NCBI GenBank assembly: GCA_030390025.1
Contig: CM059432.1
Location: 71,116,001 to 71,180,000 of the forward strand
Source of the DNA: Squalus acanthias
Taxonomy: Eukaryota
Direction: 5' to 3'
DNA length: 64,000 nucleotides
In this document: piece after piece, positions 1 through 64,000 of the stretch
Numbering within the stretch: the stretch's first letter is position 1
Layout of the letters: the number at the start of each line of letters is the position of its first letter
The notes under the pieces: generated by a model
Databases searched by the model: none
What the model was told of the DNA's origin: nothing
What the model saw: the letters and a program-made list of their open reading frames with translations, nothing else
Position numbers and translations under genes: made by a program

Positions 1-594
1 TTCACCGAGTTGATGATCTTCCAGCAGCAGCTGATGTTTGTCTGGGTGTGCGTCCCTGGGAACAGTCTGTAGAGCACAGAGTCCTGTGTTACAGAGCTGC
101 TCGGGATGAACCTCGACAAAGACCACTGCATCTCTTTCCAGACCTTCTTTGCAAAGGCACATTCCAGAAGGAGATGGATGACGGTCTCGTCCCAAGCGCA
201 GCCTCCTCGAGGACAGCGTGCGGTGGAGCAGAGATGCCGGGAGTGCATGAAGGATCTGACGGGGAGGGCCCTTCTCACCACCAGCCAAGCTACGTCTTGG
301 TGCTTGTTTGTAAGTTCTGGCGATGAGGCATTCTGCCAAATGACTTCGACAGTCTGCTCGGGGAACCATCCGACAGGATCCACCATCTCCTTTTTCCGTA
401 GGGTCTCGAGGACGTTACGCTCTGACCACTGCTTTATGGCCTTGTAGTCAAAGGTGTTTCCCTCAACAAACTTTTCTACAAAGGACAGGTGGTCCGGCAC
501 GGTCCAACTGGATGGAGCGTTCCGCGGCAGCGTGGCCAGACCCATCCTTCGCAACACCAGGGACAGATAGAACCTCAGCACGTAGTGACACTTA
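1..594 (-). mobile_element. L1/Tx1-clade LINE, ORF2 3' part (continues off window)
   Basis: Reads continuously with 1384-2410 once the 595-1383 insert is removed (…gtgacactt|ggtgtttgcg…). Confidence 0.75.
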
Positions 595-1383
595 GGGTTG
601 GATTTTGTCAATGGGGACGTGATGGAGGCGGGACTCCCACTTTTTGGGTTGTAGTCCCGCCTCCATCGACTTGTGGTCAACCCACTGTATTTTCCCTTGA
701 TTGACCTTGTTAAACCTGCCCAGCGGGCTTAGCAGGCCAAGCTTTTGACAGATGAAATTTCAGTGTTTGACAGCTCTGTGAAGCTGTCAAACACTGACAA
801 TATGATTTCTAACTTGAGTCCCTGTACTTAGACTGAGTTAGAAATCAATCCAGCACAGAAAGCAGAGACTGCAGCTTTTGACAGCTCCGCGGCCATTCTG
901 CGTTCTGTGCCGGTGAGCTGAGGAACTCCCGAGAACTGAAGGAAGGAAGCCTGCAGGACAAAGTTAAGGTAAGTAAAAGTTCTTAAAACACTTTACACAC
1001 ACCAAACATACTTACCTCTGCACTCATGCACCCATCACTCACCTGCACACCGGACATCTCGACCCCTCCAAGCCCTCCAGACCGACGGTCTGCCTCGCTA
1101 AATCGGCATGGTTCGGACCTGTCGGGAAGCCCACACATCAGGGCTAAAAATAGGGATTAGGCAAAAAACTGCCTGTTAACTACCTGTTAACAGGCAATTT
1201 ATTGGCACTAATCCCCTTCCCACCTCGGGGAGGCGGGTCTCAGCACAGGTCAGGTACCCACCTCCTGGGAAACTGGCATGGAGGCGGGTTGGGGGCAGGA
1301 TGGGTTTGGGACCCCCGAATCTGCTATTTTCCCACCACTCCTGCCTCCAAACCTGCCTCCACAGGCCAGTGAAACTTGAGCCC
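595..1383. mobile_element. Non-autonomous Harbinger-like MITE inserted in the Tx1 LINE
   Basis: Ends GGGTTGGATTTT…AAACTTGAGCCC (weak TIR), 3-bp flanks TTA/TTG, interrupts the Tx1 ORF, internal 16-bp perfect hairpin at 760-797. Confidence 0.65.
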
Positions 1384-2410
1384 TTGGTGTTTGCGTACCG
1401 AGGGTCTGTGCACAGCTTGATGCAGCCGCACACAAAGGTGGCCATCAGGATGAGGGCGACGTTGGATATGTTCTTTCCCCCTTTCTCTGGAGATTTGTAC
1501 ATCGTGTCCTCCGGACACGGTCCATTTTGGATCTCCAGATAAAGTGGAAGACGGCTCGGGTGACTGCGGCGGCGCAGGGTCGGGGTATGGGCCACAACTG
1601 CGCCACGTACAGCAACACCGACAGCACCTCGCACCTGATGACCAGGTTCTTGCCCGCAATCGACAGGGAGCGCTGCTCCCACATTCCCAGTTTCCGTCGT
1701 ACCTTGGCGATACGCTCCTCCCAGTTTTTGGTGCACGCCCCGGCCGCTCTGAACCATATTCCCAGCACCTTCAGGTAATCTGACCTGACGGTGAAGGGGA
1801 CAAAGGATCGGTCGGCCCAGTTCCCAAAGAACATGGCCTCGCTTTTGCTGCGATTAACTTTCGCTCCCGAGGCCAGTTCAAACTGGTCGCAGATGCTCAG
1901 CAATCTGCGGACCGACAGCGGATCCGAGCAAAAGACGGCGACATCGTCCATGTACAGGGAGGCCTTAACCTGAGTGCCTCCGCTGCCTGGGATCATCACC
2001 CCTCTTATGCCCGAATCCCTCCTGATGGACCTCGGCAAAGGGTTCGATACAACACACGAACAAGACAGAGGAGAGAGGACAGCCTTGCCTGACTCCAGAT
2101 TTGATCGGAAAGCTTTCTGATTCCCACCCGTTGATTAGAACTGCGCTACTGATGTCTGTGTAGAGCAGTTGGATCCAATTGCGGATTCCCTCCCCAAACC
2201 CCATTTTGGAGAGCACGTTCATCATGTACGTGTGTGATATTCTGTCGAAAGCCTTCTCCTGGTCCAAGCTGATGAAACAGGTGTCCACCCTCCTGTCCCG
2301 CACGTAGGCGATCGTATCCCTGAGTAGCGCGAGGCTATCAGAGATCTTCCTGCCGGGTACGGCGCAGGTCTGATCCGGGTGGATCACCAGCTCCAGAGCA
2401 GACTTGACCC
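1384..2410 (-). mobile_element. L1/Tx1-clade LINE RT region, 5'-truncated and frameshifted
   Basis: ORFs 1965-2387 and 1445-2038: SLDQEKAFDRI, GVRQGCPLS, LYMDDV, YLKVLGIWF, LSIAGKNLVI. Confidence 0.85.
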
Positions 2411-2977
2411 TAATATAAATATTTATACTGAACTAGTAGTAATGTCACTTCCTGTAGTTAAGCCATTCACCCTGGACAGATAACAACATGCAGAGCCAAT
2501 CCTTTAGAATAAAATGGCTGGAAAATCATTAGTGGCATTGGAAGATAAAAGTAATCAAATCCTTTGGCTCTAAATTTACTCAGTAAGGTACTAGCATATA
2601 AATGCTTAATGCATTTGTCTGATTCTTCTCTCTCTCTCTCTGCCATTTTAGCACATGTTGACACATTTAAAATAAATGGCGAAAGTCTTTGCAAAAGTAG
2701 TGGTGAGAGAAACTTCAGCCAAACAACTTAAGCACTCATATACAAGTACCCCACAGCATCATTTCAAGGCCCTGGTATTGTGTGAAGCTACAACACATTT
2801 AATAATTATTGGCCGATACATATTCTGGACTGAAGTGGAGGATTCTTACTGTTTATGCTGAAGTGCACTGTATTGATTTTTACTTTACATTGCAGCCTAT
2901 GTATAGAGTGTCAGATCTTAAAATGTAGAAATGTAATAGAAGGTAAATATGCTTAGTCACCATTGCAATATCTAAAT

Positions 2978-4301
2978 CAGGGCTTCTCTCTGAGGGCCCC
3001 CTCCCATGTTATAAAAGTTCCATGGACCCCCTGTAACACAACACAAGTATTTTTTTCTGTATAAAAATTAGTCATACAATTAAACATATATATTTATTTA
3101 TTATCATTATTGTGTTTTACCGAGGCGGGACAAGGGGCGGGACAGTGCTGCAGTGCTGCAGAAGAACAGGATGCATTGTCAAGCATTACTTGGGTCAGAC
3201 TGTCACAACAAATCAGCTTCGATTTTTGTTACTAAAATTATGCAAAAATATATGTCTAACCTGCACACACACACACAACCGCCTATGAAAGCAAACTAAT
3301 TCAAAGCCATTTGTATAGATTTCCCCATCAAGCCAGGACCTACTAAACCACATCTGGCATTGTTTGTACCAATGGTTACGCCCTGTCTTTATCCCCTTAC
3401 ATAAATATTTTATATGTAGTTGACTGTGTTTAATGGAGGAGCCTCAATGCAAATACAAACTCAGCCAAAGTTGCTCATGTTAATTATTCAGGCGGCAGTG
3501 AAAGAGAAAACCCAATGAGAGAAAGATAATGAAAGGGGAATTTGTTTAATCTGGGAAAAGAACAAGCGAATGGATTGAAAAAAATATACATAACAAGAGC
3601 CGAACTTTGGGGAAATAATTAAAACCGATCGACAGATCAAAGACGGGCGTTTGTTCGGCTTGGTCCCTGTGTTGAGATTTTTTTTCTCGGCAAGGTAAAT
3701 TCTGAGACAGCGTTCAGATTCTTAAAACAAAAATAAATCAGCGACAAAAGAATGCTGAAACTTGTGATCAAAAAGATCGCTGAACACACAGATTAAAAGT
3801 GAGGAAACGGTTGGCAGCGAGTTGAATGAATGAATGAAGGAGGGGAAAATACATGTTTCCCTCCCGAAGAAAATGATTGATAAAAACAGTCACATGTTGA
3901 AAGCAGGTTTTAGAGGAGATACAACTAATCCAAGCCTTATCCATTTTTAAAAGTAGGGTTCATGGGTTTTGATAAACTTATAGGAAACAGTAAATGTAGC
4001 GTGGGCGAGGGGAACGGTGAAAGGTTTGTGTTTCAGTAATATATCGAAAACAATTGAAGCAGCTATGCTGAGGATATTTCTGGTGATTGGAGAAAGATCA
4101 CCGAGGGAAATATAACAGTTTGGTAAGTTTTTTTAAAAAGAGACTCTTCCTGTAGCCGAGGAGAGACGAAGTTACGGTGTAACCGATTCTGGGACTCGTA
4201 GACAGGACTTTCCATTTACAAATGAGGATATATATCCTATAATTATTTTTGGCGGACCCCTTGAAACCTTCTCTCCGCAGACCCCTGGTTGAGAACCCCT
4301 G
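2978..4301. mobile_element. Non-autonomous hAT (Charlie-like) DNA transposon
   Basis: TIRs CAGGGCTTCTC / GAGAACCCCTG; 8-bp TSD ATCTAAAT (2970-2977) / GTCTAAAT (4302-4309); no transposase ORF. Confidence 0.8.
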
Positions 4302-5994
4302 GTCTAAATTACAAAAGCACTCCACGACAGTGCATACAAAAGTACAGCTGTTGAGAAATCTCTGATAAAACGTGTTCCCTAATTAATCAGCATATGGTTC
4401 TGCACAGTAAGAGGGTGAAATTTATCCTGTTGATAATTTTACCTTGACTAGAAAATAAAAAAGGTTCCCCCAATATGTCTATGACACGTTGTACTTGGTT
4501 TGGCAATTTCCTGAAATTTGTTCCCTAGCAACATCCAACTGGCATCTCAGGGTGCCATGTATGAGGACAAGTTAAAAGAAGAAAAGTCTGGCTGCTCTGA
4601 CAGCTGTCTTCATAATTATAACATCACAGATGCATGAGTCCACACACTTGGTTATCAAACTACAGATCTGTGTCTGCAGGACTTACTAGTAATAGGAGGC
4701 TGTCACATCTCTGCAGTTCGATATTGAGGTCCCTCTCTTACGCCACAGAATATTCGAACATGACGATGCCATTCTAGTTAGAAGTATTCTGTTCCTCTCT
4801 ATCTTGAATTACAATCTAATAGACTTTCTTAAATACAATCATTTGCTGCAGGCCTTTCAATCTTCATTGTGAAAAAAATCCTTTGTAGTTTGTAATCTCT
4901 AAGCACATATGTTTTGTGTTTAGCACGAATGGAATTTATCTATTGCTTAAGTTAACATTTTGTTTTGGAACTTAAATAAGGCAATGGCCTGGATTTTGCG
5001 TAGATAATAATGGTGAGTCTAACAGCGCTCACCATTATAACAGGGTAAATCGAATAGCAACTTTCCGCGTCCACACATGCGAAGTTAAATGCAGAAATTC
5101 AGAAGTTGCTCTCAGAGATAACCTGCTCCTCCACAGGGTGCGCTGTAACAGTCCTCACCGACAGACTCGGCACTGAAATCAATGCAATGCCGTGAACTTA
5201 GCGTATTTGCCCACAAGTTCCCCACTAAAGATGCCAGAAAAAGTTAGGGCTGGTGCATTTAGAAGTGAAATTTTAACGGAGTGATAAGTGACAATTACTG
5301 CCAAACAACCTCTCTGTCCCTGAAAATTTAATTTTACAAGTGTGAAGTCTCATGCCTTCAGAAGTTAATAAGTGTTGGAGATTTAAAAAAAATTAAAATA
5401 ATTTTCTTTTTACTTTTTCTGTCTTTTTTATCTCTCTTAATTCTATCTGTCTCTCTGTACATGATTTAGATCTAATTTATACTTCCTACTTTAAACTTCC
5501 TAGTTTAGACTCTGCGGGGGAAAAATTCATCCCCTTAGCGCCTCCCGTTAGCACCAGTAGATGGCGCTAATGGGACACTAGACCAGTATAGCCGGGCTGA
5601 GGCGAATCCACTGCCGCACGCCAAATCTGACCCCCCATAGCACCATCGGTAAGAGGTATCACCGGGAACGTCAACACCAGGTAGATCATGATGTCAGTGA
5701 GTGTGCTTCACTCACTGACCACCCGATTTGCTAAATTGATTGTCGCCACCTACCTCAGCACCTGGAATAAACACCGACAGGGAGAGCTGGCGTTCAGCAC
5801 CAGGAAGCCGGCTCCATGGATGTTATTTAAAGGGATCATCAGTAATCACTTGCAGCTGTTAGGTTAGTGTAGTTTCAGTAGTTTCTTGTCAGTTTCACCC
5901 ACTGCAACAGTTTCATTCAGTAATTTGAAGGTTCTTTTGTATCAGGAGTCTTCTGGGAACTTAAAAGTAGCTACATTTATTCTTCAAAGATTCA

Positions 5995-7343
5995 GGGCTA
6001 GAAATTTGTTATAGCCCAGGAATGGGCGGTATCTTTAGAAAAGTTTGAGAATTAGCGCCAGGCGCTAATGCTTTAGACTGCACGCAAAATTCATTCTCAC
6101 TGCTCAAAGAAATGTTTGGGGCACTAAATCAAGTCTTAAGGGCCTAGCTCAGTGGCGTTATACTCAAAGGGTGGACCAATATTGGGTGCAGTCTAATCTC
6201 AACTCATTTTTGCCACAGGCTTGTTCCAGTACTTAAAGGGGAGGTTCCTTGATACTGCAGCACCTCATTCTCAGCATTGCTTGCTGTGCAGCTGCCTCAG
6301 CAAGGAGAAGCACAACAAAGAGAAGGAGCCGGAGGAATGAAGCAGGTGTGCTCATGGCAGATCAACCTCAGTCAGGTGGTCAGGGTGATTGAATGCTTCA
6401 ACAAATGTTACATACCACCATTTGTACCACAAGCTTCACACACTGCCCAAAGCACTACACGCCCAGCACTCACCCACCAACAATTTCTACCTACCAAAAC
6501 TCACACCCACATCTCATGCCTTGCACACAATGACAGCTATTCAACTATGGCAGGCACAAGGGTCATTAGTTATTAGACTGAATGTGATATGTGTGATATG
6601 TTTATGCATAAATTCATTAATGGAGTTTGCAATATTTTGTGGTCTCTCTCATTTCACCTTTGCACCCAGGAGGACACTGTGATATGGCATGACACAGGGA
6701 TGGTATGCTGGGCATGTGGTGAGCCAAAGGGATCTGGGGTTTAAGTCATCCTGGTGAGAGCCCTGATGTCCCTCCTCATCCCTCAGCGCACATGTTCCTG
6801 TATTTCTGGATGCCTACTCTCCCTCTGCCATAGATCCTGGAGGGTGAGCTGGCATGCCAATACAGTCTCCATTAATGTTGCCAAGTGTATCAGTTTGAAT
6901 CTTTGAACAATAAATGTAGGCACTTTGCACTTGCCAGAACACTACTGATAAAAAAGAACCTTGAAATTACTCATACAAAGTGATCCACTGGCTGAAACTG
7001 ACAAGAAACCACTGAAACAAACTTGCCCTGACAGCTGCGAGTGACTAATGTGGATGCCTTTAAATAACGTCCCTGGAGCCAGCGTCCTGCAGCTGTGCGC
7101 CTGCTCTCCCTGTCACTGTCTGGTCGAGGCACAAAGGTAGGTGGTGAAAATCAATTTCGCAGATCGGGCGGCCAGAGAGCGTTGCTCGCTCACTGACATC
7201 ACAATCTGCCTGCCGTTTAAGTCCCCGGTGGTACCTCGTACCGGCAGTGCAACGGGGGACCGGATTTGCCGTGTGGCTCTGGATTCACCTCGCCCCAGCG
7301 CTACTGCATCAGCGCTCCGTTACCGCCATCTGAATTTTTCCCC
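5995..7343 (-). mobile_element. Non-autonomous Harbinger of the same family, nested in opposite orientation
   Basis: Ends GGGCTAGAAATT…GAATTTTTCCCC; exact TSD TCA (5992-5994 / 7344-7346); close inverted relative of 58320-59681. Confidence 0.85.
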
Positions 7344-7370
7344 CTCAAATTGCTACACTTGGTAACACTA

Positions 7371-7645
7371 ATGGGGGCTATACTGGCATGCCACCTCGCC
7401 CTCCAGGATCTACGGCGGAGGGAGCGTGGCAGTGAGAAATACGGGAACATGTGCGCAGAGAGATGAGGAGGGACATCAGGGCTCTCACCAGGAGGCCTTA
7501 CCCTGCGAGGGTATTCCGAGAGCACTTCTCCTACCTTCAATTAAGCGAGGAGCAGTGTATTAGACGGTTCCACCTCACCAAGGAGGTGGTCACAGAACTC
7601 TGCCACCTCCTCCAAACAGACCTCCAGCCTCACACCAGGATGATT
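7371..7645 (+). pseudogene. Harbinger transposase N-terminal fragment
   Basis: RRPYPARVFREHFSYLQLSEEQCIRRFHLTKEVVTELCHLLQTDLQP resembles the HARBI1-family N-terminus; truncated by an internal deletion. Confidence 0.75.
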
Positions 7646-8069
7646 AAAGGCCAGATCCCCTTTGCTCACCACATCCCCATCAACACCACAATAGAATGGT
7701 AAGTGAATTAATAAATTTATCAACTATCAGGGAACACAAATTTACACCAAAAATATTAACTATTCACCCTTGTGCAATCCCTTAGTGCCTGTTGTTACTG
7801 TGTCTTTGCCTACTCTAATGCTCCTACGAAGTGTTAGCCTTGTGGCTGCAGCAGGGCTGGTGGAAGGCTGCTGAGTGTCTGTGCGGGAGACTTTAGATGG
7901 TCTTACAGGACGCCCTCGACCAGCTCTGGACCTGCAAGGCCCAGCTGTAGATTGCACCACCGCAGTATGGGCAGCAGCAGTCTGGGCTGGCTGGATGAGA
8001 GGCAGCGACAAGGGCAATGGCGGAGTGGCAGTGGTGGGAGCAGGAATGCTGTCACCCTGAGAGAGGACA

Positions 8070-9827
8070 TGTAGGCTTTGCAAAATCCCCCAGAAACTCA
8101 AACAGAACCCTAAAGGGGGTGATTTTTGGATTTTTCATACGAATTTGGGATGATGGGACCTAAGTGAAGTGATTTGAGGTAAAAACCCCAGTTTTGGACA
8201 TTCTTAAGGACCAGGGAAGAAAACCCTGAGGAAAATGACTTTTGGATATTACAGACACAAGACAGGCTGCGGAGGGGTGTAGCAAGGCAGTGGACAGCTT
8301 TTGGGGGCCCAGTCAAGCTGTCTGGGATTTGTTTGCACTGCAATCCAACCAAGGAGGAAGAGACAAACCCAAAACCTCACACACACATCCAAATATGAAT
8401 AATCCAAGACCCCTTTTGAAATTCCCAGGCCCAAACAGGATGCTAGAAGCCTGAAAACAATAAAACATCCAGTACACCCATCACCCCATCAAAAACCAAT
8501 CAGCCAAGTATCTACAGGGACAGATTAACAAGCCCGCCAAAAACCTAAGACAAAAGGGACAAGATTTGGCACGTAGATAAAGGCCCTGCCTAAATGGGAG
8601 ACATCGGAAGCCATCAGGACAATTTAACACCAAGTTAAAATCATCAAAACTTAACAAGCCCGCCAAAACCTAAGACAATGGAATGAACAGGCCTCAACTG
8701 AAACCTAAATCACTTCAACACGAAACCGATTTAGTAAAGGGGTTTTGGCGCGAAAAAGACGAAGGGCCTGAACAGTATAATTGAGGGCCTAATCCCCCAA
8801 GAAAGTTAGTTCGAGTTCCAGCAAGACACTACAAGCCACACGACACGAGCAGGAGGAGGAAAGAAGCAGCAAGGCCACGAGGCAGACCCGAGGCGAGATC
8901 GGAGGCGGGGACAGACAAGGCCAGGCAAGGGCTAGAACTGAGACCATGAGCTGGGAGCGAGTCGGCATCGCTCAACATACGGTCCAGCTCTAGTAGGTAC
9001 TAGCCAAGGCCACTGGAAGCTGGGAGCGAGTCAGCATCGCTCAATCCACGGTCCAGCTCCAGGAGGTACCGCCCCGACAAGCCTCCAACACAACAAACTA
9101 ACAACCAGAGCCACCAAGGGCTCCACGAGGTGAACCGACACTCGAAAGTCCCGCGGAAACCAAGGCCCCGCGCAACAACCAACCACCAGGCAACCACGAC
9201 CAAGAACCAGACCAACACCAGGGAAAAACCGAAGACACGCAAGTTTACACACTACAAACTATTCCTGACTTACCCCTGGGTAAGATTTTCTGTTAAAAAC
9301 CTCTAAACCCTACCTCTATGGGAGAAAATTCGGGTACTTACCTGATAAAGTCCAATACGCACCTTACCGCATCTGCGGACAAACCCAAACTGACCTGGAG
9401 TGCAGCTGGAGTCTTCTACCACGTCCAGGGTACGGCAGGTCCCAACAATCAAAAACCTCAGTGAACCCCGAAATCGCGAAATACCTCAACTGTCAAGAAC
9501 TGTCATTGGTGAGCATTATCCCTGATCCTTTGGAATTGAAACCTAGCTAGACAGTGGGATTGGGAGGGATAAGGGTTTTTGTATATTGTTATTCTCCCTC
9601 GCTTGTACCGTGTGTTCCCCAACCTGTGTTTAAGCATTCAAGTGTGTTTTAAGTTTGTTACCTTTTTCTTTTAATAAAGTCAAAATTCTTTCATCAGAAC
9701 CTGTTGTCTACTGCATCTTTGTTCACAACCCCTAAATAAGTCCCAGGTCTAGAACCAGGGGCGTGGGAGCGATTCGAACCGCTCACTGAGTCAGAGGTGA
9801 AACTGACCCCGCACACCACCCCCTACA
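8070..9827 (+). mobile_element. Long solo LTR (1758 bp)
   Basis: TGTAGG…CCTACA termini; 4-bp TSD GACA (8066-8069 / 9828-9831); TATAATTGA at 8776; AATAAA at 9673; related to 44250-45721. Confidence 0.85.
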
Positions 9828-9831
9828 GACA

Positions 9832-11400
9832 GCAGGTTCCTGCTCCATTGACCCACTGCCACTCCCCCGGGGCAGCACCTTAGCATCCCTAGCAGTCTGT
9901 TGGAGCACAGATTGCTGGCCTGCTCCGACACCGTGAAAGTCCCAGTCGACAGTGGGAGACCCAGCCACGATGGCAGCAGTCAGAGCTTGTGTGTCATCAA
10001 GCTGAGACTGCATTACAGCACTAAGATGTTGCGTCGCTTCTGCCTGTGCTGTGATGGAAGCTGCCAGATCGCCCATCACACGCGGCATCAGGTCTGGGTT
10101 GCTACGGTCTCTCTGGGAGTCTACCATCCTTTGCAGACTGGAAATGATGGGCTCCATGGTGTGCGCAGAGCTTTGGGCAATGTTGGAGGCGGACTCCTCC
10201 ACGCTCCTTACCATTGCCGACAGGCTCTCGGGCACCTTGCCATTGCACCTATCATCTCCGTGTGCATGCCCATCACCCTTCTTCTAATGGCCTCCTCATT
10301 GAGGTCCTCATCTGAGTCCTGTGCAGCAGAACTCGCGTGCGAACTCGCCCTCTGGGGAGCTGGCACCCGAGCTACCCTTTCCCCCAGGCCTTGCTGCAGC
10401 CCACTCGTCCCCAGTGCCTCACCCTGTGCAGATCCCGCTAGATACTAGCCTCTAAAGAACACGTAGTGTGAGTGTCTAAGCTGGTGTCTGCGGGTGAGAG
10501 ATGCAGTGATGCGGTGTGTTCTTCCTCCTCCTCTTCTCCCACTTCTCTCTCTACGGTGCCCTCAGGGACAGGCTGCTGAGGTGGTTGCTGATTGTCTGAA
10601 AGCATAAAGGCACAAAAGACAGGTTAAGGTGAGGGGAGGGGGGCAGGAAGGGAGAAATGCATGCATGCAACATGATTAGCTGGAAAGTGCGAAACGCTTG
10701 TGGGGTGAGGGGGAAGTGAGATGTGAGAAGAAGGAGTAGGGATGAACATACCATTGTTGTCCCAAAGAGGGTCAACATCGCCGGTGGCCACGGCACCCAC
10801 CACCTGGCGCCCAATAATCTGCAGCACTCGATTCTCCAGCTCAGACGATGGTTGGGTGTCGGCTTGTCCGCTACCTGTGCGCTCCTGCTCCCTCCTGTTG
10901 TGAGCCACCTTGCCTGCAAGAGAGAGGAAAGTGTGTGAGTGAGTGTGGAGCAATCTGTTTGGGTGATGTACCTGCCATAGTTGAATAGCTGTCATAGTGT
11001 GCAAGGTGTGAGATGTGGGTGTGAGTGTTGGTAGGTAGAGATTGTTGGTGGGTGAGTGCTGGGGGTGGTGGTGCTTTGGGCAGTGTGCGCAGACTGTGGT
11101 TCAGATGGTGGTATGTAGCATTTGTTGAAGCCTTCACTCACCCTGACCACCCAAGTGTGGTTGTTAAATTTCTTCCTGCACTGTGTGTGGGTCCTGAGAA
11201 CGTGCTGTGCTACCTCCCTCCACATGGCGCGGAAGACTTGTGGCGAGGGCCTCCTGCCACTTGCTGGGTAGAGCACCGCCCTCCGTCTCTCCACAGCGAA
11301 AACCAATCCTTCCAATGCTTCATTGGAGAATCTGTGGGCTCTCTCCCTGGTGAGTGGACCTGCCCTGAGCACATCTGGTTCAGTCCTCTGGCTCCTTCTC
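9832..11400 (-). pseudogene. Harbinger Myb/SANT-like DNA-binding gene remnant (multi-exon; tail continues at 7760-8069)
   Basis: ERAHRFSNEALEGLVFAVERRRAVLYP…WREVAQHV…QCRKKFNN; second exon KVAHNRREQERTGSG; Ser/Ala/Gln-rich C-terminal ORF at 9783-10235. Confidence 0.75.
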
Positions 11401-12928
11401 CTTGTTCTGCTTTTGCTATGCTGAGAATGAGGTGCTGCAGTATCAATGAACCGCCCCTTTAAGTATTGAAAAAAGCCTCTGGCAGTCATGTCTTGCAATT
11501 ATACTGCACTTAATATTGGTCCACTCTTTAAGTCTAACGCCAATGAGCTTGGGTTTTAAGACTTGATTTAGGACTCCAGTCATTTTATTGAGCAGAGCAC
11601 AAATTTTGCGTGCAGTCTAAAGCATTTGTGCCTGGCGTTAATTCTCCAACTTTTCTACTGACACTGCCCATTCCTTGGTTATAATGGATGTCTAGCCCTG
11701 TGTGTCTCAGTGAGGATTCATCAATCTGATTGGTTGAAGAGCCTTCCTGTTTCTTTACCTGCTCACAGACACCACAGATGCCCTGTAGAGGACGCCATGC
11801 TAGAACAGACGTCGGATTAGAGCAAGTCTGTGCTCAAAAGCCCCTGAACACTTGGTGAGCAGTTGTTAGCGAGGTGAACAGCAAGCCCCGCTGATCACAA
11901 AATCTGGGCCAATATTTATTTTCCTATTTAAAGCCCACCATTTGAATGTTGGTTATATTATTACATTTCAGCCTAAAATTCCTGATGCCTTGCTCTGTCA
12001 GCAGAAGTGCAGCGGACTTCCAACCGCCCACGAATCCCGCCGTCATTTCCAGTAGATATCCTGAGGTCAGTCCATTTATGTAATTATTCTGGGGTCCCCA
12101 CTGAAGACCCGCAGGTACCTGTGGTGTTGGAAGCTTAGATGCTGCTACAAAATTTAAAGCGTCAGTATTTCTTTTGGTGGTTCCTTCCCATCCTCCAGCT
12201 GAACTCCTCTCTCCAGTGCATTTTTATTAATTTGTTGCTGGGATGTGGGCTTCGCTGGCAAGGCCAGCATTCATTGTGCATCCCTAATTGCCCTTGAGAA
12301 GGTGGTGGTGAGCCGCCGCCTTGAACCACTGCAGTCTGTGTGGTGAAGGTACTCCCACAGTGCTGTTAGGGAGGGAGTTCCAGGATTTGACCCAGCGATG
12401 ATGAAGGAACGGCGATATATTTCCAAGTCAGGATGGAGTGATTTGGAGGGGAACTTGGAGGTGGCGGTGTTCTCATGCACCTGCTGCCTTGTCCTTCTAG
12501 GTGTTAGAGGTCGTGGGTTTGGGAGGTGCTGCCGAAGAAGCCTTGACGAGTTGCTGCAGTACAACTTGTAGATGGTACACACTGCAGCCACGGTGCACCT
12601 TTGGTGAAGGGAGTGAATGTTTAAGGTGGTGGATGGGGTGCCGATCAAGCAGGCTGCTTTGTCCTGGATGGTGTCGAGCTTCTTGAGTGTTGTTGGAGCT
12701 GCACTCATCCAGGCAAGTGGAGAGTATTCCATCAAACTCTTGACTTGTGCCTTGTAGATGGTGGAAAGGCTTTGGGGAGTCAGGAGATGAGAAACTTGCC
12801 ACAGAATACCTAGTCTCTGACCTGCTTTTGTAGCCACAGTATTTATGTGGCTGGTCCAGTTAAGTTTCTGGTCAATGGTGACCCCCCAGGATGTTGATGG
12901 TGGGGGATTTGGTGATGGTAATGCCATT

Positions 12929-13465
12929 CTACCCAACGTAAATTGAGGTCATCCAAAACTCGGCTGCCCGTGTCCTAATTCACACCAAGTCCTGTTCACC
13001 CATCACCCCTGTGCTCGTTGACCTACATTGGCTCCCGTTTAAGCAACGCCTCGATTTCAAAATTCTCATCCTTGTTTTCAAATCCCTCCATGGTCTCGCC
13101 CCTCCCTATCTCTGTAATCCCCTCTAGCCCCACAACCCCCCGAGATATCTGCGCTCCTCTAATCCTGCCCTCTTGAGCATACCTGATTACAATCACTCAA
13201 CCATTGGTGGCCGTGCCTTCTGTTGCCTAGGCCCTAAGCTCTGGAATTCCCTTCCCAAACCTCTCCGCCTCGCTACCTCTCTTTCCTCCTTTAAGAAGCT
13301 CCTTAAAAATCTACCTCTTTGACCAAGCTTTTGGTCATCTGCGCTAATTTATCCTTATGTGGCTCAGTGTCAATTTTTTTGTCTTATAATACTCCTGTGA
13401 AGCGCCTTGGGACGTTTTACTACGTTAAAGGCGCTATATAAATACAAGTTGTTGTTGTTGTTGTT
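12929..13465 (+). mobile_element. L2-type LINE 3' end with (GTT)n tail, inserted in the LINE above
   Basis: IQNSAARVL…HITPVLVDLHWLP…FKILILVFKSLHGLAPPYL; tail aaggcgctatataaatacaagttgttgttg. Confidence 0.85.
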
Positions 13466-14475
13466 GAATGTCAAGGAGCGGTGACTAGATTCTCTCTTGT
13501 TGGAGATAGTCATTGCCTGGGACCTGTGTGGCATGAATGTTACTTGCCACTTATCAGCCCAAGCCTGAATGTCATCCAGTTCTTGTTGCATGCAGGCATG
13601 GACTACTTCATTATCTGAGGAATTGCAAATGTAACTGAACACTGTGCAATCATCAGCGAACATCCCTACGTCTGACCTTATGATGGAGAGAAGGTCATGG
13701 ATGAAGCAGCTGAAGATGGTTGGGCCTAGGACATTGCCCTGAGGAACTCCTGCAGCAATGTCCTGGGGCTGAGATGATTGGCCTCCAACCACCACAACCA
13801 TCTTCCTTTGTGCTAGCTATAACTCCAGCCAATGGAAAGTTTTCCCCCTGATTCCCATTGACTTCAGTTTTACTAGGGGTCCTTGATGCCACACTCGGTC
13901 AAATGCTGCCTTGATGTCAAGGACAGTCACTCTCACCTCACCTCTGGAATTCAGCTCTATTGTCCATGTTTGGACCAAGGCTGTAATGAGGTCTGGAGCC
14001 AAGTGGTCCTGGCGGAACCGAAACTGAGCATCGGTGAGCAGGTTATTGGTGAGTAAGTGCTGCGTGAATTTCGACGACACCTTCCATCACTTTGCTGATG
14101 ATTGAGAGTAGACTGATGGGGCAGTAATTGGCTGGGTTGGATTTGTCCTGCTTTTTGTGGACTGGATGTACCTGGGCAGTTTTCCACATTGTCGGGTAGA
14201 TGCCAGTGTTGTAGCTGTACTGGAACAACTTGGCTAGAGGCGTGGCTAGTTCTGGAGCACAAGTCTTCAGCACGATAGTCAGGATGTTGTCGGGGCCCAT
14301 AGCCTTTGCTGTATCCACTGCGCTCAGCCATTTCTTGATATCACGTGGAGTGAATCGAATTGGCTGAAGACTGGCTTCTGTAATGGCGGGGACCTCAGGA
14401 AGAGGCTGAGATGGATCATCCACACGGTATTTCTGGCTGAAGATGGTTTCAAATGCTTCAGCCTTGTCTTTTGCA

Positions 14476-16010
14476 TTCCTGGCTGTTGTGCTGAAGACTT
14501 GTGCTCCAGAACTAGCCGCACCTCTAGCCAAGCTGTTCCCATACAGCTACAATACTGGCATCTATCGGACAATGTGGAAAATTGCCCAGGTATGTCCTGT
14601 CCACAAAAAGCAGGACAAATCCAATCTGGCCAATTACCGACCTATCAGTGTACTCGCAATCAGAAGCAAAATGATGTAAGGTGTCATCGACAGTGCTATC
14701 AAGCGGCACTTACTCACCAATAACCTGCTCACTGATGCCCAGTTTGGGTTCCGCCAAGATCACTTGGCTCCTGACCTCATTACAGTCTTGGTCCAAACAT
14801 GGACAAAGGAGCTGAATTCCAGAGGTGAGGTGAGAGTGACTGCCCTTGACATCAAGTCAGTATTTGACCGAGTGTGGCATCAAGGAGCCATAGTAAAACT
14901 GAAGTCAATGGGAATCAGGGGGAAAACTCTCCACTGGCTGGAGTCATACCTAGCACAAAGGAAGATGGTTGTGGTGGTTGAAGGTCAATCATCACAGCCC
15001 CAGGACATTGCTGCAGGAGTTCCTCAGGGCAGTGTCCTAGGCCCAACCATATTCAGCTGCTTCATCAATGACCTTCCCTCCATCATAAGGTCAGAAATGG
15101 GGATGTTCGCTGATGACTGCACAGTGTTCAGTGCCATTCACAACTCCTCAGATAATGAAGCAGTCACTGCCCGCATGCAACAAGACCTGGACGACATTCA
15201 GACTTGGGCTGATAAGTGGCAGGTAACATTCGAGCCACACAAGTGCCAGGCAATGACTATCTCCAACAAGCGAGAGTCTAGCCACCGCCCCTTGACATTC
15301 AACGGCATTACCATCGCCGAATCCCCCACCATCAATATCCTGGGGGTCACCATTGACCAGAAACTTAACTGGACCAGCCACATAAATACTGTGGTAACAA
15401 GAGCAGGTCAGAGGCTGGGTATTCTGCTTCGAGTGTCTCACCTCCTGACTCCCCAAAGCCTTTCTACCATCTACAAGGCACAAGTCAGGAGTGTGATGGA
15501 ATACTCTCCACTTGCCTGGATGAGTGCAGCTCCAACAACACACAAGAAGCTCAACACCATCCAGGACAAAACAGCCTGCTTGATTGGCACCCCATCCACC
15601 ACCTTAAACATTCACTCCCTCCACCACCAGCGTACTGTGGCTGCAGTGTGTACCATCTACAAGATGCACTGTAGTAACTCACCAAGGCTTCTTCGGCAGC
15701 ACCTCCCAAACTCACGACCTCTTCCACCTAGAAGGACAAGGGCAGCAGGCACCTGGGAACACCACCACCTCCAAGTTCCCCTCCAAGTCACACACCATCC
15801 TAACTTAGAAGTATATCGGCGATCCTTCATCGTCGCTGGGTCAAACTCCTGGAACTCCCTACCTAACAGCACTGTAACTTCACTACACGGACTGCAGTGA
15901 TTCAAGAAGGCAGCTCACCACCACCTGCTCAAGGGCGATTAGGGATGGGCAATAAATGCCGGCCTTGCCAGCGAAGCCCATATCCCATAAACAAATATAT
16001 TTTTTTTAAA
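14476..16010 (+). mobile_element. 5'-truncated copy of the same CR1-group LINE, inserted antisense in a sister copy
   Basis: 378-aa RT ORF at 14764-15900 (ALDIKSVFDRVWH, GVPQGSVLGP, FADDC, ILGVTID); same 3' end. Confidence 0.9.
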
Positions 16011-16889
16011 CTCGCTTAACGGGCTCTGCCATCATTGTGAATGGGGATGTTCATGGAGCCTACTCCTCCCATTAGTTATTTAATTGTCTACCACCATTCA
16101 CGACTGGATGTAGCAGGAGTGCCGAGCTTTGATCTGCTCCGTTGGTTGTGGGATCACTTAGCTCTGTTTATAGCACGCTGTTTCTGCTGTTTAGCATGCA
16201 GGTAGTCCTGTGTTGCAGCTTCCCCAGGTTGGCACCTCATATTTAGGTACGTCTGGTGCTGCTCCTGGCATGCTCTTTTACATTCCTCATTGAACCAGGA
16301 TTGGTTCCCTGGCGTGATGGTAATGATAGAGTGAGGGATATGCCGGGCCATGAGGTTACAGATTGTGGTGGAATATAATTCTGCTGCTGTTGATGGCCCA
16401 CGGCGCCTCATGGATGCCCAGGTTTGAGCTGCTAGAACTGTTCTGAATCTATCCCATTTAGCACGGTGGTAGTGCCACACAACACGGTAGAGGGTTTCCT
16501 CAGTTTGAAGACAGAAGTTTGTCTCCACAAGGACTTTGCGTTGGTCACTGCTATCAGTACTGTCATGGACAGATGTGTCTGCGACAGGTAGATTGGTGAA
16601 GACGAGGTAAAGCAGGTTTTTCCCTCGTGTTGGTTCTCTCATCACCTGCTGCAGGCCCAGACTGGCAGTTATGTGCTTCAGGACTCAGCCAGCTCGGTCA
16701 GTATTGGTGCTAGTGAGCCATTCTTGGTCATGGACATTGAAGTCCCCCACCCAGAGTAAATTCTGTGCCCTTGCTACTCTCAGTGCTTCTTCCAAGTGGT
16801 GTTCAACATGGTGGAGTACTGATTCATCAGCTGAGGGAGGGCGGTAGGTGGCAATTAGCAGGAGGTTTCCTTGCCCATGCTTGACCTAA

Positions 16890-17080
16890 AGCCATAATTA
16901 TGCAGGATGTAGCGGGGGATGACTATTATCAATAGCCAGGCCGGAGCATACTGCAAAGATCCACCAGACCTGTCCAGACAGTGGGATTGCGCTTTCAGCA
17001 TTCCAAAGCTTTGCCCTGTTATGACTCTGTTGAATGTGTGGGCCGCATTGTATCTCTCCTCAGCCTCACTATGAGAAATC
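16890..17080 (-). pseudogene. Old Harbinger DDE transposase C-terminal fragment
   Basis: EAEERYNAAH…FGMLKAQSHCLDRSGGSLQYAP…ILHN. Confidence 0.7.
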
Positions 17081-17203
17081 CTGATTGAAATCATTAACTG
17101 GGTTTGGGTCCCAGAGACCATCCAGTAATTGGCAAAATGAACTAGTATAGACGAGATGTAAGAAATCATGAATAGGAAGAAATTGTGAATTATAAGAAAT
17201 AAT

Positions 17204-17918
17204 GGGGGAAAAATTGGTTGGCGGCCATTTTGGGGCACTAACATTGCCATGGCGCTAATTTTAGCGGCCCGAAAAAGTTAGCGCTCCCCCGCCGTAAATT
17301 CAGTAGTAGCACCCCAAGCAGGAGGTGGGGCACTACTGGAAAGTGCTCCAACTCCTGCTTGGGGCGCTACTACTGAATTTCACGGTGCTATGTGCAGCAG
17401 TGCCACGCGCGGCGGCAATTATCACTGCGTCATTGCAGGCCTCCTCCCCTGATTAAAGGAGAGGGGCCTAGCCCTGCGTGCACCGGGGCCCTGCTGGACC
17501 ACTGGGGAGCGGGGTGCCGTGAAAACATCCCGGCACTCAAGAGGAGTGCCGGGCTGAGCGATCGCGGCAGGCACCCGGCATACAAAAGCGAAAGTGGGCA
17601 GGTGCTGGCAATCAGCCAAAATAAAAATGGCCGCCCGACACCTGCCCTTTAACTTGCGCCACCGCCTCTGCCAAACCACCCCCCTGATCCTGTAGCACAT
17701 AGCGTGCGGCGATAGGTCAGGGGGCGTAAGGGAAGTTTGCGGCCGGGGCGCAAGCGGGGCGTTGCGCACGGTGATGACAGCTACCACCGCCGCTAACCTC
17801 CCGCTGAATTTCTCGGGAGGCGTTAGCGGCGCCACACCTGGGCGCTAGGGGTTTTGCGCCCTGTTAGCACCCCTCTGGGACGCTAACGAGAGGCGCAAAG
17901 CAATCCAAATTTTCCCCC
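17204..17918. mobile_element. GC-rich Harbinger MITE
   Basis: TIR GGGGGAAAAATTGG / CCAAATTTTCCCCC; exact TSD AAT; internal 39-bp hairpin. Confidence 0.85.
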
Positions 17919-18164
17919 AATTATTTTATAAATCAAATAAGCTCATTCGAGCTGAGCAGCCAGCATAAGCTGCTGGTACAGAAAAAAATGTTGTCATCTG
18001 TTACGGGTTGTATGTCTACTATGTCAATCCTGGTTTAGCTGTATTTGAACTGCCGCTCCTTAATAAAATGATCTGTGACTCCTAAGACCCTTTGGATAAT
18101 CTGTGTGTGACCTGTGATCCTAATTTACAGAAGACTGCTACATTATAAACACATCATGGCAAGT

Positions 18165-18550
18165 ACCTCTGGTTGATGTGGAGGATCTTGTGCCTTTGAT
18201 TACATACTGGCTACACAGTTAGGTAATGGCATCCCTTCCTGTTAATGTAAGCCACTGCATCTTCTACTGATGCTCTGATAGCCACATGAATGCAATCCAC
18301 TGCCCCTTGCACCCTTGCTACTTTAAAAAAGCACAATACCCTCTCACATTGAGAACCTGAATCCATGGGAGAATGAATGAGCTGGCCAGCTCTCCTGAAC
18401 AGTCCATCAGTCACCTGCCTGAGCCAGCGGTGGACTGCTGGCTATGAACTATTCCCGAGGTGCAGTGCACTAGACTGGAAGGAAGCCAATGCATGAAATG
18501 TCAGTGCAGTGGATACCTTCACCTTGACGGATAGGGCAGTGACCCAGCTG
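18165..18550 (-). pseudogene. Old Harbinger DDE transposase core fragment
   Basis: RVQGAVDCIHVAIRA…YINRKGCHYLTV, the first catalytic-Asp motif of DDE_Tnp_4. Confidence 0.75.
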
Positions 18551-19659
18551 GACTCCCCTTTCAGCTCTTCTGTTCTTTTTAAATATCTCTGAAAACAGTT
18601 ACTGGGGCTTTCTGGATTTCCACATCATAAAAACTGACATATAATATGTAACATGTAACAATAGGCATGTAACTTAGGAGTACTACAAATTGTTCCAAAT
18701 TTATGGTAATGGCATATCTTTCAGTTAACAAATAAGACATGTTAATTTATTTTAATAATCACATTTTTGGCATTAAATATTTGTGCAAGCATACAAAGTA
18801 ATAATTCAAAAATAATAAATTATCAAAATATTGACACTATCTTAAAATTTGAAATGATAAAGTCAATATTAATATTTAAAATGGAATGCCATTTCTAACA
18901 TACAGATATTCAGTCTACTGAGCTAACTGATGCACTTCTATTAGGTAGAAATGTTATTCAGGATCATTGTAGCAATGAACACTTACACAGCATTAGATTT
19001 CTGAGCAATATTCTACCATATTCTAAACATTTTTCATGCCCTCAATGGTTATTTCAGCCTCGTGACTATGGGGACGATTTGCACTGGCAGCTGGCAATTT
19101 ATTGAAGTCTGTACCATTATGCTGTGAGTGCTTCCAATTATCCTTTTACCAGGTCAGTCAGAGATGTGGAACTGTTTGTTCAGTACCTATAAGATGTAAT
19201 CAGATAGAAACTTGACAAAATCATTCAGCTCCGTGTTGTTTTATGTGTTACTTTCACCTGTCGTTTTGATATTTAACATCAGACTTGCAGAAGAACAAAA
19301 TGCATTAAACCACCTATAAACAGTGCTCCTTTACAGCTGGACCTTTCGGGAAACTGAGCAATATAAAATAATTGGTGAGGGAGCAAGAAGTCAGAATAAG
19401 GAACGTGGGTTGAGCGGAACAGTTGTGCAGTGTACCAATCAGGAAAGAAATTTGGGAGCTATTGTGAAAACATTATTGAAACCATTAGTATGGTTGTAGT
19501 GAAAATAAGTTAGCAGGTTCCATTGGCAGTGGAATGGAGTACAAATTAAAGGCAGTAATATTCTTACTGTATAAGATATTGGTTGGATTCCACCTGCAAT
19601 AGTTTATGCAGTACCATATTATCAAAAGGATTCTGTGGTCTTTCAAAGTTTGCATATGG

Positions 19660-19960
19660 AACAATAGAAGTTTACAGCACAGAAGGAGGTCATTCACCCC
19701 ATTTTGTATACGCCGGCTCTTTGGTAGAGCAATCAAAAGCTAATCCCACTGCCCCATTCTCTCCTTATAGTCTTGTACCTTCCTCTGCTTCAAATATTTA
19801 TCCAATTTTCCCTTAAAATATGCAATGGTCTCTGCCTCAACCACTTCCAGTGGCAAAGAATTCCATGCTCCAACAACATTCTTTGTAAAGAAATATCTCC
19901 AAACCTCACTCTCTTAGTGACAGATTTTTCACTCAGTGACAATTTTAAAGCGATGACACA
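19660..19960 (-). mobile_element. CR1 LINE 3' end, decayed
   Basis: atagaagtttacagcacagaaggagg… tail and ccacttccagtggcaaagaattcca, the reverse of the VWNSLP motif. Confidence 0.6.
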
Positions 19961-20229
19961 GCCCTTGGCACCGACTCCCCAATCAAGGGAAATAAGGGTC
20001 AATTTACTTCTCTGGTGCCTATCAGACAAGGTGGTGGCTCCGCCCACCTGATGATGTCAGTGGAAAGTATGATCGATTTTAGTGGTTGAGCTTCGTTTAA
20101 ATACAACAGGTCAGTGCTAATAGCACTGATTATAAGCAGCTCACCATTTAGGAGAGTGGGAAATCTGGCAGGCTCCAGCGCTTAAAAAAAAGTGCATTTT
20201 TCAAAGGTGGACAGCGGGTTACTGAGACA

Positions 20230-21400
20230 GCAGGCAGTATGATGTGGTCAGGGCATCCTGATGGTCTGATACAGCCATGGAGGTGCTCATGGAGCAAGTG
20301 AAGAATAGGAGGGAGGTCCACTTTCCTTCAGACGGGTGATTGCTGCCCCGGAAAATTAGCCAGCAGCAGTGAAGTGGTCAATATCGGCAACAGTATCTGG
20401 CTGTAGTGCAGGAAAAATTACCAAGACTCCACTTCACATCTTTCTTACTCTTAACAGTTCTGTAACACCATACCTTAGCCTCAGCACTATAAGTTATTCC
20501 TTCACCCGCTTCCCATGCCTCCTCCAATCACAGCAGGACACATCACTACACCTTCTTCTGTTTGCACTCATACACTTAACATCTGCTACTACCCTCACAA
20601 CTACTTCCCCTCCTGCCAAAACTTGCTGCTTCTTCCTGTCAGCAAGCCTACTATTCTAAATTGCCTCATAGATCTTCCAAACTTTTCAGCAGCTCACACA
20701 ATAACTCACTTCCACTCTTCCTGCAAAGAAGCTGGCTCACAATCAAAGGGAGAATTCCAAAACAGTACGAGGTCCCACTAGATTACAAACTGTGATACTG
20801 ATGAAGGATGCAGCTGTCGACATAATTGGCAGAGAGAGAGGACAAACGGCATTGGAGATGGTGAGGTCGGAAGCCAGGTTCAGCAGGGTGTTTGGGCATT
20901 TTCCATTCCTCTTCTCTTTCCATGTAACTCTTTACGGTGCACGAACACACAATGACAACTTGGTGCTGCATTGCACTACCAATCATCTGTAGCTGCTTAC
21001 CCTCGCCACGACATGCTAACTCTTGTCCCTCTGGCCTTTTCTAAGTGCTTCAGATGACTTGGGCCCTGTAGACAAACAGACGGAGGGGGACAACCCTCCT
21101 AAGATGCACCCTCACTCGCTCTTATCCTTCCAAGCACCAGCACAGAGATCAGCACCCCGTGTAGTAAAGATAATAAATTATATGGCAAAAGCAGGTGTAA
21201 GTGGAAAGAACAGCTCAGGAAACAGCTCACTGGAGGACCAGCTCAGGTATTAGCCCTGCCAAAGAGAACAGAGATGCAGACCTTAGGGGCCCAGCCTTTA
21301 AAAGAAAAATGATTGCTGAGCCTCAGCAGTTGCTGAATGTATTGTGCTGCCTGCCAGAGAGCTACCACAAGCTGTTGGAGATGGTGAAAGCTACACGTTG
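20230..21400 (+). pseudogene. Highly decayed Harbinger Myb/SANT gene
   Basis: AMEVLMEQVKNRREVHFPSDG and KKLAHNQRE segments parallel the exons at 24804-25540. Confidence 0.5.
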
Positions 21401-21455
21401 CCCATGACTGTATCCCAGGGCACCAGCTGGGCACAGATATAAGGAAGTGCTGGCA

Positions 21456-21777
21456 TCACAGAATCACAGAATCCCCACAGTGCAGATAGAGGCCATTTCG
21501 GCCCATCGAGCCTGCACCGACACATATCCCACCCTATCCCCGTAACCCCACGTATTTAATCCCCCCTAACACTAAGGGTCAATTTATCATAGCCAAATCA
21601 ACCTAACTCGCACATCTTTGGACTGTGGGAGGAAACCGGAGCACCCGGAGGAAACCCACGCAGACACGGGGAGAATGTGCAAACTCCACACAGACAGTCA
21701 CCCGAGGCCGGATTCGAACCCGAGTCCCTGGCGCTGTGAGGCAACAGTGCTAACCACTATGCCACCGTGTTGCCCCT
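21456..21777 (-). mobile_element. HE1-type V-SINE (tRNA-derived)
   Basis: V domain ggaaaccggagcacccggaggaaacccacgcagacacggggaga; A box TGGCATAGTGG; B box GGTTCGAATCC; CR1-like tail. Confidence 0.9.
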
Positions 21778-21849
21778 CCACTATGCCACCGTGTTGCCCC
21801 TCCACTATGCCACCGTGTTGCCCCTCCACTATGCCACCGTGTTGCCCCT
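21754..21849. repeat. 4 perfect copies of 24 bp (SINE 5' end including the A box)
   Basis: (ccactatgccaccgtgttgcccct)x4. Confidence 0.95.
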
Positions 21850-23669
21850 AGAGTGATCATCAAGCACACCACTGGAAAGTTAAAGCAACACTTCAAGTGT
21901 CTGATAATTCTGGGATATCGTTTATTACAGGTTTCAAGAACTGTTGTTTTGTGTTACATGCTGCACAACTTTTCTCAATGAAGAGACATTATCCTGGAGT
22001 TCCCAGAGGAGGAAGGTCCCCAGGAACAGCAAGGGACTACCAAGCGGAGCAGCAGGAGTCTGCAGAACAGTACCTGATGCCTGCTGTGACAACCATTTGG
22101 CTCCATGTCTGTCTCTGTTCCCATTTCTTTTCCCACCCTTTTTTTTCCCACCCAAAGTGCTGCTTCCAGCTTCTCCTCTCTTCCCGCCCAAATGTTCTTT
22201 CCCAGTTTCTGTCTCTTCTTCAAAGAACTGCTTCCAGCTTTTGTCCCCTTCCATCTCTCCTTCATTGCCATCCATTCCTCTAAATAGGAATGTCAATTCT
22301 TAGTCTCGGAATCTGACTCTTAGTGGCCTGTAGTGTTTAACAGCAACTTTGCTCAGTTGGATAAAAGCAACTGACACTATAAAGGTATTGTTGATAAGAT
22401 TGTATCATGGGATGTTGTATGAAAAATTAATAGCTATTTTGATCATAAGCTGTTTAGTTGTTTACTTCAATTGCAGAATGTTTTAGTAGGTGTTAGAATG
22501 CTGTAGGAGGTTCTAGTGTGAATTGGAGAATATTATGGCAGTTTTGTGGTATAATTAATAACATTTCAGTTAATTGGACCCCAAAGTTCTGTCACTCAGG
22601 ATGACACTGCAATTGTTCCATGTGATGTAACATTACGGGTGAACTAGTATAATTATTCAACTGATGTAAGATTCGTCCATGACTCAGTGTAACTGTTCAT
22701 TTACTAGAAGGTTTCTTTCAGTGGCAAATCAGCCTGACAACCACGAGTAGGAACTCAGCATTGACCCCACAGACCTGTGGCCTGGCGTTATGAAAGAAAG
22801 AACTTGCATTTATATAGAGTCTTCTGTGTCCTCAGGACATTTCAAAGTACTTTACAGCTAATTATGTGGGTGGGTTGTAGTCCTGGAGGAGGTCACAAAA
22901 ATATAGAGGGATGAGCCCATAAAGAGATTTAAATACGAGGATGAAAATTTTAAATTGGAGCTGTTTCGGGACCAATTTTCTTTCTTTTTCCTTCTCATGC
23001 TTTTTTCGTCTTTTCCAAATTATTTCCTCTTCTGAAAGCAATGTGAAATCAGTGGCTCTTTACTATATACCTCAAGTTCACAGGCAATGTTAATTCTTTC
23101 AGCAAAATTGGAATATTTTATCTTTTCTAACCCATTTTTATCAAAACACTTACTGCCATTTGATGTCAAAGAAAGTTTTTCTCAGGAAGCTAAATATTTG
23201 TTGTTATTAGTGTGAAGGTATCCTCAGAATGTAAAGTTTTTGTTTATAACAGTGTGATTGTAAAACCGTCATAAATTCAGGCTTTAATATTGTCCTAAGT
23301 TCCATCTGGCCATTTGCCTGTCCCTTTTATTTATTCTTCTGTTTACTAGTTAGACATGATAGTCGACTTTATCTATATTATAATGAGAATGTATATATAA
23401 TCATATTTGCAAACTCATTTCACATAATCAGCAAAAGAGGAGACTTCAATCCTGTCTGGAATTGAGCCGACAGGGGAAGCAGGGATTTTCAATTCGTGGC
23501 CACCCATTTAGCACTGCTACAATGGGTGCTAGGCCTCCAAATTTACGTGGGAATCTCTCACTCCCAATGTCCACCATAAGTGCGCCCAACGCCATTTTGA
23601 GTTATGTGCATTTTAGTCGTCTAGGGTGCCTGCCCCAAACCAGCGGACACCTAATAAACATATGTAATT

Positions 23670-23995
23670 GAGAAAGAAAGGAAGGACTTACATTTATATG
23701 CTGTCTTTCACAACCTCAGGACGTCCCAAAATCCTTTACAACCAATGAAGCACTTTTGAAATGTAATCAGTGTTGTAACGTAGGAAATGCAACAGCCAAT
23801 TTGCACACAGCAAGCTCCCACAAACCGCAATGAGATAATGACCAGATCATTTGCTTTATTTATGTTGGTTGAGGGGTAAATATTGGCCAGGACACCGGGA
23901 AGAACTACCCTGCTCTTCTTTGAAATAGTGCCATGGGATCTTTCATGCCCACCTGAGAGGGCAGACGGGACCTTGGTTTAATGTCTCATCTGAAA
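23670..23995 (-). mobile_element. SacSINE1-like DeuSINE, partial
   Basis: gaaatagtgccatgggatctt…cacctgagagggcagac; L2-type tail; similar to 59722-60185. Confidence 0.8.
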
Positions 23996-24113
23996 TTTCT
24001 ATTCCTCAGGTTCATTCCAGGTTGCAACAGTGTTGATATATGATGAAGTAACCATTTTTATACCATTGAAATATAGTGACTTAACTAAGTTAAATGAACA
24101 GAAGGACATAAGA

Positions 24114-24235
24114 TAGCAAAATACTGCAGATGCTGGAAATCCGAAATAACAACAGAAAACGCTGGAAAAACTCAGCAGGCCAGGCAGCATCCGTGGAGAG
24201 AGAAAGAGAGTTGACGTTTCAGGTCGATGACCTTT
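24114..24235 (-). mobile_element. Short Penelope-like terminal fragment
   Basis: 15-bp TSD CAGAAGGACATAAGA (24099-24113 / 24236-24250); contains the hammerhead 3' half (aggtc-atc-gacct-GAAAC-GTC on -). Confidence 0.75.
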
Positions 24236-24445
24236 CAGAAGGACATAAGAATTAGGAGCAGGAGTAGGCCATACGGCACCTCGAGTCTACTCCGCCATTC
24301 AATAAGATCATGGCTGATCTTTGACCTCAACTCCACTTTCTCGCCTGATCTCCATATCCTTGATTCCCCTAGAGTCCAAAAATCTCAGCCTTGAACATAC
24401 TCAACGATTCAGCAGCCACAGCCCTTTGAGGTAGAGGATTCCAAA
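24236..24445 (-). mobile_element. CR1 LINE 3' end
   Basis: cataagaattaggagcaggagtaggccat…ccgccattcaataagatcatggctgatct. Confidence 0.75.
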
Positions 24446-24803
24446 ATGCTTCTCTAAATACTTCAACTGCTGAATTGTGGAACTATGCCTGTGTGCACAA
24501 CAAAAGCATTGGCCGGAATTTTTACCTTGGAGTCGGGTTGCATGCGTGCAGACCACGTAGCGGGTCGGGAACGCGATGTTCTGAGCAGCGCGTTGCTCAG
24601 AGCGACTTTAACGTAATGGCCCCAATTGAAAGACTCATGCGCGTTTCCAGGCCCTATTAAATGGTACGGGTCGGTTGACGTCATCGATGACTCGTTTCCA
24701 GTGCCAATATTTAAAGCAGCCTTGCACTCAACTCATTTGAAGGTTGCTAGAGGAGGGTGGAACCTGAATACAAAGGCCTGAGTCCTGTTATAAAGTAGCA
24801 AGG

Positions 24804-26689
24804 ATGGATAGCCAAAAGCAGAGGGCTGCACCACGCTTTTCAGACTCATCCCTGCATACTCTGGTGGAGGCAGTCAGAGCAGGCAGGGAGGTCCTCTTCC
24901 CTGCTGATAGGCGAAGGAGGCCTCCACAAGACACCAAAAGAGCCTGGCTGGATATAACTGAGGAGGTCAGCAGCAGGGATGTGGTGAGGAGGACCTGGAT
25001 CCAGTGCAGGAAATGCTTCAGTGATCTCATGAGGTCAGGAAAGGTGAGTGCAATGCCACACTCACCTTCATCTTGATGTGCCTGACAACACATCCCGATC
25101 ACTCTGCCTTCCCAAGCCTATTCCTGCACATCATTCCTCACACCAACATACCTTGCACGTCCACCCATCCCTCTCTCTCTATGTACATACTCACATCTCC
25201 ATGTGACTAACCACCCCTCACACTCACCCTCATCCTAATGCAATGATAGCAAGTAACACCACAGAAGGAGGCCATTTGGCATTGGCACCCCACTCCCTCA
25301 TAGTCACTCTCTACAGATGTAGCCCATCCATTCCTTACACTCATTCCATCACTCTCACTCAAACTTTTCTTTACTTCCTTGCAGAAGAAAAGAGCCCAGA
25401 ACAAAATGGAGAGGCAGAGAACCGGAGGTGGCCCTCCAGTCTTCGTACAACTAACACCAGCAGAGGAGGGGGCTCTGGAGATATCGGGAGTTGGAGAGAC
25501 GCTAGCGGTGGGAGACGGAGGGGGACATCCCAGCAACCTGGTGACAGAATCACATCTCATAAAGCCACATGGCATACAACAGTCACTCATATGGTGACTG
25601 ATGTCAGCAGCCAGTGAAATGTCATCATGTGCATAATGGTAACGTTATCCATTCTTATTATAACACTTCTAATTCATCTCTTTACTCTCCCACAGGTCCC
25701 CCCATTAAGTGCCTCCCCACACTGTCTAGCCAGAGGAGGAAGACGACTCCTCAGAGGAATCTCCAGTCTCTGAGGGTGCACCGTCAGCAGACCCAAGCTC
25801 ACCGAGCACCAGCGCAGATACGCACACCTCGGTGGGTCCTGTGAGAGTTAGAGTAGTGTTGTCACTTGGTGTCTCACAATTCACAAGTGAGCAAGAGCAG
25901 ATGGTGTTGACAGGGACAGCAGTGGAGACTCCTTGCCAGAGGGCGCAGGATGCTCCAAGCTCCGCTGAGCTGCATGCAGATGCTGAACCTCGGGGGCCAT
26001 CGAGAAAGAGGGTGATCCTGGAGGGGCAGCAACAATTGCACGAGGCTCTGGCAGCTTTTGCAGCCGCGATGTCTGCAAATGTTCAGAGAATGGAGGAGTC
26101 CATCTCCAACATGAGCACCACTACCTTGCAGGCGATAGCGACGATGTGTTGTTCCATGGAAAGGATGGCCACCTGCATGGAGCAGCAAATGCGCCAGTCA
26201 CATGAGCACATGCTAGCTGTGGACAACAGATGGCAGATGCTCATAGACCTCCTCTCAAGGAGGGATGTAAACATAGACTTGGGCGTTCATCATCCCACTG
26301 CTGTGCAGCAAGGTGCTCTCCAGCTCCTTGCTAGCAGGGAAGTGCAGGTGGCCCATGAGAGGGATGATGGTGAGAGGGGACATGGAATTGGGGGCTCTTG
26401 TCAAAGTGCTCTCATTTCTTCCCCATTGCCTCCCCCTCAGTCAGAGCCCCTCATGCTTCCTCGAATCCCGATGGCACAGTCGCAGGAGGAGCAGATTTTG
26501 ACGGGGCCATCACAGGCTCCAAAACCCAGAGGATGTCCGCCAAAAGTGTCTAATGACACGCAGCAAGGAAGTGAGCAGCCTGCCTCTACTGCTGCTGAAG
26601 CCACAGGGGTTGCACCTCACTTGGAAAAGAAAAATGACACAAAATTAGATGTACACGGGTATGCACATGAGTGTATCAAAAAATGTTAG
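24804..26689 (+). pseudogene. Harbinger Myb/SANT-like protein gene; exons 24804-25043, 25385-25540, 25696-~26689
   Basis: RAAPRFSDSSLHTLVEAV…AWLDITEEVSS…RTWIQCRKCFSDL; AAG|GTGAGT, GCAG|AAG and ACAG|GT junctions; frame disrupted around the exon 2/3 boundary. Confidence 0.85.
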
Positions 26690-26692
26690 TGT

Positions 26693-26939
26693 TGTGGCGG
26701 ATCGCCACCTAAACGGGCACAATCCACTTTTCCGTCCGTGGACAATATATCGGGCACCTTGCCTTTAAGGCACCTTGCCTTTAAGGCAGGAGAAAAGGAG
26801 TGGGCGGGGCCTCAGAATTTTTTCCAGATAATTCTGTGAGCAGTTGTTTTCAGCCATTTTGACCAGGTAGTTGTATTAAAAAGTTTTATGTCCCACACAT
26901 GGACTCGGTCTTAATTCGTGTTTCGCGGCAGCCTCAACA
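26693..26939 (+). repeat. Gypsy 5' LTR
   Basis: Differs from the 3' LTR at 2 of 247 positions by eye; contains a duplicated ggcaccttgcctttaa. Confidence 0.95.
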
Positions 26940-26940
26940 T

Positions 26941-26952
26941 TGGTGACCCCGA
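26941..26952 (+). promoter_or_regulatory. Primer-binding site (tRNA-Trp)
   Basis: TGGTGACCCCGA immediately after the 5' LTR. Confidence 0.85.
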
Positions 26953-26979
26953 TGCTCAGAACGTATTCCGAGCACTGCA

Positions 26980-27650
26980 ATGGCGGACACGAACGCAGTT
27001 TCCGTGAAACTGCCGGAGTTTTGGGAAAACCAGCCCGAAGCCTGGTTTCTCAAAGCCGAATCCCGCTTCCGGCTGCAACACATCACCACAGATGGGACGC
27101 AGTACGACTACCTCGTCACATCACTCGGTAGCTCCACAGTTTCGAAGGTTTGGACAGCGCTGCAGAACCCACCAGAGGAAGGCAGGTATGCACATCTTAA
27201 GGCAGCGCTCCTTAAAAAATTTACGGCCTCGGCATACCAGCGAAACTGCCACCTCCTCGACCTTCCAGGCCTCGGTGATGCCTCACCGTCAGACCTCCTC
27301 TCCCACATGCTCTCCCTCACCGACGAGAGCCCACCCGGATCCCTCTTCCGCACGCTGTTCATCTGCCAGCTACCTCTCAGCATCCGCCCAGCGATCGTGG
27401 CGTCCGGCCTCACGAACCTGGAAGCCCTGGCCGATGAGGCCGACAAGCTGCTGTCCGCTCACTCCAGCCGCGACGTCACTCCGGACCTGACAGCCAATGC
27501 CTGGGCGCGCCCCTCACGGCCACCACGCGGCCACAAGGACTAGCCACCAGGCCCACGGGGCCTTCGCGCCCCACTAACCCAAGCCACTGTTACTACCACG
27601 CACGGTTCGGCGCCAGGGCAGAACGGTGCACACCTCCCTGCTCTTTCAAG
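26980..27650 (+). pseudogene. gag: gag; the CHCC knuckle lies in the pol frame after a -1 shift
   Basis: KLPEFWENQPEAWFLKAESRF…; CYYHARFGARAERCTPPC at 27588-27641. Confidence 0.85.
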
Positions 27651-27674
27651 TCCGCCCCCGTACCAACCCCCACG

Positions 27675-30600
27675 ATGACTGTGGGCCACGCGGGCTCCCT
27701 GCTGTACGTCACGGATGACAAAACCGGCCGTCGGTTCCTGTGCGACACTGGAGCTCAGCACAGCATCATCCCGGCCTCCTCCCTCGACATCCAAAAGGGC
27801 GAACGAGGACCGGCGCTGGCTGCTGCTAACGGCTCGGAAATCCGGACATACGGCACCCGCACAGTCATCCTCAACCTCGCTGGTCGCCGCTACCAATGGG
27901 AGTTCATCACTGCCAAGGTGCTCTCCCCTCTCATCGGCGCAGATTTCCTGTGCGCCCACGGCCTACTGGTAGACATCCCTCGTCACCGCCTCGTGGACAT
28001 GAACACCATGTCCCCCATCCTGGGCGCCATGGCCCCCCGTCAACCCGCCGACATGGCGTCACAGTGCCACGCCCGGGCCACGGATGACTACTCGGCACTC
28101 CTGGCCGAATTCCCGGCCCTTACCAATCCGACCTTCTCCGCGGAGGCCGCCAAACACGGGGTGGAACACTTCATCCCCACCACAGGCCTTCCAGTGTACG
28201 TCCACGCCCGCAGGCTGGACCCGGCCAAACTGGAGATCACGCGGACCGAGTTTGCCACCATGGAACAGCTCGGCATCATCCGCCGCTCCAACAGTCCCTG
28301 GGCCTCCCCACTCCACATCGCCCCCAAACCAGGTGGGGGTTGGCGCCCCTGCGGGGATTACCGCCGCCTCAATGACGCCACCACCCCTGATCGGTACCCT
28401 GTGCCGCACATCCAGGACTTCTCGGCTAGACTGGCCGGCCGCTCAGTCTTTTCCAAGGTCGACCTGGTACGCGGCTACCACCAAGTCCCCGTCCACCGCG
28501 CGGACGTCCCCAAGACGGCCGTAATCACCCCCTTCGGCCTGTTCGAGTTCCTGCGGATGCCCTTCGGCCTCAAAAACGCGGCCCAGGCATTCCAACGGCT
28601 CATGGACTCGGTCCTTCAGGACCTGAAGTTCCTGTTCGTCTACCTGGACGACATCCTGGTAGCCAGTTCCTCCAAGCAGGAACACCTCGAACACCTTCGC
28701 ATCCTGTTCGGGCGCCTCAGCGACCACGGGCTCATCCTCAGCCCAGCCAAATGCCAGTTCGGCCTGGACAAGATCGACTTCCTCGGCCACCACATCACCC
28801 ATGCTGGGGCCATTCCCCTGCCCACCAAGGTGCAGGCCATCCAACAATTTCCCCGCCCCACCACCATCAAAGGCCTCCAGGAGTTCCTCGGGATGGTGAA
28901 TTTCTACAACCGCTTCATCCCCAAAGCGGCGTCCCTCATGAGGCCCCTGTATTAAGCCCTCCGGGGCAGGAGCGGCAAGGTGGCGGTCGAATGGACGGCA
29001 GACGCGTCCGCCGCCTTCGACTCCACCAAGACTGCGCTCGCCAACGCCACCCTGCTCGCGCACCCACGGCCCAATGCCAGGGTAGCGCTCACCACGGACG
29101 CCTCCGACCATGCGGTCGGCGCCGTGTATGAGCAGTGGGTCGACGGCGCCTGGCAACCACTTGCCTTCTTCAGCCGCCAACTACGCCCCCCAGAGGTCAA
29201 GTACAGCACCTTCGACCGCGAGCTCCTCGCGCTGTTCCTGGCGGTCCGCCATTTTCGGTTTTTGCTGGAGGGCCACCCCTTCACTGCGTTTGTCGACCGC
29301 AAGCCCCTGACATTCGCAATGGCAAAGACAACCGACCCCTGGTCCGCCAGGCAGCAGCGCCAGCTCGCGGCAGTGTCCGAGTTCACCCCGGACATCCAAC
29401 AGGTCTCCGGCCGAGACAATGTGGTAGCCGACTGCCTCTCCCGCCCCACCATCCACGCCGCACACCTAGCAGTCGACTACGCTCAACTCGCAGCAGACCA
29501 GATCACCGACCCTGATCTGCTCTCCGCACCTACCAACCTACCAGGGCTATGCCTGGCCGACATCGCCTGTGGCCCGACCGCAGTCACGGTCAAGTGCGAC
29601 ATATTCCTATGTCAACCTTGGCCCGTCGTCCCAGCGTCCTGGCGCCGCCGGGTATTCGAGATTCTCCACAACCTCTCCCACCCCGGCGCCCGTGCATCCA
29701 TCAAATTGGTAGCCAACCGCTTTGTCTGGCGTGGCCTTCGCAAGGATGTGCGTACTTGGGCCAACTCCTGCTTAGCCTGCCAACGGGCCAAGGTACAGCA
29801 ACATACGAAAGCACCCCTCGAGGAGTTTACCGTCCCTTCGCGTAGATTCGACCACATCCACGTGGACATCGTCGGGCCCCTGCCGCCGTCGCAAGGCCAC
29901 ACGCACTTGCTGACGATCGTTGACTGCACCATGCGCTGGCCCGAGGCAATTCCACTGACCTCTACCACCACCGCCGACATCGCCAGAGCCTTCGTCAGCA
30001 CCTGGGTCGCACGGTTCGGCATCCCCTCCGACATGACGTCGGACAGATGTCCGTAATTTACCTCTGAACTCTGGACCGCCGTCGGACGCAATCTCGGGGT
30101 GACCATTCACCGCACCACAGCGTACCACCCCCAAGCCAACGGACTGTGTGAGCGGTTCCACAGATCCTTGAAGACATCTCTTCGAGCCAGCCTCCAGGAC
30201 GGCGCCTGGACCGACCGACTTCCGTGGGTCCTCCTCGGCCTGCGCACCGCGGTTAAAGAAGACCTCCACGCATCGGCAGCAGAGCTCGTGTACGGTCAGC
30301 CGTTGCGCGTACCCGGCGAGTTCCTGCCCACCGCCACGACACCCTGGTCAGCCGACCAGCAACGCCACGACTTCGCCTCACCGCCCATTGCCCGACACGG
30401 CGAATCCACCTCACACGTCCCACTAAGCCTGCACCAGGCACGGTTCATTTTCATCCGGTACGACGCCCACCGCGGACCCCTTCAACCCCCGTATGACGGG
30501 CCCTACAAGGTGCTACAGGCTGGGGACCAATTTTTCACCCTGCAAGTGGGCGTCAGGACCGAAAAAGTGTCGGTTGACCGACTCAAGCCAGCACACTCGG

Positions 30601-30770
30601 AGCCCGGTGAGCAGGTCCCTGTAGCTCGTCCACCGCCACGTGTCCGACCTGCCCTCAAGCCGGTTCACTCGGCTGCTCCACGCCCGGCCGTTCCACGTCC
30701 ACCGGCGTCCTACAAGAGCCGCTCCGGCCGGCCCATCAGACCGCCGCACCGTCTCGTCCACACCTCCTAA
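27675..30770 (+). pseudogene. pol: pol (PR, RT, RNase H, integrase) with in-frame TAA at 28953 and 30054
   Basis: CDTGA; WASPLH…CGDYRRLN; MPFGLKNA; YLDDIL; TTDASD; H-X3-H…CLAC; HVDIVGP; YHPQANGLCERFH; YDGPY. Confidence 0.92.
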
Positions 30771-30790
30771 GCGGATTCTGGGGGGAGCTG

Positions 30791-31037
30791 TGTGGCGGAT
30801 CGCCACCTAAACGGGCACAATCCACTTTTCCGTCCGTGGACAATATATCGGGCACCTTGCCTTTAAGGCACCTTGCCTTTAAGGCAGGAGAAAAGGAGTG
30901 GGCGGGGCCTCAGGATTTTTTCCAGATAATTCTGTGAGCAGTTGTTTTCAGCCATTTTGACCAGGCAGTTGTATTAAAAAGTTTTATGTCCCACACATGG
31001 ACTCGGTCTTAATTCGTGTTTCGCGGCAGCCTCAACA
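30791..31037 (+). repeat. Gypsy 3' LTR
   Basis: Direct repeat of 26693-26939, followed by TSD GTGT. Confidence 0.95.
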
Positions 31038-31290
31038 GTGTTAAGTTTCATTTATTTTGATGAAACAAATAAATTTTGTTCTTTGCACCACTTTCGGGTC
31101 TTGTCCATTTTTGCCTCAAACCTTGGAAGTGGCCTTGTCACTTGAAGTGAATGGTGAGACATCACTTAACCTCGCACACTGGGGCTTTGGGTGAGAAGAA
31201 TGGATTGGTCATTGTAGGGATGCTTTATGGTGTTGTTGGTGGGGGAACTTAGTACAGCATGTGGCAGGGAAGTGGCTGCATTGGAGCAAG

Positions 31291-32471
31291 TTAACTAAAT
31301 CTGGCCATTATGAGGCCATCCCGGGCAGCAATGTGCGCTGCTGTTGGTGCCAACTCCACCTCAGGTTCCTCCTCCTCCTTCTTGTCTTCCATCTGCTCGA
31401 CCTCCTCCTTCTCCTCCTCTGAAGAGGTTGTGCGCTCTGTGCCTTGCTCCTCCTGCTGCTCCAATCCTTGTTGCTGTGCTATGTTGTGCAGGGCACAGCA
31501 GACGACGATAATTCTTGAGACCCAAGGCTGGTGCGTACTGCAGGACTCCTCCAGATCTGTCAAGGCATCTGAAGCGCATCTTCAGCATGCATATTGTTGC
31601 TCTATGATACATCTGGTGGACATATGGCTCTCATTATAACACTTCTCTGCCTCAGTACTTGGCGTCCACAAGGGTGTCATGAGCCACATCTTTAGTGGAT
31701 AGCCTTTGTCTCCAAGCAGCCAGCTGGTAAGTCTGGATGTGCGAAGAGCTGAGGGAGGGTGGACTGGTGCAGCACGAAAGAATCATGACAGCTGCCACAC
31801 ATGCATAACCATCTTTTTATGGTTGCAGACGATCTGCACATTAAGGGAGTGGAAGTCCCTGTGGTTCACAAACATTCCTGGGTGATGATGGGGTGCCTTC
31901 ATGGCCACATGTGGGCAGTCAATGATGCCCTGCACCTGTGGGAAGTCAGCCAGAGCCACAAAGCCGAGCGCCCGCTCAGTAACACTGGCCTCATCAGTGG
32001 CAAGTTGATATAATTGACTGACTTGTGAAACATGGCATCGGTCACCTGGGTGATGCATCTGTGGGCGGCCAACTGCGAGATCCTGCAAATGTCTGCTGCA
32101 GATCCCTGGAAGGAGCCTGAGGCAAAGAAGTTGAGGGTGGTGGTAAGGAGTGTCCACCAGGATCTCTGGGCAGCAGGTCTTGTTCCAGCAAACTGCAAAT
32201 GTCTGCGATGACCTGGTGTGACAGCCTGAGCCTTCTTTGGCACTGCTGCTCAGTCATGTTGAGGAAGCTCATCCTCTGCCTGTATACCCTGTGTTGGGGA
32301 ATACCATACTGCACCCCTGTGCTGCCCCCCTCTCTCCTGTGGAGGATCAGATCATTGAGGAGAAGGCTGCTGTTGTGGCTGCTGCTATTGGTGTGGCTGG
32401 TGTTGTTGGTGGTGAGGCTCATCTTGGTCTGATTCTAAGGTCCAAGGTGAGACCGTATAAGCGGCACCCAT
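31291..32471 (-). pseudogene. Harbinger DDE transposase (HARBI1-family), frameshifted
   Basis: [10 protein letters not shown]…, [24 protein letters not shown]…[40 protein letters not shown], acidic tail. Confidence 0.9.
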
Positions 32472-35386
32472 GCTGATGTAGTAGATGGCTGGTAAAGTGG
32501 AGATCAGAGGCCCAATCCCTCAATGTTGTGATAGTGAGTAGCAATGTGGTGAGAGTGGCTTCTGATGTTTCAAAAATGACCTGCAAGCTGCAGACACCCA
32601 AATCTGTGGACAAAATGGAGTGAGCAAGAGCCTTTCCATGAAGTAAGTAATGACATGTAATGTTGGAATTTTTATGTGCTTTTCCCAGTTGTCAAAGAAT
32701 GAACTCGCCAATGGCCACTGAGCTTCCGCCTCCCCTTCACAGGCAAAGTACCCGACCTCTGTGAATCCTGTGCTCCTGCAGTTAAAGTCACAAGCTGGCG
32801 TTTAAATCACTCTTAAGGGTTTCTCAACAAGCACTTAATTATTTTAATGAGGTTGCCCACCTCTGCCGATCGGGTCCGTGTTGCGCCTACAAGTCGCACC
32901 AGTTAAATGCGCGAGGGGGCGGGATGACGGCGGGTTCCAGACGCACTCACTATTTCTGGGATTTTTACTGCTGACCCGCCCCCAAACCCGCATGCTCGGC
33001 AATGGGAAAATTCCGGCCATTGTGTATAAAAGATACGTAAGTCCTGCTTGTGGTGAAACCACCTAAAGTACACTATCAGCATTAAGAATCTGCAGAATAG
33101 TTAAAGATAGGCGCAGATGTAATCTGAGGCCCACTGATTGTATTATAAGAGCTGGAGGAAAACAACTACTATATCAGGCTTATCTAACTTACACGAATGG
33201 CTCGGCCCAACTCATCCTGCAATAGGGGTTAAAGGGTGCAATAACCTAAAAGATATATAAAGAAGTCCAAAAGACCTGACCAGCACAGCAGAAACCAACA
33301 CAGCAGAACTGAAGAGAAGAATGGAAGATAGGGTCGGTAATGAACTGTGCTGCTGTCCAGAGCTCCAGATTGGTGATATTGCTTTGACTCTGTAAATTAC
33401 CACTTATGTACTAAATGTACTGAGGTTTCTCATTTTGTCTCAATAAACCTTTCTGTACCCATGTTGGGATTGTCAAGTTGAATCATTGAGGATAAACCGG
33501 GATAACCTGGGAATCCAACAACAGGTGGCATAAGCAACATTGTAGTCAATTGTAGTCCATTCCTTCATTGAGCAGGTCATCCTTTCAGAGCTGCAGGCTA
33601 CCTTTAAATGGAGTCACTCCAGTCTGAATTCCTGCACATTGCTCCCCTTGGTTGAGCTGCCAATAACCAGCGCTAACAGTTTGACCATCATATGGAAAGG
33701 AAGCAAACCAAAAAATGGTTTGTGCCTTTCGTCCATGTCATTGGGCAGACTCCGTGGACGCCCCACCTCTTTGTGTACATTTTGGGCACAAGTTGAAGAT
33801 CTGCCCCTATGTCCCAGAGGTGAAACGATAGTACATCCACATAGCCAATTATTAAAAATTAAGTTACATTAACTGGTCCATAAGTGTAAACGTGAAACAA
33901 GCCCAGATATGCACAGTGTTGTTCCAGTATCTGGGTCTCAATACTTTACATAATAACACTGTATAATGTATAAGGTGTGCCAAGTACTTTAGCAGAGCAA
34001 AAGACTATCAGATTAGTGCTTAATTTCCTGTGTCTAATTTGGCATCAGATTCCACAGCTATAAATGAGGGCAGAATATAACACTGAGCCTCTGGTGTCCT
34101 TTATGCTGATACTGTTTTTATTTATGCAATTTATAAAAGGGGAAAATTAATGATTTAAAAGGTTAGTATTACTCAGTTGTGAATGGCATTAGGTAATGAT
34201 TTAAAAAGGCTAATGCAATTATTCTAGAATAAAAGGGAAGACATGGGAAAAAGAACCTCAATCTACTTCTTTTTATTTGATATTTGCTGTGGTTTTTAGT
34301 CAGTTAAAAAGCCTAGGCGCTGACATTACACCGTGGATAGCTAGTATAGTTTAAACCATTTAATGCCTGCACTAAAATAAGAATTTTAGACTAGTGCATT
34401 AATTGTTTGTGTGCTAGTTTCCCACAGCATAATTTCAGAACCTGTGATTTGTCTGACCGCGCCAGTGATCCAGTCCTTCTGTTTTATCTTAGTTGATCTT
34501 TTTCCTCTTCTTTCCTGCCCTTCTCTCTTGAAGTTGCTGGGGGAGGGCGAGGTGGAATTGATCTCTGTCACGCTTGTTATTTTGGGTGCAAAATTAATGT
34601 TGGGAGGGACCAATTTCTGGCTCAAAAATCCCATGCCAGATTCCCCCAGAAGTTTGCCAGCTGCCAAATGCGAGTGCTCGGGGTGTCTGCTTAAAACAGG
34701 CATTAGGCTTCTAGGTATACTAATCGGGGGCCTAATGTCTGCTTTAGGACACTGCTGCCAAATTTAACACAAACTGGAGCTGCACATGTTCCATTCAGTT
34801 TTTCCGGGTCTGCAGTGGCCTAGCCAGCAGTCCTTAAAGGGACTGAAGGCCGCCAAAGACCAAATAATTTTTATTAGTTTTTACTTAACTCAATGTGGAG
34901 TCAGGAATAGAAGGAATGCAGTTTCTAGCTCTGCAGCATTACTACAGCTCTCCTCTCTCCCATTGCCTCCTCCCCTCCCAAGTTTTACCTGCAGGCTGGT
35001 TTGGAATCGCTGCTGGCCAATTTTATGAAGGCCCCTACTCGCAACCTGTATCGGGATGTCTGATTGACATCTGCAGCTTGCCGGTATTATGGAAATGAGG
35101 CCCGAGGCCCAATCTGGAGTGAGCCTTGGGCCACCGTATTCGGGAGAGCCTTCCAAATGGGTTGCCCACTTTGTGCCAGGCACAAAACCAATTTCCCCCA
35201 CGCCGATTCTTCCAAGGGGATTGAACCCGCCTCCACTAACTCTTTCAAGTGGCTCTTCATCAGCGGGAGACTAGAAAGTGAATATTAGCAGATTATTTAG
35301 CTATGAGAGGTTGGATCAATGCCAAGGCAAATTTTGCACTCAATAGACAGCCACACATGTTCATCAACCATCTGGTTTCCACTGAG

Positions 35387-37270
35387 CCATAGAAGCTTAC
35401 AGCATAGAAAGAGGCCATTCGGATCTTTGTGTCAGATCCACCTCTTTGGTAGAACAATGCAATACTAATCATATTGCCCACCTTTCCCCCATAGCCCTTT
35501 ATCATCCTCTGCTTCAAATATTTATCCAGTTTTCCCTTAAAAGATGTAATGGTTCTGCCTCAATCATTCCCTGTTGCAACGCATTGCAAGCTCCAACAAT
35601 CCAGTATAAGAAATTTTCACCTAACCTCTCTCCTCACTCTCTTAGTAACAATTTTAGATTGATGACCCCTCATCACTGACTCTTCAACCAGAGGAAATAA
35701 TGTTTCTCTGTTTATTATTAATACTCTTCATAATTTTAAAAACCTCTATTAAATCTCTTCTGAGCTATAGCTGCTTCAGTGGAAACAATCCCAGTATCTC
35801 GAGTCTCTCCTCATAACAATAATTTCCCATCCCTTACATCATCCTGGTGAATCTACACTGTACACACTCTGTGGCTTTAATGTCTTTTCTATAATAGGTG
35901 CCCAAAACTGCACATAGTACTCTTAGTGTGGCTTAATCAATACAATAGCAAAATACTGCGGATGCTGGAAATCTGAAATAACAACAGAAAGTGTTGGAAA
36001 CACTCAGCAGGTTAGGCAGCATCGAGGAGAGAGAAACAGAGTCAACGTTTCGGGTTGAACCCTTCCGGTATGTCTTCCTTTTTCCTCAACCGAGGATTCC
36101 CCTCTAACGTGGTTGACATGGCCCTCAACCGTATCCGTTCCATTTCCCGCACTTCTGCTCTCACCCCTTCCCCTCCCTTCCAGAACCACGATAGGGTTCC
36201 CCTCATCCTCACCTTTGCGGAACACCTCCATTCAGTCCATAAGCGTGACCCCGAGCTTCCAGTCGCCTGTCACTTTAATTCTCCCCTCCACTCCCACTCT
36301 GATCTCTCCGTCCTCGGCCTCTTACACTGTTCCAATGAAGCTCAACGTAAGCTCGAGGAACAGCACCTCAGCCTTCGATTAGGCACTTCACAGCCTTCTG
36401 GACTTAACATCGAGTTCAACAATTTCAGACTATAAATTGGCCCCTGTATTTCTTTATATATTTTTTCTCTTGTTTCCTCACATGGTAGCTGTTAATATTG
36501 CTGCCATCATCATTCACACATCATCTAGAGCCATCTTTTGTTTCTTAACTTGTCCCATTATTTCTCCTTTTGCCTTGCACTATCATCCCTTTTGTCAGTC
36601 AATCTCTCCTGCCTTCCAGCCGGTCACAGACCTTCCCTTTGTTCTTTCCTCCCCTCCTCCCTGCCCCTGCTTAAAAATCTCTCTTCCCTAACCTTTTCCA
36701 GTTCTGACAAAGGGTTCGACCTGAAACATTGACTCTGTTTTTCTCTCCTCGATGCTGCCTGACCTGCTGAGTGTTTCCAGCACTTTCGGTTGTGGCTTAA
36801 TCAATGTTTTGTATAAATATATCATTATCTCTTTACCCTTATATTTTATGACCCTGTTTATAAAACCCAAAATGCTATTGCCTTTTTTTTTATGACTTTA
36901 TCTACCTGCAGTCATATTTTTAGGGAATTACCTATTTGAACCCATGGGTCTCTTTGTTCATCCATACCCTTTGGTGTATTTCTATTACATTTCTACTCAT
37001 ATTCCTATGATTTTTCTTCCAAAATGTATTATCTCACACTTATTCATATTAAATAGCATTTTTCAACTGTTTGCCATTCTGTGAACACCTTGGTGTCTTC
37101 CTGAAGTCTTTTATAGTCCTTCTCATTGTTTGCCAAACCCCCTACCTTTGTGTCATCAGCAAATTTCAAGTTTATGCACCCTATGCCCAAATCCAACTGA
37201 TCTATATCTACAAGAACAGCTTCTGGAAAACACCCTTCCAACTCTGAGAAACACTGATTACCCCTAACTC
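35387..37270 (-). mobile_element. Old CR1 LINE, interrupted by a Penelope fragment
   Basis: LKFADDTKVGG (37044-37241 ORF), YKTLIKP; CR1 tail at 35387. Confidence 0.75.
35942..36790 (+). mobile_element. Penelope-like element fragment with an inverted terminal piece
   Basis: 15-bp TSD TGTGGCTTAATCAAT; 35942-36065 is an inverted copy of the 3' end; FFLNRGFP, PVACHFNSP, LGTSQPSGLNIEFNNF; mutated hammerhead at 36704-36730. Confidence 0.85.
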
Positions 37271-37273
37271 TTT

Positions 37274-37970
37274 AGGGGTAATCTTAACGTTGAAAAGTGC
37301 GTGGGTTTGGGTGCTGGTGGGAAATTAAATCCACCGAAAATATCACCACATCCAGAAGGCGGTTCCAACGCGCCGACTTCTGAGTTTAACTCGGGCCCGT
37401 TTGACAGGTTAGCAATTTAAATATGTAAATCGCTTAATTGCAGCGATATTTTGATCCACCTTCAAATTTAACGGCAAATCCACGGGTTCCCCAGGCTTCG
37501 CCATCGAAACCAAAGCGAGAACAGAATGGCAATTCATGGGGCTCATTCAAAGTCAGGCAAATACAGCAATAAATATTCAGTGCTCACAGCTGCTTTCTTA
37601 TCTACCACTGGGAAAGGTTTTCTTCAGAGTACTGTGGTGAGTGGTTAATTTTGCACTTTGGAGGTTGGGTGGCGCCTTTGCTGCCTTAGACTGGACTTCA
37701 GGTGAGGAGCAAAGTGACCATCAGCAGCAGCAACAGCCTGTTGTGGAGAGACCTGCAGGTGGTCAGCATAGAGGGGAGCAGCAGAGAGGGGAGCAGCAGA
37801 GAGGGGAGCAGCAGAGAGGGGAGCAGCAGAGAGGGGAGCAACAGAGAGGGGAGCAACAGAGAGGGGAGCAACAGAGAGGGGAGCAACAGAGAGGGGAGCA
37901 GCAGAGAGGGGAGCAGGAGGCACTACCTGCGAAATAGGATGTACAGGCAGAGGCTGAGCTTCCTTGATCT
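37274..37970 (+). mobile_element. Harbinger left end plus transposase N-terminus
   Basis: [19 protein letters not shown] matches the N-terminus of the 31291-32471 transposase. Confidence 0.6.
37770..37919. repeat. 15-bp minisatellite, about 10 copies
   Basis: (agaggggagcaRcag)x~10. Confidence 0.95.
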
Positions 37971-37971
37971 C

Positions 37972-39026
37972 TTAAAGGCAAATCATATTTGACTAACTTG
38001 ATTGAGTTCTTTGATGAAGTAATGGAGAGGGTTGATGATGGTAGTGCGGTTGATGTGTATATGGACTTTCAAAAGTTTCAAAACTTTCAAATTTTCATTT
38101 GATAAAGTACCACATAATAGACTTGTTAGCAAAATTGAAGCCCATGGGATTCAAGGGGCAGTGGGAGCATGGATACGAAATTGGCTAAGGGACAGAAAGA
38201 GTGTAATTGTGAACGGTTGTTTTTCAGACTGGAGGGAACTGTGCAGTGGTGTCCGCCGGGCTCGGTATTAGACCACTGCTCTTTTTGATATATATTAATG
38301 ACCTGGACTTGGGTATACGGGGCATAATTTGAAAGTTTGCAGGTAACACAAAACTCAGAAATGTAGTAAACAGTGAGGAGGATATTAATAGACATATTAA
38401 TAGACTGGTGAAATGGGCAGGTACATGACAGATACAATTTAATGCAGAGAAGTGTGAAGTGATTCACTTTGGTAGGAAGAATGAGAAGAGGCAATATAAA
38501 CAAAATGAGACAATTTTAAAGGGGGTGCAGGAACAGAGAGATCTGGGGGTGTACATACACAGCGTGGCAGGACAAGTTGAGAGAGCTGTTAAAAAGGCAT
38601 TTATTAATATTGGCATAAAGTACAAAAGCAAGGAAGTTATGCTAAACCTGTATAAAATACTGGTTAGGCTCCAGCTGGAGTGTTGTGTCCAATTCTGGGC
38701 ACCACACTTTCAGAAAGATGTCAAGGCCTTAGAGAGGGTGCAGAGGAGATTTACTAGAATGGTACCAGGGATGAAAGACTTCATTTACATGGAAAGACTC
38801 GAGAAGCTGGTGTTGTTCTCCTTAGAGCAGAGAAGGTTAAGAGGAGATTTGATAGAGGTGTTCAAAATCATGAAGTGTTTTGATAGAGTAAATAAGGAGA
38901 AACTATTTCTAGTGGCAGAAGGGTTGGTAACAAGAGGAACAGATTTAAGGTAATTGGCAAAAGAACCAGAGGTGACAATTGGAAAAAATAATTTACGCAG
39001 TGAGTTGTTATGATCTGGAATGCACT
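37972..39026 (+). mobile_element. CR1 LINE RT/C-terminal fragment
   Basis: FDKVPHNRL, ERDLGV, CVQFWAPHFQKD…LERVQRRFTRM, RRLRGDLIEVFKI. Confidence 0.85.
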
Positions 39027-39570
39027 GCTCTTATTATTTCATTTTACATGATCTGCCAAACTTGTTTCATATTACATAGACTTTACAGCACAGAAACAGA
39101 CCATTCGGCCCAACAGGTCTATGCCGGTGTTTATGCTTCACACGAGCCTAGTAGATGTATATATACATATTCCCATGTAGTCCTTCAAATCTCCCTTTTC
39201 ATCTCCCTCCTACACTTCCTTTACTGGATGGAGTGGCTCCCCGTGCCCCACAATAATGCTGCGGGTCACTGCCGGCCAGGGATTGCCCCATTGACTTTGC
39301 CTCCCCCCATCCCAGGACCAACCTACAGCTGCCATGGGCATCCAGCCAGCCAGCACTCCTGTTGCTTCAGGACTCCCCGTTTGGCGTTCGCAGCTCTCTG
39401 GTCAGATTCAAATGAGACCTAGGTGTCATAATTGAAGCAACCTCTTCACCGCCCAGAATGGGTGGTAGACTAACTAAAAGTAAAAATCTACCCGCTCATG
39501 AGTAACAAAGACATGTGAATTCTGGCCAAGCCATAAATGGGATATTATTGGTAACCCACAAATCCTTAAT

Positions 39571-40312
39571 GGGCCGAAAATTGATCCCGGGACGCGAGAG
39601 TACGCACTGCGTACTCTCGCGTATTCCCACTCCAATTGTCGGTTTTCTGCATGCCCTGCGCATGCGCTGAAAACCGGCAATTGCTCTTCTGAAAAGGGGG
39701 CGGGTCCTCGGTACATCGCGTGCGCGCTACAGGCTGCGCGCACGCTGTGCACTTCATGCTTTGGACGCGCAGGTAAGTAGGGAAGATTTTGGAAATGTAA
39801 AAAGGAGGAGTAAGACCCGCTTTTAAGAAGGTAATTAGTGAATTAAGTATTTTTTTGAATTTTTTTTTACAGGTATATCTTTTTTAGAGACTTTAAAGAC
39901 AGGTAAGTTTATTTTTATAACTTTTTAAAAGATTTTAAATTTTTTCAAAAATTTAATTTTTTATTTAAAATGGTTAATTTAATTAACTATACTTATTTTA
40001 TTAATGTGATGGGTTTTTTTTAAATTTAATTGAGGTTTAGCTGTTATTTTGGGGGGGTGTAAGATTCATAGATTTCACAGGGTGCTGTGAAACTTATGAA
40101 TGGAAGATGGTGTGCTGCCATTGGCTCTAACTGAGTCACGTGATCCCACAGCTCGCACGAATTCACTACGCCGCTGGGATACGCAAGCACTGCCCAGCTG
40201 ATCTCTAGAACATGAAGTTCGTGCGAGCTGGATCTGAAAAAGCACAAGCGAGGTGAGAGATCGCGGGAAAGCCTTACCCCCGCGGGAACAGAGCGAGATC
40301 AATTTCTGGGCC
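39571..40312. mobile_element. Harbinger-type MITE with CpG-rich ends and AT-rich centre
   Basis: TIR GGGCCGAAAATTGATC / GATCAATTTCTGGGCC; flanks AAT/ATT. Confidence 0.75.
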
Positions 40313-41272
40313 ATTATGTATTCTATTTGTATCACATTTAAGCAAGGAAAGTTAAAACCATAGAAGTTACATGTAAATATTAATGTCAAATAAAAGCTAT
40401 AGGGATCCATGTAGTTCCAGCAATATCACTCTGCATAGAACGGAAAAAATAGTTGAGGGATATAATATCATTTGAGGTATAATGAACTTCAGCAGTTATT
40501 ATGACAGAATATGAAATTAATGCACTAATGGATTCTAATTATTTTAAACTATTTTTAATACACATCTTTAAATAGTTCAGACAGATTGCAATTTTCCAAG
40601 AACTCACTAGGCAGAAGTCAGGTCAATTATTTGGTTGAGTATACGAGCTAGTAATTAGAGAGATTTTATGCACACTGCAGTGTTTTCCTTTGATGCACAG
40701 GTTTGTGAAAATATGGTTCAATTGATTATGAAATTATAATTATTAACCCTATTTTTCTAAGGCTATGAGTTACTTTAGGTAACTGAAGTCAAATTGTTTT
40801 CTGTACATAATATCTAGGGCAGCCTACAGCATCCAAGAAAATACAACACACGCTATTTCAGCGAAAGTATAAAGTTCACTAAATATACAACTCCATAACT
40901 ACATTAAATTTGGAAATACACACAATGGGGGCAGAGTTACACATGTTGGAAATTTGGGCCTGTAAAGGACCTATTTGTTAAACATGAAGAACTTGTGAAC
41001 AGGTGGGAATGCTAACGTTTCCTTTCAGCGTCCCAAGTTTAGCAAAGTATTTTAAATCATTCACGACAGAGTAGTAATGATCACAGTTTGTCAATTGAAC
41101 AAGTAGGAAATACGTCGCTTTCTTGACCGAAAGAAACTTTTTGTAATTCTGACGTGCTGAGCATCAACTTTAAAGCCAAAACGGAAACATTTATGAGAAT
41201 GGCACATTTTCTCAGCACAATGATGAATTTAGTTATGCAAGAGGTAATGGTCAGGACCAGAGCAATATTCAC

Positions 41273-41362
41273 CTCTGATGCACATCCTCCAACCCAAATA
41301 AAAGAAATCAAGCCTGGGAATAGATCACCATGTCCATCATCCATAGAAGGTGGCAGGAGATC
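41273..41362 (-). CDS. Candidate internal exon of an unidentified host gene (DLLPPSMDDGHGDLFPGLISFIWVGGCASE)
   Basis: 90 nt, phase 0/0; tctcttcag| acceptor and GAG|gtgaat donor; open in only one frame; non-repeat AT-rich flanks. Confidence 0.4.
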
Positions 41363-44249
41363 CTGAAGAGATTCCACAATATCATGAAAAAAACAAGCAA
41401 GGTCCAGATTTCAATCAACAAGCACACAAGACTATTGATGCTGGGCACAGCAGCTGCAAGCTTTGACAAAATGTAATTGAGGTATCATGCATTTTTTGGC
41501 CCAGAAAACCTTTATCCGCCAATGAACCTGTTAAGTGCCTTTTTTAAGTCTTGTACTTTCGCTGCACCTTATTGAATGAGAAGTTTAATTCTTTATGGAT
41601 AATATTACCTGCCTCGTAGGAAGGACGCAATACTTTGGTGACTCATAGGTAGCGAATTACCATGGGGCTTCTTTCAATCTGCCGCCGTAACTTTAATAAA
41701 AATCCCATTTACGTGCGTAAATAGAGTTTTGCTGAACTTTCGTCGAAGCAGGAGAAGGCTTGAGAAACATCACCCTCATAGTTTATGTGCACAGTAACCA
41801 AATATTAGCCACATTTGTATTCACTCTGAAACCTGGATTATCCAGTTTCCAGAGGACAATTGCTTCACGCACTGTACCAGTAAAAACTCTCACGTAACCA
41901 ACACCAAGACTCACATTCTAGACAACATTACCTATACAACCAGGTGAGTCACCGATCACTGCTGCTACCCCCTCACCGATCATCACGGCTACCTTCCCGT
42001 TGCCAATCACCAGCACTACCTCCCGACTTGGTTTCCTCCTTTCCTGGTCACCCCCCCCCCGCCCCCCCCTGCCCTGCTCCTCACTTACCTGAGGGTCGCT
42101 GCAACACCAGGAGTGGTCCGATCTACAATTACCCTTCGCCTGCGAGCTGTCTGTTGCTCTTGGAGATCATCGGCTCAATGTAAATGAAGTCCCAGGCCCA
42201 ATATCAGGGGCACCTCAGGCCTCACCTTTCAGGCGCAGGGATTGTTTCCTGTGCCACCACGTGCCCAAAAGTCGTCGTGCCTGGATTTCTAGGCCAAAAT
42301 CTCTCCGGGCCTCATGTGGCGCTGTGTTGCGAGTTTGCCGCTTGCCTTGGCACCCACATACTACACTCATACCCCGAGTTAAAATTGGGGCTTAAATCTC
42401 CTACAGTGTGTATAACTGAGCTGGTACCTGTTTCAAGTGGGGGATTACAATAGTTGGTGCTCAATTGTGTCGGGTCTAATTTCAGATAAAAACCACAACA
42501 GTAGTAAAAAGAGAAAAGATTTTCACTCCAGCTGTCTAGGCTGAATTCTAATGTAAATACACTGCTCCACCAAGTTTCTTAAAGCGAATTTTTTGATCCA
42601 GAAAACACACATATCATAGTTTTGTAAGGCTAAGTGGTGCTAACTGGTTTGACAGTTAGACTAGATAATTTATCTCTAAGCACAATGGTAGTCAAACAGC
42701 TGTTAAAGTAGTACTATAATTTTACTCTGCATAATCTTCTCTTTGTCGACTTACACTGATGAAAACCATAAAAGGCTGCTTTGTTCCACAGTAATATAAC
42801 TTTGAAAGGATTTACTATTCTAATGTTTTATACTGTTGTACTCAGAATTTAATTACATGAAATGATTTATGTAGGAAGTACCTACATTTTTTTTTGAAAC
42901 ACAACAGAATACAAGGTAGAAATTCAGATTTTTAAAATTGATGTAAAACACTTTAGGGGTGATTCAGCAATTGCCTGAGATGTGCTTCTATTCATTATTG
43001 ACGAAAAATCGGAGGCTGCACGCCCACAAGCTAAGCTAAAGATTCTTCAAAAATAATGAACATTTCTACTGTATAATTTTCCATTCGCTGGTTAATCATA
43101 GCTAAATATTGGTGCACAATAGGTTAAATCTGGCCAATAAGGATATAATTAAAAACTAATCTATCATTGGCACACAGGCATTTCCTTATCTCATGAAATA
43201 AGAACTCTATTTGATTTATTTTAGAAGTTATTTGATGTATGTGATCCATAAATGAAACTGCTATTGATTGTTGTTCTATAAGGTTATTGCTTGTTCAAGA
43301 ACCAAAACTATTTTTAATGATCATCTCATGTTTAGAATTATCTGAATATTTTCTGCTATTGACTTCCTATCAATAAATTCATCAACTGTTTATTTTGTCA
43401 TTTACAATTAAATTTACCTTCACCAGCTAGTTCATTTCCAGTAGGCATATTGCTTGGGTGCAATAAATAATTTGGTCAACACAGTTCTTATCGCTAAACA
43501 AAATGTGCTAAGTAACGTGCTTTCCGCTTTCTTATCAACCCCACTGTCCAAGTCTCTATATAAAGAAACTACAACGCCTCCATTTGTGGAATAACGATTC
43601 AAAATTCTAATTTTGCTTTTCCAGAAGTTTCATCTGACATCTGTGATCCATGTTAAAGCAGGGTCAATGAAAAATATGAAAGCAATACAAATTGCAAACA
43701 CAAAATCTATCAACTCATATTATTTCAGCAGACCAACAAGAGGGCTGGTTCTGTAATTTGGCACTTCCAGTGGGAATCACCACTCGGAAGAAGTGCATCT
43801 CAGGAGTTTGTGGACATGCGGTCTGTGATTTTGTCATGAATAATGGAGAGGAGCACATCTTAGGAAATTGCAGAATCACCCCTAAAGTGTACAATTAAGC
43901 CTGTAGGCCAAGCTGCACCAGTATGAAGTCATATTATTTGGATCAGAATAAAGTCGATCCTATTTGATCTTTTCAAGTAGAAATCCAATGATTAACAATT
44001 ACTCTCCATCCACTTACTGTGATGCAGAAACATTCTTCAAACTTAACTGTGTAAAAACATATTCCCATACTAATTCTTACTATTTTACAGGAACAATATC
44101 CAGTTAAGTAAAGTCAGGTCAGCAGGATCATGGAATTAGAGGGAAATGTTTGCATTACAAAGAAACAAATGAACAAAACATGGGAAGGCGTCCTTTGAAT
44201 ATGTTATTCAGATTTTCTGCAAAGCTTGTACATATTTGTGGGAAATAAC

Positions 44250-45721
44250 TGTAAGATTCTCAAAATTCACAGATCCCCCAAAACTCGGAGACAAACCCTA
44301 AGGAAAAAGACTTTGGACTCTTTTCTAGCTATTACAGGGTGGTGAAGTGCATTGGGCCTAACCGAAGGACATTTGGAGCAAAAACCAAGATTTGGTATTT
44401 TTAAAACATGTCTGGGCTTGTAAGGGAGAAAAGGCTGTGAAGGGAGGTGGGATCAATCTCTGTAAAAACAGTTTGGGTATTGGAGCTAATGGGAACTGTC
44501 TGGGGAACCGCAGGATCTCGCTGGGAGTTTAAATCGGCCCCTATCAGACATTAGCATCCTAACAATAAACCCGAGGAAAAACAGTCTCCACCCCAAGTTA
44601 CAGAGCCCATTAAGACATGCATAAAACTCCATAGAAATCATAGGCCCAGCCAAGAAAACCCAAAACATAAGAACAATCAAACTCCGATTAAGTGGCAAAT
44701 CGACAGGATGGGGGCCATCCCGGAACCACTTCACACCTTAACAAACCAGTTACCGTTAACGAGCCCGCCAAAACTAACAAAGACCGAGACCTGATTTGGT
44801 GCGCAGATAAGGGAGCTTCAATGGGTATAATTGAAGGCCCGTTCTCAACCTGAAAAAGAAGAAGAGGAAGGAAGAACAAGAAGACATTGATGGAGGCATT
44901 CTCCGCAACACAGTTCTAAAAACATCACCGTTCAGCGTTCCGTGTCCAGCCAGGAGGTCGACAGCTCAAAGGCCAAACCATCCAACAAAGTAGGCTGACA
45001 CGAGAAGAAACCAGAATGACCACCTCAGTGACCATCGGACACCTCGCGGCAACAAGCCCCTCACGAAACAACCAACCGAACACCAAGTACCAATATTTGG
45101 GCCACCGCGACCAAAGAAAACCAACTCGAAGAAAAAACGAAGAACCGCAAAGTTTCCACTCTACAATCTACTCCTGACTTACCCCTGGGTAAGATTTTCC
45201 CTTAAAAAACTCTAAACCCTACTTCTAAACCAAAGAAAAGTGGGTACTCACCTGATAAATCCAATACGCACCCTACCGCATCAGCGGACTCGCGAAGACT
45301 GACCAGATTTGCAGTTGAAGTCCTCTACCACGTACGGGGTACGGCAGACACCAACCGACATATAGAGTGAACCCCAAAACCGCAAACTAACCTAACTGTC
45401 AGGGATTCTGGTGAGCATTATCCCTGGTCCTCTGGAGTCCAACCTCGCTAGTATAGTGGGATTGGGAGGGGTGAAGTATTCTCCTAATGTTATTTCCCTC
45501 GCTTGTACCGAAGTGTTCCCCATTTTTAGAGTGTTAAGAGTGTTTGTGTTGTGTTTTACTTTCTTGAATAAAGATCAAGGTTCTTGCATCAAAACCAGTT
45601 GTCTGCTGCACTTTTTATCACAACCCCCAAATAAGTCCAAGGTCTAGAACCAAGGGCGTGGGAGCGATTCGAACCGCTCAGAGGTCAGAGGTGAAGCTGA
45701 CACAAAACACCACCCCCTACA
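44250..45721 (+). mobile_element. Long solo LTR (1472 bp), related to 8070-9827
   Basis: TGTAAG…CCTACA; TSD TAAC; TATAATTGA at 44826; AATAAA at 45567. Confidence 0.85.
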
Positions 45722-46368
45722 TAACAAATTAATATTTTTGAGGCACTGCAATGAGCACTTAAAAAGGATCCCCACCTCTCATCTGCTCCTTGATCCAATC
45801 AGGATATATGAATCACAGAAATCAGGGACAAATGACAGTTATTTCTGAGTACACATTGGTAGCGAGTAGCCTTACTGGCCTCCCACAATTTCCTCGCTAC
45901 TTGCACATTCTCAGGAGATTTAGGCCCATATACCAACTCCAACCTGTTCTGAGCAGTAATTTTCATATCTGTTTGTTGCATAGGAATCTATCTCTCAAAC
46001 TTGTAGCTCCTGCAAGGAGTCTGAGGGGGTACTTTTAACCTAACCTCTTATATTGCACTTTCTGTGTTGGTGCAGTGCCTTCTTGGCTCCAAACAAAGCA
46101 TCAAGAATGCTCTTTAACTCATCTTTTACCTTTGCCAGTTTTCTTCCCTTTCTTCTTCTACTGGAAGCATTGACTTCTCATAGGGGAGAACTGAAGAGAT
46201 CGCAAAGTCTCTGTTTGAAGAATGGACTCAGTCGAGAATATTTTGTGGACTTTATGGGATTTTTCTGAGGGTATTTTCCCTGTGATGGGATCACCCTGTG
46301 CAGATACGTGAAAAACTGGTTTGTTAAAACTCCAGAGAACGCATGGCAGTTGGCTGTGACAAAAGAAC

Positions 46369-47423
46369 TGTCAGTCATCCAGAATGTATGGGTTCGCCTG
46401 ACAGTCCTGGAAAAAGGAAGGAGGGGCCATTGACGAAGGGGCTGAGGACCCTGAGGCACCCGTTAACTTGAACCTATTAGAAAGCCACTCTAATATGCAA
46501 AAGCATTTCTCACCTCCATCTCAGAAGAGAAGCAGAACAATGAACCCACTAGCCTAGCCAGCCAAAGAGGAGCCAGTTTTTCCCAACACAAAGACCGAGA
46601 TATGTCCCAGACTTAGGGCCATTAGTCCAATCACAGAATACACATGGGTCTGATGATGGCCCATCACTGACTAAGCACCGGAGTGCTCAGAAACAAAAGG
46701 ATTTTAAAGATTGGCGGGAAAGATAGGGGTAGCAAGACTCCTATAAAGATAGATCCTTTTCCACCATTTTTTCTCTCTCTCGCTCTCGCTCCACCAAGAT
46801 CGACCTAACAAGAAGAAGTACCAGAGGAAGAAGCCGCTGAGACTGTGAACCGCATACCCTTCACAGGGAACGGCCTCCAGGCAGTGACTTCCCACAGCTG
46901 AGCGGAGCGATCGAGACCGACTGTGTGTGGTGGTAAGCATGGTCTCGAGTGTCCCAAACCGGTAACCAGATATCCCAGGCGAGCTGGGTGAGGTGTAAGG
47001 GCTCAGGGTTTTTCTCAGAAGTGAAGTTTTTTTGCGCTATTCTGGGGTGGAAGCTTCGTTTGGTTCAGCCAGGCGAAGGGGCTTATGCGACTGGGTAATT
47101 CGTTGGTAGGGGTGGAGTTAGAGTCCACCATAGCAACAAGGGAATTACTGCATGTTACAGTCCCCAGTTGTGTACTGTATGTATGTTATTTGTAACCTGG
47201 ATCTTATTCTCCACAGAGACAGTGATTTCCTTTAGTAGTGCATGTTTTAGCCAGTGTATGTTCGACCAAATAAATATAAGTTTGATTTTTCACCGAAGCA
47301 TTCCTGTCCGTAACTTATTCCATTTACACTCTGAATAATAATTCCTGGGTATAGAACTTTCGTAAGGCGGGGGCAATTTGAACCGTCCGTCTAGCAATTG
47401 GGCTAGGATCAAAACCGCTTACA
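46369..47423 (+). mobile_element. Solo LTR (1055 bp), different family
   Basis: TGTCAG…CTTACA; TSD GAAC; TATAAA at 46742; AATAAA at 47269. Confidence 0.8.
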
Positions 47424-48169
47424 GAACAGGTTACCCCTCCCAGTACTTTGTCCAAGAGCCTATTATTCATGTGTAAGTCTTGGCCATGTAAGCTCAAAAT
47501 TGCTTATTTTTATGGTGTTTGTGGGGTGATACTTCAGCACCACATAACTTCCTCAACAGGACCCATTTCTGCTGGGTTTCCATCCTGTAATGGCAATGAT
47601 GTTATTTCTGATTAGGCCTGGGCCCTCGCCATAGTCTGCCTACCAATTATGCAGGAAGCTACTTTGAATATATGTAATGAGGGGGTCTGGCGTTGGCATG
47701 CCAAAATTCCAGAAGTTATATTTGCAATGCACCAAGTGTAAGCTGAAATGATATAAAAGAAGTGTACTGAACATCACCTGAGACTGGCAAAGTCTGTAAC
47801 TTTGGAGCCTGGAGCCTAAAGAAAACTTTTAAGAGAGATTGTTGGAGTTACAGAAGAGCTTTAAAGTGTGTGTTTTTTTTAAATCTTGAACCTGGATAGA
47901 GTTGGACTTGTTTCTGGCAGCCTGAGGGCCTGCGAGATGACTGGACCAGTTTTGCCCCCATCCACAGTAAAAGATTCTAAGTACCAGGTATGAGATTCCC
48001 AATGAGCATTCCCTCATTTGAAAGTTTAATCGAGAAGAAAGAGGAGCAGTACAGGATGGATGAAAGAAGAGTAAGGCACCATATGAAGAGGATGTGCCCT
48101 GCAAAATATTACTACCTACCACCCCAATCCAAAGAATTACAGGCCATGCAGACTTCATGAAAATCTAGG

Positions 48170-48620
48170 TGAGAAGCTCTGTGTGAGAAGAATGCGCTTT
48201 CACAAAAGAGATAATAGGAGAGCTGTGCCAGCAACTGCGTGAAGATTTATAACCAGGATCATCTGCCTGGAGATCTCTGCCTGTGGCTGTGAAAGTGATT
48301 ATCTCATTTTTATCACATTACTTGGATCCCCAAAGTGCAGGCTGCAATAGATGGCACCCACGTAGCATTGTGATTTCCTACTGCTCAGCCCCCTCAACCT
48401 TTCTAATAGTAGGAGGTACCATTCACTGAATGTCCAGATGGTGTGAAACTCGATGCAAAGACTCCTCCAAGTCAATGCTACATTTGTTGTAAGTTGCCAT
48501 CATGCATTCATTCTCAGGAATTCTGCCCTTCCAGAGCTCTTCTGGGAAGATAATAAAGTAAACAGATTGTTTGTGGGTGATAAGACTTACCCATTGCTGG
48601 ACAATGATCCCACTAAGAAT
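48170..48620 (+). pseudogene. Old Harbinger transposase fragment
   Basis: PKVQAAIDGTHVAL…YHSLNVQMV. Confidence 0.6.
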
Positions 48621-49586
48621 TGTCATTGAGAAAATCTGTTAATCTGTTAATGGGTAAAATGACAGAAAGTCAGTGGGAGGTGTTCAAAAAAGGATTTAGT
48701 GTGATACAGAACCAGTTTATACCCCTAAGGTGCAAGAGCTCTACTTGCCAAAAAAAAACCACCATCGACGACTAAGGAGGTAAGGGACAACATAAAACTA
48801 AAAGAAAAAGCATATAAAATGCAAAAACTAGTATAGATCATGACGATTGGGAGAGACACAAAGAACAACAAAAGGTGACAAAGCAGATAGTAAAAGCTAC
48901 AAAAAGGGAATTTGAAAAGAAACTTGCAAGGGATATCAAAATCAACAATTTTTTTTTACAATTATTTCAGGAAAAAGAGGGTGGTCAGGAACAATGTGGG
49001 CCCCTTGAAAACTGATAGCAGCAATGAAGAAAATAATGGCACTTAAGAGTGACAAATCCCCAAGACCATATGGTTTCCATCCCAGAGTTTTAAAGGAAGT
49101 AGATGAGCACATTGCAGATGCCCTAATTATAATCTTCCAAAGTTCTCTTGATTTAGGAACTGTTCCATTAGATTGAAAAAGTGCGCATGTCACTCCGCTA
49201 TTTAAGAAAGATGAGAGAGGGAAACCATGGAATTATAGACCAGTTAGCCTAACATCTATTGTTGGGAAAGTACTAGAGTCTATCATTAAGGATAGAGTGA
49301 CTGAACACCTTGAAAATTTTCAGCTGATCAGAGAGAGCCACCATGGATTTGTAAAGGGTAGGTCATGTCTGATGAACCTGATTGAATTTTTTGAAGAAGT
49401 AACTAAAGTAGTGGACAGGGGAATGTCTATGGATGTTATTAATGTGGACTTCCGGAAGACATTTGATAAAGTCCCTCATAAGAGAATGTTAGCTAAAGTT
49501 GAAACTCACGGAATTGAAGGCAAATTATTGACTTGGTTAGGAAATTGGCTGAGCGGCAGGAGACAGAGAGTAGGGACAATGGGCAG

Positions 49587-49732
49587 CAATGTTCCTGTTA
49601 AATTTTTTGGGTGCACGGCCCCTTTAAGGGGCTGCACGGCCCATTCAAATTACTGTGCATGCACGGCTTTTTCCATTCTAAAGCCGTTGAGCGGCCCGCG
49701 CAGGACCTCTAGATTGCTTAACGGGAACATTG
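49587..49732. mobile_element. hAT mini-MITE
   Basis: TIR CAATGTTCC / GGAACATTG; exact 8-bp TSD ATGGGCAG. Confidence 0.85.
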
Positions 49733-49764
49733 ATGGGCAGGTGCACTAATTGGCAGGATGTGAC

Positions 49765-49931
49765 TAGTGTTCCCCATAAGCCGCACTGCCTCCAGCGCAG
49801 CCTGCCTCCCCCAGTGCACGGCCCATTCAAATTTTTGTGCATGCGCGGTACCTACAATGTAAAAGCTGGTGAGCAGCCTGCGCGTGACCTTGCAGATGAC
49901 TGCATGGTAATGCAGCTTAGCGGGAAAATTG
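49765..49931. mobile_element. Related hAT mini-MITE
   Basis: TAGTGTTCCC…GGGAAAATTG; shares gcacggcccattcaaatt with its neighbour; no clear TSD. Confidence 0.6.
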
Positions 49932-51103
49932 GTGTCCCAGAAAGATCTGTGTTGGGACCTCAACTATTCACTGTATTTATTAACAACTTAGATGATGGGA
50001 TAGAAAGCCACATATTCAAGTTTGCCAATGACACATAGATAGGCGGCATTGTAAGCAGTGTAGATGGAAACATAAAATTACAGAGATATTAATAGATTGA
50101 GCGAATGGGCAAAACTGTGGCAAATGGATTTCAATGTAGGCAAATGAGATGTCATCCACTTTGGACCTAAAAAGGATAGAACAGAGTACTTTCTAAATGG
50201 TGAAAAGCTAGGAACAGTGGAGGTCCAAAGAGACTTGGGGGGTCCATGTACATCGATCATTAAATGCCATGGACAGGTACAAAAAATAATCCAAAAGGCT
50301 ACTGGAATGCTGACCTTTATATCTAGAGGACTAGAATACAAGGGATTAGAAGTCATCCTACAGCTATACAAAACCCTGGTTAGACTACACCCGGAGTATT
50401 GTGAGCAGTTCTGGGCACCACACCTTAGGAAGGATATATTGGACTTGGAAAAATGCAGCGTAGATTTACCAGAATGATACCTGGACTCCAAGGGTTAAAT
50501 TACGAGGAGAGATTACACAAAAAAGGGCTGTATTCTCTGGAATTTAGAAGATTAAGGGGTGATTTGATCAAAGTTTTCAAGATATTAAGGGGAACTAATA
50601 GGATAGATAGAGAGAAACTATTTCCGCTGGTTGGAGAGTCTAGGACTAGGGGGCATAGACTAAAAATTAGAGCCAGGCCTTTCAGGAGTGAAGTTAGGAA
50701 ACACTTCTACACACAAAGGGTGGTAGCAGTTTGGAATTCTCTTCCGCAAACAGCAATTGATGCTAGCTAAATTGTTAATTTTAAATCTGAGATTGATAGA
50801 TTTTTGTTAACCAAAGGTATTAAGGGATATGTGGCAAAGGCGGGTATATGGAGTTATGTCACAGATCAGCCATGATCTCATTGAATGGCAGAACAGGTTC
50901 GAGGAACTAAATGGCCTACTCCTGTTCCTATGTTCCTACAGAGCTGGGATTCACATCCCAGCGACAGTGTTCTGGCAGGGCAGGACTTCCATCTGTCCAG
51001 CCATCAACACTGAACCTCGACCCTGTTTCCTTGGTCAGGATTCATTCTTTATGTACGGTGGGCTTCTGGTGGGATTCCCGCTGCAAAAAGGGAGCCCGCT
51101 ATT

Positions 51104-51242
51104 CAATGATCCCTGTAATTTTTTTGGGTGTGCGGTCCCTTTAAGGGGCTGCGGGGCCCATTCACGATTTTGCGTGTGCATGAACGTTAAGATTGCAAAA
51201 GCTGGTCCCGAGCTGTGCGGGACCAGCAGAGAGGTAACGTTG
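51104..51242. mobile_element. hAT mini-MITE, same family as 49587-49732
   Basis: CAATGATCC…GTAACGTTG; TSD CCGCTATT/CTGCTATT. Confidence 0.75.
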
Positions 51243-51989
51243 CTGCTATTACCTGGCTGTGAAGTCTCAAATTCCTGAGGATGATTGCATCATGACAACT
51301 GCAGTACTACAAGTGACAGCTGCGGTGTTCAAGGGGCAGAAGAGCTCTAAAGATTGGAACATTGGCATTCTAATAGGCCTCAGTAGAGACTGAAGCCAAC
51401 GCAAGAAGGTAAGAGGGGGCTGGAATGGAAGGGATGGAGGCCACTCCCTCTGTTGGGGGAACCCAGGGTTGTCACTGTCACTTCTTGGTGTCCCTCACCA
51501 CCTTCCCCATAGCGGCTCCAAGGAGCAGCATTAACTGGCCCCTGACACCATTTGCATGTGATGGGCAAGATAGGGGTAGCCAGAAATAGTCCGAATGGAA
51601 ATCTTGGTCTGGCAGTTAGGTGGCAGTAGGAATCTCCACCTGATTTTTCCCTCATTATCCACCATGATCCTACCCAAATTCAGGAATTAAAACATTGGAG
51701 AAAGATACAGAGATATTAAGGAGTAAAGTCATGGAAGGATTTAAACACAATGATGGGAACTTTAAATTTGCGCTGTTTGAGAATGGGGAGCCATTGTAGG
51801 ACAGCATTAATGGGCCAGTGGGACATAGTGTGGGATGGGTTACGAACAGCAGAGTTTTGGATGAGCTGAAGTTTATGGAGGGTGGAGGATGGGAGGATGG
51901 CCAGGAGAATATTGGAAGACTGAAGGTGTCAAAGGCATGGATGAGGGATTCAGCAGCAGATGGGCTGAAGTGAGTCAGAGGCAGGGACT

Positions 51990-52905
51990 ACCACCTTCCA
52001 TACCAGTGCTTCCAATATGCCTTCCATTTTCCCCAACCAAGGATTCCCCTCCACTGTGGTTGACAGTCCCCCTCGACCGTGTCCGTCCCATTTCCCGCAC
52101 TTTTGTTCTCACCCCTTCCCCTCCCTCCCATAACCACGATAGGGTTCCCCTTGTCTTCACCTTCCACCCCACCAGCCTCCACATTCAACACGACACCCTG
52201 GTCCACTCTTTCATCACCTCCAACACTCCCTCCCCTTCCCACGGCACCTTCCCATGCAAGCACAGGAGATGCAACTCCTGCCCTTTTAGTTCCTCCTTTC
52301 CCACTGTCCAGGGCCCCAAACAATCCTCCCAGGTGAAACAGCAATTTACTTGTACTTCTTTCAATTTAGTATACTGTATTTGCTGCTAACATGTGGTCTC
52401 CTCTACATTGGGGAGACAAACGCAGATTGAGTGATCACTTCGCTGAACACCTCCGTTCAGTCCGCAAGTGTCACCCTGAGCTTCCAGTCGCTTGCCATTT
52501 TAATTCTCCGTCCCACTCCCACTCTGACCTCTCTGTTCTCGGCCTCCTACACTGTCCCAATGAAGCTCAATGAAATTTCGAGTAACAGTACATCATCTTT
52601 CAATTAGGCACTTTACAACCTTCCGAACTCAACATCAAGTTCAACAATTTCAGATCATAAACACTGCTCCCATTTATTGGACAGCAAGTGCTGGTAATGA
52701 TTCTGCTGTTCATTAAATCACTCCTGCCTTCCAGCCTATCACAGACCTTCCCTTTTGTTCTTCCTTCCCCTCCCACTTTCTCTGCCTCTGTACTTGCTTA
52801 AAACCTGTTACATCTCTAACTTTTTCCAGCTCTGACGAAATGTCACAGACCTGAAACGTTAACTCTCTTTCTCTCTCCACAGATGCTGAGTATTTCCAGC
52901 ATTTT
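51990..52905 (+). mobile_element. Penelope-like element 3' part (GIY-YIG) with hammerhead motif
   Basis: FTCTSFNLVYCICC…YIG…KRRLSDHFAEH…PVACHFNSP; CTGACGA…GAAACGTT at 52832-52860. Confidence 0.85.
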
Positions 52906-52959
52906 CTCACAAAGAGATTCTGGGACAAAATGTATTAAGCATGAATGCATAAGAACAAT

Positions 52960-53470
52960 AACAAGGACAACACCAACTTGCATTTATGTAGCGTCCTTAA
53001 CATAGAAAAACCATCCCAGCACAGAAGCTAAGCAGACAAAAATGTTGGCAAGTCAGAGCTAGAGAGGGAGATATTTGGAGGGGTGACTAAAAGTTTAGGC
53101 CAAGAGATAGGTTTTAAGGAGCATCTTAAAAGTGGAAAGAGGTTTAGGGAGGAATTCCAGAACATAGGGTTGAAGGCATGGCTGTCAATAGTGTGGTGAA
53201 TGGAGTGGCTGATGCACAAGTGGCCAGAGTCAGTGGAACGCAGAGTTTTTGGAGAGTTGCAGGGCTTGAGAAGGTTACAGAGATAGGGAGGAGCGAGGCC
53301 ATGGAAGGATTTAAACATGAGGATGAGAATTTAAATTTGAGATGTGGGTGACAGGGAGCCAATGTTGGTCAGCGAGCACAGGGATGATAGGTGAGCAGGA
53401 AATGGTGCGGGATAGGATACAGGCAACAGAGTTTTCAATGAGCTGAAGATTATAGAGTGTGGAGGATGAT
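52960..53470 (-). mobile_element. L2 LINE 3' end (another L2 piece at ~51700-51975)
   Basis: FKSFHGLAPPYL…WNSS; tail caacttgcatttat. Confidence 0.75.
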
Positions 53471-55460
53471 CCTGGTATTTGCCAAGCAGAAGTGACAACA
53501 TAACATCCTTTACTATTGCTTAAACAATTGTATTTTGTGAGGATACATATAGTTCAAATGTGTGCAATGAATGGCATCCAGGACTTATGGATAGTCAGCA
53601 AATCGTAAAGCACTGATTTGTTCTTGCTGCTGTGGGATTTTAAGGAACCAGATGTGACTGTTTTCTTGCCTTATTCAGCTGGCAGCAAAGACACATTTGG
53701 ACATAAAAGTGACTGATGCCTGTGATGTCCCCTGCAGGAGACTGAAATGATCCAGAAGCATATAAGATGAGAGCAGTGCTGAGAAAAAATCACAGTAGGA
53801 GGACACAGTAAGCACTAAAACCTTTAACTTCCCACAGAGAGACAAAATAGTTTTTTTTTAATCTATCCAATTATCTATTATATAGCTGAAAAACTCCAAA
53901 GTTATAAGGAGCCAGTAAACCCATAATAAAGAATATTAGAGGTGATTCTGCAATGCAGAGCTCCCAGTGGGGGTGTCGCTCCCAGTTAATGCATCTTGGG
54001 AAGTCACAAGTGCATGTGTGTCACCCTTTGGATGTCACTCCCTGCTGGGTGTATGCAATCGTGGAATCACTTCTGTGGTCTTCATTATCAGTTTCTCCTC
54101 AGTCATCTAAAGAAGTCGTTTTCAGTGATTGTGAAGCAGATTCTTAGGTAGAGTAAGGTTGGTGCTTTATTTTGGGATTGTGCCAAAATACCACATGAAA
54201 CCTTCTCTAAATAATGTTCGGGGAAACCTCTCATTTGTATCTGATCACTGGCAATAAAATGCCATGTATGACATAGAGTGCTTGTTTGCCTCAGTAATGT
54301 ACATATCAGGCACTGCATGATACAAAGTTATAGCATCAACTGGTACAGTGGACATTAATACAAAGTAATTACGCTAAATGTACTAGGGTGATTTTCCTCT
54401 TTGTTGAGCCTGGGGACACTCAGGTCCCAGGCACAGTGACTAGCAAATGAAGGCGGAGACCCACACAACAGTTTTCTTCGATTTCTTATGGTTCCCAGTC
54501 TGGCAAACCATCTGCTTAAGTAGAGGAGTGACTGAAGAAACCCAGGGACCCTCTGTGAGGGTCCCAAGGGCAGCCTGAAATAGTTTCAGCAAACAGGAGC
54601 TGAAAATCCGTGACCCTTCCGGAGCATTCCTGCTTTAATTCCGGCGGAAAAGATGCACATTAAGCCAGGATCCAGATACACCGTTGCAATCTTGCACAGA
54701 AAGCGGAACTTACACCTGCTCCAAACAATGGCAACAGTGTAAAAGGGAGCGTGGCCAGGAGTGGATTCGGGCCACAAACCAGACCTGGACCCTCAAGTGA
54801 TCTGGCGTACCAGCCTACTGAGTTCCACCAGACCAGGGAGAAGGAATCTCCCAACCTGAGAATGGAGACAGGGAGCAAGTTTAAGTCTAAAATCCAATTT
54901 CATTGGTCTGATGACATTCACCGACTGTCCAAGATTTTCTTTTCACATTTTGCAACATCCTCACTTGTGCTCAGTTTGATTTGCAGTATTTAAACTCCCT
55001 GCCTATGTATTATCCTGCAGTGAAATGTCCCTTTCATTTATATCATGATTTCCACCTCATTTCCGCTATTTTATCTTCTCTGAGAACTGACTTTTAGCAG
55101 TGCCATCAACCCACGTCAGAATGAAGCCTCACAGCACCGTTTGGAGCCCCTGACTGCAGGCGGGTGAAACTGTTGTGTGGGCCAGATGCAGCCGTAGGTT
55201 TGACACCCCATCCCACACTATAGCTGACCTGGGGGTCCTGGTGTGGACCCATTAGATTGCTGGCACTATGAGACATCTTGGTCCCTTTGTAAAGGGGACC
55301 AATTGGGCAGGCAGTAAAGATTTTCTGGGCTGATATCATCGGCTGCTTGTCCGTCTTGCTTTACCCACACACCCCTCACTCCAAGCAGATGCCCAAGATT
55401 CACCCATATGTGTGCGGTTGCCTGACACTTGTAAGCAAATTATATAAGCTCCCCTGAACT

Positions 55461-57625
55461 GGGAATGGTAGCCTGGTGGTTATGTTGCTGGACTAGTAAT
55501 TCAGAGGCCTGGACTAATGATCTGGAGACATGAGTTGAAATCCCACCATGGCAGCTGGGGAATTTAAATTCAGTTATTTAAATAAATCTGGAATAAAAAG
55601 CTAGTATCAGTAATAGTGACCATGAAACTACCGGATAGTCGTAAAAAATCATCTGGTTCACAAATGTCCTAAATAGAAGAAAATCTGCCGCTCTTACCCG
55701 ATCTGGCCTATATGTGATTCCAGACCCACAGCAATGTGGTTAACTCTTAACTGCCCTCTGAAATGGCCTAGCAAGCTACTCAGCTGTAACAAACCGCTAG
55801 GAAACACAATAATAAAAATAACAGCGGACAGACCACCCGGCATTGGCTAGGCACCTGATTCAGACACGGCAAAGGCACACCCAGTTCAGTCGACCGTGCA
55901 AAGTCCTCCTTATAACATCTGGGGACTTGTGTCAAAATTGGGAGAGCTGTCCCACAGACTAGTCAAGCAACAGCCTGACATAGCCATACTCACAGAATCA
56001 TACCTTTCAACCAATGTCCCAAACACCTCCATCACCATCCCTGGGTATGTCCTGTCCCACCGGCAGGACAGATCCACCAGAGGTGGCGGCACAGTGATAA
56101 ACAGTCGGGAAGGAGTGGCCCTGGGAGTTCTCAACATTGACTCTGGATCCCATTAAGTCTCATGGCATCAGGTCAAACATAGGCAAGGAAACCTCCTGCT
56201 GATTACCACCTACCACCCTCCCTCAGCTGATGAATCAGTACTCCTCCATATTGTGCACCACTTGGAAGAAGCACTGAGGGTAGCAAGGGCACAGAATGTA
56301 CTCTGGGTGGGGGACTTCAATGTCCATCACCAAGAGCGGTTCAGTAGCACCACTGCTGAACGAGCTGGTCGAGTCCTGAAGGATATAATTGCCAGAGTGG
56401 GCCTGCGGCAGATAGTGAGAGAACCAACACGAGGGAAAAACCTACTTGACCTTGGCCTCACCAATCGACCTGTCGCAGATGCATCTGTCCACCGCACAGT
56501 CCTTGTGGAGACGAAGTCCTGTCTTCACACTGAGGATACCCTCCATCGTGTTGTGTGACACTACCATGGTGCTAACTGGGATAGATTCAGAACAGATCTG
56601 GCAGTTCAAAAGTCGGCATCCATGAGGCACTGTGGGCCATCAGCAGCAGCAGAATTGTATACCACCAGAATCTGTAACCTCATGACTGGCATATCCCTCA
56701 CTCTACCATTACTATCAAAGCAGGGGACCAACCCTGGGTCAATGAGCAGTGTAGAAGAGCTGCCAGGAGCAGCACCAGGTGGTCCGTGCCCAGATGCAGC
56801 AGGACCTGAATGACACCCAGGCTTGGGCTGATAAGTGGATGGTAACATTCGCACCACACAAGTGCTAGGCAATGACCATTTCCAACAAGAGAAAGTCTAG
56901 CCACCTGCCCTTGACATTCAATGGGTTTACCATCGCCAAATCCCCCACCATCAAGATCCTGGGGGTCCACCATTGACCACAAACTTAACTGGACCAGCCA
57001 CATAAATACTGTGGCAACAAGAGCAGGTCAGAGGCTAGATATTCTGCGGCAAGTATCTCACCTCCTGACTCCCCAAAATCTTTCCACCATCTACAAGGCA
57101 CAAGTCAGGAGTGTGATGGAATACTCTCCATGCCTGGATGAGTTCAGCATCAAATCACTGAAGAAGCTCGACACCATCCAGGACAAGGCAGCCCGCTTGA
57201 TTTGCACCCCATCCACCACCTTAAACATTCACTCCCTCCACCTCCGGCGTACGCTGCCTGCAGTGTGTACCATCGACAAGATGCACTGCAGCAACTCGCC
57301 AAGGTTTCTTTGACAGCACCTCCCAAACCATTGACCTCTACCACCCAGAAGGACAAGGGCAGCAGGCGCATGGGAACAACATCACCTCCAAGTTCCCCTC
57401 CAAGTTACAAACCATCCTAACTTGGAGATATATTGCTGTTCCTTCATCGTCGCTGGGTCAAAATCCTGGAACTCCCTCCCTAACAGCACTGTGGGAGTAC
57501 CATCACCTCACGAACTGCAGCAGTTCAAGAAGGTGGCTCACCACCAGCTCCTCAAAGGCAATTAGGGATGGGCAATAAATGTTGGCCTTGCCAGCGATGC
57601 CCACATCCCAGGAACAAATAAAGAA
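55461..57625 (+). mobile_element. CR1-group LINE with tRNA-derived head, APE, internal deletion (~56780) and RT 3' end
   Basis: A box TAGCCTGGTGG at 55469; B box GAGTTGAAATCCC at 55532; NIWGL, ILTESYL, VGDFNVHH, PTRGKNLLDL; same 3' end as 14476-16010. Confidence 0.88.
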
Positions 57626-58319
57626 AATAGAACCTGCCAGCATAGCATGACTGAGGATTTATGGTCCTGATGTGTCTATGGTGTGACAGGAATGAGTGGA
57701 GCCATGAGTGAGCACTGTCACAGAGGTGGATTGCAGAGAATAGACATCATAATAGGACAGATGATGTCAAAGGGACCAGAGATATTGAAGGGTATGAGGA
57801 GAAACAGCAAACCATTTGTGACCTTGACTAGGATAGTCTCTGTATTGTTGTAGTGAGGGTAGAAGCTGGATTCAAGAGTCTTGAATGGGATGTAGAGAAT
57901 TGTTTTTAAGAATGAGGGTGGGAACAGTAGTTTTGAAGAGGATAGGGACAATACTAGAGGTTAGAGATGGGTTGACGCTATTGTTAAACAAAGAGCTGTG
58001 AATGAGAAGTTAGTCAAGACTGGGAAAGGGAGGGGATTTAGGAAGCAGGTTCATCGATAATATGTGTTTAATGAGGTTTTGTAGGGAAGACAGAATAGAT
58101 TCAATGAAGTATAGGGGTTGATCAAGAAGAAGATGGGTATAGAGATTGTGATTAGAGGGCACAGGGAGGGAGGGATTGACTAAGACGGGTGGCTGTGAAG
58201 ATACTCTTGATTTTGAACATCTGAAAAAAATCAATGAGTTCATCACATTTGGTGACTGAGGTGAGATTGAAGGGTACAGTGGAGGGAAGTTGCAGGAGAT
58301 GGTTGGTACTGGAGACAAG

Positions 58320-59681
58320 GGGGGATAAATTTGGCAGGTTAGCGCCTCCCATTAGCGCCTGCAGAGGGCGGTAATGGGGCGCTGATGCAGTAGCGCCGGA
58401 GCGAGGCGAATCCAGCACCGCACAGCAAATCCGAAATGCCCCTCCCCCCCGTTGCGCCACTGGTACGAGGTACCGCCTGGGACTTCAACGCCAGGCAGAT
58501 CATGACGTCAGTGAGTGTGCAACGCTCACTGGGAGCCCGATCTGGAAAATTCATTGTTGCACTTGCCTTTGCGCCTCAACCAGACAGCGACAGGGATAAC
58601 TGGAGCATAGCTGCAGGAAGCCCGCTCCAGCGACGTTATTTAAAGGCATCAGCATTAATCACTCACAGCTGTCAGGGCAGGTTAGTTTCAGTGGTTTATT
58701 GTCAGTTTCACCAAGTGGATGAGTTTGTATGAGTAATTTCAAACTTCTTTTTTATCAGCAGTCAGAAATACGGGAACCTGTGCACAGAGGGAGGAGAAGG
58801 GACATCAGGGCTCTCACCAGGAGGCCTTATCCTCTGAGGGTATTCCAACAGCACTTCTCCTACCTTCAATTAAGTGAGGAGCAGTGTATGAGACAGCCCC
58901 GCATCACCAAGGTGGTGGTCACAGAACTCTGCCACCTCCTCCAACTAGATCTCCAGCCTCACACCAGGATGACTTAAACCCCAGATCCCTTTTGCTCACC
59001 ACATGCCCATCATACCATCCCTGTGTCATGCCATATCACAGTGTCCTCCTGGGCGCAAAGGTGAAATGAGAGAGACCACAAAATACTGCAAACTCCATTA
59101 ATAAATTTATGCATAAACATATCACACATATCACATTTATTCTAATAACTAATGACCCTTGTGCCTGCCATAGTTGAATAGCTGTCATTGTGTGCAAGGC
59201 GTGAGATATGGGTGTGGGTGTTGGTAGATAGAGATTGTTGGTGGGTGAGCGCTGGGGATGTGGTGCTTTGGGCAGTGTGTGAAGCTTGTGGTACAAATGG
59301 TGGTATGTAACATTTGTTGAAGCATTCAATCACCCTGACCACCCGACTGAGATGGATCTGCCATGAGCACACCTGCTTCAGTCCTCCGGCTCCTTCTCCT
59401 TGTTGTGCTTCTCCTTGCTGAGGCAGCTGCACAGCCAGCAATGCTGAGAATGAGGTGCTACAGTATCAATGAACCTCCCCTTTAAGTACTGGGAAAAGCC
59501 TGTGGCAATGGTGAGTTGAGATTAGACTGCACCCAATATTGGTCCACCCTATGAGTGTAACGCCACTGAGCTAAGCCTTTAAGACTTGATTTAGCACCCC
59601 AGTCATTTCTTTGAGCAGTGCGAATTTTCAAACTTTTCTAAAGATACCGCCCATTCCTGGGCTATAATGAATTTCTAGCCC
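58320..59681 (+). mobile_element. Non-autonomous Harbinger, sister of 5995-7343
   Basis: GGGGGATAAATTT…GAATTTCTAGCCC; exact TSD AAG; transposase and Myb scraps. Confidence 0.85.
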
Positions 59682-59721
59682 AAGGAGTTTGTTCTTGCTT
59701 CCCAGGATGATCCCTTCAAGT

Positions 59722-60185
59722 TGAAAAAAAGGAAGACTTGCATTTATATACCGTCTTTCATGACCACGGGACGTCCGAATGCGCTTTACAGCCAATGAAG
59801 TACTTTTTGAAGTGTAGTCACTGTTGTAATGTAGGAAACGCAGCATCCAATTTGCACACAGCAAGCTCCCACAAACAGCAATGTGATAATGACCAGATAA
59901 CCTGTTATAGTGATGTTGGTTGAGGGATAAATATTGGCCAGGGATAACTCCCCTGCTCTTCTTTGAAATAGTGCCATGGGATCTTTTAGATCCACCTGAG
60001 AGAGCAGACAGGGCCTCAGTTTAACATCTCATCTGAAAGACAGCACCTCCAACAGTGCAGCACTCCCTCAGCACTGCACTGGAGTGTTAGCCTAGATTTA
60101 TTGTGTTCAAGTCTCTGGAGTGGGACTTGAACCCACACCCTTCTGACTCAGAGGCGAGAGTGCTACTAACTGAGCCACAGCTGCC
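59722..60185 (-). mobile_element. SacSINE1-like DeuSINE, near full length
   Basis: tRNA head (TGGCTCAGTTAG, GGTTCAAGTCC on -), Deu domain, L2-type tail. Confidence 0.85.
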
Positions 60186-60319
60186 ACTAAGTTGTATGAA
60201 AAGTATGAGACCATGGAATGGAAGCAATAGTGTTGCTAGAGATGGCCTAGCCAGATTACATGGTGAACATCTAGGCTGGTCACTCGCCAATTGCATTCAG
60301 GTTTATGACACAGGATCAC

Positions 60320-60715
60320 CACCTCATCCACTAGCCTAAACATCCATCCGTCCTCCACTGGCACACCGTGACTGCAGTGCGTACTATCTATGGAATGCAC
60401 TGAAGTAAATCGTCAAGGCTTCTTCAGCAGAACTTCCCAAACACACGACTTCCACCATCTAGCAGGATAAGGGCAGCAGGTGCATGGAAACACCATCACC
60501 TCCAAGTTCCCCTCCAAGCCACGCACAATCCTGACTCGAACATATATTGCCGTTCTTTCATCGTCACTGGGTCAAAATCCTGGAACTCCCTCCCTAACAG
60601 CACATGGACTGCAGCAGTTCAAGAAAAAGGCCCACCACCATCTATTCAAGGGAAACGGGTAATGGGCAATAAATGCCAGCCTTGCCAGCGATGCTCTTAT
60701 CCTGAGAATGAGTTT
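60320..60715 (+). mobile_element. 3' fragment of the tRNA-headed LINE family
   Basis: Matches 57200-57610, including gggcaataaatgccagccttgccagcg. Confidence 0.8.
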
Positions 60716-61354
60716 TAAAAATATTGAGTTCACAGAAATGGCTTCATCTTAATGTATTATAAAGGAAATCAAAAGTTAAGATAGCTGTCAGGACCCAAAA
60801 TAGTGCATCCAATAATTATGTGCAGGTGCCAGTGCTCTGAGATCAGTTTTACTTAATGCAGAGATTTAATATGAGATAAAAAGACAGGAAATCATTTTGA
60901 TCCTTTGATCGAGAAACTTGGTAGGGGAAATATGCAAACCACAGCAAAGAAGTAGCTGGGTGGTAAGCACATTTACAGTGACTCTGGAGACATCAATATT
61001 TTACAGCAGTTTAGCACCCTACATTATTTATGAAGTTAAGTCAATTATTAAAGTGGCTAGGAGGCAATTGCAGTAAATCTTAAAGTTGTTTTTGTTAAAA
61101 GAAAGGAAAATACAGATCAGAAATTTACTCAGCTTATAGGCAAAACTGATTTTAGCAAGCAAGTGCTTGTGATTCTTTCAGGTTGGTCAAGCATGACTTA
61201 ACATTAGAAATCTGTGCCAGTCAACTTGACCAAACTTATAGAATTTATAAAGAAATTGCAGAAAGGATAGTTAAAGAAAATGCAGCGAGTGTGTTTATAA
61301 TGATTCTCAAAAAGTATTTTCTAAGATACCATGTAAAATACGCTGTAACCTTAT

Positions 61355-61565
61355 GGGCCTTATATCCTCACTCTACCATTGCCATCAAGCCAGGCGGCCA
61401 ACCCTGGTTCAGTAAGGAGTGTAGAAGATCATGCCAGGAGCAGCACCAGGCGTAACTAAAAATGAGGTGCCAACCTGGGGAAGCTGCAAAACAGGACTAC
61501 ATACATGCTAAGCAGTGAAAGCAGCACGCTCTTCTATACTTCTCATTGAACCAGGGTTGGTCCTT
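61355..61565 (+). mobile_element. Internal fragment of the same LINE with a short inverted piece
   Basis: PHSTIAIKPGGQPWFSKECRRSCQEQHQA; ~61528-61560 is its reverse complement. Confidence 0.7.
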
Positions 61566-61570
61566 GGATT

Positions 61571-61893
61571 TAAAAAAAAATTCATTTATGGGATGTGGGC
61601 GTCGCTGGCAAGGCCAGCATTTATTGCCCATCCCTAATTGCCCTTGAGAAGGTGGAGCTGAGCAGTTCAGAGGGCAGTCTGTGGGTCTGGAGTCACATGT
61701 AGACCAGAAAATTTCCTTTCCTAAAAGACATTAGTGAACCAGAAGGGTTTTTGTCACAAAACTGGCAACCATTACTGATACTAGCTTTTTAATTCTAGAT
61801 TTATTTAATTAACTGAATTTAAATTCCCCAGCTGCCATGGTGGGATTTGAACTCATGTCTCCAGATCATTAGTCCAGGCCTCTGGATTACTAG
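61571..61893 (-). mobile_element. tRNA-derived SINE made of the 5' head and 3' tail of the tRNA-headed LINE
   Basis: ~61665-61893 matches 55493-55760; ~61590-61655 matches the LINE 3' end; B box GAGTTCAAATCCC. Confidence 0.85.
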
Positions 61894-61920
61894 AGTCATA
61901 GGGGGAAAAATTGAGTTGCG

Positions 61921-64000
61921 CCCCCTGTATCTTTTGCCCAAAACCTTAAATCTGTGTCCCCTAGTCCTTGTACCATCAACTTGTGGGAACAGCCTTTCCC
62001 CGTCTAGCCTATCCAAACCTGTCATAATCTTGTACACCTCTATCAAATCACCCCTCAATCTCCTTTGCTCTAATGAAAACAAATCCAGCTTCTCCCACCT
62101 GTCCTTGTAGCTAAGATCCCCCATCCCCAGAACCATTCTGGTAAATCTCCTCTGCACCCTCTCAAGGGCCTTCACATCCTTCCTAAAGCGTGGTGACCAG
62201 AACTGGACGCAATACTCCAGTTGTGGCCTAACCAGCGCTTTATAAAGATTCAGCATAACTTCTCTACTTTTGTACTCAATAACTCTATTTATGAAGTCCA
62301 AGATCCCATATGCTTTGCTAACCACTCTCTCAATATGTCCTGCCACCTTCAGGGACCTATGCACATTAACTCCCAGGTACCTCTGTCCCTGCACACTCTT
62401 TAAAACTGTGCCATTAAGTGTATATTGCCTCTCCCTGTTCCTTCTGCCAAAATGCATCACCTCACACTTCTCTGTATTAAATTCCATCTGCCACTTGTCT
62501 GCCCATTTTGCTAGCCTTTCTATGTCCTGTTGCAGTTGATTGCTATCATCCTCACTGTTTGCCACACCTGCAAGTTTGGTGTCATCGGCAAATTTAGAAA
62601 TTCTACTCTGTATTCCAATATCCAGGTCATTTATATATATATCAAAAAAAGCAGTGGCTCCAGCACTGACCCTTGAGGAACACCACTGTCTACCATCCTC
62701 CAGTCTGAAAAACAGCTATTTACCACAACTCGCTGTTTTCTGTCCTTAAGCCAATTCCTTATCCAAGCTGCCAATGACCCACCTATTCCATGAGCCTCAA
62801 TTTTGTTAACCAGCCTTCTATGTGGTACTTTGTCAAACGCCTTCCTAAAATCCATGTAGACAACATCCATTGCATTCCCTTCATCAATCCTCTCTGTTAC
62901 TTCATCAAAAAATTAAATTAAATTAGTCAAACACGATCTGCCTTTTACAAATCCGTGTTGGCTCTCCTTAATTAGCTTAAACCTTTCCAAGTGCCCGTTA
63001 ATTTTTTCCTTGATTAATGTTTCTAAAATTTTACCCATCACTGATGTTAAATTGACCGGCCTGTAGTTACTAGGATTGTCCTTATACCCTTTCTTGAACA
63101 ATGGTGTCACATTTGCCACTTTCCAATCCTTAGGCACCTCCCCTGCATCTAGGGAAGATTGGAAAATTATGGCAAGCCCTTCCGCTATCTCCTCCCCCAA
63201 TTCCCTTAGCAACCTGGGATGCAAGCCATCTGGACCAGGCGACTTGTCCATTCTAAGCATACTCAGCCTTTCTAGTACACCCTGTCTATCAATTTTCACC
63301 CCTTCCATTGCTTCTACCTTTTCCACTTCTACCAATTTTTTGTCAGCATCCACCTCCTTAGTAAACACCGATGCAAAGTACTCATTGAGTATTCTAGCCT
63401 TGCCCTGCGCCTCTAAACATATATCACCTTCTTTGTCTCTCATAAGCCCCACGCCGCCTCTTACTACCCGCTTACTGTTTACATGCCGGTAGAAGATTTT
63501 TGGGTTCCCTTTTATGTTAACCGCCATTCTACTCTCATATTCTCTCTTTGCCAATCTTATTTTCATCTTCACTTCCCCTCTCAACTTATTGTATTTGGTC
63601 TGGTTCTCCCTTGAAGAATTCACCTGACATGCATCATACACCCTCTTTCTTTGTTTCATCATCTTCTCTATCTCCCTTGTCAACCAAGGAGGGCTTGCTT
63701 TGGTTCCCTTACCTTTCCCTCTTGTTGGAATGTACCTAGCCTGTACTTGGAACATCTCCTCCTTAAAGATCACCCATTGTTCCGTTACAGTTTTTCCTGT
63801 CAGTCTTTGGTTCCATTTTACCCTGGCTAGATCCTTTCACATCCCATTGAAGTTACCCCTATTCCAGTTTAGAAGTTCCATTCTAGATTGTTCCTTGCTC
63901 CTCTCCATTGCTAATCTAAATCTTATGATACGATGATCACTCATACCCAAATGTTCTCCCACAGACACTTGGTCGACCTGGCCCACCTCATTCCCCAGCA
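61921..64000 (-). mobile_element. CR1 LINE ORF2 (end of APE, RT, C-terminus), continues off window
   Basis: KSPGPDGLHPRLL, NYRPVNLTS, QHGFVKGRSCLTNL, GVPQGSVL, RRLRGDLIEVYKI. Confidence 0.92.

What the first reader, a model, noticed from the sequence alone, without database searches (positions are those of the whole stretch)
55461..57625. Candidate RNA-polymerase-III-transcribed, protein-coding LINE: tRNA head, no ORF1, no sense-strand TTTT
Seen: the element begins with tRNA-type internal promoter boxes (A box TAGCCTGGTGG at 55469; B box GAGTTGAAATCCC at 55532, GAGTTCAAATCCC in the sister SINE). About 440 nt later it enters the APE domain (KVLL.NIWGL), leaving no room for ORF1. Joining this copy with 12222-16887 gives a ~3.3-kb head-APE-RT-tail element. 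In a manual scan I found no TTTT on the sense strand of three copies (55461-57625; 14476-15990; no AAAA on + in the element's own parts of 12230-16887), while sense AAAA runs are common and neighbouring CR1s carry many sense TTTT. Established: four or more T terminate vertebrate Pol III, and LINEs are normally Pol II units, with CR1/L2-group elements usually encoding ORF1. Inference: this RT-coding element was selected for Pol III read-through, so it behaves as an autonomous SINE-like LINE and would need cap-independent or otherwise unusual translation. I do not know whether this has been described.
Basis: partly seen in the sequence, partly recalled or inferred. Interest (0 to 1): 0.9.

Follow-up and report, generated by a model that had tools for sequence, protein, structure and literature searches.

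The report
Shark LINE with a SINE promoter
This is a dead copy of a shark and ray jumping gene whose full-length copies start with a tRNA-type promoter, avoid runs of T and have no normal start codon, so it may be a protein-coding retrotransposon transcribed by RNA polymerase III, which is thought to make only short non-coding RNAs.

Summary
The window copy is a dead, internally deleted member of a 3.3-kb single-ORF (APE-RT) LINE, the elasmobranch Zenon of Stuart et al. 2026 (PMC13343379). Missing ORF1 and the poly-A tail are already described for that clade; I found nothing in print on the rest.

27 of 32 fetched copies run head to tail from one sharp 5' end, a tRNA-Thr(AGT)-like head. Its A and B boxes are kept in the published consensus of five elasmobranchs and absent from hagfish and coelacanth Zenons. 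The copy majority has no TTTT. That alone is weak (P 0.02-0.22 by null), but TTT is depleted (5 vs 11.3, P 0.004; lowest of 44 LINE ORFs), while a Tx1 ORF of equal T content has 9 TTTT.

New here: the 3' end has AATAAA, a variable T-run and then poly-A, like polyadenylated Pol III SINEs. The ORF has no in-frame AUG before the APE. It opens at a GCU codon complementary to a nearby anticodon-like loop, resembling a dicistrovirus IRES; this is unproven.

Pol III transcription ~0.65; IRES-like pseudoknot ~0.35. No expression data test either.

The parts
55461..55552 (+). tRNA-Thr(AGT)-like head with long variable arm; sharp 5' end of the element
   Evidence: shared 5' boundary in unrelated flanks; ARAGORN tRNA-Thr in L044 and L056; homologous head in five published elasmobranch Zenon consensus sequences, read by eye
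55469..55479 (+). Pol III A box (degenerate in this copy, canonical in the majority)
55493..55499 (+). anticodon loop of the head (anticodon AGT)
55532..55544 (+). Pol III B box (damaged in this copy; textbook form in three other species' consensus)
55645..55755 (+). leader core, nearly invariant across five elasmobranchs; predicted long hairpin plus GNRA hairpin; candidate ribosome-binding domain
   Evidence: by-eye comparison; folding of the majority; MFE not better than shuffles, z -1.1
55756..55783 (+). hairpin with 7-nt anticodon-like loop (55768-55774, anticodon AGC); candidate PKI stem
   Evidence: loop invariant in five species by eye
55796..55799 (+). GCU codon plus A, complementary to the loop; in frame with APE-RT; candidate codon mimic and non-AUG start
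   Evidence: in frame in 35 of 39 scored copies
55796..56779 (+). basic N-terminal extension, APE endonuclease and start of linker (several stops and frameshifts in this copy)
56780..57565 (+). C-terminal part of RT and C-terminus to the TAG stop, after a 1.1-kb internal deletion
57566..57628 (+). 3' UTR with AATAAA (57574-57579) and A-rich tail; other copies have 1-10 T directly before the A tail
12222..16895 (-). second, 5'-truncated copy of the same family (16895-16011, 14476-13464, 12928-12222), interrupted by an antisense copy and an L2-like insert
14476..15997 (+). third, 5'-truncated copy (RT to tail, ends in T8 then A3)
61580..61893 (-). non-autonomous derivative (sister SINE): element positions 33-271 joined to the last ~85 nt, ending in T9 then A3
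60314..60702 (+). older 3' fragment of the same family

Best explanation
The element is an autonomous Zenon (CR1-group) LINE whose elasmobranch lineage replaced its Pol II 5' UTR with a tRNA-derived head, once, before sharks and rays split. SHOWN: the head is a fixed part of the retrotransposed unit; there is one ORF with intact APE and RT motifs; sense T-runs are depleted; there is no in-frame AUG before the APE; the tail is AATAAA, a variable T-run, then poly-A. INFERRED: (1) Master copies are transcribed by Pol III from the A/B boxes through 3.3 kb, so any copy that gains an internal T4 drops out of the lineage. (2) Transcripts end at the terminal T-run and are polyadenylated, as in T+ SINEs, or read on to a flanking T-run. 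(3) The uncapped RNA is translated by internal, AUG-independent entry on the conserved leader, most likely through a tRNA-anticodon mimic that pairs with the in-frame GCU like PKI of dicistrovirus IGR IRESs (about 0.35 on its own). (4) APE-RT then copies the RNA by target-primed reverse transcription, and also mobilises internally deleted derivatives that look like ordinary SINEs.
For: Head linkage: all 40 scored matches (39 besides the window) of 14,768 candidates span head and APE; 27 of 32 fetched copies run head to tail; 1,061 genome sites have the exact B-box 13-mer 355-385 nt upstream of the exact APE 18-mer. Boxes are kept in five species while the arm between them is rearranged or lost. 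Relatives without the head (hagfish and coelacanth 5' ends; L063) contain TTTT, and L063 has an in-frame AUG. T-runs: ORF TTT 5 vs 11.3 under synonymous shuffling (P 0.004) with A, C and G runs normal; lowest ratio of 44 LINE ORFs (0.44, next 0.76); 4-of-5-T windows 1 vs 5.6 (P 0.0085); no TVTTT minimal terminator; Tx1 at 20.8% T has 9 TTTT. A leader slippage site reaches T4 in 13 of 379 and 36 of 1,065 copies of two subfamilies (3.4% each), so it arises repeatedly and no T4 lineage expanded. Tail: T4+ followed by A in 10 of 36 3' ends vs 21 of 1,128 flank windows, the anatomy described for T+ SINEs (PMC8466645, passages). First in-frame Met is residue 287 of 973, behind nine non-productive leader AUGs; 74 of 84 full-length homologues have a Met before the APE motif.
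Against: No transcription or translation data: no run on record as RNA, and contigs cannot show ends, strand or caps. TTTT absence alone is not significant under codon-preserving or dinucleotide nulls (P 0.15, 0.22), and the element is TT-poor overall (o/e 0.71). TTT is not itself a terminator, so its depletion needs a secondary explanation. T elongation at a T/A boundary also occurs in SINEs without a terminator (24% of short-tailed Ves_c), and AATAAA plus poly-A fits Pol II too; the poly-A tail is clade-wide. 3.3 kb is far beyond usual SINE length (100-700 bp, PMC10886601). IRES model: no Rfam IRES match; PKII and the L1.1 motifs not found; only 3-4 bp of loop-codon pairing; the U33-like position differs in 12 of 42 copies; the published SquAca_Zenon-1 consensus is one A short, which would shift the frame, although 37 of 37 scored copies here have the in-frame spacing. 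B-box linkage (1,061) is about half that of an equally distant downstream marker (2,340); the fall is gradual (2,688, 1,797, 1,061), as 5' truncation predicts, but a minority alternative 5' end is not excluded.
Confidence: 0.65

Rival explanations
1. Pol II LINE with a captured SINE 5' end. Full-length RNA comes from Pol II (a promoter in the conserved leader, or host read-through with processing at the tRNA-like fold). The boxes persist because they shape chromatin or RNA processing, or serve the SINE derivatives. U-runs are avoided for another reason (splice or decay signals, innate RNA sensing, piRNA, pairing with the poly-A tail, mutation bias).
For: LINEs are described as Pol II units (PMC10886601). 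AATAAA plus poly-A fits Pol II. TTTT absence is modest against codon nulls. TTT depletion goes beyond what a T4 terminator strictly requires.
Against: Boxes sit at +9 and +72 of a sharp 5' end exactly as in SINEs and are kept in ORF-bearing copies and five species. Other LINEs of the same genome and Zenon relatives without the head keep T-runs. Loss of the AUG and nine leader AUGs are hard to square with cap-dependent scanning.
Confidence: 0.25
2. Pol III transcription, but translation by another route than a PKI-type IRES: near-cognate start (ACG or TTG), reinitiation or a -1 frameshift from the +1 uORF at element position 358, or capping of the Pol III transcript.
For: An out-of-frame AUG (48-codon uORF overlapping the APE start) is present in five species' consensus; ACG follows GCU in this genome; class 6 IRES hallmarks are missing.
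Against: That AUG is lost in 5 of 27 copies and in many rows, so some lineages did without it; ACG is ACA or AAA in the other species; length changes between GCU and the uAUG are multiples of three in four species (by eye), pointing to a start at or before GCU in the APE frame.
Confidence: 0.35
3. Chance adjacency of a SINE and a 5'-truncated LINE, with T-run absence explained by base composition.
For: A SINE with the same head exists in the window and genome; one copy alone is only weakly T4-depleted.
Against: Identical junction in over a thousand genomic sites and five species; the SINE is an internal deletion of the LINE; Tx1 with the same T content has T-runs.
Confidence: 0.01

Closest known systems
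Elasmobranch Zenon LINEs (SquAca_Zenon-1, CarCar, RhiTyp, ScyCan, HypSab; Stuart et al. 2026, PMC13343379)
   Same: Same family: first 400 nt of SquAca_Zenon-1 match the copy majority by eye, length 3314 vs 3305; single APE-RT ORF, no ORF1, poly-A tail.
   Different: The paper's main text has 0 hits for tRNA, polymerase, promoter or start codon; head, T-run depletion, AUG loss and tail T-run are not described there.
T+ SINEs (B2, Dip, Ves; PMC8466645)
   Same: tRNA-type A/B boxes; AATAAA, terminal T-run of variable length and A tail; no internal terminator.
   Different: Non-coding, a few hundred nt, mammalian; need beta and tau signals, not tested here. This element is 3.3 kb and encodes its own APE-RT.
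Dicistrovirus IGR IRES, type 6 (PMC10516663, PMC10275262)
   Same: About 155-nt structured leader ending in an anticodon-like hairpin complementary to an in-frame codon; non-AUG ORF beginning GCU/ACN.
   Different: PKII, PKIII and L1.1 motifs not identified; pairing only 3-4 bp; no Rfam match; it lies in a retrotransposon 5' leader. PMC3894237 raised such IRESs in non-LTR elements only as a hypothetical.
RTE-1_DAn and relatives (one sentence in Kojima 2018, PMC5786205)
   Same: An autonomous LINE said to contain a tRNA-like sequence.
   Different: RTE clade in Drosophila; position, boxes and polymerase not discussed in the passages read; sequence not available here.
Lepidopteran Zenon and its SIDE Persaeus (PMC6740152)
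   Same: Single-ORF Zenon giving internally deleted non-autonomous copies.
   Different: Explicitly lacks tRNA homology and a Pol III promoter.
TRIMp3 (Cassandra, Helenus, Ajax; PMC10886601)
   Same: Retroelements other than SINEs carrying a Pol III promoter.
   Different: Short, non-coding LTR elements.

Membership tests
Zenon (CR1 group) | single APE-RT ORF, no ORF1 | tested here: met
   one 973-codon frame; Pfam PF14529, PF03372, PF00078
Zenon (CR1 group) | poly-A tail | tested here: met
Zenon (CR1 group) | RT groups with named Zenon references | tested here: inconclusive
   quick tree places it in a 27-row clade beside, not within, the clade holding the window's CR1; no named Zenon RT was available; assignment rests on the 5' match to SquAca_Zenon-1
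tRNA-derived SINE (SINE2) | tRNA-derived head with A and B boxes at the 5' end | tested here: met
tRNA-derived SINE (SINE2) | non-autonomous, non-coding, 100-700 bp | tested here: not met
   3.3 kb with APE-RT ORF; only the deleted derivatives meet it
tRNA-derived SINE (SINE2) | transcribed by Pol III | not testable with these tools
   no usable RNA data
T+ SINE | AATAAA, then terminator or its rudiment, then A tail | tested here: met
   AATAAA at element 3260; T4+A in 10 of 36 ends, T3A in 7 more; slippage caveat
T+ SINE | beta and tau signals; AAUAAA-dependent polyadenylation of a Pol III RNA | not tested
   needs transfection assays
Type 6 (IGR) IRES | ORF begins without AUG, commonly at GCU or ACN | tested here: met
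Type 6 (IGR) IRES | 3' pseudoknot PKI mimicking anticodon-codon pairing, in frame | tested here: inconclusive
   3-4 bp complementarity, conserved in five species by eye; no compensatory change seen; U33-like base varies in 12 of 42 copies
Type 6 (IGR) IRES | PKII with L1.1 loop motifs | tested here: not met
   helix listing found no pairing of the long hairpin's loop with the segment before the 3' hairpin; loops do not match the motifs quoted in PMC10275262; no Rfam hit
Type 6 (IGR) IRES | factor-independent 80S binding | not testable with these tools
   needs toeprinting

The most novel reading that the evidence does not exclude
An autonomous SINE: a vertebrate retrotransposon whose 3.3-kb protein-coding RNA is made by Pol III, terminated and polyadenylated like a T+ SINE, and translated without cap, AUG or initiation factors from a dicistrovirus-like anticodon-mimic IRES. 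It has run this way since before sharks and rays split, and its ordinary-looking SINEs are just internal deletions of it.
Probability: 0.3. Interest if true: 0.97.

Novelty: new variant of a known kind. Interest (0 to 1): 0.85.

Why it matters
The SINE/LINE divide rests on Pol III for short non-coding elements and Pol II for coding ones (stated in PMC10886601 and PMC5786205). A natural 3.3-kb Pol III mRNA would break that rule and test whether Pol III processivity really limits SINE length. It would give a route for SINE birth by simple deletion and suggest that some conserved SINE 'bodies' are relic ribosome-entry structures. A cellular-genome example of a factorless IRES would bear on where such IRESs come from. 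A compact single-ORF Pol III retroelement is also of interest as an expression tool. Each step is testable with short reporter constructs.

Tried and rejected
TTTT absence as sole evidence: P 0.15 (synonymous shuffle), 0.22 (first-order Markov), 0.14 (third-base redraw); kept only with the TTT, 4-of-5 and control results. 6-nt windows with 5 T: 0 vs 1.2, P 0.26. Selective loss of conserved Phe: not seen (9 of 15 kept vs 63% overall), although Phe content is the lowest of 85 proteins at 1.85%. Target-site duplications: 4 of 16 copies with 5 nt or more vs 20% of swapped flank pairs, so not shown. A T4-carrying subfamily, suspected from 17 of the first 100 rows, was rejected by equal 3.4% rates in two subfamilies. 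'No ORF1' as evidence for Pol III: rejected, clade-wide. Identity with SacSINE1, HE1 or CmiSINE: their described partners are L2-2_CM or HER1, and I saw no match, but their sequences were not compared by tool. Rfam: no IRES or ribozyme family. HDV-like or hammerhead ribozyme in the leader: looked for by eye against recalled motifs, not found. Leader fold energy not better than shuffles. Leader motif absent from viral and prokaryotic collections. Expression: no RNA holder listed; laid contigs cover the whole element in four runs but cannot show ends or strand. Earlier scan notes: nothing. Nishihara 2006 not held. Further SINE copies could not be fetched, so which leader parts SINEs keep rests on three local copies and the joints.

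Full report
OBSERVATION. Window 55461-57628 begins with an A box (55469-55479) and a B box (55532-55544), reaches the APE motif NIWG at 55914 and ends in AATAAA plus an A-rich tail. It has several stops and lacks about 1.1 kb of the RT region, and its B box is damaged, so it is a dead copy. None of the five element segments in the window has a sense TTTT. For this copy alone that is weak (P 0.033 mononucleotide, 0.12 dinucleotide).

THE HEAD BELONGS TO THE ELEMENT. The window lies in a 3.7-Gb genome. A search with 55461-56160 gave 14,768 candidates; all 40 scored matches (one is the window) span head and APE. These are best hits and so favour complete copies. I fetched 5 kb around 32 of them, leaving out the window and 7 loci with visible deletions or a contig end. 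27 of 32 run head to tail (3.09-3.46 kb) from one sharp 5' end in unrelated flanks and are 92.6-96.9% identical to their column majority. Exact-pattern counts are free of best-hit bias. The APE-start 18-mer occurs 7,055 times. It is linked to markers 150, 248 and 370 nt upstream 2,688, 1,797 and 1,061 times, and to a marker about 370 nt downstream 2,340 times. The gradual fall fits 5' truncation, though a minority alternative 5' end is not excluded. ARAGORN calls tRNA-Thr(AGT) at the 5' end in 2 of 7 copies scanned; Rfam gives only a weak tRNA match (14.7 bits). Target-site duplications were not distinguishable from chance.

IDENTITY. The majority is 3,305 nt with one stop-free frame of 973 codons carrying APE and RT domains and their catalytic motifs. 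The nearest database proteins are 35-47% identical, many about 930-990 aa on 3-4 kb contigs. An unfinished (quick) RT tree puts it in a clade beside the one holding the window's CR1. Stuart et al. 2026 (PMC13343379; I read text parts 1-4 of 8, passages, supplement part 1 and two supplement searches) describe elasmobranch Zenon elements as lacking ORF1 and carrying poly-A. The first 400 nt of their SquAca_Zenon-1 (3,314 nt) match the majority by eye. The family is therefore known, and 'no ORF1' is a clade trait. Their main text has no hit for tRNA, polymerase, promoter or start codon. Supplement cells are cut at 400 characters, so the full-length sequences, which bear directly on the T-run claim, were not seen.

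CROSS-SPECIES (by eye). White shark, whale shark, catshark, stingray and dogfish consensus sequences all start with the homologous head. Three have a textbook B box. The arm between the boxes is changed in dogfish and missing in stingray, and none shows TTTT in its first 400 nt. Hagfish (2) and coelacanth (1) Zenon 5' ends show no such head and do contain TTTT; the coelacanth 5' part is low-confidence. A metagenome member of the same clade, L063, has no B-box match, an in-frame Met at codon 21 and 20 TTTT in its ORF.

T-RUNS. The majority has 0 TTTT, 7 TTT and 14 AAAA. TTTT absence: P 0.019 (mononucleotide), 0.15 (synonymous codon shuffle), 0.22 (first-order Markov). Stronger results are ORF TTT 5 vs 11.3 (P 0.004) with A, C and G runs normal, and 4-of-5-T windows 1 vs 5.6 (P 0.0085). 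There is no TVTTT, which with TTTT is the minimal terminator in PMC8466645 (passages). The TTT ratio of 0.44 is the lowest of 44 ORFs tested (this one, one Tx1, and the 42 of 80 metagenome loci with an open frame of 600 codons or more); the next is 0.76. Most of those controls are T-richer. The best-matched one is a young Tx1 ORF2 from the same genome with 20.8% T and 9 TTTT in 3.9 kb. In two chimeric copies TTTT occurs only in the foreign part. Dead copies gain TTTT by mutation: 11 in 87 kb of bodies, 21 of 27 with none, against 6.1 per kb in flanks. One leader TTT slips to TTTT often (17 of the first 100 rows had T4+, counting substitutions). Genome-wide the insertion is in 13 of 379 and 36 of 1,065 copies of two subfamilies, 3.4% each, so it recurs and no T4 lineage expanded. 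RNA structure could equally constrain that site.

3' END. AATAAA lies about 45 nt before the tail, and the T-run in front of the A tail varies from 0 to 10. 10 of 36 3' ends have T4+ followed by A, against 21 of 1,128 flank windows; 7 more have T3A. This is the anatomy of T+ SINEs, whose Pol III transcripts are polyadenylated. That paper also reports T elongation in 24% of short-tailed copies of a subfamily without a terminator, so slippage contributes.

TRANSLATION. The first in-frame Met is residue 287, past the APE. The leader holds nine AUGs, all out of frame or closed by stops. 74 of 84 full-length homologues have a Met before the APE motif (gene callers may write M for other starts). Leader positions ~185-340 are almost invariant in the five species. 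They fold into a long hairpin in which one pair reads A-U, G.U or G-C by species (by eye). They end in a hairpin with a 7-nt loop of anticodon-loop form (recalled tRNA pattern), anticodon AGC. 11-12 nt downstream lies GCU-A, invariant in all five species while its neighbours vary. It is the third codon after the last in-frame stop and is in frame with the APE in 35 of 39 scored copies (3 of 42 not scored). This resembles PKI of dicistrovirus IGR IRESs, which start without AUG, commonly at GCU (PMC10516663, PMC10275262, passages). Against it: no Rfam hit, no PKII or L1.1 motif, only 3-4 bp, the U33-like base varies in 12 of 42 copies, and the fold is not unusually stable. In those viruses GCU usually follows PKI rather than forming it; I did not test that alternative register. 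I therefore say it may work like a type 6 IRES, not that it is one.

SINE DERIVATIVES. The window SINE is element 33-271 joined to the last 85 nt. Contig joints in four public runs link positions ~286-335 to the tail. The joints seen thus fall before the GCU codon.

MECHANISM AND ODDS. Pol III transcription of master copies 0.65; Pol II with a passenger head and another cause of U-run avoidance 0.25; chance adjacency 0.01. The PKI-type start is about 0.35 and other non-canonical initiation about as likely. Nothing here measures transcription: no run was on record as RNA.

NOVELTY. Ten full-text searches found no description of a Pol III-transcribed coding LINE. Repbase, Dfam and most subscription journals could not be searched. 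[quoted passage not shown] Kojima 2024 states the Pol II/Pol III divide and the 100-700 bp SINE limit (PMC10886601, passages), and lepidopteran Zenon derivatives lack a Pol III promoter (PMC6740152, passages). Also seen, with no mention of this feature in what I read: PMC5499810 (parts 1-2 of 6) and passages of PMC7245038, PMC4824008, PMC3747384, PMC11481361, PMC7140322 and bioRxiv 10.1101/443036. Verdict: a known family with an apparently undescribed expression strategy, well supported in anatomy and unproven in mechanism.

Noticed in passing
L143 and L144 (junction near locus position 770, minus strand): Two copies on different small contigs share a junction where the Zenon frame runs in frame into a foreign, CR1-like ORF2 segment (label recalled) after element position 2686; probably one chimera duplicated.
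   Followed up: partly
L145-L148; rows with 1,306-aa open frames: A young Tx1-like family (63% GC) with several intact ORF2 frames, some about 7 kb apart in tandem, suggesting a multicopy target site.
   Followed up: no
27-copy alignment: T in the CTA context mutates at 6.3%, two to four times most other T contexts, equally to A, C and G; unexplained.
   Followed up: no
window 55545-55555 and 55685-55691 equivalents (element 88-94 and 225-231): A 7-bp long-range pairing between the segment just after the B box and the loop of the leader hairpin, with 5-6 bp kept in other species by eye; possible pseudoknot tying head to leader.
   Followed up: partly
window 55818 equivalent (element 358): A +1-frame AUG opening a 48-codon uORF over the APE start; present in five species' consensus but lost in the window copy and in many genomic copies.
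   Followed up: partly
window 26693-26942 and 30791-31040: 250-bp direct repeat at 98.8% identity inside a GC-rich stretch (about 26-31 kb).
   Followed up: no
window 5516-7682, 10967-11700 and 58320-59681: Another interspersed repeat family, rearranged, in several pieces at 74-90% identity; no LINE protein match.
   Followed up: no
window 17292-17385 and 37764-37919: A 94-bp palindrome and a short tandem array.
   Followed up: no
window 12929-13463 (+): L2-like 3' fragment inserted into the second Zenon copy; it carries T-runs on the Zenon sense strand, unlike the host element.
   Followed up: partly
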